NCBI GenBank assembly: GCA_965225945.1
Contig: CBDDBZ010000029.1
Coordinates: 32,001 to 96,000, forward strand
Source: Alphaproteobacteria bacterium
GTDB taxonomy: Bacteria > Pseudomonadota > Alphaproteobacteria > GCA-2731375
Direction of reading: 5' to 3'
DNA length: 64,000 nucleotides
In this document: positions 1 to 64,000 of the stretch, one piece after another
Layout of the letters: each line of letters starts with the position of its first letter
Numbering within the stretch: position 1 is the stretch's first letter
Translations under genes and position numbers: made by a program
Notes under the pieces: generated by a model
The model's database searches: none
Told to the model about the DNA's origin: nothing
The model's input: the letters and a program-made list of their open reading frames with translations, nothing else

Positions 1-125
1 TCGCGGATGCGGTGGGTGAGGGCCGATTGCGTCAGCCCGAGCCGGGCCGCGGCGCGGACCACGGTGCCCTCCTCGTCCATGGCGTCGAGCATGGCGAGGT
101 GGCGAACGTCGAGTCGTGGATGCAT
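1..125 (-). CDS. LysR-family transcriptional regulator, N-terminal HTH (runs off the window edge)
   Basis: Manual minus-strand translation from ATG at 125: MHPRLDVRHLAMLDAMDEEGTVVRAAARLGLTQSALTHRIR, a typical LTTR helix-turn-helix; divergent from the DMT gene. Confidence 0.85.
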   Translation of the reverse strand, partial: MHPRLDVRHLAMLDAMDEEGTVVRAAARLGLTQSALTHRIR

Positions 126-200
126 TTATAATATATGCAAGAAATTCATGATAATCGGTAAAATAACAAATTTGATTCAATTGTTCCAGCCCCCTAAATC
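121..200. promoter_or_regulatory. AT-rich divergent promoter region, probable LysR binding site
   Basis: AT-rich stretch between LysR and DMT genes with dyad TGCAT-N9-ATGCA (121-139); LTTRs typically bind such divergent intergenic sites. Confidence 0.45.
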
Positions 201-206
201 TTGGCC

Positions 207-1383
207 ATGAACGCCTTTCGCCGCATCGCCACCGCGCGGCCGATCGCCACCGCCACGGCCTCGATTGCGCTCGCGTCGGTCTGCTTCGCCTTGGTGCCGC
301 TGTTCGCCCGCATTCTGTTGGCCGATGGCGTCTCGGCGGAGGCGATCGGGCTCTATCGCGCCAGCTTCGCCCTCTGCTCCGCCGTCGGCATTGATCATGC
401 TGCCTTTCCTGCCGCGCCGGCGCCACAAGCTCGCCACCGCGCCCGAACCGCGGCCTGATTGCGCTCGCGTCGGTCTGCTTCGCCTTGGTGCTCGCCCGAT
501 CGGCGTCCGGCGGAGGCTCGCCATGGCTGCGGCATTGATCATGGCTGCGATCTGAGCTATCGGCGCCGGCCTATGGGCCTCGGGGGCGATCGAGCGGGCG
601 CCGGTGGCGACGGCGGGGGTGATCTACATGTCCTACCCGCTGTTCACCGTCGTGTTGGCAAAGCTGTGGCTCGGCCAGCCGATGACCGGGCGCGGCGTGA
701 TCGCGGGGCTGCTGGTGGTGGCGGCGGCCGCGGTCGCGCTCTCGCCCGGCGCGGTTCCGGCGGACGCGTTGTTGCCGCTGCTCATGAGCCTGCCGGCGCC
801 GATCTGCTTCGCCGTCATCATCGTCGTGCTGAGCGCCCTGGTGCCGGCCTTGAGCGTGCCCGAGCGGCTGGCTTGCGGGATGTTGGGGGCGGTCATGGGC
901 CTGCTGCCGGTAAAGCTCGCAGGCGACCTCGACCGGGCGGTTCCCTCGAGCGGCGATGGTTGGCTGGCGATCCTCGCGATGGCGGGGCTGACGGCGACGC
1001 TGCCGCAGCTCCTCTATACCTTCGCGGCGCCGCTAGCCGGCGCCGGACGAGCGGCGATGACGGGTTCGGTCGAGCTTCCGACCATGTTCGTGATCGGCTG
1101 GCTCGCCTTCGGCGAGACCCTGGGGAGCGCGCAACTCGTGGCCGGTGCCTTGGTTCTGCTGGCGATCGCGCTGGCGCCTAGCCGGCGCCGTCTCTCGCCG
1201 GCCGCGCGATCGAGGAGCGCGACGATGCTGCCGAGGCCCCTCCGCCCTCGGGCGACAGGGTGCCGCGAACGCCCTGAGCGTCCGGCTCGAAAGTCGCCGA
1301 AGGCGACTTTTCGCTCGGAGACCGAAGTCGGGGCAGCCCGATTAACCGTCGTTCAAGGCCGGGAGGCTCCGGCGATCGGTTGA
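207..1383 (+). pseudogene. DMT/EamA-family transporter, frameshifted and internally scrambled
   Basis: Hydrophobic EamA-like segments in ORFs 201..458 and 604..1383 (YMSYPLFTVVLA, GWLAFGETLG). GATTGCGCTCGCGTCGGTCTGCTTCGCCTTGGTGC is duplicated at ~263 and ~457, breaking the frame. Confidence 0.75.
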
Positions 1384-1526
1384 GCGCGATCGCCTTTCCC
1401 GCGCACCCGCCCACGCACCCGCGACTCCGCGCCCCGCCGTCGCTCGGCGCGGCGATCATGGCGACAACGCAAACAGTTATGATAGGCTCGCCGATACGCT
1501 GTTCGCGCTTTTTCGCAGGGTAGGCC

Positions 1527-2645
1527 ATGGCCGAGGATCCACTTCTGTTCGCGCCGCTCGAGATCCGCGGCCTGACGCTGGCCAATCGTATCGTCGTCGG
1601 GCCGATGGCGACCTATATGGCGGTTGCCGGCATGGTCGGCGACTGGCACTTGGCCCATCTCAGCCGCTTCGCCGGCGGCGGCTCCGCCCTCATCTTCCTC
1701 GAGGCGGCGGCGATCTCGCGCCAGGCCCGCATGATCCAGGGCGCGGTCGGCATCTGGCAGGAAGAGCAAGTGGGCGCGCTCCGCCGGATGACCGAGTTCC
1801 TGCACCAGCAGGGTGTCGCGGCGGGCCTCCAGCTCGCCTACCGCGGCGGCGAAATGCTCAATCACCGGCCCTGGGACGAGATCGATGACGGTGATGATCC
1901 GCTGGTCGCCAACGCCCGCCTTTGGGACATGGACTCGACAGTGGTCGAGGTGCCGGCCGATCCGCTGGCGCACGAGTTCGCCCGCGAGACGCTGGACGAA
2001 CTGCTCGATCTTTTCGAACAGGCGACCCGGCGCGCCGCCGAGGCCGGCTTCGATGTCTTGGAGATCCACGGCGGGCGAGGCTCGATTCTGCATGCCTTCC
2101 TCTCGCCGACGGACAACCGGCGGGGCGACGAGTACGGCGGCACTCTCGAAACGCGGATCGGCTTTCCGCTCGATGTCGTGGGCAGTGTCCGTGCCGCCTG
2201 GCCCGAGGAGCGGCCGCTGTTCTACCGAATGGCGCCAGTCGACAGCTCGCGGGTCGGCTGGCGAATGGCCGACACGGTGACCTTCGCGGACCGGCTTCGC
2301 CGCGCTGGCGTCGACGTGGTCGACCTGGCCTCCGGCGCGACGCCGCTGGCCGATGATACCGGCGTGCTGTCGGACGGCGTTCAAGCCGGCACGGCGCGCG
2401 CGCTTCGTGGCGAGGCCGGGATCCTGGCCATGGTGGGCGGTGGCCTCGAGGGCCATGTCTCGGCCGAGGACGCGCTCTCGGGCGGGGTCGGCGACCTGGT
2501 GGCGCTGGTTCGCGCGACCGTCTGGAATCCCAACTGGCCGTTGCATGCCGCCGACGTACTCGGTATCGACCCCGAGAAAGCCGCCTGGCAGCCGCCTTAC
2601 GGCTGGGCGCTCCGCGCGCCCGCGTCCGAGGCATTGCAAGAGTAA
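1527..2645 (+). CDS. NADH:flavin oxidoreductase / Old Yellow Enzyme family protein (divergent active site)
   Basis: LFAPLEIRGLTLANRIVVGPM N-terminus, AAEAGFDVLEIH, FLSPTDNRRGDEYGGTLE, RATVWNPNWPLHAA (NamA/XenA-like). Confidence 0.85.
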   Translation: MAEDPLLFAPLEIRGLTLANRIVVGPMATYMAVAGMVGDWHLAHLSRFAGGGSALIFLEAAAISRQARMIQGAVGIWQEEQVGALRRMTEFLHQQGVAAGLQLAYRGGEMLNHRPWDEIDDGDDPLVANARLWDMDSTVVEVPADPLAHEFARETLDELLDLFEQATRRAAEAGFDVLEIHGGRGSILHAFLSPTDNRRGDEYGGTLETRIGFPLDVVGSVRAAWPEERPLFYRMAPVDSSRVGWRMADTVTFADRLRRAGVDVVDLASGATPLADDTGVLSDGVQAGTARALRGEAGILAMVGGGLEGHVSAEDALSGGVGDLVALVRATVWNPNWPLHAADVLGIDPEKAAWQPPYGWALRAPASEALQE

Positions 2646-2779
2646 CCGAGGGATGCGCCGTCGGGCGCCGCTTGCCGGTCGAGGCCGGCCGCGACTACAG
2701 TCCGATGTTATGCGCGCCCCGGCCTGGGAGGACGAGCTACGTGGTGTCAACGGCTAGCTGGGCGCGCGCCGCCGCGCCC

Positions 2780-2836
2780 GTCGATACCTCGCCGTCGCTC
2801 TCCGACGAGGTCAATTACACGACCTGCTACATGTGC
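2780..2836 (+). pseudogene. Remnant of a molybdopterin oxidoreductase N-terminus (SoeA-like)
   Basis: Encodes VDTSPSLSDEVNYTTCYMC, resembling the start of the Fe4S4 motif of sulfite dehydrogenase SoeA-like proteins (TTCYMCACRCG), then diverges abruptly. Confidence 0.5.
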
Positions 2837-2950
2837 CCGCCGGCGGCGCGACCAGCATCTGGCGGCCGCATGCGGTGGGTGGGGGCGGGGGCTTTCGGAG
2901 CAGCCATGCCATCGTATCGTGCTCTAACTGGCTAACATTGGGGTAATTTA

Positions 2951-3709
2951 ATGTTCACCAGCAATCCCTTCGCCGAGCTTTCGGCGTTCATACCACCCAC
3001 CGTCATGCAGACGTACATCGTCGTCATGATACTCATGGTTGCGGGTGGCACGCTGTTCGACATGATTCACAAGAAGAGCGCCACGTATTTCTTCCGCGCG
3101 TGGCGGAATTCGAAGGGAAAAGCGACGCGGCAGCTCGGCGGCGGCGAGATGACGTCCTTGGCAATCCGGACCGCCGTGGTGGAGGTCCTGACGTCCGGCG
3201 AGTTCTGCAAGGTGAGGCGCAGGATCGCGCACCTCCTGACGTTTTACGGCTTCCTGGCGTACATCATCACAACCGTCATCATGGTGTTCTCGTACCCAAC
3301 TCCCGACACGCCCGCGCCCGCCATCCTGCCGGCGCTGTGGAACATCGGGGCCCTGATGATCCTCGTCGGCGGCTACTGGTTCTGGTTCTTCCTCAGGGTC
3401 GACGTCGCCTACGAGGGCCATTCACCGTTCCGCCTGGTGCGCGCCGACCTGTTCGTCGTCTCGCTTCTGGTGAGCGTGACGCTGGGCCTGGTATGGGAGT
3501 TCGTGCAGGCGACGGGCAACACGGTGGGGACAAACCTGTTCCTGGCTCTGTACCTCCTCTCCACGACGGTGCTCTTCGTGTCGGTTCCGTGGTCCAAGTT
3601 CTCTCATATGTTCTACAAGCCCGCGGCGGCCTTCCAGAAAAGGGTGGAGGAGGCGAACGGTTCGAGCGACCTGCCGGCCCCCGCCGAAAGCCCCAGAGGA
3701 GAAATGTAA
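2951..3709 (+). CDS. aprM: Adenylylsulfate reductase membrane anchor AprM
   Basis: 252-aa multi-TM protein (MFTSNPFAELS, RRIAHLLTFYGF, VPWSKFSHMFYKPAAAFQKRV) directly upstream of aprBA. Confidence 0.88.
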   Translation: MFTSNPFAELSAFIPPTVMQTYIVVMILMVAGGTLFDMIHKKSATYFFRAWRNSKGKATRQLGGGEMTSLAIRTAVVEVLTSGEFCKVRRRIAHLLTFYGFLAYIITTVIMVFSYPTPDTPAPAILPALWNIGALMILVGGYWFWFFLRVDVAYEGHSPFRLVRADLFVVSLLVSVTLGLVWEFVQATGNTVGTNLFLALYLLSTTVLFVSVPWSKFSHMFYKPAAAFQKRVEEANGSSDLPAPAESPRGEM

Positions 3710-3713
3710 TCTC

Positions 3714-4160
3714 ATGCCTACTTTCGTTTATATGTCGCGTTGCGACGGCTGCGGAGAGTGCGTGGATATCTGCCCGTCCGACATCATGCACATCGACCCC
3801 GTCTACCGACGTGCCTACAACATCGAGCCCAATATGTGCTGGGAGTGCTACTCGTGCGTGAAGGCCTGTCCGCAGCATGCGATAGACGTGCGCGGCTACG
3901 CCGACTTCGCCCCCCTGGGCCACAGCGTCCGGGTGCGCAGGGAGGAGGAGAAGAGAACCATCTCCTGGAAGATCAAGTTCCGGGACGGGCGCGAGAAGAA
4001 CTTCGTTTCCCCGATCAGGACCACGCCCTGGGGTTCGATCAAGTCACCGTCCGATTTCGAGGCGCCCAGCCCGGATGCCCTGAAGACCCAGGAACTCGCG
4101 CACGAACCCGAGGCACTCCACATCGAGGCGCTGCCCGCGCTGCCTCCCAGGGAAGACTAG
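3714..4160 (+). CDS. aprB: Adenylylsulfate reductase beta subunit (2x[4Fe-4S])
   Basis: MPTFVYMSRCDGCGECVDICPSDIMHID and CWECYSCVKACP ferredoxin motifs typical of AprB. Confidence 0.96.
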   Translation: MPTFVYMSRCDGCGECVDICPSDIMHIDPVYRRAYNIEPNMCWECYSCVKACPQHAIDVRGYADFAPLGHSVRVRREEEKRTISWKIKFRDGREKNFVSPIRTTPWGSIKSPSDFEAPSPDALKTQELAHEPEALHIEALPALPPRED

Positions 4161-4174
4161 GAAAGATTGCAGGT

Positions 4175-6019
4175 ATGGGTCTGTTCACATCCAGAAAAAC
4201 GGTGTTCGTGGATTCGGATATCCTCGTCATCGGCGGTGGCTTTGGCGGCTGCGGGGCCGCGTATGAATCCAGGTACTGGGGGCGCAACCTAAAGGTTGTC
4301 GTCGTCGAGAAGGCGAACATCGAGCGCAGCGGCGCCGTCGCTCAGGGCCTGTATGCGATCAACTGCTACATGGGCATGCAGTGGGACGAGAACCAGCCCG
4401 AGGACCATGTCCGCTACGCCCGGAACGACCTCATGGGTCTCGTGCGGGAGGATCTGGGCTACGACATCGCGCGCCATGTCGACTCCACGGTGCACATGTT
4501 CGAGGAGTGGGGCCTTCCCATTATGAAGGACGAGAAAACCGGAAGGTACCTGCGCGAGGGCAAATGGCAGATCATGATCCACGGCGAGAGCTACAAGCCG
4601 ATCATCGCCGAGGCCGCCCGCAAGGCCGCCACCGAGGTCTACAACCGGATCATGGTGACCCACCTGCTGATGGATGAGACGCGGCCCAACAGGGTCGCCG
4701 GGGCCGTCGGCTTCAGCGTCCGTGACGGGAATTTTTACGTATTCCGGGCCAAGGCGGTCATCGTCTCCGCCGGCGGCGCGTCGCACATCTTCAAGCCCCA
4801 CTCGGTCGGCGAGGGCATGGGGCGGACCTGGTACGCCCCGTGGAGCAGCGCCTCCGCCTACGCGCTGCCGATCCAAGTCGGCGCCAAGATGACGCAGATG
4901 GAGAACCGGATCGTCCTCACCAGATTCAAGGACGGCTATGGTCCGGTCGGCGCCTACTTCCTGCATCTCAAGACTTACACCGAAAACGCGTATGGGGATA
5001 ATTACGAGGCCACCTGGTACGACTCGATCAAGGAAATGGTCGGGGATTACGTCGATAAGGAGCCGGTGCCGACCTGCTTGCGGAACCACGCCTTTCTGGA
5101 GGAGATCAAGGCCGGCAGAGGCCCCATCCGCATGGTGACGAAGGAGGCCTTCGCCGATCCGCACAAAGAGACGGTCGGCTGGGAGAACTTCCTCGGCATG
5201 ACGATCGGGCAGGCGGTCGTGTGGGCGTCGCAGAACATCGATCCCAAGGAAACCAACCCCGAGCTGATCATGTCCGAGCCTTACGTCATGGGCTCCCACG
5301 CCACGTGTTCAGGCGCCTGGGCGAGCGGTCCGGAGGACTACGCGCCCTCGGACTACCAGTGGGGATACAACCGGATGATGACCGTCGAGGGACTCTTCGG
5401 CGCCGGCGACGCCATCGGCGGCAGCGCCCACAAGTTCTCGTCGGGATCCTTCACGGAAGGCCGGATCGCCGGCAAGGCGGCGGTCAGGTACGTCGAGGAC
5501 CTGGGTAGCGACCAGCCTCGGCTCGATGAGACAGAGTACGAAGCTCTCAAGGTGATGGTTTACCAGCCCATGGAGAACTACGAGGTCGGCCGCAACGAGA
5601 TCGTCGCCGGGACCGTTTCGCCGAGCTATCTCTTGCCGCTTCATGGTCTTCAGCGGCTCGAGAAGATCATGGACGAATACGTCGGCGGCACCAGCACCAA
5701 CTACTTGACCAACGAACCGATGCTCACCCGCGGGCTGGAGTTGCTGGGCATGTTGAAGGAAGACCTCGACCATATCGGGGCCGACAGCCTGCACGAGCTC
5801 ATGAGGGCGTGGGAGCTTCAGCACCGGGTCTTGGCCTCGGAGTGTGTGACGCAGCACACGTTGTTCAGGGAGGAAACGCGGTGGCCGGGGTATTATTATC
5901 GGGCCGATCATCCGAGGCTGGATGACACCGATTGGCATTGCTTCACCTTATCTCGCTACCATCCGCAATCCGGGGAATGGGCAATGGAGAAGGCCCCCGT
6001 ACACCACATTATCGACTAA
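4175..6019 (+). CDS. aprA: Adenylylsulfate reductase alpha subunit (FAD)
   Basis: [57 protein letters not shown]. Start set at ATG 4175 just after the aprB stop (614 aa). Confidence 0.96.
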
Positions 6020-6144
6020 ACGGAGTCCCTCATCTCGCCCTGCCCGCTCGGTGCTCGTCGGCGCGGGCCGCCCGGGTGGCCGCCGCGAGGCCCGATGTCG
6101 TGGCCTTCGAGAAGCGCCAGCCTTTGGAGAGAGGCGACAAGTCG

Positions 6145-7308
6145 ATGCTCGCACCGCCACACGGAAACGGCCGGCTCAATCCGCTGCTCGCGCCCGAGGC
6201 CGAGCGCGCGGGCGCATGCAAGCGCGCCGAGCGGTTGCGGAAAGTGCCGCTGTCGAGCCGCGAGGTCTCGGACCTGCTGATGCTGGCGATGGGAGCCTAT
6301 ACGCCGCTCACCGGATTCATGGGCGAGGCGGACTGGCGCGGCTGTTGTCTCGACATGAAGACCGCGGACGGCCTGTTCTGGCCGATCCCGATCACGCTTT
6401 CGTGCGAGAGCGACCTCGCCGGCGGCATCGGCCTCGGCGAGGAGGTGGCCCTGGTCGATGGGGCCGGCGCGATCTTCGGGGCCCTCGAGGTGGTGGAGAA
6501 ATACGCGATAGACCGGGCGTTCGAATGCTCCCACGTCTACCGCACCACCGACGCAGCGCACCCCGGGGTCGAGAAGGTGATGCGGCAGGGCGCGGTCAAC
6601 CTGGCCGGGCCGGTGACCGCGCTGAACGAGGGCCACTACCCGCAAACCTACCCCGGCCTCTATTATCGCCCGGCCGACACCCGGGCGCTGTTCCGGGACC
6701 TGGGCTGGACCACCGTCGCCGCCTTCCAGACCCGCAATCCCATGCACCGCAGCCACGAATACCTGGCCAAGATCGCCGTCGAGATTTGCGACGGGCTGCT
6801 GATCCATCAGGTCCTCGGCGCGCTCAAGGCGAGCGACATCCCGGCCGAGGTCCGGGTCGCGGCGATCGATGCCCTGGTCGCGAACTATTTCGTGCCCGGC
6901 ACCGTGATACAGGGCGGATACCCGATCGAAATGCGTTACGCCGGCCCGCGCGAGGCCCTGCTGCACGCGGTATTCCGGCAGAACTTCGGCTGCTCGCATC
7001 TGGTGATCGGGCGCGACCACGCCGGGCTCGGCGACTACTACGGACCGCTCGACGCCCATCACATCTTCGATCAAATCGAGGCGGGCAGCATTGCAATCCA
7101 GCCGCTGAAGATCGACATCACGTTTCACTGCTACAAGTGCGACGGCATGGCGACGGGCCGCACCTGTCCGCACGGCGAGGAGGACCGGCTCGCCATCTCG
7201 GGCACCCGGCTGCGCGAGATGTTCGCCAACGGGGAGCCGATACCCAAGGAGTTCAGCCGGCCCGAAGTGCTCGATGTGCTGCGGGCGTACTACGACGATG
7301 TGAAGTGA
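6145..7308 (+). CDS. sat: Sulfate adenylyltransferase (ATP sulfurylase)
   Basis: LAPPHG N-terminus, [47 protein letters not shown] motifs. Confidence 0.95.
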
Positions 7309-7694
7309 AATCGTCGTGCTGAAAGCACAGGCGGATCGCCCCGGTCCGCGATGGCCGCGCGGCGTGAATAACTGGCTTGCCCACGCCAGACTCGGGGCGC
7401 TCGCTTCGACCAGCCAGTTAGCCACAACTCCTACACCAGGTCCTGGAACGTGAGCGAGCATCACGGCCAACTCCCGATTTAGGCTGAACGGTTGCTCCCC
7501 GGCTCCGGCCCTCCGAATCGGTCTGGTCGTGGTCTCCAAGGCGTTATTCTCCCTCCGGCGCCACCGGCCACGAGATCTCGGGGGCGGTCGCGGACCCGAA
7601 GATCGCGACCTGCCCCCGTTCGTCTTTTTCGCTTATGGAGTGTGTCGAGGGAGCTCTCCGGCGGCGAAATGAGCATTAATGAGGCATTCATTTT

Positions 7695-8718
7695 GGCTCA
7701 ATTCGTGAATTGTATGCGTCACCTTGTTACGGCGGCGGCGAGGCAGGCTCGGTCATTGGCGCCGGGGGCGAGGCCGACGAGGTGGAACCAGCTCAGGTAG
7801 TTGTCCAGATAGCGGGTGGCGATGCCGCGGCGGGGACGCAGGAAGTCCTTCAACCGGCTGTGGCGGCTGTTCACCGTCTGCACATGCAGATCGCCCCGAA
7901 CCCGTTCCCCCATCGAGCGGTTGAGTGCTTCGTGGCTCACCCCGAGCGCGGCGGCGCACGGTGGGCAGCTCGCGCCGCCGTCGGAGACCAGCAGGGCGTC
8001 CTTCGCGACCACCGGGTCGAGGGCAGCCGTGAGCGCCGCCGCATCGACCCTGGGCAGCACCGCGCTGACCGTCGTTCCGCTCCGGTCCGCCGCCATGAGA
8101 ACCGGTACCTGCTCGCGCGAGAGGCCGCGCTGCTTCGGCTTGCCGCCCCGCCGCCGTGCCTTGCGCCCCAGCCCGCGCGCGCCCTTCCGGCTCTCCAGGA
8201 CGTAGGTCTCGTCCGCTTCCACGATCCCCTTGAGCACCTCCGAATCGCTTCGCGCCGCCGCCAGAAACCGGTGACGCCAGCGGAACGCCGTGCTCACCGC
8301 CACGTCGCAGCGCGCCGCCGCGCCTTCACCGTCTCCCCCTTCGCCAGCGACGCCCCGAACGACAGCCAGCGTTCCTTGTGGTGCAAGCCCGACAGCGGCG
8401 TACCGCTCAGCGCGTTGAAGGTCCTGCCGCAGCCCTTGCACTGGTAGCGCCGCAGACCCCGCGCCATACCGCGCGAAACCGCCCCTTCGCTCGCGCAGTG
8501 CGGACAGCGCCGGGCCTCGTCCACACCAAGCTCGATCGCGGCCTTCGATGCCTCGCCCTCGCTCCGGCCCGACAGCACCGCGAGCGCCTCGCGCCGCTGC
8601 GCGCGCGTCAGCCCGCGCGCCGCCGAAAGCCACACCTGGAAACCCTTGCCGTCCATAACCCAACCTCCTGACGTTCCAGGCACTCTATCACTAATGCATA
8701 CAATTCACGAATTGAGCC
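7695..8718 (-). mobile_element. IS1595-family insertion sequence (1024 bp)
   Basis: Terminal IRs GGCTCAATTCGTGAATTGTATGC / GCATACAATTCACGAATTGAGCC; 8-bp direct repeat TTCATTTT at 7687-7694 and 8719-8726. Confidence 0.92.
7719..8656 (-). pseudogene. IS1595-family transposase, frameshifted near 8300-8330
   Basis: Zn finger (CPHC...YQCKGC) and the ISXO2-like DDE part (VEADETY, LVSDG, HVQTVNSRHSRLK) lie in different frames. Confidence 0.85.
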
Positions 8719-9005
8719 TTCATTTTCGCTCGAAAATGAATGGTTTTGCTTGGCTCGGGGCATAAATGGCGTTCTCGGCGGAGGGTTTCCCGCGCCGCCG
8801 GGAGGGCCGGTCTCGTCGTCATTTAGGGCCAGGCATGTTTGGGGTCACATGTTTGGAGTCAGGTCTTGCATCTTGCATTGGCCTGTCGTGGGTAGCGCGG
8901 CGATCCGCGGCGGCCTCCGCGAGGCGGCGCGGAGTTCGGAAGTTCCGCCGACGGGCCGCCGGATCGTGGCGAGGAGTTCCGCGGCGGCCTCCGTCGGGAG
9001 AAAAG

Positions 9006-10065
9006 GGGTCATTCTGCTTTTGTTCCGCTCCAGCGAATAAAGTAGAACCTGACTACGCATCAACCTCAGCTAATTTGAGGAGCCGATATGGCATGGGGGG
9101 CGTGCGCAGGGCGTCGCGTCCGAGGGCCTCGATCATGTCGGCGAGCCGGTAGCGGCGGTTATATCGGTATTGGAACGCCGCCAGGTAGCGCGGAACGTGT
9201 TTGGGCCGGATCGCATGGTAGGTGCCACGCAGGGTGTTCTTGAGATTGCCGAGGGTGGTGTTGACCCATTTGAAGGCCGGCACGGCGACGGCCCCTGGTC
9301 CGGAGCCGGTGGGTATCGGATGGTGGGCGCAGCCTTGCGCGGTGACCGCGGTGAAGCAGTTGAGCCCGTCGCTGAAGACGCTCGTCCCGGGGCTCAGGTC
9401 GCGCTTGGCCATCTTGGCGATTTCGGCCTTGCGGAAGCCCTTGACGCGGCGCAGCTTGATGCGCACGGGCTGGCCCTCCGCCGTGGCTCGGCGGCGATAA
9501 ATGGCGTCTTGCCCGGCGCGCCCCGGCCGCGCTTGGCCCCGGAACGCCGGCCGCCGAGGTAGGCGTCGTCCATCTCCACCCGCCCGGTGAGCGGCAATTT
9601 GGCGTCGCGCGAGCATGGGCATCAGTTTCTGCTTGATCTTCCAGGCCGTGGTCTGGGTGAGCCGAGCCGTCGGCCGATTGTTCGATGGAGGAGATCCCCT
9701 TCTTCGATTGGGTCATGTGATAGATCGCCGAAAACCACAGGGTCAGCGCCAGCTTGGTCGCGTGGAAGAGCGTGCCGGCGGTCAGCGAGACTTGATGACG
9801 GCAGGCGGCGCATTGGTAGAGTTTTCGCCCGGCGATCTCGCAATGGCGCGTGGCACCGCATCGGGGGCAGGAGAAGCCCTCCGGCCAACGCCAGCGGAAC
9901 GGCCTCGCGGCCTGCTCCTCGGTGCCGTACATTTCACGGAAACGCGGCTCGCTGAGTCACCTTGTTGCGTGCATTGTGAACCTCCAGAAAAACCACCAAA
10001 TATTCACGATTTGTACCACATCAATCCGGCTGAGTAAGGTGCGTAATCAGGAAGTAGAATGACCC
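9006..10065. repeat. REP-like palindrome split by an IS1595 insertion
   Basis: Removing the IS restores GGGTCATTCTGCTTT-loop-AAAGTAGAATGACCC (15-bp arms, one mismatch / G-U pair). Confidence 0.65.
9048..10051 (-). mobile_element. Second IS1595-family element (1004 bp) with multiply frameshifted transposase
   Basis: Imperfect IRs CCTGACTACGCATCAACCTCAGC / GCTGAGTAAGGTGCGTAATCAGG; 8-bp DR AAGTAGAA (9040-9047, 10052-10059). Fragments RWPEGFSCPRC, VEMDDAYLGG, VFSDGL, WVNTTLGNLK are spread over several frames. Confidence 0.9.
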
Positions 10066-11266
10066 GTGCGCCGGTATCGCCGGCGAGGAGTAGCGGATGA
10101 GAGAGCCGTACGGTGAAGGGTTAGCCATCCACACCGGCCCCGAGTCATGCGCCTGCGGTCCGCGAGGGCGAGGCGAAGCGTTGACAGGGGTACATGTGGG
10201 CTGGGTATTGAGCCGCAAAAAATGCGCATTCGAGGCGCCGACCCTGTGGGTCTATGGGGAAGGCCACACCGACGAGCGCGCATTGGCGAGCGCTCGGAGG
10301 GCCTTGCGCGGTCGTAGAGCCCACGCACGCATGGAAATCGCCTGAGCGGAAACCGGGAGATCTCTCGAGTGGCCGTCCTTGCGTTTGCGCGGTCCGCATC
10401 GGGAAGGCCCGAAGGGCCGTAGCCGATGACGCACGCTCGAGAGAAGTCAGATTCGCCCATAGTACCTGGGAAGCCGACGAACAAAGCCTTGTGCGAGGCG
10501 GCGGAGCCGGTGGAGGGAAGGGGCGGAGCCAAGGGGAACGTGGGTCAGCAACGCAGGCGCCGGACGCGGAGTCGGGAAAGCCTGTCACAGGGGCTGGAGC
10601 GCGTACGAGAAGCGGCGAGACGAGATGGGAAACTAAAGTTCACCGCGCTGCTGCACCATGTCGATGTCGAACTCCTTCGGGCCTCCTACCTGGCGCTGAA
10701 GCGCGACGCGGCGCCCGGAGTGGACGGCATGACGTGGCAAGAGTACGGCCAGGATCTGGAGCAGCGTCTCCCGAACCTGCATGGGCGGCTCCATCGGGGC
10801 GGCTACCGGGCTCTGCCGAGCCGGCGACAATTCATCGCGAAGTCGGACGGCTCGGCGCGGGCATTGGGGATCGCGGCCCTGGAGGACAAGATCGCCCATA
10901 TGGCCGTGAGCACGGTGCTGAACCAGATTTACGAGGAAGATTTCCTCGGGTTCAGCTACGGCTTCCGTCCGGGGCGCAACCAGCACGACGCGCTGGACGC
11001 GCTCGCGGTGGCGATCACCGAGCGCGAGGTGAACTGGATCCTGGACGCCGATATATCCGGCTTCTTCGACTCATCCGACCAAAACTGGCTGAGAGGGTTC
11101 CTAGAGCGCCGGATCGGAGATCGGCGTCTCCTCCGCCTTACGGCCAAGTGGCTGAAAGATGGTATATCGCGGCGGCTGTGGCTGATGATATCAGGATGAT
11201 GGCAGCCCCTTCACGCATGATCGTTCAATCGGGGTCGCCCTGACCTCGAACATCGAGGAAGGAGCG

Positions 11267-12316
11267 ATGACGATGGCACATTTCGTAGGTCTGGATGTTT
11301 CGGTGAAGGAGACGGCGGTATGCGTCGTCGACGAGGTTGGCGAGGTGGTGTTGGAGCGGAAAGTACCGACCGAGCCGGACGACATCGTCACGCTGCTGAC
11401 CTCGATCGGCGTGGCCTATGGCCGGATCGGGATCGAAGCCGGTCCGCTCTCGCAATGGCTGGTCAACGGTCTTGCCGCCGCCGGGCTGCCGGTTGTCTGC
11501 GTCGAGACTCGGCACATGAAAGCACTGCTCAAGGGGCAGCAGGTCAACAAGAGCGACCGCAACGATGCGCGCGGCATCGCCCAGATGATGCGGGTCGGGC
11601 TGTTCAAGCCGGTGCATGTGAAGACCCTGGTTGCCCAGGAGCAGCGGATGCTGCTGACCAGCCGCAAGCTGCTCCAGAGAAAACTGCTCGACGTCGAGAA
11701 CGATCTACGCGGGACGCTGCGCAACTTCGGTCTCAAGGTGGGCATGGTCAGCACCCGCGGGTACGAGGCGCGGATCCGCGAGCTGGTCGAAGACTTTCCG
11801 AAGCTGGCCGCTATTGTGGAACCGCTGCTCACCGTCCGGCGAGTGATGCGCCGGCAGTTCGCGGTCCTCCACAAAATGGTGCTCGACACGGTCCGCCATG
11901 ACCCGGTCTGCCGACGGCTCATGACGGCACCCGGCGTCGGCGTGGTCGTCGCGCTGACCTACCGGGCTACCATTGATCAGCCGCAGCGCTTCGTTCACTC
12001 CAGGGCGGTCGGCGCGCATGTCGGCCTGACGCCGAAGCGCTTCCAGTCCGGCGAGATCGACTATGATGGTCGCGTGTCCAAGTGCGGCGACAGCATGCTC
12101 CGCACGATGCTGTACGAGGCCGCGCAGTCGCTCCTCACCCACGGCCGGAAATGGTCCTGGCTGAAGGCGTGGGGCATGCGAGTGGCCCAGCGACGTGGCA
12201 TGCGCCGTGCCATCGTCGCCGTCGCGAGGCGCCTGGCCGTAATTCTGCACCGCATGTGGGTCGACGGCACCGAGTTCCGCTGGAGCAACGGCCCTACCGC
12301 CGCCAAGGCGGCTTGA
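11267..12316 (+). CDS. IS110-family DEDD recombinase/transposase
   Basis: FVGLDVS, GIEAG, NKSDRNDARGIAQ, GLTPKRFQSGE (catalytic Ser loop), AVARRLAVILHRM. Confidence 0.95.
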   Translation: MTMAHFVGLDVSVKETAVCVVDEVGEVVLERKVPTEPDDIVTLLTSIGVAYGRIGIEAGPLSQWLVNGLAAAGLPVVCVETRHMKALLKGQQVNKSDRNDARGIAQMMRVGLFKPVHVKTLVAQEQRMLLTSRKLLQRKLLDVENDLRGTLRNFGLKVGMVSTRGYEARIRELVEDFPKLAAIVEPLLTVRRVMRRQFAVLHKMVLDTVRHDPVCRRLMTAPGVGVVVALTYRATIDQPQRFVHSRAVGAHVGLTPKRFQSGEIDYDGRVSKCGDSMLRTMLYEAAQSLLTHGRKWSWLKAWGMRVAQRRGMRRAIVAVARRLAVILHRMWVDGTEFRWSNGPTAAKAA

Positions 12317-12339
12317 ACCTTCGGCTGTACCGACAAGGA

Positions 12340-12560
12340 GATCAACGCGTTCTGCTCCGGCAGAGAGAGGCCCTCACGGGGACGACGGGTGGGGTGAGTT
12401 CGTAATGTCTGCAGATCCTGCCGCTGAGCGGCGGCAAGGGCGCGCAAAAGATTGAACCGCCTCATCCTCTTATCCCATCATGAGGTGGTCACGCGCCAAC
12501 CTCGAAGAGAAGCAAGAGCCCCGTGCGGCAACATCCGCCAGTGCGGAACGACGTGAAGAA
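12340..12560 (+). ncRNA. Putative bridge/seek RNA in the IS110 right end
   Basis: Two internal-loop modules whose single-stranded segments match the donor junction (TATCCCATC, AGAGAAG) and partly the target site (TAATGTCTGC, AAAG). Boundaries approximate. Confidence 0.65.
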
Positions 12561-14230
12561 GGAATATGGCATGACGTAACCAGAAAGGGCTTGACCGAGG
12601 ACGCGATAGAGAAGCCGGCATTATGCAAGATGGCAAACTCACGGTCCCGGAGCAGGGGACGCCACAGGGCGCGGTGCTCTCACCGCTGCTCTCCAACGTC
12701 TACCTGCACTATGTCCTGGACTTGTGGGCGCACCAATGGCGTCGGCGCCATACCCACTGCGACATGGTCATCGTCCGCTACGCGGACGACTTCGTCGTGG
12801 GCTTCGAGTACCGGGAAGACGCGCTTGCCTTCCGGGCGGCATTGGAGGAACGCTTGCGGGCTTTCGGCCTCGCGCTGTTCGCGGAGAAAACCCGGCTCAT
12901 CGAGTTTGGGCGGCACGCCGCGAAAAGTCGGAAGGGCCGAGGCGACGGCAAGCCGGAGACGTTCGACTTCCTGGGCTTCACGCACATCTGCGCGAAGGAC
13001 CGGAAGGGACGGTTCCAACTGCGACGCAAGACGCGGCGTAAGCGCATGGGGGCGAAGCTCGGGGAGATCAAGCGCGAACTCCTCCGGCGACGGCATCAGC
13101 CAATCGCCGAGCAGGGCCGCTGGCTGGCATCGGTGGTGCGAGGCTACTTCGCGTACTTCGCCGTGCCGACCAACGCTCCGGCCCTGAATGCCTTCCGCTA
13201 TCAGGTCGCCCGGTTCTGGCTGAAAGCGCTCCGGCGCCGCAGCCAGAACGACCGCACGACCTGGAAGGTCTTTGCCAAGCTGGTCGAGCGCTGGCTTCCG
13301 CCAGTGACGATCCTCCATCCCTGGCCGTCGAAGCGGTGACGGGGCATGGGGTGTAGGATCCGGATCGGCGGGAAGAAGCGATCGACGAGACGGCTGAACT
13401 TCTCCCAGTTGAGATACGCCCGTTGACTGCGGCGCCGAAGCGCGCGCCGCCACAGGTGCATCAAGCGGGAGAAGAACCAGGTGAGGCTGCCGGCATTCAG
13501 GGGAACGGCGTAGTAGTTCAGGTGCCCAGTGAGCACCTTGTTGAGCCACGCGCCTGTCTCCGCGACGGGATTGTGCCAACGTCGGCGCAACTCCGTCTTG
13601 ATCGCCAGCAGCTGCGCCCGCATCCGTTTCTTGATCGTTCTGCGCCCGATAACGAATGCGCCGGTGATCCAGGACCGCGAGCAGAAGTGGGTGAAGCCGA
13701 GGAAGTCGAAGGTCTCCGGCTTCCCCTGCCCCCGCTTCTTGCGATCCATGGCCGCGAAACGGCCGAAGCGGATCAGCCGGGTCTTCTCCGGGTGCAACGC
13801 CAACTCGAACGCGCCCATCCTTTCCTCCAACTCGTGCCGGAAGCGCCGCGCCTCATGCTCATGCTGGAAGCCGAGCACGATGTCGTCCGCATAGCGGATG
13901 ACGATCACGTCGCCAGACGTCGTCTTCCGACGCCAAGCGTGGGCCCAGAGGTCGAACACGTAGTGCAGGTAGATGTTCGCCAGGATCGGTGAGATCACCG
14001 CCCCTTGTGGCGTTCCCCGGCAACTCCGCGTGACCCGGTGCTCATCCGTGGTGCCCACCTTCAGCCACTTCGCGATGAGACGCAGGATGCGCTTGTCCAG
14101 GATCCGGTGCCGGAGTGTGGAACGGCGTGCAAAGTTGCCCCCTGTTGAGGGGTGATCGGCGTCCAAATTTGACCCCCTGAGCCTGGCTAGTCCAAGTCAC
14201 CTCGTTTTTGGGCGGACGAGGTGGTGGGGG

Positions 14231-15742
14231 ATGTTGGTCGTGGAGACGATAGCGCGGATCCGGCGGGAGTATTTCGTCAAGGGGAAGCCGATCAAGGAGA
14301 TCGTGCGGGACGTGAAGGTCTCGCGCAACACGGTGCGCAAGGTGATCCGTTCGCAGGCGACGGCGTTCACCTACGACCGGCGGGTCCAGCCGATGCCGAA
14401 GCTGGGGCCGTGGACGGCCGAGCTGGAGCGGATGCTGGAGGCCAACGAGACCAAGTCGAAGCGGGAGCGGCTGACGCTGCTACGGATCTCCGAAGCCCTC
14501 GAGGGTCTGGGCTATGGCGGCGGCTACGACGCGGTGCGGCGCTACGCCAAGGCGTGGCGGTGGCGCCGTTCGGCATCGACGGCGCAGACCTATGTGCCGT
14601 TGGTGTTCTCGCCGGGCGAGGCCTATCAGTTCGACTGGAGCCACGAGTACGTGGTGCTGGCGGGGGTGACGACCAAGGTCAAGGTCGCGCACGTCCGGCT
14701 GTGCCACAGCCGAATGTTCTTCGTCCGCGCTTATCCGCGCGAGAGCCAGGAGATGGTGTTCGACGCCCACGACCGGGCATTCCGGCTGTTCCAGGGTGCC
14801 TGCCGGCGAGGCATCTACGACAACATGAAGACGGCGGTGCAGACCGTCCTCATCGGCAAGGAGCGCGCGTTCAACCGGCGCTTCGTGCAGATGTGTGGCC
14901 ACTACCTGGTTGAACCGACAGCATGCACGCCGGGAGCGGGATGGGAGAAGGGGCAGGTCGAGAACCAGGTCGGGATCATCCGCGGTCGGTTCTTCACCCC
15001 GCGGCTGCGCTTCAAGACCTACGACGAACTCAACGCCTGGCTCTTGGACCAGTGCGTCGCCTACGCCCGGCGTCATCCCCACCCGGTGTTCAAGGACAGG
15101 ACTGTCTGGCAGGTGTTCGAGGACGAGCGTCCGTCCCTGGTCGGCTATCGCGGGCCGTTCGACGGCTTCCACGCGGTCCCGGCGTCGGTGTCGAAGACCT
15201 GCCTGGTGCGCTTCGACAGCAACAAGTACAGCGTGGCGGCGCGCGCCGTCGGCCGTCCGGTCGAGGTCCATGCCTACGCCGATCGCATCGTCATCCGCCA
15301 GGACGGCGAGATCGTCGCCGAGCATGCCCGGCGCTTCGGCCGCGACCAGACCGTCTATGACCCGTGGCACTACGTGCCCGTGCTGGCGAGGAAGCCCGGT
15401 GCGCTTCGTAACGGCGCGCCGTTCAAGGACTGGGCGCTGCCCGGCGCCCTGGGTCGCGTGCGCGTCCGGCTCGCCGGCCACGACGACGGCGACAGGCAGA
15501 TGGTCGAGATCCTCACCGCCGTGCTGGCGGATGGGCTGGCGGCGGTGGAGGCCGCCTGTGCCGAGGCGCTCGCTGGCGGCGTGTGCAGCGCCGACGTCGT
15601 GCTCAACATCCTCAATCGTCGGCGCCAGCCGTCCGAGACGGCGCCGATCCCGACGCCCGCGAACCTGCGTCTTCGCTTTGAGCCGGTGGCCGATTGCACC
15701 CGCTACGACCGCTTGAGGGGGGTCGGCCATGGAGCGCCATGA
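14231..15742 (+). CDS. istA: IS21 transposase IstA
   Basis: [38 protein letters not shown]. Confidence 0.95.
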
Positions 15743-16457
15743 GGTCCTGGAGATGATGGCCGCACTCAAGCTCGCCGGCATGCGCGACGCGTTCGACGAG
15801 GTGCTCGCCGACGGCCTCAAGCGCCAGCATCCGATGCAGCGAATCATCGGCGAGCTGTTGAAGGCCGAGATCGCCGACAAGCAGGCGCGATCCATCAAGT
15901 ACCAGATGAGTGGCGCCAAGCTGCCGCTGGCCAAGGAGCTGGCCGACTTCGACTTCACCGACACCCCGGTCAACGAGCCGCTGGTCCGCGAGTTGGCGGT
16001 CGGCGGCTTCCTGGCCAACCAGCGCAACGCCGTGCTGATCGGCGGCACCGGCACCGGCAAGAGCCATCTCGCCGTCGCCATCGCGCGGGCCTGCATCCGC
16101 GATGGCGCCCGGGGCCGCTTCTTCAACGTCGTCGACCTGGTCAACCGGCTCGAGGCCGAAGCCCGCGCCGGCCGCCAGGGCCGGCTCGCCGATCAGCTGG
16201 CCCGGCGCGACCTCGTCATCCTCGACGAGCTCGGCTACCTGCCCTTCGCCCAAACCGGAGGCCAGCTGCTGTTCCACCTCGTCAGCCGGCTCTACGAGCG
16301 CACCTCGATCATCGTCACCACCAACCTGACCTTCGGCGAATGGCCGTCCGTCTTCGGCGACGCCAAGATGACCACCGCGCTCCTCGATCGTCTGACGCAC
16401 CACTGCGAGATCATCGAGACCGGAAACGACTCCTGGCGCTTCAAGAATCGGTCCTAA
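15729..16457 (+). CDS. istB: IS21 helper ATPase IstB
   Basis: Walker [27 protein letters not shown]. Confidence 0.95.
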
Positions 16458-16937
16458 AGGCAACCGATCCACCTGCCGCCCGGTCGCCCAGGTGGGCCCA
16501 CAGGAACCTCCCACGCGCGGTCCGCCGCCAGCCGCGTGGTGGGCGCGTCGGCCCGCGCGCGGGCCCCTCCTATGGACTACCTGTACGACCTCCGCCGTGC
16601 ATCCCCAAAGCGGTCAACATTGCACGCCGATAGGGGGTCAATGTTCAACGCCGATTGACACCGGAGAAAGCGGAGCATCCAGTCGTGGCTCATGGCATCG
16701 AAGAAGCCTTGAATGTCCGCGTCCAGCACCCAGCCCACCCGCTTCCGATAGATCCCGGCATGGAGCGCGTCCAACGCATCGTGCGGACCGCGACCCGGCC
16801 GGAAGCCATAGGAGAAGCCCAAGAAGTCCGCCTCCCAGATCGCCTCCAGAATGAACGCCACCGCCTGCTGGACGATCTTGTCCTCCAGGCAGAGGATACT
16901 GAGCGGACGCTCCGTGCCGTCCGGCTTCGGGATGTAA

Positions 16938-18105
16938 TACCGGTGACCCCATGATGTGACTCTTGGGGGGATTCCCTCGGTGCGGATTTTGTGATTCCCT
17001 CACTCCCACACAACATATGGTGGGGTTGAGATGGTTGCGCTCAAGATACGGGATGATATGACGGCGGATGAGCTTCGGCGCTGGGCCCGCACCTCGGCCC
17101 GGGGTCGGGCGGCGGCGCGGGCCTACGCGATCGCCAACGCGCTGGAAGGGATGAGCCGGGACGAGGCGGCGCGCTTGGCCGGGATGGAACGCCAAGCGTT
17201 GCACGACGCGGTCGTTCGCTACAACGCCGAAGGGCTGGCGGGACTGTTCGATCGTCCCAAGGGTCGCCCTCCCTTCCGCTTGAACGCGGACGAGGAGGCG
17301 GCCTTGAAGGCGGTCGTCCTCGACGGGCCGGATCCCGAGCGCGACGGGATCTCGGCCTGGACCCGCGCCGATCTCTGCCGTTGGGTGGAAGAGAGGTTCG
17401 CCAAGACCTATCACCCCTCCTCGATGAGCCGGGTGCTGCGACGACTGGATTTGTCGCGCCAGAAGATACGCCCGGCCCATGCGAAGAAGGACCCGGAGGC
17501 CGAGGAGAGCTTCAAAAAAGGGGGCTTCGCGCGCGCCTGAAGGCGGTTCGCGAGGCCCATCCCGGCAAGCGCGTCGAACTCTGGTTTCAGGACGAGGCCC
17601 GCGTCGGCAACAAGGGGCGGGTCTGCCATCGCTGGTGGCGCCGGGGAGAGCGCGCCAGGGGACCCAGGCAGATCGGCTACCAATGGGCCTATATCTATAC
17701 CGTCGTGCATCCGGCGAGCGGCGCCGACTTCACTCTCGTGCTCCCCGCCGTCAATGCCGATCTCATGAACCTGTTCCTCGCCCGCTTCGCCGCCACCCTG
17801 CCCGAGGACGTCCACGTCGCGACCGTCCTCGACGGCGCCGGTTGGCACGACCCCAGGGCACTCGACATCCCGGAGAACCTCACTCTGGTCTTCCCGCCGC
17901 CCTACTGTCCCGAGCTCAATCCCGTCGAGCGTCTGTGGCTCTACCTCAGAGACCGCTTCCTCTCGATCCGCGTCCTCGACGACACCAACGCCATCATCGA
18001 CGCCTGCTGCGCCGCGTGGAACAAACTCCTTGACGAAGAGGACCGAATCCAATCTCTCTGCGCATACCCCTGGATCATGGAGATCAGTTCATAGGCTCAC
18101 TGGTA
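16938..18105 (+). mobile_element. IS630-family element, two-ORF transposase (17031..17540 / ..18094) with probable -1 frameshift
   Basis: IRs TACCGGTGACCCCATGA / TCATAGGCTCACTGGTA; slippery AAAAAAG at 17514-17520; WFQDEARVG, VLDGAGWH, PELNPVERLW. Confidence 0.9.
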
Positions 18106-18213
18106 TGATACCAATCGACGTAAGTCCCGGGTGGCCCGGCGATCGCGCGCGGGCGGACCGTGCCGTGGCGCGATCCGCATCTCCGGGTGGTCTTGGGCCG
18201 AGGGGCGGAAAGG

Positions 18214-19485
18214 ATGCGCAACGTGGTGACCGCGCACCAGGTCGAGTCGAGATATGCCTGCCTGCGCGCGCTGGCCTCGCTCGCGCTGATGACCTGCGGC
18301 GGTGTCGCCATGTTTGGCGTCGTGGTGATCTTGAAGCCGGTGGCCGAGGAGTTCGGGGTCACCCGCTCCATGGCTTCGATCCCCTTTGGCCTGACCATGC
18401 TCGGCTTCGGCCTTGGCGGCATCCTCATGGGCCGCTGGGGCGACCACTCTGGCGTGATGCGCCCGGCGACATTCGGCTCAGGCGTCCTGGCGCTCGGCTT
18501 CGTGCTCGCCGGCAACGCGCAAAATCTCTGGCAGCTCTGTCTCCTGCAAGGAGTGATGATCGGCCTTTTGGGGCACGCCGCCGTCTTCACCCCGCTGGTG
18601 GCCGACATCACCCACTGGTTCGACCGGCGCCGCGGCATGGCGGTCGCCGTGGTCATCAGCGGCAACTATCTGGCGGGCGCGGTCTGGCCACCGATCATCC
18701 AGCACTTCATCGACGAGGTCGGCTGGCGCCAGACTTACATGGGAATCGGTGTCTTCTGTTTCTGCTCCATGCTGCCGTTGACCCTGGCGCTGAGGCCGAA
18801 GCCACCCGAGGCGGTGCCCGGCGCCCAGGCGTTCGGCGGCGATCCTCGGCGCGATCTCGGCCTGCGGCCGGCGAGGCTGCAATCGGCGCTCTGCCTTGCC
18901 GGGGTCGGCTGTTGCGTCGCCATGGCGATGCCCCAGGTCCATATTGTCGCCCTTGTCGGCGATCTCGGGCACGCCGCCCAGCGGGGCGCGGAAATGCTGG
19001 CGATCATGTTCGGCTGCGGGGTCGTCAGCCGCTTGATCTCGGGCTGGATCTCCGATCGGATCGGTGGCCTCGAGACCTTGATTCTCGGCTCCGTCCTTCA
19101 GGCCCTGGCGCTGGCGCTGTTCCTGCCGGCGCACTCGCTCTGGGCGCTCTATGTCGTGGCGGCGCTGTTCGGCCTCGGCCAGGGCGGCATCGTGCCATCC
19201 TATGCGGTGATCGTGCAGCGCTATTTCCCGATCGGCGAGGTCGGCCGCCGGCTCGGCACGGTGATGTTCGCCACCATGGCGGGGATGGCCCTCGGCGGCT
19301 GGCTGGCCGGCGCGCTGCACGATCTGGCCGGCGACTATAGCCTCGCGCTGATCGGCGCGATCGCCTTCAACCTCCTCAACTTGGGCGTCGTCGCCTGGCT
19401 TCTGGCGCGGGCGCGGCGCGGGCCGGTCGGCGGCGCGCAGGCTCCGGCCCGGGCGCTCCCCGGCCGCGTGCTCACAAGAAAATGA
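18214..19485 (+). CDS. MFS transporter
   Basis: 12-TM pattern with GRWGDHSG / GWISDRIGG motif-A-like loops and WFDRRRGMAVA. Confidence 0.9.
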   Translation: MRNVVTAHQVESRYACLRALASLALMTCGGVAMFGVVVILKPVAEEFGVTRSMASIPFGLTMLGFGLGGILMGRWGDHSGVMRPATFGSGVLALGFVLAGNAQNLWQLCLLQGVMIGLLGHAAVFTPLVADITHWFDRRRGMAVAVVISGNYLAGAVWPPIIQHFIDEVGWRQTYMGIGVFCFCSMLPLTLALRPKPPEAVPGAQAFGGDPRRDLGLRPARLQSALCLAGVGCCVAMAMPQVHIVALVGDLGHAAQRGAEMLAIMFGCGVVSRLISGWISDRIGGLETLILGSVLQALALALFLPAHSLWALYVVAALFGLGQGGIVPSYAVIVQRYFPIGEVGRRLGTVMFATMAGMALGGWLAGALHDLAGDYSLALIGAIAFNLLNLGVVAWLLARARRGPVGGAQAPARALPGRVLTRK

Positions 19486-19611
19486 TTCCCCGCCGGCCGC
19501 ACCTTTGATCGTGATGAGCCGATGGCGATCGCGTTCGCGAACCCCGGTCGGATAGACTGAGCCGGCAATTCGAGCTGTCGATCGACGAAATGGACCGAAG
19601 GGAAATGTCCG

Positions 19612-19893
19612 ATGGCGTTGGCGAACGATGAATTGGCCCTCGACCTCGCGCATCTGCGAGCCGCCGCGCGCGCCGGCCTCGACTCGCTTGATCAGGTCGA
19701 GGGATTTCACAACATCGGCCTCGCGGTCCAAGTGGCGACCTATGACGATACGGGCATCGCCGGTCGCGCCGTCGAGATCCGTCTGCAAGGTGAGGCGGCA
19801 TCGGCGGTGGTCGAGGCGATGCGCCACGCCCTCGAGGAAACGCTCGCCGGCGCCAACAAGGCCCTGGGCGAGCACGCGAGCGGCGCGGACTGA
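19612..19893 (+). CDS. Hypothetical protein (93 aa)
   Basis: Fills the gap before cinA, with GC3-rich codons and upstream AAGGG; no recognisable motif. Confidence 0.55.
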   Translation: MALANDELALDLAHLRAAARAGLDSLDQVEGFHNIGLAVQVATYDDTGIAGRAVEIRLQGEAASAVVEAMRHALEETLAGANKALGEHASGAD

Positions 19894-19931
19894 ACGGGTG
19901 GGTCGCGAATAGTCCCTCGGGAGAGAGAGAC

Positions 19932-21161
19932 ATGCGTTGTGAAATCGTCGCCGTCGGCACCGAATTGCTGCTCGGCCAGATCGTCGACACCAACTCCAGC
20001 TGGATGGGCGAGCAATTCGCCCTCGCGGGCATCGACTCGCACTACCACACCACGGTCGGCGACAATCTCGAGCGCATGATCGTCACCATTCGCCTTGCCC
20101 TCGAGCGGAGCGACGCGGTCGTCGTCTGCGGTGGCCTGGGCCCGACCCAGGACGACATCACGCGCGAGGCGATCACCGAGGTCATGGGCGTGGCGCTGGA
20201 GCGCGACGCGGCGATGGCGGACCATATCCGAAACATTTTCGCCTCCCGCGGCCGGCGGATGAGCGAGAACAATCTGCAACAGGCCGACCGTCCCGTCGGC
20301 GCCTGGCCCATCCCCGAGATGCCGGGCACCGCGCCGGGCCTGGTGTGCCCGGTGGGCGAGAAGGTGATCTATGCCGTGCCGGGCGTCCCCCATGAGATGC
20401 GGGAGATGCTCACCGGCACCGTGCTGCCCGACCTGCGGCGCCGCGCCGGGGCCAGCGCGGCGATCCGCAGCCGGGTGCTCAAGACTTGGGGCAACTCGGA
20501 GTCCGGCCTCGCCGAACTGCTGGCCGGCCGAATCGAGGCGCTGGACCGGACCGGCAATCCGACCCTCGCCTTCCAGGCGAGCGGGATCGAGGGCCTGAAG
20601 ATCCGCATCACCGCCAAGGCCGAGGACGACGCGGCCGCGGGCCGGATCCTCGACGAGGAGGAGGTGACGGTTCGCGCCATCCTGGGCGACGTCGTCTTCG
20701 CCCTCGACGACGCCAGCATGGAATCCGTCGTCCTCGACATGCTGAAGGCCCGGGGCATGACCTTGGGGGTCGCGGAATCGATGACCGGCGGCCTGGTCGG
20801 CGCCCGCCTCGCCGCCATCCCGGGCGCCAGCGCCGTCTTCCGGGGCGCCATCGTCGCCTATGCGCGCGACGTCAAGTTTGCCCTCCTGGGCGTGCCCGAG
20901 GGCCCGGTGGTGAGCGAGGACTGCGCCAAGGCGATGGCGGAAGGGGTCCGCCGCGTCCTCGGCGCCGACGTCGGCCTGGCGACCACGGGCGTCGCCGGCC
21001 CCGACGAACTGGAGGGCCAGCCGGTGGGCCTCGCGATCCTCGGCCTGGCCACGGCCGAGGGCGCCAAGGCGTTGTCGGTCCGCTTGCCGGGCGACCGGAA
21101 CCGGATCCGCGAATACGCGGTGATCAACCTGTTGAATTTCCTTCGCCGCGAACTCGCCTGA
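19932..21161 (+). CDS. cinA: CinA-family protein (MoCo-binding-like domain + PncC NMN deamidase)
   Basis: EIVAVGTELLLGQIVDTN, GGLGPTQDDIT, VAESMTGG, TTGVAGP. Confidence 0.92.
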   Translation: MRCEIVAVGTELLLGQIVDTNSSWMGEQFALAGIDSHYHTTVGDNLERMIVTIRLALERSDAVVVCGGLGPTQDDITREAITEVMGVALERDAAMADHIRNIFASRGRRMSENNLQQADRPVGAWPIPEMPGTAPGLVCPVGEKVIYAVPGVPHEMREMLTGTVLPDLRRRAGASAAIRSRVLKTWGNSESGLAELLAGRIEALDRTGNPTLAFQASGIEGLKIRITAKAEDDAAAGRILDEEEVTVRAILGDVVFALDDASMESVVLDMLKARGMTLGVAESMTGGLVGARLAAIPGASAVFRGAIVAYARDVKFALLGVPEGPVVSEDCAKAMAEGVRRVLGADVGLATTGVAGPDELEGQPVGLAILGLATAEGAKALSVRLPGDRNRIREYAVINLLNFLRRELA

Positions 21162-21260
21162 CCTCGCGCCGCATCGCCGTCGCGCTCATGAGCCCCCGCC
21201 GACATCGAAACGATTACTTCCGCGGATGCATTGGCAAAGCTTTCATTCGGCGGCCGGATG

Positions 21261-21678
21261 TTACTTTCGTCGATGGCTGACGATTCGCGAAATCACGTTC
21301 AATTTTTTTCGGAGTTGGTCCGCGGAGAACGGCTTTCTGATATACCCGGTCACGCCGTAGGTCTTGGCTTCCACAACCGCCTCCAGATCGGCGTTACCGG
21401 TGATCATGAGGAACGGCAGATCTGGACCGCAGGTCCGAATCTGTTTCAACAATTCCAAACCAGATAATCTCGGCATATTCCAGTCACACAGAATAACATC
21501 AACAGAATCATCTCCGTCGGCAAACCCCATGAAGTTTAGGGCTAGCATACCATTCTTGGCGGTAAAATTTGGGTCATGCCAAATCTTTCAGCATGTTCTT
21601 TATCAGGTTCATCGCCTCACGATTGTCCTCAACCAGCAAAATTCTTAAATCTTCAAGAGGTTCGTCGAGAAATTTCAT
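21261..21678 (-). pseudogene. CheY-like response regulator with homopolymer frameshifts
   Basis: MKFLDEPLEDLRILLVEDN from 21678 hits a stop near 21575; the remainder (ILCDWNMP, YIRKPF) follows after the break. Could be sequencing error. Confidence 0.75.
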
Positions 21679-22167
21679 CGTTCGGACACTCCCCGGGCTA
21701 GCCGTGTATCTTAACGCTAGTCCTATCGAGTTCCATTCGGATCGCGTGGGCAAGCTGACCCGGTTTTATCGGTTTTTGCAGGAAGGGTGTATTTTCCTGA
21801 ATTTCGATTTTTCCGGCACCGCGCTTCGGATAGCCCGACATGAAAACTGCCTTCATGTCCGAACGCCTTTCCTTAAGAATCTCGTAAAGCTCAAAGCCGC
21901 CCAGAGATGGCATCACCACGTCGCTTAGAAGAAGATCAACAGGTTTTTCCATTGCCTCATCGACCGTAAGGGCCTCAAATCCGTTATCAGCCACAACAAC
22001 CTTGTAACCCAGATCGTAGAGCCAATCATAAATCAACTCCAGCAGCCGATTGTCGTCCTCAACCAAAAGGATCGTTTCGCCATTACCTCTATGCTCTATC
22101 TGCTCTTGGATTGATTTGAGGGTGGGTGATCGTTTGGCAACCGGCAAGTAGATATAAACGGTCGTTC

Positions 22168-22922
22168 CTTGCCTATCCGGTTATCACCCACACCCACTAT
22201 ATGTAGTGTGTCTCCTTGGACTGCAGGCAAGGGCCGGCGCAGGCGCATTGAGGAGGCGATCCGGCTAATTCTTGATTGTTCTGAAAACCGAACCGGAGTT
22301 TAATTCACGTCACGTACTTAACATCGGGGGACGGAACGGTGGCGACCAAGGGAAAAACGAAGAAACCCACGGCCAGACGGGAAGCTGCTGATGAAACGAC
22401 ATCGTCTGAGCGATTGACGGCACTAGTCGAAGAAAGCGACGCGCTGGCACGAATCGTTGCGAAGAACCCGTCCGCGCCTGTTAGTCTCCTGCGCGTTTTG
22501 AGTCGCAGCGAAGACGAAGCGACACGCAAGAACGTGATCCTCAATCCGTTTACTTCATATGACGTATTGAGCGAACTTGAAAACCAGCTCACAGAGCTAT
22601 TTGTGAATAATCCGGCACTCGAATCCTACAATTCAATGAAGCTCTGATTTCCTGGAATATTCCATCGGTGTCGTTCACCTCCGATTTCAGATAAATTTCA
22701 ATGAAGTGACGGTCCTTTATGCAACGTGGCGTTTTGCCAAATCCGACTCAATGATTAGGATTTCCACCACGCTAAAGTGTCGCCTAAAAGGCGCTACAAT
22801 GCCGTCCGAGTCCCTGCTCGGCATCGCCGGAGATATCTCCGCTTCGACCTGCACCGAGCTTTACTCAGGAAAATGGGTGCACACTACATATAGTGGGTGT
22901 GGGTGATAACCGGATAGGCAAG
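22168..22922 (+). mobile_element. Non-autonomous TIR cassette (MIC/MITE-like), copy 1, 755 bp
   Basis: Perfect 43-bp TIRs (22168-22210, 22880-22922); 8-bp DR GGTCGTTC (22160-22167, 22923-22930); no transposase. Confidence 0.93.
22339..22647 (+). CDS. Cargo ORF, LRV/HEAT-like repeat protein (102 aa)
   Basis: GTG start after GGGGGA; repeats VAKNPSAP...LS...R.NV..NP.T...NNPAL resemble leucine-rich-repeat-variant/HEAT units. Confidence 0.6.
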   Translation: MATKGKTKKPTARREAADETTSSERLTALVEESDALARIVAKNPSAPVSLLRVLSRSEDEATRKNVILNPFTSYDVLSELENQLTELFVNNPALESYNSMKL

Positions 22923-25894
22923 GGTCGTTCCTTTGCTAACGGAACTGATGACCTCGAGTTTTCCCCCTGACTGTCGCGCAAAACCGTAGGCCATCGATAA
23001 TCCGAGTCCGGTTCCTTGCCCCTGTTCCTTGGTGGTAAAGAACGGCTCGAAGATATGCTCCATCGTGTTTTCGTCGATCCCGCAGCCCTTATCGGTTACG
23101 GAAATTTCTACAAAACTTTCCTCGGGCGTATTTTCGTCAGACTCGATGAATTCCGCATCCCCACCGATGACCCGGACACCGATCGTGATCTTTCCACCCT
23201 CTGGCATGGCATCACGTGCGTTGATGGCAAGATTGAGGATGGCTTGACTCAACTCTCCCGGGTCAGTGTGTACACACACTTTCTTGTCCGAGATCTCGAA
23301 TTCCAACTCATGCTGTTCCCCGACGGATTGCTCTAGAAGCCGCTTGAGCTCACTCACCGATTCGGCAACCGGAAACACCTGTTTGTCCATGATCTGTCGG
23401 CGGCTGAAGCCGAGCAGTTGCTTAGTGAGGTTTGCCGCCTTTTCCGTCGCGGCCAGGACTTCCTCCAGGGACCTTCCCGCTATCTCCACATCACCGATGT
23501 TGCTCAGCGTGCGCCGTGCGTAACCGTCTATAATCATGAGAAGGTTATTGAAATCGTGGGCAATGCCGCCGGTCAACTGACCGATCGCTTCCATCTTCTG
23601 CGATTGAGTCAACTGCTGCTCAACGCGCTTGCGCTCGGTGATGTCGTACATCATGACCATGAAGGTCGTTTGCCCCCCGGACTCGAGCTTGGAAATCACC
23701 GCTTCCGCCGGAAACTCGGTTCCATCCTTTCGCAGACCAAGAATCTCCTTCCCCAAGCCCATCACATGCTGGCCCCGGGACATTGTTTTGAATTCTTCCA
23801 GGTGCTTGTGATGAATATCCCTGAATCTAGTAGGAATAAGCCTATCGAGAGTTTGTCCGATCATCTCCTGGGCGGAGTGACCGAATATGGCTTCGGCCCC
23901 CTTGTTGAACAACTCGATGCGGCCATTTCCATCGACGGTAATGACGCCCTCCGGCGCGATATCGAGGATCTCCGCAAGCCGCTCCTCCGAAGCCAGAAGC
24001 GCATCCTCCGCCCGCTTGCGTTCCGTGATGTCGCGTTCGGTGGTGGCGAGGCCGACGGGCTTGCCGTGCTCGCCGACGAGGAGGGTGACCGTCAGCGATA
24101 CTTCGAGGAGCCGTCCGTCCTTGGCGCGGCGCTGCGTCCTGAAGACCGAGACATCTTCGCCTCGTGTGTTCGCCAGGGCGATCTCCTCGGCCTCCGCCCG
24201 CTTGTCCTCGGGCATGAGGTCCCTGGCGTTCATCTTCAGCGCCTCGGCCTCGCTGTAGCCATACATCGCCTCGGCGCCGCGGTTCCAGGCGATGATTTGG
24301 CCGCTGAAATCCTGCATTGTGATGGCGTCGTGGGAGTCCCTGACCACGGCCGCCATGCGGCGCTGTTCGGTCTCGATGCGCTTGCGCTCGGTAACTTCCT
24401 TTTCGAGCTCGGCATTGGTCTTGCGAAGCTCGGCGGTGCGTTCGCGGACGCGGCGCTCCAGGGAGTCGCGTGCCTCGCGAAGCGCCTCCTCGGCGCGGGC
24501 GCGCGCGGCAAGCTCGCTCGTCAGGTCCCGGGTGCGTTCCGCCACCCTTCCCTCGAGCTGTTCGCGCGCATCCTCGATCCTTCGCAGGGCGCGCGCCAGG
24601 TTCTCCACCATGGCATTGAAGGCCCGGGCCAGGTGGCCGAACTCGTCCCTGCTCGCGGCCTCGATCCTGTGAGCCAGATCGCCGCCCCCGACGATCTCCG
24701 CCCCGCTGACCAAGGCGCGAATAGGCCCGATGATCGCCCGGGATATGACCCACGCCGCCGCGATTGCCACGCATAGGCCCATCAGACCCAGGAGAATGAG
24801 GTAGAGTGCCGCCAAATCGGTCGAGGTTTTCGCGTCCGCCGCCGCCGCCACCGTCTCGGCATGGATCAAGGGCTGGATCTGGTTGTCCAAAATGGCGTCA
24901 ATCTTCGCGAGGTGCTGTTCGAATTCCTCGAGGCGCGTGTTCAACCCGTCGGTGACCGTCATGATCCGTTCGCCGGCCATCACGGCCTCCGCGAAGTTCC
25001 GGTCGATCTGGTCGAGCCAGCCTTTTTCCTTGGTGGAGAGGCTGGTCTCCCGATAGATCGTCTCGTAGCGTTCGAAGTCCGCCTCCGCGTCCTCGAGCTC
25101 GAGGCGAAGGGTGGGATCCGGCCGGGCGGCATAGCCCTCGATGGCGGCGAAGGCTTTGAAAATATTGATTTCCATGTCGAGCGTGCTATGCAGCTTCATC
25201 ATCCCCTCGTGGGCTGTCGTATCGAGGGCCTTCTGAAGCTTTCCGTCGATCAGCTCGTCGATCTCCAGGACATCGCGCCGGAAGGTCTCCAGGGCGTTGC
25301 GCCGCAGGTCCGAGAGCCCGACGATCTCATCGCCCAGCGCCTTGAACACCCCATGGAGCCCGGCCACCTCTCGGCCGAGCCGGCGCTCGTCGTCGGTCTC
25401 CGCCAGGCGCTCGAAGTCCCGGGAGAAGCGCTCGAAGTCGGCCTCCGAATCGCGCCGCGCCTCGATGTGTTCGGGGGCCAATTCCCGGACGTAATCGAGC
25501 ACCGCCCGGGCGCCCTCCCCGGCGTTGATCTCCATTTCCAGGGCGGCCCGCTCGAGCGGCTCCTCGACCGCCACGAACCGGCGCAGGTCGCGATCGATCT
25601 GTTGGATGGAGCGGTAGGAGACCAGGCCGCTCACGGCCAGAACCAGGACCAGCAGCCCGAACGCCAGCCACAGCTTTCCGGCCACCCCCCAAATCCCCGG
25701 CGCTTTAAGCCCGGGGAAGCCCTTCCCGACAACCATGCCTATTCATTCCCTTCCGCAACGCCGGATGGACTGCTCGTATCGCTTGACGCTCTTGCGATTG
25801 AAAAGTATCTCATCTATTCAGTTGTAGTTAATGAAATAATCACGTTAAAAATTGCTTAAGATCTCCACAGGTCAACTATTCAGGGTTAAAGCGG

Positions 25895-26401
25895 ATCGCC
25901 GGGATCGCGTTGGAGGAGGTTGGCGGTTTCACGGTCGAAATCTGCGATGGCGGGGCCGCGGCGCTCGATGCCGCGCCCGGTTTCGGGCCGGACCTGGTCG
26001 TGCTCGACGTCATGATGCCCGGCATGGACGGGCCGAGCACGCTCGAGGCGTTGCGCTCGATGCCTGGACTCGGGTCGACCCCGATCGTATTCATGACCGC
26101 TAAGACCATGCGGACGGAGGTTGAATTGTACAAGAAGCCGGGCGCCTTGGAGGTGATCCCCAAGCCGTTCGATCCGATGATGCTGTCGGACGTAGTCTTG
26201 CCTGGGGGCGTGAACGGACTAAAAATCGCGGCCGAGGCGCGCCGAAGCAAGCCTGACCTGAAGCTTGTCTACCTGTCCGGCTACCTCGGTGACGCGCTCG
26301 AGCGACACGGCGGCACCGATGCCGACGCGGTGCTGATCCAGAAGCCATTCGATGATGAGATACTGGGCCAGCGCCTGCGAGAGCTTCTCGATCGCGATTG
26401 A
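25895..26401 (+). pseudogene. Chimeric response-regulator remnant (5'-truncated REC fused to the C-terminal half of a second REC)
   Basis: VLDVMMPGMDG...IPKPFDPM runs directly into LSDVVLPGGVNG...IQKPF; the first beta strand and acidic pocket are missing. Confidence 0.7.
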
Positions 26402-26578
26402 ACGCGGCACTTCTGCCGCCGGGGCGTGGGTCCTCGATTTTCTCGGCCCGGAGCTGCGACCATTCCCGCAAGCCGGACACGATTGCCGAAATGGGGTGTC
26501 CACTTCAGTCTCTGAGTCGGACCCGATTTCCTTGGACACAGAATTGGTTTAATCGAAGTGTCCAAGGAGGACCGGAAC

Positions 26579-26989
26579 ATGACCGACAATTTTGAGAACA
26601 AAGTTGCTGTTGATGGGCCTGTGGTAAACGAGGGCGAGCTTGGCTCGTCCACGTTTTCCCCGGGCCAGGTTTCGCCGGCAGGCCCGCTGGGACTTGGCCA
26701 GCGGTGGACGGTGACGCGCAAGCGTGAGGTTGCCCTGCGGCTTTTGCGTGGCGAGCCGGTGGAACTTTTGTCGCGGCAGTTGGGCGTGGAGATTTTCCGG
26801 CTCGAGCAGTGGCGTGAGAAGGCGATCGCCGGGATCGATGCCTCGCTCAAGGAACGCAAGGGCGATCCGGTAAAGGCGGAACTGGACATCGCCATGAAGC
26901 GGATCGGGGAGTTGATCATGCAGGTGGAACTGCTGGAGGCCAAGACGGAGACGTCCGGCCCTTTGGGGCGGCGGAGGTCGCGGCGATGA
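26579..26989 (+). CDS. IS OrfA (HTH)
   Basis: RWTVTRKREVALRLLRGE, HTH-like; stop overlaps the OrfB start (ATGA). Confidence 0.8.
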   Translation: MTDNFENKVAVDGPVVNEGELGSSTFSPGQVSPAGPLGLGQRWTVTRKREVALRLLRGEPVELLSRQLGVEIFRLEQWREKAIAGIDASLKERKGDPVKAELDIAMKRIGELIMQVELLEAKTETSGPLGRRRSRR

Positions 26990-27897
26990 GTGCCGCCACC
27001 TCTCCCGGCACGGGTTTGGCCTACGGCCTCCAGCGGGTCTGTGCGGCCTGGGGTTTTGCCCGTTCCTCGTTCTACGCCATGAAATCCCGGCAGCAGGCCA
27101 CCGCTGAGCGCCCACCAGCAAAGCGCCGGGGACCGAAGCCCTCGATCTCGGACGAGGCTCTGCTGGTGGCCATCGAGGCCGACCTGGAGGCATCCCCCTG
27201 GGAGGGCGAGGGACACCGCAAGGTCTGGGCTCGGCTTCGGGTCTGTCGTGGCATCCGTGTTTCCCGCAAGCGGGTGCTCCGGGTGATGCGCGAGAACAAC
27301 CTGCTCTCGCCCCATCGCTGCCGCCGCCGTGGCGGAAATCCCCATGTCGGTGAGATCATCACCCATGCCCCCAACCTCATGTGGGGCACGGACGGCGTTC
27401 GGGTGTTCACGGTGGACGACGGCTGGGGCTGGATATTCACCGCCATCGAGCATTGGAACGCCGAGTGCGTCGGCTGGCATGTGTGCAAGCGAGGCGACCG
27501 CTTCGCCGCCCTTCAGCCGATCTCCATGGGGCTTGCGAGGCTGTATGCCTCGACCTCCGCCGGTGCGGCGCGGGGGCTGGCCTTGCGGATGGATCACGGC
27601 TCCCAGTATCTGTCGGACCACTTCACCAACCAGATCAAGTTCTGGGGCATCCAGCCGTCCTACGCCTTCGTCGAACAGCCCCAGACCAACGGCGTCGCCG
27701 AGAGGTTCAATCGCACGCTCAAGGAACAGATCATCCATGGCCGCATCTACCGCAACATCGCGGAGCTGCGGAACGCCGTCCGCGGGTTCGTCGAACAGTA
27801 CAATGCCCAGTGGATCGTGGAGAAGAACGGCTACCTGAGCCCCGCTCAAGCTCGTCAGGCGTGGCACACCGCGATGTCACTCAGGCCCGCCGCATGA
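26986..27897 (+). CDS. IS OrfB, integrase-core DDE transposase
   Basis: GHRKVWARL, WGTDG, RMDHGSQY, TNGVAERFNRTLKE. Confidence 0.92.
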   Translation: MSAATSPGTGLAYGLQRVCAAWGFARSSFYAMKSRQQATAERPPAKRRGPKPSISDEALLVAIEADLEASPWEGEGHRKVWARLRVCRGIRVSRKRVLRVMRENNLLSPHRCRRRGGNPHVGEIITHAPNLMWGTDGVRVFTVDDGWGWIFTAIEHWNAECVGWHVCKRGDRFAALQPISMGLARLYASTSAGAARGLALRMDHGSQYLSDHFTNQIKFWGIQPSYAFVEQPQTNGVAERFNRTLKEQIIHGRIYRNIAELRNAVRGFVEQYNAQWIVEKNGYLSPAQARQAWHTAMSLRPAA

Positions 27898-28038
27898 GAC
27901 AAACTTGTGTCCAAGGAACCGGGTGCGATACATCCACTTCAGTCTCGTCGTTCTGCAAACTAATTATTTTCAATGATTTACGCTATAACCGAGGTAACCG
28001 GGGCAAAAGCCCAGGCAGTGCGGGAAAAACACCAGAAA

Positions 28039-31002
28039 ATGGCGAAGTTCGTAGGTCAGCCACTGGAACGGGTTGAGGACGTGGCGTTGCTGACCGGGCG
28101 CGGCCGGTTCGTGGACGATCTAGCGGTCCGGGCCGACACGCTGTCCGCCGCGATTGTGCGCTCGACCCATGCCCACGCGGAGATCCGCGACATCGATACG
28201 GCGGCCGCACGCGCCCGGCCTGGCGTTGTCGCTGTCTTGACCGGCGAGGATATCTGCGAGCTGTCGGATCCCTTTCTGGTCGTCGTCAAACAACCCATGG
28301 ACCAGTGGTCGCTGGCGGTGGGCCGGGTTCGCTACGTCGGCGAGCCCGTGGCGCTGGTCGTTGCCCGGGACCGCTACCTCGCGGAGGACGCCGCCGATCT
28401 CGTCAAAGTGTCCTACCAGCCCTTGCAGCCCGTCATCGACCCGAAAATGGCGGCTCGCGACGACGCGCCGCTGCTGTTTGAACAGATCGGCAGCAACGTC
28501 GTATCGACGCGGCGGTTTTCATACGGCGATCCCGACAGGGCCTTTGGCGATGCCGACAAGGTGGTGGGGCTTACGGTCGAGTATCCGCGCAATTCCTTGA
28601 CTCCCATCGAATGCTTCGCGGTGGTGGCCGAGTACCACCCGGGCGAAGGCATCTTCGACGTCATGTCGAACTTTCAGGGGCCCTATACGACCCACCCGGT
28701 CATGGCGCGCGCCTTGCGCGTGACCGGGACCGGCCTACGTCTGCGCACGCCGCCGAATTCGGGCGGTAGCTTCGGCACCAAGCAGAGCGTGTTTCCCTAT
28801 ATCGTGCTGATGGCGCTCGCCGCCCGCAAGCTCGGCCGGCCGGTAAAATGGATCGAGGACCGCCTGGAACACCTGACGGCGGGAAATTCAAGCCCGAACC
28901 GGGTGACCACCATCTCCGCCGCCCTCGAGGCGGACGGCAAGGTCGTTGGCCTGCGCCTCGACCATCTCGACGACTACGGAGCCTATCTTCGCGCACCCAT
29001 GCCGGCACCGATCTACCGGATGCATGGCGCCTCGAGCGGCGCTTACGACATCCCCAATCTCGCCATCGACGTCCGGGTGTTGGTGAGCAATAAGACACCG
29101 GCGGGCTTGGTCAGGGGGTTCGGCGGGCCACAGCTCTACTATGCCCTCGAGCGGCTGATGCAGCGCATCGCGGTCGAACTTCAACTCGACCCGTTGGAGG
29201 TGATCCGGCGCAATCTGGTTGCGGCCGACAAGTTTCCCTACCGCGCGGCCGCGGGTGCGCTGTTCGATTCCGGGGACTATGCCGGCGCCATCGCAATCGC
29301 CGTCGAGAAAGGCGGCTTGGCGGAGCTCGAGCAGCGCCGCGAGCGGGCCCGCGCGGAGGGCCGGCTCTACGGTATCGGCTATGCCGCGGTGGTCGAACCC
29401 GGCATGTCCAACCTCGGCTATCTCAGCACCATTCTGAGCGCGGAGGAACGCTATGAGGCCGGCCCGAAGAACGGGGCGGTATCGATGGCGACGGTCAACG
29501 TCGATCCGCTGGGGGCGGTGTCGGTGACCGCCGACACGACTCCGCAAGGGCAAGGCCATGCCACCGTGTTGTCGCAGATCGTCGCCGACGAGCTCGGCCT
29601 GGAGCCGGGCGACATCACGGCGGCGCTCGACCTCGACACCCACAAGGACCCCTGGTCGATCGCCGCCGGGAGCTATTCTTGCCGCTTCGCGCCGGGCACC
29701 GCCAACGCGGCCAAGATCGCGGCCGCCAAGATCCGGGACAAGCTGGCCCAGATCGCGGCGCCGCTACTGAACGTGCCCGCCGAGGCAATCGAATTTGGCG
29801 GTGGCAAGATCTTCGCCGCCGACAACCCGGACAATGCGCTGAAATTCACTCGCGTCGCCGCCGCGACGCATTGGGCGCCGGCGACGCTGCCCGACGGCCT
29901 GGAGCACGCCCTGCGCGAGACCGGGGTATGGTCGCCGCCCCAGATCGAGGCCACGAATGAGCGAGACCAGACCAACCCCTCGCTCACCTACGGCTTCGTG
30001 TTCGACTATTGCGGCATCGAGATCGATCCTGATACCGCCCAGATTCGGATCGACCATTATGTGACCATGCATGATTGCGGCAGGCTGCTCAATCCACTGA
30101 TCGCCGAAGGTCAGATATTGGGCGCGTTCGCACAGGGTCTCGGCGCCGCGCTCTACGAGGAATTCATCTATGGCGAGGATGGCAGCTTCCTGTCGGGCAC
30201 GTTCTCCGACTATCTCGTGCCCTCGGCGGCAGAGGTCGTGGAGCCGCTGATTCTGCACCTGGAAACCCCCTCGCCGTTCACGCCGCTGGGCGCCAAGGGC
30301 CTGGCGGAAGGCAATTGCATGTCCACCCCGGTCTGCCTGGCCAACGCGGTCTGCGACGCGCTCGATATCGAGAATGTCACCCTGCCGCTGACGCCGGCCA
30401 AGGTTTCCGCATTGATCCACGGCGAGGAACCAGCGCCGCCGGCCGGGGCCGCCGGAGCCGTGCTGGCCGTGGCCGCGGCCCAATCCGAATTGGCGCCAGC
30501 GCTCTCCGGCGCGGGCGAGGTCGTGATCCCGGCGCCACCCGAAACCGTCTGGCGGGCCCTGCTCGACCCGGATGCCTTGGCGGCGACCATTCCCGGCTGC
30601 CATCGCCTCGAGCGGGTCGGCGAGAATGCTTACCAGGCCACCGTGTCACTCGGCGTCGGGCCGGTGCGCGGCCGCTTCGAGGCCCGGATCCAATTGTCGG
30701 AGCTCGAGGCTCCCCGCGCGGCGACGCTATCCGGTGGGCTGGACGGCCCGTTGGGATCGTCGGCCGGATCCGGACGGGTCCGCCTCGAAGCCGTGCCGGG
30801 GGGAACCAAGGTCGGCTACGCCTATGAGGTTGCGATCAGCGGCAAGGTCGCGGCCGTGGGCGGGCGCATGCTGGAGGGCGCCTCGCGTATTTTGGTGAAG
30901 CAGTTCTTCGAGCGCCTGGCGGCCCAGATCGAGGGCGTGCCGCTTGCCACCGGGCCGCCCTGGTGGCGCCGGCTGCTCGGCTGGCTGGGGATCGGCCTGT
31001 GA
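28039..31002 (+). CDS. Xanthine dehydrogenase-family Mo subunit with C-terminal CoxG/SRPBCC domain (HmfA-like)
   Basis: VGQPLERVED, SGGSFGTK, RGFGGPQ, QGQGHAT, GAKGLAEG; C-terminal VWRALLDP...IPGC...GKVAAVGGR CoxG domain. Confidence 0.9.
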   Translation: MAKFVGQPLERVEDVALLTGRGRFVDDLAVRADTLSAAIVRSTHAHAEIRDIDTAAARARPGVVAVLTGEDICELSDPFLVVVKQPMDQWSLAVGRVRYVGEPVALVVARDRYLAEDAADLVKVSYQPLQPVIDPKMAARDDAPLLFEQIGSNVVSTRRFSYGDPDRAFGDADKVVGLTVEYPRNSLTPIECFAVVAEYHPGEGIFDVMSNFQGPYTTHPVMARALRVTGTGLRLRTPPNSGGSFGTKQSVFPYIVLMALAARKLGRPVKWIEDRLEHLTAGNSSPNRVTTISAALEADGKVVGLRLDHLDDYGAYLRAPMPAPIYRMHGASSGAYDIPNLAIDVRVLVSNKTPAGLVRGFGGPQLYYALERLMQRIAVELQLDPLEVIRRNLVAADKFPYRAAAGALFDSGDYAGAIAIAVEKGGLAELEQRRERARAEGRLYGIGYAAVVEPGMSNLGYLSTILSAEERYEAGPKNGAVSMATVNVDPLGAVSVTADTTPQGQGHATVLSQIVADELGLEPGDITAALDLDTHKDPWSIAAGSYSCRFAPGTANAAKIAAAKIRDKLAQIAAPLLNVPAEAIEFGGGKIFAADNPDNALKFTRVAAATHWAPATLPDGLEHALRETGVWSPPQIEATNERDQTNPSLTYGFVFDYCGIEIDPDTAQIRIDHYVTMHDCGRLLNPLIAEGQILGAFAQGLGAALYEEFIYGEDGSFLSGTFSDYLVPSAAEVVEPLILHLETPSPFTPLGAKGLAEGNCMSTPVCLANAVCDALDIENVTLPLTPAKVSALIHGEEPAPPAGAAGAVLAVAAAQSELAPALSGAGEVVIPAPPETVWRALLDPDALAATIPGCHRLERVGENAYQATVSLGVGPVRGRFEARIQLSELEAPRAATLSGGLDGPLGSSAGSGRVRLEAVPGGTKVGYAYEVAISGKVAAVGGRMLEGASRILVKQFFERLAAQIEGVPLATGPPWWRRLLGWLGIGL

Positions 31003-31826
31003 AACCGATGGTCTTCGACTACCTTCGCGCCGAATCGCTGGCCGAAGCGCTCGATGCGCTGCACCAAGACGGCGAGGATGCCCGCCTCCTCGCCGGCGGG
31101 CAATCGCTCATCGCCATGCTCAACTTGCGGCTGGCCGAGCCCGCGATCCTGATCGATATTTCACGGCTCGCCTCGCTTGCCTACGTCCGCGAGGATGGCG
31201 CCATGATCGAGGTCGGCGCCGCCACCACGCAGGCCGAACTGCAACGCTGGCCCGAGCTGTCCGAGAAAGTTCCGCTGCTCGCCATGGTGCTACCCCATGT
31301 CGGGCACTACCAGACCCGGAACAAGGGCACGGTCTGCGGCTCCATCGCCCATGCCGACCCGAGCTCCGAACTGCCCTTGGCTCTGGCGCTCTTGGGCGGC
31401 GAAGTGGTCCTGCGCTCGGCCCGAGGCCGACGCATCCTGCCCGCCGCCGAATTTCAGACCGGCATGTTGTCGACCGCGCGGCGGGCGGATGAAATCGTCG
31501 TTGCCGTCCGCTTCCCTCGTGGTCGAGCGGGCGAGGGCTTCGCCTTTACCGAAATGACCCGGCGCCATGGCGATCTGGCCATCGTCGCGGTGGCCGCCAA
31601 GGCGACGGGCGCGAGCGTGCACGTCGCTATCGGCGGCGTCGCCGACCGGCCCACGGTACGCGAGCTACCCGCCGTGGCCGATGGCGGCTGGGACGACGCC
31701 CTGAACGCGCTCGCATGGGAGCTCGACGCCGTCGACGACATTCACGCCACGGCGCGCTATCGCCGCGAGTTGGTGCGCCGTCTCGGCCGCCGCATGATCG
31801 ACGAGGCGCTGTCATGGCGAAACTGA
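30999..31826 (+). CDS. FAD-binding subunit of Mo-hydroxylase (CoxM/HmfB-like)
   Basis: LAGGQSL, RNKGTVCGSIAHADP, RRHGDLA. Confidence 0.9.
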   Translation: MKPMVFDYLRAESLAEALDALHQDGEDARLLAGGQSLIAMLNLRLAEPAILIDISRLASLAYVREDGAMIEVGAATTQAELQRWPELSEKVPLLAMVLPHVGHYQTRNKGTVCGSIAHADPSSELPLALALLGGEVVLRSARGRRILPAAEFQTGMLSTARRADEIVVAVRFPRGRAGEGFAFTEMTRRHGDLAIVAVAAKATGASVHVAIGGVADRPTVRELPAVADGGWDDALNALAWELDAVDDIHATARYRRELVRRLGRRMIDEALSWRN

Positions 31827-32335
31827 GTGGCTCGCAAACTCACCCGATCACCGTCGAGTTGAATGGGGCGCGGGCCACCGGATGGGCCGAGCCGCGCATG
31901 CTGCTCTCCGATTTCCTGCGCGAACGGCTGGGGGCGAGCGGAACTCATGTCGGCTGCGAGCAGGGCGTCTGTGGCGCCTGCACCGTGCGGGTCGATGGCG
32001 TCGCGGTGCGCTCGTGTCTCACCTTGGCGCATCAGGCCGATGGCCGCCGCATCGATACGGTCGAGGGACTGAATGACGGAAAGGCCGGTTTGAATCGCCT
32101 GCAACAGGCGTTCCGCCGTCATCACGCCCTGCAATGCGGCTTTTGCACACCCGGTATCTTGATGAGCTTACACGACTTCCTGGAGCGAAACCCGGCGCCC
32201 ACGGAGGCAGATGTGCGCGAAGTCCTGGGCGGGCATTTGTGCCGCTGCACCGGATATGTCGGCATCCTGCGCGCCGTCGCCGAGGTGATCGGCGATGGCG
32301 ATAATGAACCATCGAGCGAAGCTGAGAGATCCTAA
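31814..32335 (+). CDS. [2Fe-2S] subunit of Mo-hydroxylase (CoxS/HmfC-like)
   Basis: GCEQGVCGACTV, QCGFCTPG, LCRCTGY. Confidence 0.92.
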   Translation: MAKLSGSQTHPITVELNGARATGWAEPRMLLSDFLRERLGASGTHVGCEQGVCGACTVRVDGVAVRSCLTLAHQADGRRIDTVEGLNDGKAGLNRLQQAFRRHHALQCGFCTPGILMSLHDFLERNPAPTEADVREVLGGHLCRCTGYVGILRAVAEVIGDGDNEPSSEAERS

Positions 32336-32513
32336 ATCTGGGAGTTGGAGTGCCCCTGTGCTCGAAAACCCTTTGAGAATACGTACAGTTCCCAATCGGA
32401 CGGGATCACCCAGATGTAACTGCGGAGCAGTTGGAATAGTTCTCGATGAATCAATGTCTTAAATTCGATTCGGGCAATCCAAATGCTGTTTTTTAGGTTT
32501 ACCGATCGACGAA

Positions 32514-33308
32514 TCATCGCACGGCGATGGCGTGCGCGTGGTTGATCGGGCCGTGGCCGGCGCCGAGGCCCGGCGCGGCGAGGATCGCCTGGTGGACATA
32601 GCTGGTCGCACGCTCGACCGCGGCCGCCGTCGAGAGCCCCTGGGCGATGCCGGTGGCGATCGCCGAGGCCAGCGTGCAGCCGGTGCCGTGGGTGCTGGTG
32701 GTCTCCACCCGCGTGGTCTCGAAGCGCGTGACGCCGTCCCGGGCGACCAGCAGATCGGCGATGTGCGGCCCCGCCATGTGGCCGCCCTTCATCAGCACCG
32801 CCTCCGGCCCTTGGGCGAGGAGCGCGTGGCCCACTTCGATCATGTCGTCTTCGTCGCGGATCGTGGTCTCGGCGAGGATCTCCGCCTCGGGAACGTTCGG
32901 TGTCAGCACTCGGGCGCGCGGCAGCAGCAGGCGCAGCACGTCCATGGTGTCCTCGTTCAACAGCCGGGCGCCGCCCTTGGCCACCATCACCGGATCCATC
33001 ACCAAGGGAACGCCGCGCCCCTCGTCGGCCAGCGCGCTCGCCACCACCTCCAGGATCTCGACGCGGTGCAGCATGCCGGTCTTCAGGCAGTCGGCGCCGA
33101 TGTCGGCCAGCACCACCTGGATCTGCCGGCGGACGAAATCGGGCGGCACCTCGTGGATGGCGTGGACGTCGCGGGTGTCCTGCGCGGTGAGCGCGGTGAT
33201 CGCCGTCGCCGCGTAACCGCCCAGCGCCGTAACCGTCTTGATGTCCGCCTGAATGCCCGCGCCGCCGCCGGAATCCGATCCGGCGATGATCAGGACACGT
33301 CCCTTCAC
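32514..33308 (-). CDS. thiD: Hydroxymethylpyrimidine/phosphomethylpyrimidine kinase
   Basis: [37 protein letters not shown]. Confidence 0.95.
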
Positions 33309-34666
33309 CTCGCCGCCCCGAGGGAAGCCGCGCGTTCGATCGCGCCGGCCAACTCCTCGACGATGTGGTTGACCTCGTCCGCGTTCTCGCCCTCGCCCAT
33401 GACCCGGATCAGCGGTTCGGTACCGGACGGGCGGATGACCAACCGGCCACGCGCGCCGAGCGCCTTCTGGCAGTTGGCGACGGCGGCTTGCACACTCTCG
33501 TCCTCCAGCGGCGAGCGGCCGCCGTAACGGACGTTCTTCAAGATTTGCGGCATCAGCTCGAAGCGATGGCAGACCTCGCTCACCGGTCGGCCGGTGGCGA
33601 CGACCAGAGCGAGAATTTGCAACGCCGCGATCAGCCCATCGCCCGAGGTGCCGAAATCCGACAGCACGATATGGCCCGACTTCTCGCCGCCGACGTTGAG
33701 GTCGTGGCGGCGCAAGAACTCGACGACGTAGCGATCGCCCACGGCCGTGCGGTGCAGGCGCAGCCCCCGGCCCGCCAGATAGCGCTCCAGGCCGAGGTTG
33801 GACATCACCGTCGCCACCACGCCGTCGCCCCGCAGCCGCGCCGCCTCCTGCCAGCTATCGGCGATCGCCGCCAACACTTGATCTCCGTCGATCAAGTGGC
33901 CGTGCTCGTCGACCAATATGACCCGGTCGGCATCGCCGTCGAGCGCGATGCCGACGTCGGCGCCGTGGGTGACGACCTGTTCGCGGAGATACTCCGGATC
34001 CGTCGAACCACTGTTCAGGTTGATGTTGCGCCCGTCCGGGCTGACCGCGACGGGCACCACCTCGGCCTCCAGCTCCCACAGCACCGTCGGCGCCACCTTG
34101 TAGGCGGCGCCGTTGGCGCAATCGACCACGATCTTCAGCCCGTCGAGCCGCCGACCGCTCGGGAAGCTCCGCTTGACGAACTCGATATAGCGCCCCATCG
34201 CATCGTCGAGGCGGCGAACCTGGCCGACCATCTCCGGCGGCACCCGGGGCGCCTCGTCGGCCTCGGCGATCCGCCGCTCGATCTCCAGCTCGATCTCGTC
34301 GGAGAGCTTGTAGCCGTCGGGACCGAACAGCTTGATGCCGTTGTCCTGATAGGGATTGTGCGAGGCGGAGAGCATCACGCCGAGATCGGCCCGCAGGCTC
34401 CGCGTCAGCATCGCCACCGCCGGCGTCGGCATCGGTCCGACCAGGACCACGTCCATGCCCACCGCCGCGAAGCCCGAGGTCATCGCCGCTTCCAGCATGT
34501 AGCCGGAGAGCCGGGTGTCCTTGCCGATCACCACCCTATGGCGATGCGCACCCCGAGTGAACTGGCGACCCGCCGCCTTGCCGACGGCGAGCGCCACCTC
34601 GGCGGTGATCGGGAAGCTGTTCGTGGTTCCACGGATTCCGTCCGTGCCGAAATATTTCCGCTGCAT
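33305..34666 (-). CDS. glmM: Phosphoglucosamine mutase
   Basis: [29 protein letters not shown]. Confidence 0.96.
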
Positions 34667-34737
34667 GAAATGCCACGGCCCCTAAACGTTTGCCTCTCAA
34701 CGCAAAACTAGCATTCGAGGGTTTTCGGGATCAAGTT

Positions 34738-35820
34738 TTATACGCGCGCCCTCGGCCCCTGGATGGCGCGCCACACGGCGAGCGCCTGCCGGGTTTCGGC
34801 CACGTCATGCACGCGCAACACGCGGACGCCTTGGCCCAGTGCCCAGAGCGCCCCGGCGAGCGAGCCCGCGAGGCGGCGGTCGGCGGGCTCGTCCCGGCTC
34901 ACGCGGGCGATGAAACTCTTGCGGGAAAGGCCGACCGCGATTGGTCGACCGAGGCCATGCAGGACGGATAGCCGGGCGAGCAGCGCCACGTTGTGCGCCG
35001 CCGTCTTGGCGAAGCCGAAGCCCGGATCGACGACGATCCGCTCCCGAGCGATGCCGCCCGCGACCGCCGCCTCGATGCAGGCCGCCAACTCGTCGTAAAT
35101 CTCCGCCACCACGTCGTGGTAGGTCGCATGGTCTCGCATCGTCGACGGCGTGCCTCGGCTGTGCATCAGAACGACCGGCGCCTCGGCCCGAGCCACGACC
35201 CCGACCGCGTCGGGATCGTGGCGGAGACCGCTCACGTCGTTGACGACGGCGGCACCGGCGGCGAGTGCCTGGTCCATCACGGAAGCGTTGCGCGTGTCGA
35301 TCGAAAGCGGCGCGGAAACGCCCCGCAGCGCCTCGATCACCGGAATCACGCGCGCGGCCTCGCTCTCGACCGCCAGCGCCTCGGCGCCGGGACGGGCGGA
35401 TTCGCCGCCGATGTCGACGAGGTCGGCGCCCGCCTCGATCACTCGGCGGGCCCGCGCCACGGCCGAGGACGTGTCGGCGTGGAGGCCGCCGTCGGAAAAG
35501 CTGTCCGGCGTCACGTTGACGACGCCCATTATCAGCGGTGCGTCGCCGGCGAAAAGGCAATGCGGCGGGACCGGCGCACTCGTCAGGCGCTCCCGGATCG
35601 TCTCGGCCGCCGGGCTCCCGTGCTTGCCTCGAACCTCGTCCAGCGCCGCGTCGAGCGGGCGGATGTCGGGCCTCTCACGGCGATCGTTCCAGAGCAGCTC
35701 GACCTCGCGAAAGCGCAACGGGCCGCCGACGAGCGGATGGTTGGGCTCGGCTGCATCGCCGGGGCTGAGCGGGATCGGGCGCAATAACGGCCGCCTCGGC
35801 GCCCCGGAGCCCGTGCTCAT
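34738..35820 (-). CDS. folP: Dihydropteroate synthase
   Basis: MGVVNVTPDSFSDGG, DIGGES, DPGFGFAK, SRKSFI, RVHDV. Confidence 0.95.
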   Translation of the reverse strand: MSTGSGAPRRPLLRPIPLSPGDAAEPNHPLVGGPLRFREVELLWNDRRERPDIRPLDAALDEVRGKHGSPAAETIRERLTSAPVPPHCLFAGDAPLIMGVVNVTPDSFSDGGLHADTSSAVARARRVIEAGADLVDIGGESARPGAEALAVESEAARVIPVIEALRGVSAPLSIDTRNASVMDQALAAGAAVVNDVSGLRHDPDAVGVVARAEAPVVLMHSRGTPSTMRDHATYHDVVAEIYDELAACIEAAVAGGIARERIVVDPGFGFAKTAAHNVALLARLSVLHGLGRPIAVGLSRKSFIARVSRDEPADRRLAGSLAGALWALGQGVRVLRVHDVAETRQALAVWRAIQGPRARV

Positions 35821-35839
35821 GGCAGCCGCCGGCCGCGCG

Positions 35840-37780
35840 TCAGGACTCGGGCTGCGGCTCCGGCGAGAGGGAGCCTGGGCCCGGCTGCTCGCGGCCGTCG
35901 TTCTTGTGGCCGGAACTCGGGACCGAGGTCGCCTGCGGCGCGTCCTCCGAAGAGCCGTCGAAATCGTCGCGATGGATCGATTCGCCTCTCAGGACCACCT
36001 TCATTTCCTCGCCACTGAGCGTCTCGTATTCCAAAAGCGCCTTGGCCACCGCGTGCAGATCGTCCATGTGCGTCTCGAGCACTTCGCGCGCCGTCGCTTC
36101 CGCCTTGTTGATGATCCGGCGGATTTCCTCATCGATCAGGTTGGCGGTGGCGCCGGAGATGTTCTTGCGCTGGGCCACGGAATGGCCGAGGAAGATCTCC
36201 TCCTCGTCCGCGGTGTAGCGGAGCGGGCCGAGTTTGTCGCTCATCCCGTATTCGGTGACCATCGAGCGGGCCCAGGCGGTGGCCTGCTGGATGTCGGTGC
36301 CGCCGCCGGTGGTGACGTTCTCCTCGCCGAACACGAGCTGCTCGGCGACCCGGCCGCCATAGGACATGGCGAGCCGCGCCTCGATCTCGGTCTTCTTGTA
36401 GGTCAGGCGATCACGCTCCGGCAGGTTCATGGTGACGCCGAGGGCGCGGCCCCGGGGAATGATGGTGACCTTGTGCAGCGGATCGTTGCCCGGCACGAAG
36501 TGCGAGACCAGCGCATGGCCCGCCTCGTGATAGGCGGTGAGCTGCTTCTCGTCCTCGGTCATGACCATGGAGCGGCGTTCCGCGCCCATCATCACCCTGT
36601 CCCTGGACTCCTCGAACGCGGCCATGGTGACGACGCGCTTGTTTCTGCGGGCCGACAACAGGGCCGCCTCGTTCACCAGGTTGGCGAGGTCGGCGCCGGA
36701 GAAGCCGGGTGTGCCGCGGGCGATCACGCGGGCATCGACGTCGGGCGCCAGCGGCACCTTGCGCATGTGGATCAACAGGATTTTCTCCCGGCCCAGGATA
36801 TCCGGGTTGGGCACCACCACCTGGCGGTCGAAGCGGCCGGGCCTGAGCAGCGCCGGGTCCAGCACGTCGGGCCGGTTGGTCGCGGCGATCAGGATCACGC
36901 CCTCGTTGGTCTCGAAGCCGTCCATCTCCACCAGGAGCTGGTTCAAGGTCTGCTCGCGCTCGTCGTTGCCGCCGCCGAGCCCGGCGCCCCGATGGCGGCC
37001 GACCGCGTCGATCTCGTCGATGAAGATGATGCAAGGCGCGTTCTTCTTCGCCTGCTCGAACATGTCGCGGACCCGGCTGGCGCCGACGCCGACGAACATC
37101 TCGACGAAATCGGAGCCGGAGATGGTGAAGAACGGCACGTTGGCCTCGCCGGCGATGGCGCGGGCCAGCAGCGTCTTGCCGGTGCCGGGGGGACCCAACA
37201 GCAGCGCGCCCTTGGGGATGCGGCCGCCCAGGCGCTGGAATTTCTGTGGGTCCTTGAGGAACTCGACGATTTCCTCCAACTCCTCCTTCGCCTCGTCGAT
37301 GCCGGCCACGTCGTCGAAGGTGACCCGGCCCTGGCGCTCGGTCAGCAGCCGGGCCTTCGACTTGCCGAAGCCCATGGCCTTGCCGCCACCCGACTGCATC
37401 TGGCGCATGAAGAAGATCCAGACGCCGATCAGCAGCAGCATCGGGAACCAGTTGAGCAGGATGGCGAAGAGCGGCGGCGTGCCGTCCTCGGGCGCGGCGG
37501 CGTTGATCCTGACGCCCCGCTCGCGGAGCTTCTTGATCAGATCCGGATCGTCCGGCGCGTAGGTGGAGAACGACTTGCCGTTCATATACTTGCCGCTGAT
37601 CGCGTTGCCCTGGATGGTCACTTCGTTGACCTGGCCCGCCTCGACGTCGGCGAGGAACTCGCTATAGGCCTGGTCGCTGGACGGACCGTCCGACCTGTCC
37701 TGGTTGAAGAGGTTGACCAAGGCCAGCAGCAACAGGACGATGATGACCCAAAGGGCGATGTTTCGACCGAAATTGTTCAC
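35840..37780 (-). CDS. ftsH: ATP-dependent zinc metalloprotease FtsH
   Basis: [33 protein letters not shown]. Confidence 0.97.
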
Positions 37781-37977
37781 GTTTGCAATCCCGTCCCCGG
37801 GCCCTCCACGGGCCCCGCGCGTTCAATAGATAGTAACATCATTTCGCTAGGCAACGCCAAACTCCGGTGCGCCTTCGGGAGAACCGTTTGACCCGGCGTC
37901 GGGCGCCCACCTACGGTCGCCGCCGGGCGGCCCGGTGGAGAGTTTCGGCGATGGCGGGAGCGGCCGAGGTGGGCGAG

Positions 37978-38955
37978 ATGTCTGAGATCGCGCTGATCGG
38001 CGCCGGCCTGATCGGCGCCGGCTGGGCCGGGCGGATGGTCGAGAACGGCCTCGACGTGGTGGTCGCCGACACCTCGCCGGCGGCCGAGGCGCGGCTCGAC
38101 GCCATGCTGGCGCGGGCGCGGCGCGCCTGGGACGCGCTGGCCCCCGGCGTAGCGCGACGGCGAGGCCAGGTCCGCTTCACCACCGATATCGAGGCCGCCG
38201 TCGCCGGGGCCGACTTCATCCAGGAAAGCGCGCCCGAACGAGAGGCGTCGAAGGCTGAGCTGCTGGCCCGGATCACCCGGGCCTGTCCGGCCGGCGCCCT
38301 GGTCGCCTCCTCTTCCTCCGGGCTGCTGCCGAGCCGCCTGCAGGCGGACTGCGTCGGCCCGGAGCGGGTGCTGATCGGCCATCCCTTCAACCCGGTCTAT
38401 CTGCTGCCATTGGTCGAGCTGGTCGGCGGCGAGGCGACCACGGCCGAGAGCGTAGCGCGCGCCCGCCGCTTCTACGAAGGCCTCGGCATGCACGTGCTCC
38501 TGGTGCGCAGGGAGATCGAGGGCTACATCTCCGACCGCTTGCAAGAGGCGCTCTGGCGCGAGGCGCTGCATCTGGTGAACGAGGGCATCGCCACGACCGA
38601 CGAGATCGACAGGGCGATCGTCTACGGCCCGGGCCTCCGCTGGTCGGCGATGGGAACCTGCCTCGCCTTTCATCTCGCCGGCGGCGAGGCCGGCATGGCG
38701 CACATGCTGGCCCAGTTCGGTCCGGCGCCGGAACGGCCCTGGACCCGCCTGGAGGCGCCCGAGCTGAGTGCGGAGCTCATCGAGAAGCTGGTGAGCCAGA
38801 CGGCGGCGCAGGCCGAGGGGCGCGGAATCGAGGAACTGGAGCGACTCCGCGACGATTGCCTGATCGCCGTTCTGCAAGCCCTCGCCGGCCGGGATCACGG
38901 CGCCGGCCGGACGTTCGCTCGACATCTCGCCGGTCTCGAGGCGGGGATGGGGTGA
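37978..38955 (+). CDS. 3-hydroxyacyl-CoA dehydrogenase family, L-carnitine dehydrogenase-like
   Basis: GAGLIGAGW, IQESAPE, GHPFNPVYLLPLVE, DRLQEALWREALH, GPGLRWS. Confidence 0.85.
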   Translation: MSEIALIGAGLIGAGWAGRMVENGLDVVVADTSPAAEARLDAMLARARRAWDALAPGVARRRGQVRFTTDIEAAVAGADFIQESAPEREASKAELLARITRACPAGALVASSSSGLLPSRLQADCVGPERVLIGHPFNPVYLLPLVELVGGEATTAESVARARRFYEGLGMHVLLVRREIEGYISDRLQEALWREALHLVNEGIATTDEIDRAIVYGPGLRWSAMGTCLAFHLAGGEAGMAHMLAQFGPAPERPWTRLEAPELSAELIEKLVSQTAAQAEGRGIEELERLRDDCLIAVLQALAGRDHGAGRTFARHLAGLEAGMG

Positions 38956-38965
38956 GCGGCGGCTC

Positions 38966-40153
38966 TCAAGAGACCTCGATCTGGGGCCAGAAGCGTTCGT
39001 CCTCGGTCTCGTATTCAAATTCGCCGCTGAATTCGGCGATGGTGAGCGCCAGGCGATCGATGCCGACGGCCCTCTCGTGCGTCTGCCGGCCCTCCAGGAC
39101 GGCGCGGGAGAAGGGGTTCTCCGGGGTGCCGTAGCCGATCGGGTCCCAAATCTCGCCGATACCTCGGCCGCCGAACTCGCGGATTTGGCTCACGTTGTCG
39201 AAGTTGGTCATGTCGAGGCGGGGATAGGCGGCGGTGGCGGGACTCTTGGCAGCGTCGGCAAAGACCGTGATCCGGGCATCGTTGTGGGCCATCGCGTAGC
39301 CGTAGCGATAGAACCGGCTGTTGGTATACCAAAGCGACAGGTTGACGTCGGAGCCCCAGCCCTCGAAGACGAAGGCGCCGGCCGGCTGGGTCCGCTGCAT
39401 CAGATGGCGCGACAGCAGCAGCAGGTAATAGAGGCTCCGGGGGTGCATCTCGCAGAAGGCGTGGTTGCAGGTGACGAGATCGATGCTCATCCGCGAGAGG
39501 GCGAAGCTCGGATCGTAAAACCGCCACCAGGGGATGTGCACGACCTCGCCGGACTCCGGCGTCGGCAGGCCGTGGAACGGCGTCTCCTCGCGCGCCAGCT
39601 CCCGTACCCGGCCGGGCGCCAGGGTCTCGAACAGCAGGCTCTGGTAGAGGTAGAAGCCTTGAGCCACGTCGGTCGAGACGTAGGGATAGCCTTCCAGGAT
39701 CAGCATCGCGCCGAGATAGCCGCTGCCGGCGCCGACCTCCAGGATCGGCGGGCGCGCATCGCCATAGATGTAGCGGATGTGGCGCAGCACGTTGATTGCC
39801 CGCAAGAGAGAGCCGCGCGCCACCAGACGGCAGCCGAAGGCCCGCTCCGAGAGGCTGGAGACGGCGCGGTTCACCTCGTGAAAGAGGCGGAATTCGTCCT
39901 CGTCCAGCCCTTCCAGCAGATTTACGAAGTTGTGCTCGAAGCGGCGTTCGTGCATCACGTCGACGAACTTCCAGAGCTCGCTCTCGTCCTCGACCCTGAC
40001 CGGATAGCCGACCTGTGCGAAGGTCACGGGCTGGAAGGATTCGACGATTCTGTTGGCCGTTCGGGCCCGGGCCCGGGCCTCGGCCGCATCGTATTCCCCG
40101 GCGCCGAGCGGCCCCGTGGCCACGCCTTCCAGCGCCTCGCCGGTCATGCTCAT
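38966..40153 (-). CDS. Hypothetical protein with SAM-binding-like motif
   Basis: 395-aa ORF with ILEVGAGSGYLG and DLVTCNHAFCEM. Confidence 0.7.
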   Translation of the reverse strand: MSMTGEALEGVATGPLGAGEYDAAEARARARTANRIVESFQPVTFAQVGYPVRVEDESELWKFVDVMHERRFEHNFVNLLEGLDEDEFRLFHEVNRAVSSLSERAFGCRLVARGSLLRAINVLRHIRYIYGDARPPILEVGAGSGYLGAMLILEGYPYVSTDVAQGFYLYQSLLFETLAPGRVRELAREETPFHGLPTPESGEVVHIPWWRFYDPSFALSRMSIDLVTCNHAFCEMHPRSLYYLLLLSRHLMQRTQPAGAFVFEGWGSDVNLSLWYTNSRFYRYGYAMAHNDARITVFADAAKSPATAAYPRLDMTNFDNVSQIREFGGRGIGEIWDPIGYGTPENPFSRAVLEGRQTHERAVGIDRLALTIAEFSGEFEYETEDERFWPQIEVS

Positions 40154-40261
40154 CGGCCACCTGCCTCCGCGTTATCGAAGCGGGCGAGGATCGCCGAACA
40201 TCGTTGAGAAAGCGTGAAGTCGGGGAAGAGGGCCGGCTTCGGGGACTTTCGAGACGGACAC

Positions 40262-41608
40262 TCAGGGCGTCGGCACCTCGTGGCGCTTCAGCATGCGGGT
40301 CTGGCGGCGGCGGAGGCGGGCCTCGTCGAAATCGGCGATCAGCTCGTGGAACAAGCGGTGCCAGTTGACCTCGGCGCGCAGGTGCATGAAGACCCCGCCG
40401 AGGCCGATCGCCGCTCGGTCCATGAAGACGAACTCGCCCGGCGGCGTGACACCACCCAACGCCCGCAATTTCTTGTGGACCTTCTCCGCCACCTCGCGGC
40501 CGTAGACGCCGCCAGCCTCGAATTCCTGGATGCGGCGTTTGCGATCCTCCAGCAGCGGCGCGTAAACGAAATTCGCCCACATGTTGAGGGTGTCGATCAC
40601 TTCGTTGGAGAGATCGCCGAAGCCCCATGTCTCGTAGGCATGCACGGCGAGGGCTCGGTCGTCGTTGCTGATCGCGTGATAGAGGTCGATCACGCCGCGC
40701 ACGAACTTCGCCTGAAAGATGCGGATACAGCCGAAGTCCAGGAGGTTGATGCCGTGATCGGGACGGGCCGAATAGTTGCCGAGATGCGGATCGCCGTGGA
40801 TCACGCCGTAGTTGTAGAAGGGGACGTACCAGGCGTGGAACATGTTGGTGGCGATAGCGTTGCGGACCTCCATCGCCGCCTCCTCGAAGGCCAGCAGCCG
40901 TTCGCCGTCGAGCCAGGCCATGGTCAGCAGGCGGCGGGTCGAAAGCTCGGGCATCACCTCCGGCACGTGGACGCCCGCCACGCGCTTCAGCATGTCGATG
41001 TAGAGGCGCATGTGGCGCGCCTCCAGCTCGTAGTCGAGTTCCTCGCGCAGGCGGGCGGCGATCTCCGCGTGCACCTGGCGGGTATCGATGGTGCGGTCGT
41101 AGCGGTGGTAAATGGCGAAGATCAGCTTCAACTGCCTGAGGTCCGCCTCCACCGCCGAGCTCATATCGGGATACTGCAGCTTGCAGGCCAGCACGCGACC
41201 GTCCAGGCGGGCGCGGTGCACCTGGCCGAGCGAGGCGGCGGCCCGGGCCTCGCGCTCGAAGTCGTCGAAGCGCTTTTGCCAATCCCCGCCCAGTTCCGCC
41301 GTCATCCGCCGACGGACGAAGAGCCAGCCCATCGATGGCGCGTTGGACTGGAGCTGGATCAGCTCCTGCACGTATTCCTGGGGCAGTGCCTCGGGCACGG
41401 TGGCCATGATCTGCGCCACCTTCATCAACGGTCCCTTGAGTCCGCCCAAGGCCGCTTTCAGCTCGCGCGCATGCTCGTCGCGATCGAGCTTGATGCCGAG
41501 GAAGCGTTCCCCCGCCAGCTTGGCGGCGAGGCCGCCGACCGCCGTCGAGACCCGCGCATAGCGCCTGACCCGCCCGCCGAGGGTCGAGGCCTCGTCGTCT
41601 TCCGCCAT
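40262..41608 (-). CDS. ABC1/UbiB (AarF) family atypical kinase
   Basis: KGPLMKVAQ, AAASLGQVH, KLQYP, HGDPHLGN, LLDFG. Confidence 0.92.
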   Translation of the reverse strand: MAEDDEASTLGGRVRRYARVSTAVGGLAAKLAGERFLGIKLDRDEHARELKAALGGLKGPLMKVAQIMATVPEALPQEYVQELIQLQSNAPSMGWLFVRRRMTAELGGDWQKRFDDFEREARAAASLGQVHRARLDGRVLACKLQYPDMSSAVEADLRQLKLIFAIYHRYDRTIDTRQVHAEIAARLREELDYELEARHMRLYIDMLKRVAGVHVPEVMPELSTRRLLTMAWLDGERLLAFEEAAMEVRNAIATNMFHAWYVPFYNYGVIHGDPHLGNYSARPDHGINLLDFGCIRIFQAKFVRGVIDLYHAISNDDRALAVHAYETWGFGDLSNEVIDTLNMWANFVYAPLLEDRKRRIQEFEAGGVYGREVAEKVHKKLRALGGVTPPGEFVFMDRAAIGLGGVFMHLRAEVNWHRLFHELIADFDEARLRRRQTRMLKRHEVPTP

Positions 41609-41690
41609 CAGTCCGAACGCTCCGTGGACATGCTTCCTACCGCTGAATCCCTAGGTGTGATTCCGGCCAACGAAGAACAAGCAGGCCTGC

Positions 41691-42494
41691 TCAGGTCGCC
41701 GTGATGCCGCCGTCGAGCACCAGCTCGGCGCCGTTCATCAGGCCGGAGTCGTCGCTCGCCAGGTAGACCACGCCCCGGGCGATATCCTCGACCGTGCCCA
41801 TGCGGCCGATCGGCTGGCGCTGGACCAGGCTCTCCCAGGCTTGCTCGTAGGTCTGGTGCCGGCCGAGCCGGATCGTCTTGTGCGCCACCTGCTTCATCAT
41901 CTCGGTGTCGATGATGCCGGGATGCACCGAGTTCACCCGGATATTGTAGCCGAGGAAGGCGCATTCGATCGCCAGCGACTTGGTGAACAGCCGCACCCCC
42001 CCCTTCGACATCGAATAGGCCGCGCTGAGCGGCGAGGCGACGATGCCGGCGATCGAGGAGGTGTTGATGATCGAGCCCGAGGGACCGCCCTCGGGGCAAC
42101 ACGCCTTCATCACCCGGACCCCGTGCTTGGCGCCCAGGAAGACACCTTCCAGGTTCACCGCCTGGATCCGCCGCCATTCCTCCAGCGTCGTCTCCTCGAC
42201 GGAGCCCGCGGCGAAAATCCCGGCGTTGTTGAAGAGGACGTGCAGCCCGCCCTCGCTGGCCACCACGTCGTCGACGATTTGGGCCCACTCGTCCTCCACC
42301 GTGACGTCGTGGCGGACGAAACGAGCCCGCCCGCCCCCGGCCTCGATCGCCGCCGCGCTCGCCGCGCCCTCCGCCTCCAGGAGGTCGGTGATGACGACGC
42401 TGGCGCCCTCCGCCGCCATCGCACTCGCCGTGGCCGCGCCGATGCCGCGCGCGCCGCCGCTGATCAGCGCCACCTTGCCGTCGAGCCTGCCCAT
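41691..42494 (-). CDS. SDR-family oxidoreductase
   Basis: SGGARGIG, NNAG, YSMSK, NSVHPG. Confidence 0.92.
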   Translation of the reverse strand: MGRLDGKVALISGGARGIGAATASAMAAEGASVVITDLLEAEGAASAAAIEAGGGRARFVRHDVTVEDEWAQIVDDVVASEGGLHVLFNNAGIFAAGSVEETTLEEWRRIQAVNLEGVFLGAKHGVRVMKACCPEGGPSGSIINTSSIAGIVASPLSAAYSMSKGGVRLFTKSLAIECAFLGYNIRVNSVHPGIIDTEMMKQVAHKTIRLGRHQTYEQAWESLVQRQPIGRMGTVEDIARGVVYLASDDSGLMNGAELVLDGGITAT

Positions 42495-42514
42495 GACCCT
42501 CTCCCTCGTTGCCT

Positions 42515-43660
42515 CTACCAAAGCGTTTCGCTCGCCCGCCGCGCGCCCTCGACCAGGCTCGAAAGCTTGGCCCAGACGATGTCGGGGAAGACGTTCGGAT
42601 AGCCGGCGAAGGTCGCGAAGCCGCAATCAGTGCCGGCGATCACCCGCTCGCGCCCGACCACCTCGGCGAAGCGGCAAATGCGCTGCGCCACCAGCTCCGG
42701 GTGCTCGATGAAGTTGGAGGTGGAATCGACCACGCCGGGGATCAGCACCTTGTCGTCGGGCAGCGGATGGTCCTTGAAGACCGCCCATTCGTGCTCGTGG
42801 CGGGGATTGGCCCCCTCGATCGAGAGGGCCATCGGCCGGGCCCGATAAACGATGTCGATGATCTCGGCGAGCGGCACGTCGTGGTGATGCGGCCCCTCGT
42901 AGTTGCCCCAGCAGAGATGGAGGCGGAGCTTGTCGGCCGGCAGCCCCATGGTGGCGGCGTTCAGGACCTCGACATGGCGCTGGGCGACGGCGCGAAAGCC
43001 CGCGAGGTCGAGATCGCCATGCGCCAGATGGCGGCCCATGGCGAGGTCGGGGCAGTCGATCTGCAGCACCAAGCCGGCCTCGACGATCTCGCGATACTCC
43101 GCCGCCAGGACGCCTGCCAGCGCCTCCAGATAGGCGTCGTGGCTCGGATAGTGGCGGTTGTCGAGGAATATGGTGACGACGCCCGGCGAGGCGGCGTTGA
43201 GGAAGCCCTCGAGCGGCTCGTGGCGGGCCACGGCGGCGGTGAAGAGTTCGATATCGCGCTCTAGCGCCGCCGGGTCCGCCAGCGCCACCTCGGCGATGCA
43301 GCAGGGCCCGCTGGCGGACGGGATGGTGCCGCCGATCTTCACCAGATAGCGGGCGTAGTCGCGATACTCGCGAAGGTCCTGGGCGCCCTTCAGCCGGCCT
43401 TCGCCGCCGAACCCCGAATAGCGGTCCTTGACGTAGGTGGCATAGCTGATCTTGGCTGTCTCGCCGTCGCTCACCGCATCGATGCCGATCTCGACCTGCC
43501 GGCGCACCACCTGCTCGACGGCGGCGCTCACCTGGTCGGCGAAGGCCTCGTCGTCCACCGCTTCGCCGGCCTCGCGCGCCACCAGCAATTTTCTGAGCGC
43601 CTCCGGCCGGGGCAGGCTCCCGACGTGGGTGGTCAGAATGCGGTCTCGGCTGAGCTCCAT
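42515..43660 (-). CDS. Cobalamin-independent methionine synthase II family protein
   Basis: TTHVGSLPRP, HLCWGNYEGPH, GTDCGF. Confidence 0.9.
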   Translation of the reverse strand: MELSRDRILTTHVGSLPRPEALRKLLVAREAGEAVDDEAFADQVSAAVEQVVRRQVEIGIDAVSDGETAKISYATYVKDRYSGFGGEGRLKGAQDLREYRDYARYLVKIGGTIPSASGPCCIAEVALADPAALERDIELFTAAVARHEPLEGFLNAASPGVVTIFLDNRHYPSHDAYLEALAGVLAAEYREIVEAGLVLQIDCPDLAMGRHLAHGDLDLAGFRAVAQRHVEVLNAATMGLPADKLRLHLCWGNYEGPHHHDVPLAEIIDIVYRARPMALSIEGANPRHEHEWAVFKDHPLPDDKVLIPGVVDSTSNFIEHPELVAQRICRFAEVVGRERVIAGTDCGFATFAGYPNVFPDIVWAKLSSLVEGARRASETLW

Positions 43661-43854
43661 GCCATCCTCCCCAGGCGCCTCGGCGCCGGCATTCTAAGGC
43701 CAATCGCCTCGGTGCTCCTATAGTGCCGTACGACCCCGTGGAACCGCCGGCACGTCGCGAGGCACGGCGGACATGCGCCGTCGGTGCCGGCTCGATCAAT
43801 GCGGCGGTGGTCGGGAGAATATCGGTCGAGGTCGTCTTGTGCGATGCTGCGCTA

Positions 43855-44991
43855 GTGTACCGACTCTAACGCCTGTCGCCCACGAGCGACTTTTTCGAGT
43901 ATGGCGGTGGCGGAAGCGGTCCATACGAAGGGTTTTGGATCGGCATTGTGGTGCTCGAGGTATTCCTGAATGGCTGTTTCGAGTTCGGCGACGCTCCTGA
44001 ACACGCCGCAACGGATTTGATCGCTGGTGATCAGGCTGAAGAAGCGTTCGACCTGGCTGAGCCAGGAGGCGGATGTCGGAGTGAAGTGCATATGGAAGCG
44101 AGGATGTTTTGCCAACCACGCCTTGACCTTGGGATGCTTGTGGGTGGCGTAGTTGTCGGCGATCAGATGCAGGTCGAGCTTCTTGGGCGTCTCGGCGTCG
44201 ATACGGCGCAGGAATTTCAGCCATTCCTGATGGCGGTGCCGCTTCATGCAGTGGCCGATGACCTTGCCGGTGGCGACGTCGAGCGCGGCGAACAATGTCG
44301 TCGTGCCGTGGCGCTTGTAGTCATGCGTCATGGTGCCGGCTCGGCCCTTCTTGATCGGCAAGCCGGGCTGTGTGCGGTCGAGCGCCTGGATCTGGCTCTT
44401 CTCGTCGACCGAGAGAACCAGCGCCTTGTCCGGCGGATCGAGATAGAGACCGACGATATCGCGCACCTTCTCGACGAAGTGCTCGTCATTCGACAGCTTG
44501 AAGGTCTTCACCAGGTGCGGCTTGAGGCCGTGCGCCTTCCAGATCCGCTGCACGCTGGTGTAGCTGAGGCCGACGGCACGGGCCATCTTGCGGATGCTCC
44601 AATGCGTCGCCGCCTCCGGCGTCTCGTGCAAGGTCTTATGCACAACCCGCTCGATCACCTCGGCGCTCAGCGGCGGCTTGCGTCCCGGTCGCGTCGCATC
44701 GCGGCGCAGTCCGGCGATGCCTTTGGCAAGGTAGCGCTCCTGCCAGCGCCACACCGTCACCTTACTTTTGCCGACCAACCGGACGATCGTCATCGTGCCG
44801 ATCCCGTCAGCCGACAGCAACACTATCCGTGCCCGCCAAACCAGCTTCTGCGGCGTGTTCCGCCCAGAAACCAACCCTTCCAGCGTCGCCCGCTCCGCGG
44901 GAGACAGCCAGATGCATGCCAATGTCTTCGTCATTCCCCCAGAATCGCAGAACGCAAGCCCTTTGGGAAACTTTTGTTAGGATCGGAACAC
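43855..44991 (-). mobile_element. IS630-family element with intact single-ORF transposase (43852..44934)
   Basis: IRs GTGTACCGACTCTAAC / GTTAGGATCGGAACAC; TA duplication within CTAG (43853-54, 44992-93); SVDEKSQIQAL, DNYATHK, WLSQVERFF. Confidence 0.93.
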
Positions 44992-45300
44992 TAGGTCTAG
45001 GAGGACGACTTGGCGGAAAAAAAGATCGCGCGCAAGCTGACCACGATCCTCGCCGCCGATGTCGCGGGGTATACGCGCCTCATGCGCGCGGACGAAGAAG
45101 CGACGCTCGAGACCCTCGGCGAGTATCGCAATATATTTTACGATTTGATCGCCCGCCATGACGGCCGCGTCTTCAACACGGGCGGCGACAGCGTGCTGGC
45201 CGAGTTCGCCAGCGCGGTCGAGGCGGTGCGCTGCGCCAATTCATGTCAGGAAGAGATTTCAAGCCGCAACGCCGAGCTGGCGGACGACCGAAGATTGATG

Positions 45301-46160
45301 CTTCGCCTATCCGCCGTTAGCAGGGCACTTCCACACCCAGGGCTATATGTAGCGTGCCGCACCCATTTTCAGCTGAGCTGAAAGCTCGGTCCGCAGGCCG
45401 AAGCGGAGATATCTCGCGGCGAGAGGCCGAGCAGCCTTGGACTCGGACGGCATTGTAGCGCCTTTTAGGCGCGCCCTTTAGCAGGTGGTGTCCGAAATCC
45501 TAATCATTGAGCGGATTTGGCGAAAACGCCACGTTGCATAAAGGACCGTCACTTCATTGAAATTTATCTGAAATCGGAGGTCGCAACGCCGCCGATGGAA
45601 CCGTCTTCCTTCGCCAGCGAGGAAATCAGAGCTTCATGTGGTGCAAATTGTAGGATTCGAGTGCCGGATTATTCACAAATAGCTCTGTGAACTGGTTTTC
45701 AAGCCGCAGACCCCGCGCAATACGTCATATGAAGTAAACGGATTGAGGATCACGGGTTCCACACCAAGCTGTCGGCTTCGTCTTCGCCCTGCGACTCAAA
45801 ACGCGCAGGAGACTAACAGGCGCGGACGGCCTCGCGCTTCGCTACGATTCGTGCCAGCGCGCGCGCTTTCTTCGACCTGGTGCCGTCAATCGCCCAGACG
45901 ATGACGTTTCATCAGCAGCTTCCCGTCTGGCATACGTGGGTTGAGCCTTCGTTTTTCGCGCGCAAGGTCGCCACCGTTCCGTCCCCCGATGTTAAGTACG
46001 TGACGTGCGGACGAAAAGCCGGTTCGGCGAGTATCAGAACAATCAAGAATTCGCCCGCCATGATCGCCTCCTCAACGGGCGCCTGCGCCGGCCCTTCGCC
46101 TGCAGTCCAAGGAGACACACTACATATAGTGAAGTGTGGGTCAATAACCGGATAGGCAAG
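45301..46160 (-). mobile_element. Non-autonomous TIR cassette, copy 2 (inverted, indel-rich)
   Basis: Colinear reverse complement of 22168-22922 with many short insertions; DR GATTGATG at 45293-45300 and 46163-46170. Confidence 0.88.
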
Positions 46161-47230
46161 ACGATTGATGTTTCGCATCGGCGTCAATGTCGGCGACGTC
46201 ATGATCAAGGATGGCGATCTGTACGGCGACGGCGTCAATGTGGCGGCGCGGCTGGAAGGCCTGGCCGAGGCCGGCGGCGTCTACATCTCGGGCAGCGTGT
46301 TCGAGTAGGTCAAGCACAAGCTGTCGCTCGGCTTCGAAGACATGGGCGAGCAGAAAGTCAAGAACATTGCCGAGCCCGTCTCCGCCTACCGGCTGGTGCC
46401 GGTTCGGGTTTCAAAGTTGGCGGGGGCGACAGCAGTTACGAAGCTGAGCATCAAGAGACGTTGGCGAGGGTTGGCCATGGCCGCGGCGGCGGTGGTCGTC
46501 ATCGCCGCCGCTGGGCTAACGGTCTGGCGGCTGTGGGAGCCTGAGACAGAGCCGGCATCGGTCGAAAATATGGCTTTCCCCTTGCCGGACAAACCATCCA
46601 TCGCCGTGCTGCCCTTTACCAACATGTCCGACGACCCGGCGCAGGAATACTTTGTCGACGGCATAACCGAAGACTTGATCACGGATTTATCCAAGCTGTC
46701 CGGTTTGTTCGTCATCGCCCGGAATTCGACGTTAGTATACAAGGGCACAGCCGTGAAGGTGCGGCAGGTCGCCGAGGCGCTCGGCGTTCGCTACGTGTTG
46801 GAGGGGAGCGTACGGCGTGTCGGCGACCAGGTGCGAATTAACGCCCAACTCATCGACGCCGTGACCGGCGGGCATTTGTGGGCGGAGCGCTACGATGGGA
46901 CCTTGGCCAACGTCTTCGCGTTGCAGGACAAGGTCACCGAAAACATCGTTGCCGCATTGGCGCTGAAACTGACGGGCAGCGAACAAGCCGAGGTCGGTCG
47001 TATCGAGACCTCGAATGTCGACGCTCGTGAAGCCTTCCAGATCGGTTGGGAGCATTATCTCCGGCAAACTGTCGATGATATCGTCAAGGCAGTACCCTAT
47101 TTAGAGAAGGCGGTTCAATTCGACCCAAATTACGGCCGCGCCTATGGTGCCCTCGCTTTGGTCTATATGAACGGTTGCACATGGGGCTACAGCGAGCTGC
47201 TGGGAGTGGGTTGTGCGCAAGCACGCCTAA

Positions 47231-48400
47231 TACCAATTGGCCTTGAGGGAGACTCACTTTGAGGATTCCCATGGTGGATGATTTCTGACTCAATTCCGGT
47301 GATTCGGAGTTGAGGAGGTTCACCATGGGAGCGGCGATCGGGTTACGAGAGGATTTCGATGCGGCGGAGCTGCGTCGCTTGGCGAAGCTTTCCAAGGATG
47401 CCGGCCAGAGCCGCCGGCTCTTGGCTCTCGCGGTGATCTATGACGGTGGGCGGCGGACGGATGCGGCACGGACCGGCCACGTGGGGCTTCAGGTGATCCG
47501 AGATTGGGTGTTGCATTTCAACGCCGAGGGCCCGGACGGCTTGATCGATCGCAAGGCGCCCGGTGCGGTGGCGAAGCTCGACGATGCACAACGCCAGGCG
47601 CTGGGGGCACGCGTCGATGCGGGGCCGAACCCGGCGGTCGACGGCGTGGTGCGCTGGCGGCTGAAGGATCTGGCGGGCTGGATCCGGGATATGTTCGCGA
47701 TCTCGCTCGACGAGACCACGGTGAGCCGGGAATTGAAGGCGATGGGCTTCACGAAGATGACGGCGCGTCCGCGCCACCATGCCCAGGAGGAGGCGTCATC
47801 GAGGATTTTAAAAAAAATTCCCCGAGCTGGTGGCACAAGCCCGCCGGCGCCTGCCCGACGGCACCGAGATAGAAATCTGGTGGCAGGACGAAGCCCGTGT
47901 CGGCCAGAAGAACAAGATCACTCGGCGCTGGGCGCGGCGCGGAACCCGGCCCCGCGCACCGCATGACCAGCGCACCAAATCAGCCTATATCTTCGGCGCC
48001 ATCTGTCCCGAACGCGGCGTCGGCGCCGCCCTCGTGCTCCCCCACTGCGACACCCAGGCCATGCAGCTGCATCTGGAGGAGATCTCCTCCCGGGTAGGCG
48101 CGCGCGCGCATGCCCTCCTGCTCCTCGATCAGGCGGGTTGGCACACCACGGACAAGCTGAAGATCCCCGCCAACGTTACCCTCCTGCCCCTGCCACCACG
48201 CTCGCCGGAGCTCAATCCGACCGAAAACATCTGGCAGTTCATGCGCGACAACTGGCTGTCCAACTTGGTCTTCCAATCCGACGAGCAGATCATCACCTCC
48301 TGCTGCGAAGCCTGGAACAAGCTCATCGATCAACCATGGAACATCACGTCCATCGGGCGGCGTAAATGGGCGCATGAGTTCTGATTAATGCCGATTGGTA
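47231..48400 (+). mobile_element. IS630-family element (two-ORF transposase ~47325..48384)
   Basis: TACCAAT...ATTGGTA ends with TAA repeated on both sides (47228-30, 48401-03); slippery T4A8 run near 47806-47817; WWQDEARVG, DQAGWH, PELNPTENIW. Removal restores ARLRSIEYL of the cyclase. Confidence 0.92.
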
Positions 48401-49344
48401 TAAGGTCGATCGAGTATCTACGAAAAGCCGAGGAATTTCCGACGTCACTTGCAAACGTGGCCGCTTCGCGATTCTATCTGTGGAACAACAGGCACGATGA
48501 TGGTTTGGCTGCCGCCGCGCGTGCCCTCGCTCTCGGTCCGAACGATCCTGAAGTTCATCTGGCGATGGCCTGGGCTCTTATAACGACCGGCAGGCCGGAG
48601 GATGGCATTACCTCCATCGAAACGGCGATGCGCCTCGACCCGCGCTACCCGAGCCATTATTCGAAAGCGCTCGGCGTGGCGCATTTTGCCGCGGGCCGCT
48701 TGGAAGAGGCTGCGCGCGTGCTGGCGAACGCTCTCGAGCGCAATCCGTCGGCAATCGCATTGGCTCCGCCGCTGGCTGCGACCTACGCTCGCCTTGGTCG
48801 GAGAAAACAGGCTCGGGCAGCGCTAGACATATGGCTAGGCAAATGGGAGGCGGACGCGACTGCCGCGACACCGGGGAGAAAAATGATACTGTACAGCCTA
48901 CCCTTCAAGTGGGCCGCCGACCACAGGAGGTTCAGGGAGCAGTTTATCGACGGCGTGAACCTGGCGTTGCTACCTCAGGATCTCACGATTGAAGTTCTCG
49001 TGGCTTCGCTGAAGAACGAAAACGTCGCAGAGCGCCGGGACGCGGCGAGGAAAATCGGGCTGTTCGGTCCTTTGGCGAAGGATGCGGTGCCGGCCCTCAT
49101 AGAAGCATTGAAAGACGGGAGCCTCTTCGTTCGCAAAGATGCCGTTTGGACGCTGGGCAAGATCGGTCCGATGGCGAAGAGTGCGGTCCCGGCGCTCGAG
49201 AACGCATTGGAGGATCCAATCGTCCGGTCACGCGCGGAAGAGGCATTGAAGAGAATTACCGGCGAGTGACAGGACAATCCGAGAGCGAATCCGGCGCTAA
49301 TTCGATACGGGAGATCGCTGACCGGCGAGACCGGAGGAGATGGC

Positions 49345-49929
49345 ATGAAACCTCGAGGCGCGTGGCGACGGCGCCTCGCCGCCTTGGTGGTGGCGATCTT
49401 TTTCGCCGGTCCGGCGACGGCGGGAGACGCCGCCGGGCCGATGCGCCCGCCCGGCGCGCACGCCGACTATCCCCTGCCGCCGCCTTCCGACAAACGGCTG
49501 TTCTTCCTGCAGCGCTCCTCCAACGCCAACACCGTGGTCTACGATGCGCGCCTCGGCGTCGACGGTGGCCTCGATCCCGAGCGCCCGGTCGAGGTCTATT
49601 GGCTCCGCTACAACACCTCGGGCGAGCGGCGAGCGCTCAGTTTCCTGGAGCGGCATTTCGCCTACGGCGTTACCTCGCGGCCGGACCCGACATGGAAGGG
49701 GGTCTATCTCGCCCGCGTCGCGGCATTGGAGGGCCGGCGCTTCCGCGTTGCCCTGGACCAGACGGGCCGACCCCGGGCCGAACTCGACATCGCCGGGCGG
49801 CCGGCGCGGCTGCAATTGGTCTATGTTGCGCTTGACGGCAAGGGCGCCTTCGCGGAGGTTCGCCACGTCGATCTCCATGGCGAGGACCTCGGCTCCGGCG
49901 CCCCGGTGCACGAGCGAATCGTGCCCTGA
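49345..49929 (+). CDS. Exported DUF4833-like protein
   Basis: Signal peptide; LFFLQRSSNANTVVYD, PVEVYWLRY, FAYGV motifs (family recognised from memory). Confidence 0.7.
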   Translation: MKPRGAWRRRLAALVVAIFFAGPATAGDAAGPMRPPGAHADYPLPPPSDKRLFFLQRSSNANTVVYDARLGVDGGLDPERPVEVYWLRYNTSGERRALSFLERHFAYGVTSRPDPTWKGVYLARVAALEGRRFRVALDQTGRPRAELDIAGRPARLQLVYVALDGKGAFAEVRHVDLHGEDLGSGAPVHERIVP

Positions 49930-49967
49930 GGCGGAGGCCGGGCCCCGCCCGATGTCCGAGCGAAGCC

Positions 49968-50717
49968 ATGTCCAGCGCCCACCCGCCCCGCCTCGCCGAC
50001 ATCGTCGCCGCCTACAAGGCCTCGAAGTCGGCCGAGGAGTTACGCGGCGAATGGGGCGCGGTGCTGCTCTACCGGCCACTCTCCTTCGTGCTGACGCCGC
50101 CGCTGATCCGCCTCGGCCTCGGCGCCACCACGGTGACCGCGATCTCCTGCCTGCTGGCGCTGGCACTGCCGTTCGTGGCGCTCGGCCTCGGGCCGATCTG
50201 GCTGGCCGTCGCGGGTTTCGTCTTCTCGGTGCTCGACTGTGTCGACGGCAACATCGCGCGGGCCACCGGCACCACCAGCCGGCGCGGCCGATACGCCGAC
50301 TTCGTCACCGACGTGGTCTACCGGGCGGCGATGTATCTCTCGATCGGCCTGCTGCTGGCGCCGGGCGCGGTGGCGGGCTGGTGGCCCTTGGGCGGCGGGC
50401 CGGGCCTCGGGCTCGCGGCGGCGCTGCTGGCGCTGGCGGCACGGCTTTCCCGGGTCTATGTCGAGCACGCGATGGGGGCCGACAATCCCTACGAGGCCCC
50501 CCTCGAGGTCTCGCTCGAGGGGCCGGCGCCGGGACCGCTCGCCCGCCTCGCCGCTTTCGCCTTTCCCGTGCTCAGCGGCATCGATCCCCTGCTGCCGGTG
50601 CTGGTGCTGGCGGCCGGTCTCCTCGGCGGCCTCGAATGGGTGCTGATCTGGCTGCTCGCTTATTCCGCCCTGGACTTTTTCTATACCCAGGTCGAGATCC
50701 TGCGCGGCCTCGAGTGA
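49968..50717 (+). CDS. CDP-alcohol phosphatidyltransferase family protein
   Basis: Signature DCVDGNIARATGTTSRRGRYADFVTD. Confidence 0.9.
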   Translation: MSSAHPPRLADIVAAYKASKSAEELRGEWGAVLLYRPLSFVLTPPLIRLGLGATTVTAISCLLALALPFVALGLGPIWLAVAGFVFSVLDCVDGNIARATGTTSRRGRYADFVTDVVYRAAMYLSIGLLLAPGAVAGWWPLGGGPGLGLAAALLALAARLSRVYVEHAMGADNPYEAPLEVSLEGPAPGPLARLAAFAFPVLSGIDPLLPVLVLAAGLLGGLEWVLIWLLAYSALDFFYTQVEILRGLE

Positions 50718-50724
50718 GGGCGCG

Positions 50725-51861
50725 GTGAAGATCGCCATCGTCTGCCCCTACGACATCCACCGCCCGGGCGGCGTGCAGGCGCATATCCTCGACTGCGCCA
50801 CGCACATGAGCGGGCTCGGCCACGCGGTCCGGATCATCGCCCCAGGCCCGGCGCCAGAGGCAAGCGACGACGCGCGAATCCTCCATTTCGGCGCCTCCCG
50901 AGGCATCACCTTCAACGAGACCTATTTCGAGCTCTCGATCGCGCGAGGGGAGCAACTCGCAGCCCTCCGGCGCATGCTCGAGCGCGAAGCTTTCGACGTC
51001 CTGCACTTCCACACCATCTGGACGCCGCTCCTGAGCTTGCAGATCCTGCGCCTGTCCAAGACGGCGAACGTCGCCACCTTCCACGACACGCCCCCCGACA
51101 GCTTCAGCGGACGGATGACGAAGCAATTCTTCCGGCTCGCCAGCCACTATCTGATGCGCAAGCTCGATCGCGCGATCGCGGTCTCCGAATCGCCGGCGCG
51201 CCACCTCGTGCCGCTGCCGGGGCGGGAGCCGGTGATCCTGCCGCCTTGCATCGACTATTCCCCCTACCTGGCCGAGCCCGCCCCGATGCCCGGCTACGAC
51301 GACGACAAGGTGGTCTTGCTGTACCTCGGTCGGCTGGAGCAGCGGAAGGGCGTCTTCGTGCTGCTGGAGGCTTACCGGCGCCTGCTGCGCGACGGTGCTC
51401 ACGTCCGGCTGATCGTCGCCGGGGCGGGCGACGATCGCCCCCGGATCGAGGCCTTCGTCGAAACCCATGCGCTGCCCGACGTCGACCTGGTCGGCCGGGT
51501 CGGGGAAGAAGACAAGCCGCGCTGGTACGCCACGGCGGATATTTTCTGTTCCCCCGCCGTCGGCGGCGAGAGCTTCGGCATCGTGCTCGTGGAGGCGATG
51601 GCGAGCGGCAAGGCGGTGGTCGCGGCCCGCAATACCGGCTACGCGAGCGTGCTGACGGGCCCCGCCGCCGCCTTTCTCGCGGCACCGGGCGACGCCGGCG
51701 ATCTGCGCGACAAGCTCGCCCGCCTGATCGGCGATTCCGGGCGCCGGGCGGAGCTCGGCGTCTGGGGCCGCGAGGAGGCCATGCGCCACGACGTCACGGC
51801 GGTGGTGCCGGAGTTGCTCGCGATCTACGAGACGGCGATAAGAAAGCGCCTCAGCGGGTGA
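50725..51861 (+). CDS. GT4 glycosyltransferase, PimA-like
   Basis: MKIAIVCPYDIHRPGGVQAH, VATFH, GRLEQRKG, GESFGIVLVEAMA. Confidence 0.85.
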   Translation: MKIAIVCPYDIHRPGGVQAHILDCATHMSGLGHAVRIIAPGPAPEASDDARILHFGASRGITFNETYFELSIARGEQLAALRRMLEREAFDVLHFHTIWTPLLSLQILRLSKTANVATFHDTPPDSFSGRMTKQFFRLASHYLMRKLDRAIAVSESPARHLVPLPGREPVILPPCIDYSPYLAEPAPMPGYDDDKVVLLYLGRLEQRKGVFVLLEAYRRLLRDGAHVRLIVAGAGDDRPRIEAFVETHALPDVDLVGRVGEEDKPRWYATADIFCSPAVGGESFGIVLVEAMASGKAVVAARNTGYASVLTGPAAAFLAAPGDAGDLRDKLARLIGDSGRRAELGVWGREEAMRHDVTAVVPELLAIYETAIRKRLSG

Positions 51862-53488
51862 CGCCGGCCGTCGGGGGACGGCGGACCAGGGACCAGACGT
51901 TGGGCGCCTCGCCGATCGGCACCTCGATCAGGCTCGGACGATCGTCGGCCAGGTGGCTCGCGAGCGTCGCCTCGAAGGCTTCCGGCGATTCCGCCCGATC
52001 GGCGCGTAGGCCGAAGGCCCGCGCCAGCGCCACGAAATCCGGGTTGGTCAAGTCGACGGCGATGTGCCGGCCGCCATAGGTGTTGCGCTGGATGGTCTTG
52101 ACGTTGCCGTAGGCCTTGTTGTCGAAGACGACCGCGGTGACCGCTATGTCGTGGTGCACGGCGCTCGCCATCTCCTGCACCGTGAACATGAAGCCGCCGT
52201 CGCCACAGAGCGCCACGACCTTGCGCTCGGGCCGCGCCACCTTGGCGCCGAGCGCCGCCGGATAGGACCAGCCCAGCGTCGCCTGGAAGCCCGGCATGAA
52301 GAAGCTCCGGGGCTCATGCATCGCCATGGCGAAGCGGGCGAAGACGGTGAAGCGGGTGACGTCGGCGAAGACCAGGCCGTCCTCCGGCAAGGCGCGGCGC
52401 AGCGCGCCGGCGAGCCCCGCCAGGGGCTCCAGCTCGGCGAGCTTGGCCGCCATCTCCGTGCGCGCCGCCGCCGCCTCCGGCCAGATCTCCCGCGCCTCGG
52501 GGCGCATTTCGGCGAGCGCCTGGTCGAGCGCGCGGAGCCCCAGGTCGGCCGAGGTGACGATGGCCAGGCCGGCGCGCCTGGGCTTGGTGATCTGCACCGG
52601 ATCGATGTCGATCCGGATGGTCTCCACCTCGCCCTCGCGGCCCCAGGCGAGCGCGGCATTGGTGAAGCGGGTGGCGACGACGAGGGCGACGTCGCAATGC
52701 ATCCAGGCCTCCTGCCCGCTCATCATGGTGAAGGCGAGGGGGTGGCTGTCGGGCAAGCTGCCACGCGCGTTGGGGCTCATCACCACCGGCGCGCCCAGCC
52801 GCTCGGCGACGCCTGTGAGCGGTCCTTCCGCCTCGACGATGCCGCCGCCGACGAGGATCAAGGGCCGTTTCGCCGCCGCCAGGCGCACGGCGGCCTGGGC
52901 GATTGCTTCCGCGTCGGGCACGGGTGCTGGATGGGGTGTCAGCGGGGCCACCGGTTCCACCGGCGCCTTCTGGCCCAGAATGTCGGGCGCCATCTCGAAG
53001 ACCGCCGGCGACTTGCGGCCGGAATGCATGTGCTGGAACGCATCGGCCAGCAGCGCCGGCACCGCCGCGGGATGCTCGGCCCGTCGGGTCCACTCGATCA
53101 CCCCCCGCGTCACCGCCATCTGGTCCTTGAGCTCATGCGCGATGCCGTAGCCCTGGCCGATTTGATAGGAGGGGATCTGCCCGGTGAGGCAGAGCATCGG
53201 CAGGTTGGCCGAGGCGCCGGTGGCGAGCGCGGTCAGGCTATTGAGCAAGCCCGGCCCCGGGACCACGGCGAAGACCCCGGTTCGCCCGCTCGCCTGGGCA
53301 TAGCCCATGGCCATGAAGGCGGCGCCCTGCTCGTGGCGGGTGTGAATCACGCGGAGATTGTTGCGCCGCTCGTGGAAGGCGTCGAACAGATTGTCGAGCT
53401 GGATGCCCGGAATACCGAAGACGGTGTCGACCTCGTGGTCGAGCAGCGATCGGACCACGGCCTGGCCGCCTGTGATGGTGGGGGTCAT
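51851..53488 (-). CDS. Thiamine pyrophosphate-dependent enzyme (acetolactate synthase-like)
   Basis: FGIPG, RHEQGAAFMA, GDGGFMF...NKAYG. Confidence 0.9.
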   Translation of the reverse strand: MTPTITGGQAVVRSLLDHEVDTVFGIPGIQLDNLFDAFHERRNNLRVIHTRHEQGAAFMAMGYAQASGRTGVFAVVPGPGLLNSLTALATGASANLPMLCLTGQIPSYQIGQGYGIAHELKDQMAVTRGVIEWTRRAEHPAAVPALLADAFQHMHSGRKSPAVFEMAPDILGQKAPVEPVAPLTPHPAPVPDAEAIAQAAVRLAAAKRPLILVGGGIVEAEGPLTGVAERLGAPVVMSPNARGSLPDSHPLAFTMMSGQEAWMHCDVALVVATRFTNAALAWGREGEVETIRIDIDPVQITKPRRAGLAIVTSADLGLRALDQALAEMRPEAREIWPEAAAARTEMAAKLAELEPLAGLAGALRRALPEDGLVFADVTRFTVFARFAMAMHEPRSFFMPGFQATLGWSYPAALGAKVARPERKVVALCGDGGFMFTVQEMASAVHHDIAVTAVVFDNKAYGNVKTIQRNTYGGRHIAVDLTNPDFVALARAFGLRADRAESPEAFEATLASHLADDRPSLIEVPIGEAPNVWSLVRRPPTAGVTR

Positions 53489-53491
53489 GCT

Positions 53492-54694
53492 CTAATAGGA
53501 GCGCGGCATGCCGAGGACGTGCTGGCCGATATAGCCGAGAATGAGATTGGTGGAGATCGGCGCGGTCTGAAACAGCCGCACTTCGCGCCACTTGCGCTCG
53601 ATGTCGAATTCGCGGGCGAAGCCGAAACCGCCGAAGGTCTGCATGCAGGTATCGCCGGCATGCCAGGCGGCTTCCGAAGCCAGCATCTTGGCCATGTTGG
53701 CCTCCGCCCCGCAGTCGCGACCGTCGTCAAACAGGGCGGCGGCCTTGCGGATCATCAGTTCCGCCGCCTCCAGTTCCGCGTGCGCCCGGGCGATCGGGAA
53801 CTGAACGCCCTGGTTCTTGCCGATCGGCGCGCCGAACACCACGCGTTCGTTGGCATAGGCGACCGCCTTGTCGATGAACCAGCGTCCGTCGCCCAGCGCC
53901 TCCGAGGCGACCAGCACCCGCTCCGCGTTCATGCCGTCCAGGATATAGCGGAAGCCCTTGCCCTCCTCGCCGATCAGGTTCTCGGCCGGGACTTTCAGGT
54001 CGTCCATGAAGACCTGGTTGGTATTGTGGTTGATCATCGTCGGGATCGGCTGGATTTCGAGCCCCCTACCGCGCGCCTCGCGCAGATCGACCAGGAAGAC
54101 GGAAATACCATCGGTCCGCCGTTTCACCTCCTCGGCCGGCGTGGTCCGGGCCAAGAGCAGCATCAGGTCCGACTGCAGCGCCCGCGAGGTCCAGATCTTC
54201 TGGCCGTTGACGACATAGTGGTCGCCATCGCGGACCGCCCGGGTCTTGAGCTGGGTGGTGTCGGTGCCGCTCGTCGGCTCGGAGACGCCGAAGGCCTGGA
54301 GGCGCAACTCCCCGGAGGCGATCTTCGGCAGGTAGCGCCGCTTCTGGTCCTTGTTGCCGTGCCTCAGCAAGGTTCCCATGATGTACATCTGCGCGTGGCA
54401 GGCGGCGGCGGAGCAGCCGGCGTGGTGAATCGTCTCCAGGATCACCGAGGCCGCGCGAACCGGCAGGCCGGCGCCACCGTATTCCTCCGGGATCAGGGCG
54501 GCGAGCCAGCCGGCCTCGCTCAGCGCCTCGACGAACTCGGTCGGATAGTCCGAAGCCGCGTCCTTCTCCCGCCAGTATTCGCCCGGAAAGCCTGCGCAGA
54601 CCTTGCGCACGCCGTCGCGGATTTCCGCCCAGTCCTCGCCCACCGATATCGCCGTCTCGGTGCTCTCGACCGTCGTCTCCAGGTTCGCCACCAT
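53492..54694 (-). CDS. Acyl-CoA dehydrogenase
   Basis: FGVSEPTSGTD, NGQKIWTS, GMNAER, QTFGGFG. Confidence 0.92.
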   Translation of the reverse strand: MVANLETTVESTETAISVGEDWAEIRDGVRKVCAGFPGEYWREKDAASDYPTEFVEALSEAGWLAALIPEEYGGAGLPVRAASVILETIHHAGCSAAACHAQMYIMGTLLRHGNKDQKRRYLPKIASGELRLQAFGVSEPTSGTDTTQLKTRAVRDGDHYVVNGQKIWTSRALQSDLMLLLARTTPAEEVKRRTDGISVFLVDLREARGRGLEIQPIPTMINHNTNQVFMDDLKVPAENLIGEEGKGFRYILDGMNAERVLVASEALGDGRWFIDKAVAYANERVVFGAPIGKNQGVQFPIARAHAELEAAELMIRKAAALFDDGRDCGAEANMAKMLASEAAWHAGDTCMQTFGGFGFAREFDIERKWREVRLFQTAPISTNLILGYIGQHVLGMPRSY

Positions 54695-54720
54695 AGTGCG
54701 TTCCACTCCTCCTCTCGACC

Positions 54721-55731
54721 TCAACCGGCGCGGGGACGACGCCCCTCCAGCGGATAGGCGGGATCGTTATAGCCGGGCGTCGAGGGATGTCCCGGCGGCA
54801 CCAGGGAATCGACCAAGGCTTCGTCTTCCGGCTCGAAGCGATGCGCGAGCGCGCCCAGATAGTCCGCCCACTGTTGTTCCGTCCGGGGCCCGGCGATGAC
54901 CGAGGTGACGAGCGCGTTGTGCAACACCCAGAGAAAGGCGAACTGGCCCGCCGTCATGCCGCGCCTCTCGGCATGGTCGCGGAGCGTGCGGGCGATGCGG
55001 AGCGATTCCGGCCGCCATTCGGTCTCCATCATCCGTCGGTCGTCGCGACCGGCACGGCTTTCCTCGGGTGGCGCCGTGTCGGGGTCGTACTTCGCCGTCA
55101 GCACGCCCCGGGCCAGCGGGCTATACGGCACGACGCCCATGCCGAAATTCTCGCAGGCCGGCAGATGCTCGCTCTCGGGGCCGCGGTTCAGGGCGTTGTA
55201 GTTGGGTTGGCTCGCCACCGGCCGGTCGATGCCGAGGGAATCGCAAATCCGGCAGACTTCCGCCATCCGCCAGACCCGATGGTTGGAGAGGGCGAAATGG
55301 CGGATCTTGCCCTGGCGCACCAGGTCCTCCATGGCACGCACCGATTCGTCGAGCGGCGTCAGATGGTCTTCCTTGTGCCAGTAATAAACCTCGATCCGGT
55401 CGGTGCCGAGGCGTCTGAGGCTCGCCTCGCAGGCGCGCATGATCCAGCTTCGCGAGAGGCCCTGGCCGTTCGGCCCCTCGCCCATGGGGTTGGCGAGCTT
55501 GGTCGCCACCACCCACCAGTCGCGATCCTTCGCGATTGCTCGGCCGACGATTTCCTCGGAGGCGCCCCGGTTGTAGGCATCGGCGGTGTCGATGAAGTTG
55601 ACGCCGGCCTCCCGGGCGCTGGCGATGATGCGCCCGCTGGTCGCCTCGTCGGTCTGGCCGCCGAACATCATCACACCGAGACAGACCGGCGAGACCCGAA
55701 GGCCGCTCCGCCCGAGCTTGCGATAGTCCAT
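54721..55731 (-). CDS. Aldo/keto reductase
   Basis: LGRSGLRVS, IDTADAY, YSPLARG. Confidence 0.92.
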   Translation of the reverse strand: MDYRKLGRSGLRVSPVCLGVMMFGGQTDEATSGRIIASAREAGVNFIDTADAYNRGASEEIVGRAIAKDRDWWVVATKLANPMGEGPNGQGLSRSWIMRACEASLRRLGTDRIEVYYWHKEDHLTPLDESVRAMEDLVRQGKIRHFALSNHRVWRMAEVCRICDSLGIDRPVASQPNYNALNRGPESEHLPACENFGMGVVPYSPLARGVLTAKYDPDTAPPEESRAGRDDRRMMETEWRPESLRIARTLRDHAERRGMTAGQFAFLWVLHNALVTSVIAGPRTEQQWADYLGALAHRFEPEDEALVDSLVPPGHPSTPGYNDPAYPLEGRRPRAG

Positions 55732-55759
55732 GTGTCCCTTCCCCCTGTTCGCGCGCGAC

Positions 55760-56122
55760 TCAGGAGAGCGCCGCCTCCAGCTCCTCGAGTCGCAAGGGTT
55801 TCGCCAGGGTGGTGACGTCGAGTCCCTTCACGCCGCCGAGCATTTTCGCCATTTCGCGATAATGCGGATTGAAGCCGCTGACGATCAGCACGCGGGCGGC
55901 ACAGCCACGGGCGGCGAGCCAGTTGAGGAGTTCGATTCCGTCCTCCTCCGGCATCACGATGTCCAAGATCACGGTATCGGGGTCGACCTGGTCGTAGACG
56001 GACTTGAACTCGGCCCCGGAACCCACCGCCGTCGCCTCAAAGCCGAGATCTTCGGCCACCCGGGCGACGAATTCGCGGAAATCGGTCTCGTCGTCGACGA
56101 TCAGAATTCGTTTCACGTCCAT
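55760..56122 (-). CDS. Single-domain response regulator
   Basis: ILIVDDE, LDIVMP, LAKPL. Confidence 0.88.
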   Translation of the reverse strand: MDVKRILIVDDETDFREFVARVAEDLGFEATAVGSGAEFKSVYDQVDPDTVILDIVMPEEDGIELLNWLAARGCAARVLIVSGFNPHYREMAKMLGGVKGLDVTTLAKPLRLEELEAALS

Positions 56123-56140
56123 TCCCCCTCGAGGGCAAGA

Positions 56141-57685
56141 CTACTCGGCCGCCCGCGGCTCGATCAATTGGTCGAGCGCGCGGCCTTCGGGATCCTCGCT
56201 CGCCGCGCGCCGGGCGGCCTGGACCCGGTGCCGCAATTCGGCGATTTTCCCGCCCGAGGCCAAGCCCGGCGTCACCACGGCGGCGAAAATGCGCTCGAAG
56301 CGTTCCCGGCCCCGGTCGTGGGTCTCGCCATAGCCGCGGATCAGCGCGGCGCATTCGGCGATTTCGAGGGCGAGCTCCGCATCGAGGCCGGCGGCGCGGC
56401 CGACCGCGTCCAGCCAGCGCTCGATCGCCGCTCGTTCCTGGCCGAAACGATGGCCGAGGCGGCGGAAGACCCGCATCCGGGCGAGCAGACGCAGCAGCAG
56501 GTAGCCCGGCACCGAGGTGGCGCGGATCCGCAAGCCGAGGCGCCGATCGGCGCGGCGAGGGTCGCGCCGAGCCCAGGCCAGCAAGGGACGCGCCAGGAAC
56601 GAGGGCAGCACCGCCGCCAACTCCTCCACGCCGGGGCGGAAATAGTCGGTGACGCGGAGCGGTTCGTCGGCGCCCGCTTGCGCCTCCTCGCGAATCCGCG
56701 CGAACCGATCGGGCCGGGTCTTCAGCTCGGCGACACGGATGATGTCGTCATAGGCCATCCAGTTGGCGAGGCCGCGGGCGAGGGAAACCAGGACGGCCGC
56801 CTCCGCCGTCTCGCCGGCCGCCGGCGGAAGCGCGCGGCGCACCGAGTCCAACCGCGCGAGGTAGAGCGCGCCAAAGGCCCGGTCCTGGAAGTCCACGACC
56901 TTTTCGAGGCCCGCTCGCCGCATCGCGCGCGCGGCCTCGGGCCAGCCCTCGGGCGCGGCGGCGAGCAAGGCCTCGACGGCAGCCCCGCCGCCCAGCGTCT
57001 CGGGCGCCGGCGGCGGAAACGCGGGTTCGATCAGTGGCGCCTCGTCGACCACCGCCAGCGCCGCCTCGCGCCCCCGGGCAAAGCCCCCGAGATTGGCCTC
57101 GACCGCGACGCCCCCCTCGCGGATCGCCGCCTCCAGGTGCGCTTCGTCGAACGGCAGGCGGCCGGAGGCGGCGATGGCGCCCAGCAGCACGGCGTTGACG
57201 ACGCTTCCCGCCGCCTCGGCCAGCGCGCGGAAATCGCGCAGGATCGTCTCGCGGGCGAGCGCGCGGGCCGTGCTCAGCACCACCTCGGCATCGTAGCGCC
57301 CGTCGTCCATCCGCGCCTTCTCGGCCACCGCGTAGATCCGGTGCGTGGAGGCGATCAGCGTGGTCCGCTCCGGCGACACGTAGCCGTTCTCCATCGCCCG
57401 GCCCGCCTCCAGAACCTCCGAGGCGACCATCAGATCGATGTCGCCCGGCCCGGGCGTCAGCGCGAAGACCGGCGCGCGGGCCAGCAGCTCCCAGGGCTCG
57501 GGAAAGATCTCGAGGTAATAGGTGGTGGCTCCGGTGCGCTGGGCGACGCCGGGGATCGAGGTGCTCTGTACCGGCAGGCCGGCGCCACGGGCGGCGGCGA
57601 CCAGCCAATTGGTCAGCACGCCACCGCCCTCGCCGCCGAGCGCGGCCAGCAGAATAGTGACGGGACGGAGCGTCTCGGTGGTCAC
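56141..57685 (-). CDS. iorB: Indolepyruvate:ferredoxin oxidoreductase beta-subunit family
   Basis: ALGGEGGGVL, IPGVAQRTGAT, WMAYDD, IRGYGETH. Confidence 0.85.
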   Translation of the reverse strand: MTTETLRPVTILLAALGGEGGGVLTNWLVAAARGAGLPVQSTSIPGVAQRTGATTYYLEIFPEPWELLARAPVFALTPGPGDIDLMVASEVLEAGRAMENGYVSPERTTLIASTHRIYAVAEKARMDDGRYDAEVVLSTARALARETILRDFRALAEAAGSVVNAVLLGAIAASGRLPFDEAHLEAAIREGGVAVEANLGGFARGREAALAVVDEAPLIEPAFPPPAPETLGGGAAVEALLAAAPEGWPEAARAMRRAGLEKVVDFQDRAFGALYLARLDSVRRALPPAAGETAEAAVLVSLARGLANWMAYDDIIRVAELKTRPDRFARIREEAQAGADEPLRVTDYFRPGVEELAAVLPSFLARPLLAWARRDPRRADRRLGLRIRATSVPGYLLLRLLARMRVFRRLGHRFGQERAAIERWLDAVGRAAGLDAELALEIAECAALIRGYGETHDRGRERFERIFAAVVTPGLASGGKIAELRHRVQAARRAASEDPEGRALDQLIEPRAAE

Positions 57686-57698
57686 GGCCGGCCTCGAC

Positions 57699-59846
57699 CT
57701 AGGCTGTTCTGGCAGCGGCCCGGCGTTCGAGCAGCCAGCCGAGCACGGCGTCGTTCAGCCGCTCGACCCAGCGCTCGAAGCGGTTGGCATTGCGCACGAT
57801 ATCCGCCCGATAGAACGAGGGGCAAAGCGCCGCCGCGTGGGCCACCTCGCCACAGACGCCGCAGCCGACGCAGCCGTTCTCGACATGCGCCACGGGGTGC
57901 GGCTTCAGCGGATCGTCGCTCGGCTTGATGGTGAGGGTCGGACAGCCGGAGAGACGAATGCAGGCGTGATCGCCGGTGCAGACCTCCTCGTCGACGCCGT
58001 AGCGGGTGCGGACCAGACGTTTGCCCTCTTGCAGCATGCGGCGCTCCAGCGGCCGCTTGCGGCGTTGCACCGCCAGCATGCACTCGCCGTCGGCGATGAT
58101 CACCTTGAGCCCCTTAGCCCTCGTGGTGAGCGCCTTGTGCAGCGTCTTCACCATGGTCGAGACCTTGTAGGTATCGACGCTGCGCACCCACTTCACGCCG
58201 ACCCCCTTCAAGGCCTTGGCGATGTCCATGTCCATCGGCTGCAGCTTGGCGTTGGAGCCGGTGGACGGAATGGCTTGCGCGCCGGTCGCCGCGGTATAGC
58301 CGTTCTTCATGATGATCAGGACGCTGTCGTCCTGGTTGAAGACGGCGTTGGCGACGCCGCTGGTGAGGCCGTTGTGCCAAAATCCTCCGTCGCCCATGAT
58401 CGAGATCACCCGCTTGTCGCCGAAGGCCGGCGCGACCCCGGTCGAACTCGCCAGACCCAAGCCGTAGCCCATCACCGTATTGCCGATGTTGAAGGGCGGC
58501 AGCGTCGCGAAGGTGTGACAGCCGATGTCGGCGGAGACGTGGAAGGGTCCGGTCGCCTTCTCGACGATCTTCATCGCCGAAAACACCGGCCGCTCGGGAC
58601 AGCCGACGCAGAAACCGGGCGGGCGGCTCGGCACCGGAGCGCCGAGCGCCTCGCGCGCGCGCGCCTCCAGGTCGTGGACCGCCGCGAGCGGCGCGCTGAT
58701 CGAGGCTCGCTCGAGGCTTGGCGGCGCGTGCGCCTCGAGAAAGCGGGTCAGCCCTTCCAGCACCACCTCGGCGGTGTATTCGCCGGCCATCGCCAGCACC
58801 GCCTTGCCGACCACCGTGGTCGCGAGATCGGCCTTGCGCAGGAAGACGTGGGTCGCCTGCTCGATGTAGTCGGGCTGGCCTTCCTCGATCACCAGGACCG
58901 CCCGCTTGTCGGCGCAGAAGTCCTGGAATTCCTCCGCGATCAACGGATAGGTGACGTTCAGGCAGTAGATCGGCACCCGGCTTTGCCCGTGGGCATCGGC
59001 GAGGCCCACCCGCTCCAGCGCGCGCAGCGCCGCGTTATAGTGGCCGCCCTGGACGATGATGCCGATATCGTCGAAGTCGCCCGGGAACATCTCGTTCAGG
59101 CGGTGCTCCTTGACGTAGGCCAGTGCCGCGGGCGCCCGGGTCTCGATCTTGTGGCGCTCCTGGGCGTAGGTCGCCGGCGGCAGGCAGATCCGCGCATAGT
59201 CGAAGTCGGGGCCGGGAAGCGCGTTGTTTCGGCTGTGCGTGGGCGGCCGGTTGTCGCGGGTCTCGAAGCTGCCGTGGAGGTGACAGGCGCGGATCCGGAG
59301 CTCCAGCATCACCGGCGTCGCGCTCGCTTCCGAGAGCTCGAAGCCGTGCTCCACCATCTCCACCATCTTGGGCAGGCTCGGCCGGGGATCCAGCAGCCAG
59401 ATCTGCGACTTCATGGCGAAGGCGTGGGTTCGCTCCTGGATGATGCTGGCGCCCTCGCCGTAATCCTCGCCGATGACGATGACGACGCCACCCTTGACCC
59501 CGGCCGAGGCGAGGTTGGAGAGCGCGTCGGAGGCGACGTTGGTGCCGACCACCGACTTCCAGGTGACCGCGCCGCGGAGCGGATAATTGATCGAGGCGCC
59601 GAGCATGGCGGCGGCGCCGGCCTCGTTGGCGCAGACCTCGGTATGGACGCCCAGGTCGTCGAGGATGTCGCCGGCGTCGGCCAGGACGTCCATCATGTGG
59701 CTGACCGGCGCGCCCTGATAGCCGCCGACATAGGCGACGCCCGACTGCAGCATCGCCTTGGTCACCGCCAGGATACCCTCGCCGTGGAAGCGCTCGCCCT
59801 GGCCGAGCTTCAGCAGCTCGACCTCTTTCTTGAAGGATCGCTCCAT
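57699..59846 (-). CDS. iorA: Indolepyruvate:ferredoxin oxidoreductase alpha subunit
   Basis: GYQGAP, FCVGCPER, DIGCH, GDGGFWHNG, C-terminal ferredoxin CVGCGVC. Confidence 0.88.
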   Translation of the reverse strand: MERSFKKEVELLKLGQGERFHGEGILAVTKAMLQSGVAYVGGYQGAPVSHMMDVLADAGDILDDLGVHTEVCANEAGAAAMLGASINYPLRGAVTWKSVVGTNVASDALSNLASAGVKGGVVIVIGEDYGEGASIIQERTHAFAMKSQIWLLDPRPSLPKMVEMVEHGFELSEASATPVMLELRIRACHLHGSFETRDNRPPTHSRNNALPGPDFDYARICLPPATYAQERHKIETRAPAALAYVKEHRLNEMFPGDFDDIGIIVQGGHYNAALRALERVGLADAHGQSRVPIYCLNVTYPLIAEEFQDFCADKRAVLVIEEGQPDYIEQATHVFLRKADLATTVVGKAVLAMAGEYTAEVVLEGLTRFLEAHAPPSLERASISAPLAAVHDLEARAREALGAPVPSRPPGFCVGCPERPVFSAMKIVEKATGPFHVSADIGCHTFATLPPFNIGNTVMGYGLGLASSTGVAPAFGDKRVISIMGDGGFWHNGLTSGVANAVFNQDDSVLIIMKNGYTAATGAQAIPSTGSNAKLQPMDMDIAKALKGVGVKWVRSVDTYKVSTMVKTLHKALTTRAKGLKVIIADGECMLAVQRRKRPLERRMLQEGKRLVRTRYGVDEEVCTGDHACIRLSGCPTLTIKPSDDPLKPHPVAHVENGCVGCGVCGEVAHAAALCPSFYRADIVRNANRFERWVERLNDAVLGWLLERRAAARTA

Positions 59847-59919
59847 GTGCCCCGCTCCCCAAGACGCCCCGTCGAGCCGCCTTTAAGATAAAGCCCCTTT
59901 GTCCTGGCCCGTCCAGTCC

Positions 59920-61350
59920 CTATCCGGCCCCACTCTCTCCGGGCCGCGCCAGATGCCACTCGGTTTCCGATTGATAGGTCACTCCGGCGCGCAGAAGCAA
60001 CGGCTCGCGCCACCGGGCCGCCTCGAGCTGCAGGCCAACGGGAAGTCCGGCGGCCGAGAACCCACAGGGCACCGAGAGGCCGGGGATGGCGCCGTGGGCA
60101 CCCGCGTAGGTGTTGCGGGCCGCGCTTCCGGTCGCCTCCAGGAGCGAGCGGTCGTCCACCACCGGCGGCGGGTCCGCCGGCGCCGTCGGCGAGGCCAGGA
60201 TGTCGATATCCTCGAAGAGGCCGGCGAGTGTCCGCCGCCAAGCCTCGCGGGCGCGGACCGCGCGGGATCCGCCGCCAAGCCTCGCGGGCGCGGACCGCGC
60301 GGGATCCGCCGCCAAGCCTCGCGGGCGCGGACCGCGCGGGAATAGTCGACGGCGCTGTACGACAGTCCGGTGGTCATGCGATCGTAGACGTCCTTGCTGA
60401 AACCATCCGCTCTTTCGGCCAGGCGCTCGGCGTGGAATGCGCAGGCATCGGAGAACACGATCGTGCTGGCGTGGCTCAGGGTCTCTTCGGCGCCGGGTAC
60501 GTCGACCTCCACCAATGCCGCGCCTTGACACTCCAAACTCGCGGAGCGCCGCCATCACCACTTCGGCGATGTCGTCGGGAACGCCGTCGAAGTAGTAGTT
60601 GCCGGGCACGCCGACGCGGATCCCGGATATGCCGTCGCCGAGGCTCGGCAGGAAGTTTTCGAGCGGCCGGTCGCTCGACATGGGATCACGCCGGTCGGGG
60701 CCGGCGATGGCGGCGAAAATCCGCGCGACGTCCTCCACGCGCCTGGCCATGGGTCCGATGGTGTCGTAGGTGGGACTGAGCGGCGTCGCGCCGTGATTCG
60801 GCACCCGGCCGACGGTGGGCCGGAGGCCCGAGACGCCGCAAAACGAGGCCGGGAGCCGGACCGAGCCGCCGGTATCGGAGCCGAGCGCGCCCTCGACCAT
60901 GCCGGCCGCCAGCGCCGCCCCGGAGCCGCCGCTGGAGCCGCCGGGCACCCGATCGGTGTTCCAGGGATTGCGGCACTGGCCGGAGACCGGGTTGACCGAG
61001 CGGATACCGAAGCAGAGTTCGTGCAGCGTCGCCTTGCCGACGATCACCGCGCCGGCCCGGCGCAAGCGGGCGACCACGGCGGCGTCGTCGTTCGGCACGT
61101 GGTTCTCGAAGAAGGTCGAGCCACTCGTGGTTCTGAGACCCGCGGTCTCGATGCAGTCCTTCACCGCCATGGGCATGCCGTGCAGAAGGCCGAGCCAGCG
61201 CCCCTCGGCGGTGGCGGCATCGGCCGCGTCGGCCGTCTCCCGCGCCGCCTCGCTCGCCACGGTGACAAAGGCGTTCAGCCGTCCGCCGTCCCCCTCGATG
61301 GTATCGAGCGCGCGTTCAAGCGCCGCGCGGGCGCCGCCATGTGTCGTCAT
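59920..61350 (-). pseudogene. Amidase-signature family protein, copy 2, with +1 frameshift and 74-bp tandem expansion
   Basis: GGSSGGS, GSDTGGSVR; close paralog of 61445..62794 but about 65 codons are read out of frame. Confidence 0.8.
60231..60341. repeat. Perfect tandem repeat, 3 x 37 bp
   Basis: TCCGCCGCCAAGCCTCGCGGGCGCGGACCGCGCGGGA at 60231, 60268 and 60305, with no spacers. Confidence 0.95.
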
Positions 61351-61444
61351 CATATTCTCTCCACGGGTTTTTGCGACCGCCCCCGACGGTATCACCCGGG
61401 ACGCCTTTCGAGGGAAGCGGACGCTTCGTTCGGTCGTTTCGAAC

Positions 61445-62794
61445 TCACGTCGCGCCGTCCGGCCGCGCCAGGTGCCACTCGGTTGCCGATTGATAGGCGA
61501 CGCCGGCGCGCAGCAGCAGCGGCTCGCGCCACCAGGCCGCTTCCAGTTGCAGCCCGACCGGAAGCCCCGCCGCCGAGAAGCCACAGGGCACCGATAGACC
61601 GGGTATGGCGCCGAGGCCGCCCGCATAGGTGTTGCGGGTGGCGTCGGCCGTGGCCTCCAGAAGCGTGCGCTCGTCCACCACCGGGGGCGGGTCGGCCGGC
61701 GTCGTCGGCGAGACCAGAATATCGACCCGCTCGAAGAGGTCGGCCAAGCTCCGGCACCAGGCCTCGCGGGCCCGGAGCGCGCGAGCATAATCGACGGCGC
61801 TGTAGCGCCACCCGTTGGTCATGCGGTCGTAGACGTCCTTGGAGAAACCCTCGGGCCGCTCGGACAGCCGCTCGGCGTGGTAGGCGCAAGCATCGGAGAA
61901 GATCATCACTGTAGCGTGCAGATGGGTCTCCTCGGCTCCGGGCACGTCGACCTCCACCAGTTCGGCGCCGTGGCGCTCCAGTTCGCGGACCGCCGCCATC
62001 ACCGGCTCGGCGATGTCGTCGGCGAGGTCGTCGAAATAGAAGTTCCCGGGCACGCCCATGCGCACTCGCGCGATGCCGTCGCCCAGGCCGGGCAGGAAGT
62101 TCTCCAGCGGCTGGTCGATCGAGATCGGATCGCGTCGGTCGGGGCCGGCGATGACGGCGAGAATCCGGGCCACGTCCTCGACCCGCCGGGCCATCGGACC
62201 GATGGTGTCGAAGGTCGCGCTCACCGGCGTGGCGCCATGGTTCGGCACCCGACCGACGGTCGGCCTGAGGCCGGAGACGCCGCAGATCGAGGCCGGGAGG
62301 CGGACCGAGCCGCCGGTATCGGAGCCGAGCGCGCCCTCGACCATGCCGGCCGCCAAGGCGGCGGCGGAACCGCCGCTCGAGCCGCCGGGCACCTGCTCGG
62401 TGTTCCAGGGATTGCGGCACTGGCCGGAGACCGGGTTGACCGAGCGGACACCGAAGCAGAGCTCGTGCAGCATCGCCTTGCCGACGATCACCGCGCCGGC
62501 CCGGCGCAAGCGTGCGACCACCGCCGCGTCGTCGTTCGGCACGTGGTTCTCGAAGAAGGTCGAGCCACTCGTGGTTCTGAGACCCGCGGTCTCGATGCAG
62601 TCCTTCACCGCCATGGGCATGCCGTGCAGCAGGCCGAGCCAGCGTCCCTCGGCCGCCGCCCGGTCGGCCGCCTCGGCGGCTTCACGCGCCGCCTCGGGCG
62701 CCACCGTGACGAAGGCGTTCAGCCGCTCGCCGTCCCGCTCGATCACATCGAGCGATCTCTCCAACGCCTCGCGGGCACCGCCCTTCGTGGTCAT
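61445..62794 (-). CDS. Amidase-signature family protein (GatA-like), copy 1
   Basis: AVKD, PGGSSGGS, GSDTGGSVRLPAS, GLPVGLQL. Confidence 0.92.
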   Translation of the reverse strand: MTTKGGAREALERSLDVIERDGERLNAFVTVAPEAAREAAEAADRAAAEGRWLGLLHGMPMAVKDCIETAGLRTTSGSTFFENHVPNDDAAVVARLRRAGAVIVGKAMLHELCFGVRSVNPVSGQCRNPWNTEQVPGGSSGGSAAALAAGMVEGALGSDTGGSVRLPASICGVSGLRPTVGRVPNHGATPVSATFDTIGPMARRVEDVARILAVIAGPDRRDPISIDQPLENFLPGLGDGIARVRMGVPGNFYFDDLADDIAEPVMAAVRELERHGAELVEVDVPGAEETHLHATVMIFSDACAYHAERLSERPEGFSKDVYDRMTNGWRYSAVDYARALRAREAWCRSLADLFERVDILVSPTTPADPPPVVDERTLLEATADATRNTYAGGLGAIPGLSVPCGFSAAGLPVGLQLEAAWWREPLLLRAGVAYQSATEWHLARPDGAT

Positions 62795-62875
62795 CGCCTC
62801 GCCTCCCCTCGTCCTTCGATCTCCGCCTTGTGATAGCATCGCCCACGACACCCTCCAGGGGAAGCGGGGAGGATC

Positions 62876-63658
62876 ATGGAGACGGGCGACGACAGCGGCC
62901 GGGACGTGGCGAGCCACGACGACCTCACCGAGGGCGCCGAGGCCGCCGCCGCCCGAGGCGCCGGGAACGCGAGGAGGGCAACGACGTCGGAGGAAATCGA
63001 CGCCGCGTTGGAGACCGTCTTCGGCGCCAATTCCGAGCTTTACCAGGGTCGCGGCTTTCAACGGCGGATCGGCTGGGGCCAAAAGCCGGCACTGCTGGTG
63101 ATCGACATGGCGAATGCCTGGACCCGGCCCGACCACGCCTTCTCGTGCACCGGGATGGAAGAGATCATTGCGGCCCACGAGGCCCTGCTCGGAGCCTTCC
63201 GGGCCAAGGGCCTGCCGGTGATCTACACCACCACCGCCTATGAGGTGTTCGACGGCGCGGTCAGCGACGCCGGCCTCTGGCACCACAAGATCCCGGCCGA
63301 GGTGCTGCGCCTCGACAGCCCGGCGGTGGCGATCGACGATCGGATCCGACCGGCCGACGGCGAGATCGTCATCACCAAGAAGCGGGCCAGCGCCTTCCAC
63401 GGCACGCCGCTCGCCGGCATGCTCCGGGCGGCGGGCGTCGACACGGTGGTGATCACCGGGGTCACCGCGTCGGCCTGCGTGCGCAACACCGCCGAGGACG
63501 CGATCGCCGACGGCTTCCGCCCGATCGTGGTGCGTGAGGCGGTGGGCGACCGGATCGCCGGGGCCGTCGCCTGGAACCTGTTCGACATCGACGCCAAGTT
63601 CGGCGACGTCGAGCCGCTGGAGGCGGTGCTCGATCAGCTTCGCCGGAACGAAATTTGA
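62876..63658 (+). CDS. Isochorismatase/cysteine hydrolase family (N-carbamoylsarcosine or maleamate amidohydrolase-like)
   Basis: ALLVIDM, KKRASAF, GVTASACVR. Confidence 0.88.
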   Translation: METGDDSGRDVASHDDLTEGAEAAAARGAGNARRATTSEEIDAALETVFGANSELYQGRGFQRRIGWGQKPALLVIDMANAWTRPDHAFSCTGMEEIIAAHEALLGAFRAKGLPVIYTTTAYEVFDGAVSDAGLWHHKIPAEVLRLDSPAVAIDDRIRPADGEIVITKKRASAFHGTPLAGMLRAAGVDTVVITGVTASACVRNTAEDAIADGFRPIVVREAVGDRIAGAVAWNLFDIDAKFGDVEPLEAVLDQLRRNEI

Positions 63659-63677
63659 ATTCGAGAGGAGGAACCCC

Positions 63678-64000
63678 ATGGTGGCTGAAAACGGGCGGAC
63701 CAACGGCTTCTCGGCCTTCGTCGAGGACCGTCCGGGCCAGGGCATGTTCCGCATCGACCGCGCCATCTATACCGAGGACGCGGTCTTCGAGGCGGAGCTG
63801 GAGCGGATCTTCGAGCATAGCTGGCTCTATCTCTGCCACGAGAGCCAGATCGCCGAGCACGGCGACTACTACGCCAGCCATATCGGCCGACAGCCGGTCT
63901 TCGCCATCCGCCAGAAGGACGGCGCCATCGGCGCCTTCCTCAACGCCTGCGCCCATCGCGGCGCGATCCTGACCAGACGCCGGCGCGCCAATGCGACCAC
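63678..64000 (+). CDS. Aromatic ring-hydroxylating dioxygenase alpha subunit (partial)
   Basis: Manual translation after GGAGG: MVAENG...IYTEDAVFEAELERIF...WLYLCHESQI...IGRQPV...NACAHRG (Rieske motif); runs off the window. Confidence 0.9.
   Translation, partial: MVAENGRTNGFSAFVEDRPGQGMFRIDRAIYTEDAVFEAELERIFEHSWLYLCHESQIAEHGDYYASHIGRQPVFAIRQKDGAIGAFLNACAHRGAILTRRRRANAT

Follow-up and report, generated by a model that had tools for sequence, protein, structure and literature searches.

A gene for a hybrid sensor histidine kinase in an alphaproteobacterial genome is interrupted by a short insert that has no transposase and carries a gene of its own, which raises the question of what kind of element this is, which enzyme moves it and whom its gene serves. 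The window referred to here is the whole 64,000-nucleotide stretch of DNA that was analysed (contig CBDDBZ010000029.1, positions 32,001 to 96,000), and the genome assembly to which it belongs is 96.55% complete in 39 contigs. We found that the insert, here called element A, is a transposase-less mobile cassette of the IS1595 family, 755 bp in length. It is not the new element type for which the initial annotation took it; the new part is its cargo, an open reading frame of 102 codons (ORF102). Taken as a whole, we consider it probable that A is a non-autonomous cassette of the ISAcr1-like IS1595 lineage which was moved in trans, most likely by a resident insertion sequence labelled ISB, which spread in a burst, and whose passenger ORF102 is a real gene. 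The features on which the argument draws are the following:

21698-25736, minus strand: gene of a hybrid sensor histidine kinase (receiver domain at the C-terminus), which A splits into 22884-25736 and 21698-22147
22160-22167, no strand: left target-site duplication, 8 bp, GGTCGTTC
22168-22922: element A as a whole, 755 bp, with perfect 43-bp TIRs and an 8-bp target duplication
22168-22210, plus strand: left TIR, 43 bp, identical with the right TIR
22211-22338, plus strand: leader from the TIR to ORF102, 128 nt
22339-22647, plus strand: ORF102, 102 aa, Pfam LRV_2
22667-22903, plus strand: remnant of an IS1595-family transposase gene (its 3' end), containing a 66-aa ORF at 22706-22906
22880-22922, minus strand: right TIR, 43 bp
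22923-22930, no strand: right target-site duplication, GGTCGTTC; in run X6 one contig passes directly from 22159 to 22923
45301-46160, minus strand (opposite orientation): old decayed relative of A, inserted in an adenylate-cyclase-like gene

The perfect TIRs, the 8-bp duplication and the cargo ORF of 102 aa are thus all present as the initial annotation had described them, with the qualification that the duplication may extend to 11 bp, CTT being common to it and the TIR. The interior had also been called visibly AT-richer, a description that does not hold, as GC content is 0.48-0.54 in windows over A versus 0.475-0.55 in adjacent windows. In the leader a Shine-Dalgarno-like GGGGGA lies about 8 nt 5' of the GTG start of ORF102, and column conservation averages 0.77 over 30 family members. 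A permissive Rfam scan of 21500-23600 returned no RNA family, and a sigma-70 and terminator scan found no sigma-70 consensus promoter upstream of ORF102; the sole promoter-like site in A (22734-22761) falls within the transposase relic, and the scan counts are not above those of shuffles. Contigs from the RNA libraries X15, X17 and X19 span 22181-22909 without flanks; they are at most suggestive and no proof of transcription, since a DNA contaminant present in 66 copies would assemble too, and the missing flanks carry no weight as evidence.

That A is an insertion into a formerly intact gene is seen in two ways. Removal of 22168-22930 in silico turns the minus-strand ORFs of 950 aa and 149 aa into a single 1091-aa hybrid sensor kinase frame, as the initial annotation had stated, and the empty-site allele that the initial annotation suggested looking for exists in another sequencing run (X6), where a 2937-nt contig skips 763 nt at the junction given above and holds the intact kinase allele. 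The second copy announced for 45301-46160 is likewise real, and is an old relative with 83.4% identity to A over 832 nt, in which ORF102 is broken by stops and frameshifts; removal of 870 nt there restores the adenylate-cyclase-like frame, which reads ...DDRRLM across the junction into FRIGVNVGDV...

These two copies were all that the earlier reading counted, whereas the genome-wide count, well beyond what chance would give, is 66 full-length copies, 45 of them at least 99.5% identical and 50 of them flanked by a perfect 8-bp target duplication. Among the 46 copies of exactly 755 bp, 22 equal the consensus and a further 18 have one differing site. The insertions lie in genes and in intergenic DNA, and their target consensus is GTTCGATC. 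This near-identical set, together with the empty site in X6, supports the earlier view that the cassette, which has a cargo ORF and no transposase, was active recently.

The family to which A belongs can be read from its ends. The TIR matches the IRR of ISAcr1 at 39 of 43 bases, and positions 688-755 of A are 83.8% identical to DNA that is annotated, in 8 of the 11 matching plasmid records, as 'IS1595-like element ISAcr1 family transposase'; one ISAcr1 copy measures 1080 bp and has an 8-bp duplication, ATATATTG. The genome itself holds ISB, an IS1595-family insertion sequence of 1105 bp whose 339-aa transposase matches Pfam DDE_Tnp_IS1595 (3.7e-37) and Zn_ribbon_IS1595 (2.3e-13) as well as NCBIfam NF033547 (7.6e-57). 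ISB is present in 10 full-length units, and derivatives of 1631/1658 bp and of 1121 bp have 8-bp duplications of their own in 4 of 7 cases checked. Against the ISB ends the TIR of A matches at 35 of 43 positions, with 16/16 and 15/16 of the outermost 16 nt and 30 of 32 positions at the transposase-proximal end, and the ISB ends share 77% DNA identity with A 630-755. At one locus (C26) A and ISB stand in tandem with GTTCGATC common to both, and the 8-bp target duplication, typical of IS1595, recurs in relatives of A from other genomes. The ends also agree with the consensus that the ISfinder table has for the ISSod11 group, nnnGcnTATC. Both features that mark a non-autonomous member of the IS1595 family, the 8-bp duplication and homologous TIRs, are therefore found in A, and the initial guess of an IS1595 relationship was right. 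The accompanying statement that the ends match no insertion sequence is true within the window; genome-wide it fails, because the 1105-bp ISB matches, as does the catalogued ISAcr1.

What distinguishes A from these relatives is its interior. ISAcr1 (from Acidiphilium cryptum JF-5 plasmids) and ISB have the terminal CTTGCCTATCCGGTT... and the 8-bp duplication in common with A, and in both the transposase stop lies inside the right IR, just as the stop codon of the 66-aa ORF lies inside the right TIR of A, whose right 126 nt are homologous to the IS 3' end. In contrast to ISAcr1 and ISB, A has an IRR-type sequence at either end, the two matching each other perfectly, and in place of a transposase with Zn-ribbon and DDE domains A carries ORF102 and only a relic, in which residues 279-338 of the ISB transposase match A positions 500-736 by tblastn (39% identity over 79 aa). 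The roughly 230 nt that had been left unexplained are this relic of a transposase 3' end, a segment that is not present in relatives of 516-560 bp. A Pfam scan of three ORFs of A gave no transposase domain. An autonomous IS1595 element has a DDE domain (PF12762) and an N-terminal zinc ribbon (PF12760), of which A holds the last ~60 residues only, as a relic, so that A is a derivative rather than an IS.

A longer copy with the same ends and a transposase, which the initial annotation had proposed to look for, was not found. A genome-wide TIR search allowing up to 8 mismatches returned only A copies, nested insertions and ISB, and no IS combining the exact ends of A with a transposase was found in the 96.55%-complete assembly. 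Five longer units (1504-2353 bp) exist, none of them an autonomous parent. Four are A copies with other insertion sequences nested or fused, bearing IS66-like, IS630-like, ISy and ISx transposase ORFs (the first two names being read from the ORF sequences rather than from a family scan), and the fifth (C28, 1504 bp) is a decayed A copy abutting a truncated one. Nor did any of 76 related loci, drawn from other genomes as well as metagenomes, have a transposase beside the ORF; five weak relic or fragment matches were all that appeared there.

Whether A is anything more than an internally deleted IS depends on ORF102, which encodes a Lys/Arg-rich N-terminus and predicted helical LRV-type repeats. 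Residues 12-64 match Pfam LRV_2 (PF25591) at 34.1 bits (gathering cutoff 27; E 2.7e-8), and the match to LRV (PF01816) is 19.4 bits, below its cutoff of 21.6. ORF102 has 234 homologues, with identities of 67-98%, and among the 120 listed most are exactly 102 aa, at 73-98% identity, and most have a precomputed PF25591 match. In all 15 pairs drawn from six elements dN/dS is 0.17-0.38, with dS up to 1.3, and among 30 family members the third codon position is the least conserved (0.86/0.93/0.81), a pattern indicating that ORF102 is under purifying selection between lineages. Within the genome, 9 of 10 distinct ORF102 variants are nonsynonymous, several at family-invariant residues, and old A copies have stops in ORF102, from which we infer that selection acts on the propagating lineage and not on each insert. 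ORF102 is, on this evidence, a real gene that is kept intact in the propagating lineage. A plain internal-deletion MITE with a functionless chance frame of 102 codons would agree with the transposase relic inside A, with the lack of a promoter consensus 5' of ORF102, and with an NCBIfam scan that gave no family for ORF102. We nevertheless regard this as highly improbable in view of the many homologues of like length, whose identities of 67-98% are not those of one recent clone, the selection and codon-position pattern, and the LRV_2 score above its gathering cutoff; moreover the ISB transposase matches A at 500-736 only, outside ORF102 (172-480), so the ORF102 region is not transposase-derived. 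The outcome that was to count against a new element, namely a TIR matching a catalogued IS around an interior that is only an internal-deletion derivative, is consequently found by half: the TIR does match, and the interior is more than such a derivative because it holds a conserved, selected, non-transposase gene.

The distribution of A in other genomes bears on which transposase moves it. ORF102 lies between element ends in all 51 related elements from other genomes and metagenomes whose size could be determined, 48 of which are units of ~516-560 bp with the same kind of ends and without a transposase. Among 401 genomes sampled evenly from the class, 3 have ORF102 and 4 have a close ISB transposase (E<=1e-100), and the three ORF102-positive genomes are all among those four, a co-occurrence that involves few and partly related genomes. 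A genome from another bacterial family (G213) has 755-bp copies that are 99.1-99.5% identical to A, each with its own duplication, and an ISB transposase that is 99% identical. In another genome (G029) there are ~160 ISB matches and only fragments of A, which shows that the presence of ISB alone gives no A burst. We infer from these data that the ISB transposase is most likely the driver of A, and its recognition of the A ends is plausible despite 8 of 43 mismatches to both ISB ends.

A different IS1595-family transposase as the driver, either that of an ISAcr1-like IS with exact ends that is missing from the assembly or that of ISx (327 aa) or ISy (321 aa), is in our judgement unlikely, though several observations speak for it. 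The TIR is nearer to the ISAcr1 IRR than to ISB, the genome has 248 non-overlapping IS1595-type tblastn matches (~18 ISx and ~50 ISy among them), the assembly is incomplete, and one genome (G017) has A fragments of 99-100% identity and no ISB transposase at E<=1e-60, in a fragmented assembly of 360 contigs that is 92% complete. However, the genome-wide search, which allowed up to 8 mismatches, turned up no further element with such ends, the right end of ISx has just a 12-nt core in common with A, and A and ISB are found together and have been transferred together, with 99% identity. With ISB as the preferred driver, a DDE transposase of the IS1595 family that is expressed from another locus, its likeliest source being the 10 full-length units of ISB, would bind the 43-bp ends of A and insert it by an 8-bp staggered cut at targets like GTTCGATC. 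A has recently undergone a burst that left 66 full copies, most of them no more than 1 base from consensus; it has crossed between bacterial families together with ISB, and it knocks out host genes that include the hybrid kinase of the window.

What ORF102 might do is approached here through its relatives and its predicted structure. A profile search of PDB sequences with the ORF102 alignment gave chance-level matches only (E 0.48 and 1). An AF2 model from a 22-row alignment has seven helices at low confidence (mean pLDDT 61.1), and a Foldseek search of this low-confidence model against the PDB gave no match at E<=0.001. A predicted complex of the ISB transposase with ORF102 (score 0.02, mark 0.32, without controls) carries no weight either way. 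A search for longer or fused forms of ORF102 gave twelve proteins, mostly singletons with 44-100% query coverage and no recurrent second domain, and we read these as probable read-through or insertion artefacts. That A might be autonomous, with ORF102 as a new minimal transposase or recombinase, seems to us scarcely conceivable: ORF102 is admittedly the sole conserved gene between the ends of the 516-560-bp forms, and the residues E15, D59 and D75 are the same in all 22 aligned sequences, yet no catalytic fold is known for such a predicted all-helical LRV_2 repeat protein of 102 aa, A has the ends and 8-bp duplication of an IS1595 DDE element, and ISB accompanies ORF102 in each of the three positive genomes of the class sample.

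It is possible, if on the unlikely side, that ORF102 is cargo directed at the host, for instance a protein for protein-protein interactions in habitat or host association, and that the cassette is its vehicle. LRV/HEAT-like repeats are generic protein-binding scaffolds, and ORF102 is like the first ~95 aa, with 42-55% identity, of LRV-repeat proteins of ~300 aa that cyanobacteria encode on the chromosome without flanking TIRs. In the ESM Atlas its closest clusters are LRV_2/LRV proteins from a variety of bacteria and phages, with no functional name. The purifying selection could equally reflect a benefit to the host, and published mobile insertion cassettes have passengers of use to the host, such as the resistance genes of the classic ones. 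On the other hand, no ORF102 copy exists outside A elements in this genome, and in the class sample ORF102 is met only alongside ISB. Individual inserts are also free to decay, with nonsynonymous variants outnumbering synonymous ones by 9 to 1 and stops in the old copies, and the 48 relatives, of 51 whose size could be determined, that consist of just ends and ORF102 suggest a dedicated element gene over an occasional passenger. On the reading that we prefer, ORF102 would work for the cassette rather than the host, and as a guess it may be an adaptor favouring use of the borrowed transposase or may tune transposition. A more specific form of this idea, which we put forward as tentative and somewhat doubtful, is that the cassettes, 516-755 bp long, are widespread hyperparasites of IS1595 elements with a dedicated gene, ORF102, whose product is an adaptor that prefers its own cassette, for example by capturing or modulating the transposase.

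Among known systems, the closest in architecture is the mobile insertion cassette (MIC), defined by IS ends, the lack of a transposase and a passenger gene (PMC3281130). This published class is a further reason why A is no new element type. A has IS-type inverted repeats without an internal transposase, as do the 76 related loci, and ORF102 as passenger; on this basis it fits the MIC class, with ISB as the most likely agent of its movement in trans. MIC231, the prototype, comes from Bacillus cereus and is driven by IS231A. MICs resemble A in their IS-type ends, their single passenger ORF and lack of transposase, in a target duplication like that of the parent IS, and in being presumably mobilised in trans. 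They differ in that the parent family of MIC231 is IS4 versus IS1595 for A, that the passenger of A-type cassettes is one conserved, selected 102-aa protein across diverged cassettes rather than an occasional host gene, and that the copy number of A (66) is MITE-like.

Bacterial MITEs are like A in being non-autonomous, with many near-identical copies, TIRs and duplications, and insertions both genic and intergenic. They are usually described as short and non-coding, whereas A has 755 bp (its relatives 516-560 bp) and encodes a conserved, selected ORF of 102 codons, and so falls outside the MITE definition. IS1595-family elements with passenger genes ('transporter IS') were reportedly described by Siguier, Gagnevin and Chandler in 2009. 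There too, IS1595 ends surround a non-transposase gene, but transporter IS keep their transposase, and neither A nor any of the 76 related loci has an intact one. Compared with LRV and LRV_2 proteins (PF01816, PF25591), ORF102 scores above the LRV_2 threshold but is a stand-alone protein of 102 aa on a mobile cassette. Our literature searches found no paper naming ISAcr1 and none joining leucine rich repeat variant with insertion sequence; PF25591 was not found in papers, where LRV2 stands for a Leishmania virus, and nothing relevant was found on MITEs in sponge symbionts. Judging by titles and abstracts, the literature on the non-autonomous IS1595 family describes no such cassette.

For the biology of this organism, A accounts for a large share of the repeats of the genome, of its gene disruptions and likely of its rearrangements, and the 99%-identical copies are a trace of recent horizontal exchange with members of a different bacterial family. 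More broadly, non-autonomous elements of bacteria are normally viewed as gene-less, in the case of MITEs, or as carriers of accidental host cargo, in the case of MICs. That one small gene is selected across diverged, widely distributed transposase-less cassettes while the individual inserts decay is what one would expect if the gene works for the element. Should ORF102 be such a gene, the cassette would be a parasite on a parasite, equipped with its own tool and open to experimental test. An adaptor that prefers its own cassette, if true, would explain why only ORF-intact lineages spread, and would represent a new class of transposition accessory factor from a non-autonomous bacterial element.

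The 755-bp transposase-less cassette, here called A and numbered 1 to 755 along its own length, interrupts a hybrid sensor kinase gene, and its anatomy in the window is as follows.

21698-22147, - strand, 149-aa receiver-domain ORF with its start just past A's left end
22160-22167 and 22923-22930, 8-bp target duplication of A, GGTCGTTC
22168-22210, left terminal inverted repeat (TIR), 43 bp, CTTGCCTATCCGGTTATCACCCACACCCACTATATGTAGTGTG
22339-22647, + strand, 102-aa ORF (ORF102)
22880-22922, right TIR, perfect reverse complement of the left TIR CTTGCCTATCCGGTTATCACCCACACCCACTATATGTAGTGTG
22884-25736, - strand, 950-aa ORF running into A's right end

The 43-bp perfect TIRs, 8-bp duplication, 755-bp unit and 102-aa ORF are all present as the initial annotation described them, and removal of 22168-22930 in silico yields one 1091-aa hybrid sensor kinase, the junction of which reads ...SKGTTVYIYLPVAKRSP.... 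The AT-richer interior that had also been claimed was not borne out, GC being 0.48-0.54 in windows over A versus 0.475-0.55 in adjacent sequence. Within 20500-24500 a sharp GC step was seen between 20500-21100 (0.72-0.75), the end of a 409-aa ORF read as a CinA-like gene, and 21300-23900 (0.48-0.55), a stretch containing two ORFs for receiver domains as well as the kinase gene's 3' half. Upstream of A, window 7722-8683 and 9077-9941 hold broken transposase pieces of ISy (C29:39722-40683) and transposase fragments resembling ISx (31-38% identity), ISy and ISx being two other resident IS1595 elements.

A is a non-autonomous IS1595-type unit that inserts with 8-bp duplications and has multiplied recently. 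BLAST of the element against the 6.27-Mb, 39-contig assembly of its host (G000), in which the window is C29:32001-96000, returned 66 full-length copies, with identities of at least 99.5% for 45, 98-99.5% for 12, 90-98% for 7 and below 90% for 2, together with 46 partial matches of at least 100 nt; of the latter, 21 correspond to the ends of another IS. A perfect 8-bp duplication flanks 50 of the 66, and the consensus of the duplicated targets is GTTCGATC; the 16 copies without one often have flanks in common with others in the genome, pointing to recombination or to duplicated segments. Exactly 755 bp were measured for 46 copies, 22 being identical to the consensus and 18 differing at one site. 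After in silico excision, 32 of the 50 duplication-flanked copies lay in a frame free of stops for 150 codons or more, versus 441 of 500 random sites, a measure that over-counts genes in this GC-rich genome. The second copy reported at 45301-46160 does exist, though it is old (83% identity to A over 832 nt) and stops interrupt its ORF. Its orientation is opposite to that of A, and it sits within an adenylate-cyclase-like gene, whose frame is regained when 870 nt are removed.

The empty site that read mapping had been proposed to reveal was recovered from sequencing run X6, whose organism label and study code differ from those of the best holder, as a 2937-nt contig (depth 17.4) joining 22159 directly to 22923. 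Unitigs of A in the same run (window 22156-22953) have a depth of ~9,500-9,800 against 17.4 for the flank-carrying contig, and although depth is not copy number, this excess implies that other organisms in the sample carry A, even granting 66 copies per genome.

The ends of A, which were noted to match no IS in the window, are not orphan: the right 126 nt resemble the ends of ISB, and the TIR resembles the right inverted repeat (IRR) of ISAcr1. A 630-755 is 77% identical to both ends of ISB, a second repeat and 1105-bp insertion sequence (for example C15:7573-8677) with 10 full-length units in G000, whose 339-aa protein matches Pfam DDE_Tnp_IS1595 (3.7e-37), Zn_ribbon_IS1595 (2.3e-13) and the NCBIfam model ‘IS1595 family transposase’ (7.6e-57). 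The TIR agrees with the transposase-proximal end of ISB at 15/16, 30/32 and 35/43 positions and with its distal end at 16/16, 26/32 and 35/43. In a plasmid collection, 11 records matched A 688-755, and in 8 of them the matching DNA, 83.8% identical, carries the annotation ‘IS1595-like element ISAcr1 family transposase’. On Acidiphilium cryptum pACRY02 the ISAcr1 copy spans 1080 bp with the 8-bp flanking duplication ATATATTG, and its IRR matches the TIR at 39/43 positions. Since residues 279-338 of the ISB transposase align by tblastn with A 500-736 (39% identity over 79 aa), the ~230 nt previously regarded as unexplained are a degraded remnant of a transposase gene's 3' end, which takes in a 66-aa ORF at 22706-22906 and whose stop codon lies inside A's right inverted repeat, as it does in ISB and ISAcr1. 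Together with the ISB and ISAcr1 matches, this relic identifies each end of A as the IRR-type end of an ISAcr1-like IS. Pairs of this IRR/IRR kind are evidently usable by the resident enzyme, because ISB derivatives with IRR-type ends on both sides have duplications of their own. Exact 8-bp duplications were found at 4 of 7 rearranged ISB units checked (1631/1658-bp forms bounded on each side by an IRR-type end, plus a deletion form of 1121 bp; examples are C14:57696-59326, C38:177697-179354, C19:59701-60821 and C34:188810-189930), and these forms therefore seem to move as units. In the 1631/1658-bp form a full ISB is joined through a short spacer to an inverted 505-bp copy of the ISB 3' end, which leaves an IRR-type terminus at either side and inverted repeats of ~126 bp; the 1121-bp form has a truncated transposase.

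Allowing up to 8 mismatches, a search of G000 for the TIR gave 182 sites, all in copies of A, in ISB or in A copies with nested DNA, and none outside these. Five longer units with A's exact ends (1504-2353 bp) were inspected as candidate parents: four are A with a nested or fused IS (IS66-like, IS630-like, ISy and ISx, the first two labels being read from ORF sequences with no family scan), and the fifth (C28, 1504 bp) consists of one decayed copy adjoining another that is truncated. At C32:286358-288088 (L002) a chimera carries A's first 78 nt in place of the ISx left end, the rest of A resuming at position 29, and the ISx transposase there gains a new N-terminus starting at TTG. ISx (327-aa transposase, about 18 copies) is inserted in A's TIR ~28 nt from the tip, at mirror-image positions, at this locus and at C4:70085-71927. 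It is not A's parent, since 17 of 18 standalone ISx copies have a different left end. The IS1595-type load of the genome amounts to 248 non-overlapping tblastn hits to three transposases, among them ISy (321 aa), with ~50 near-identical members, and a fourth type, 35% identical to ISx, in ~25 copies. Contigs from RNA runs X15 and X19 (window 22211-22816) read through A's left TIR into 207 unrelated letters and on into A 22816-22842, and represent another element in other samples with A's ends and a different interior.

A has also crossed between families. It has matches in 8 of 41 relative genomes; fragments occur at 99-100% identity in G017 (another genus), a single fragment at 99% in G029 (another family), and a full copy at 89% in G002 (same genus). 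Of 401 genomes sampled evenly across the class, three (G000, G029 and G213) have ORF102 (E<=1e-10) and four have a close ISB transposase (E<=1e-100), namely the same three and G178. The 755-bp copies of G213 are 99.1-99.5% identical to the A of the window, each with its own 8-bp duplication. ISB transposase matches number 47 in G213 (up to 99% identity) and 164 in G029, and none was found at E<=1e-60 in the 360-contig assembly of G017. The association of A with ISB is descriptive, because the genomes are few and partly related, yet it is what trans-dependence predicts. At C26:1253-3136 the two share an 8-bp target and lie head to tail in the order GTTCGATC, A, GTTCGATC, ISB, GTTCGATC, reflecting either two successive insertions at one target or the targeting of an existing end itself.

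ORF102 passes the Pfam gathering threshold for LRV_2 (PF25591; 34.1 bits, cutoff 27, E 2.7e-8) and falls short of that for LRV (PF01816), an NCBIfam scan returned no family for it, and within G000 it occurs solely inside A elements. A search of 5.8 billion proteins produced 250 candidates, of which 234 were hits; among the 120 matches listed, most are exactly 102 aa and identities run from 73% to 98%, and homologues lie mostly on 0.5-1.5 kb contigs, as expected of an assembly-breaking repeat. Mean column identity in a 22-sequence alignment is 81%. Fourteen reference-genome loci encode a relative. In seven of them, which come from alphaproteobacterial MAGs and from one MAG labelled Dehalococcoidia, the gene sits in a 523-546-bp unit (~45-bp TIR, leader, ORF102, TIR) with no transposase relic in any, an exact 8-bp duplication in three and a 7/8 match in one. 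Four more distant matches, at 42-55% identity, correspond to the N-termini of cyanobacterial LRV-repeat proteins of ~300 aa that lack TIRs, suggesting a source for ORF102. Metagenome contigs provided 62 further loci, of which 60 were analysed (L090 and L091 match only the last 16-21 residues and were dropped); 44 units have both ends (41 of 516-560 bp, three of 754-755 bp), with exact duplications in 14 and 7/8 matches in three. A transposase was found beside the relative at 0 of 76 loci, with only five weak relic or fragment hits. One 755-type copy (L015, a Rhodospirillales MAG, 500-1527) has a ~256-bp insertion at approximately element position 319, inside ORF102.

The gene that A carries is under selection. 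All 15 pairs of six elements with intact ORFs give a Nei-Gojobori dN/dS of 0.17-0.38 (dS 0.13-1.3). Across 30 family members, mean column conservation is 0.89 and 0.88 for the two TIRs and 0.77 for the leader; for the ORF it is 0.865, and the codon positions there score 0.86, 0.93 and 0.81. The 46 exactly 755-bp copies of G000 hold 10 distinct ORF102 variants, 9 of them nonsynonymous, several strike family-invariant residues (K42, R63, N69, D75, K101), and older copies have stops and frameshifts. This is the pattern of a transposon-borne gene, with purifying selection along the propagating lineage and neutral decay following insertion; it shows that the protein matters, be it to the cassette or to the host. 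We favor a protein that would act for the cassette, with a host-directed role as the main rival reading, because ORF102 is strictly associated with it, is present in every propagating lineage, and ORF-less derivatives with A's ends are rare (one 448-bp unit in G000). Metatranscriptome contigs from three runs of three studies (X15, X17 and X19) cover 22181-22909 with the flanks uncovered, only a hint of expression given that RNA libraries may hold DNA and that a multi-copy element assembles first. No consensus promoter was found upstream of ORF102, and a GGGGGA motif precedes its GTG start.

We propose that the ISB transposase, or a very close relative, would bind the 43-bp ends of A and move it, and that the 755-bp form may have arisen from a ~545-bp cassette that gained the 3' end of an ISAcr1-like IS, the two ends then becoming identical. 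The architecture of A matches that of mobile insertion cassettes (MICs), which passages of PMC3281130 describe as non-autonomous, transposase-less elements mobilised by IS and first described in Bacillus cereus. Being coding, A falls outside the usual definition of a MITE, and without a transposase it is neither an IS nor a transporter IS. Our literature search, with ISfinder and subscription journals outside its scope, retrieved nothing on ISAcr1, PF25591 or an LRV gene in an IS-derived element. We class A with a family of MICs of the IS1595 type whose defining feature is one small conserved gene, and its interest is in that gene, not in the cassette.
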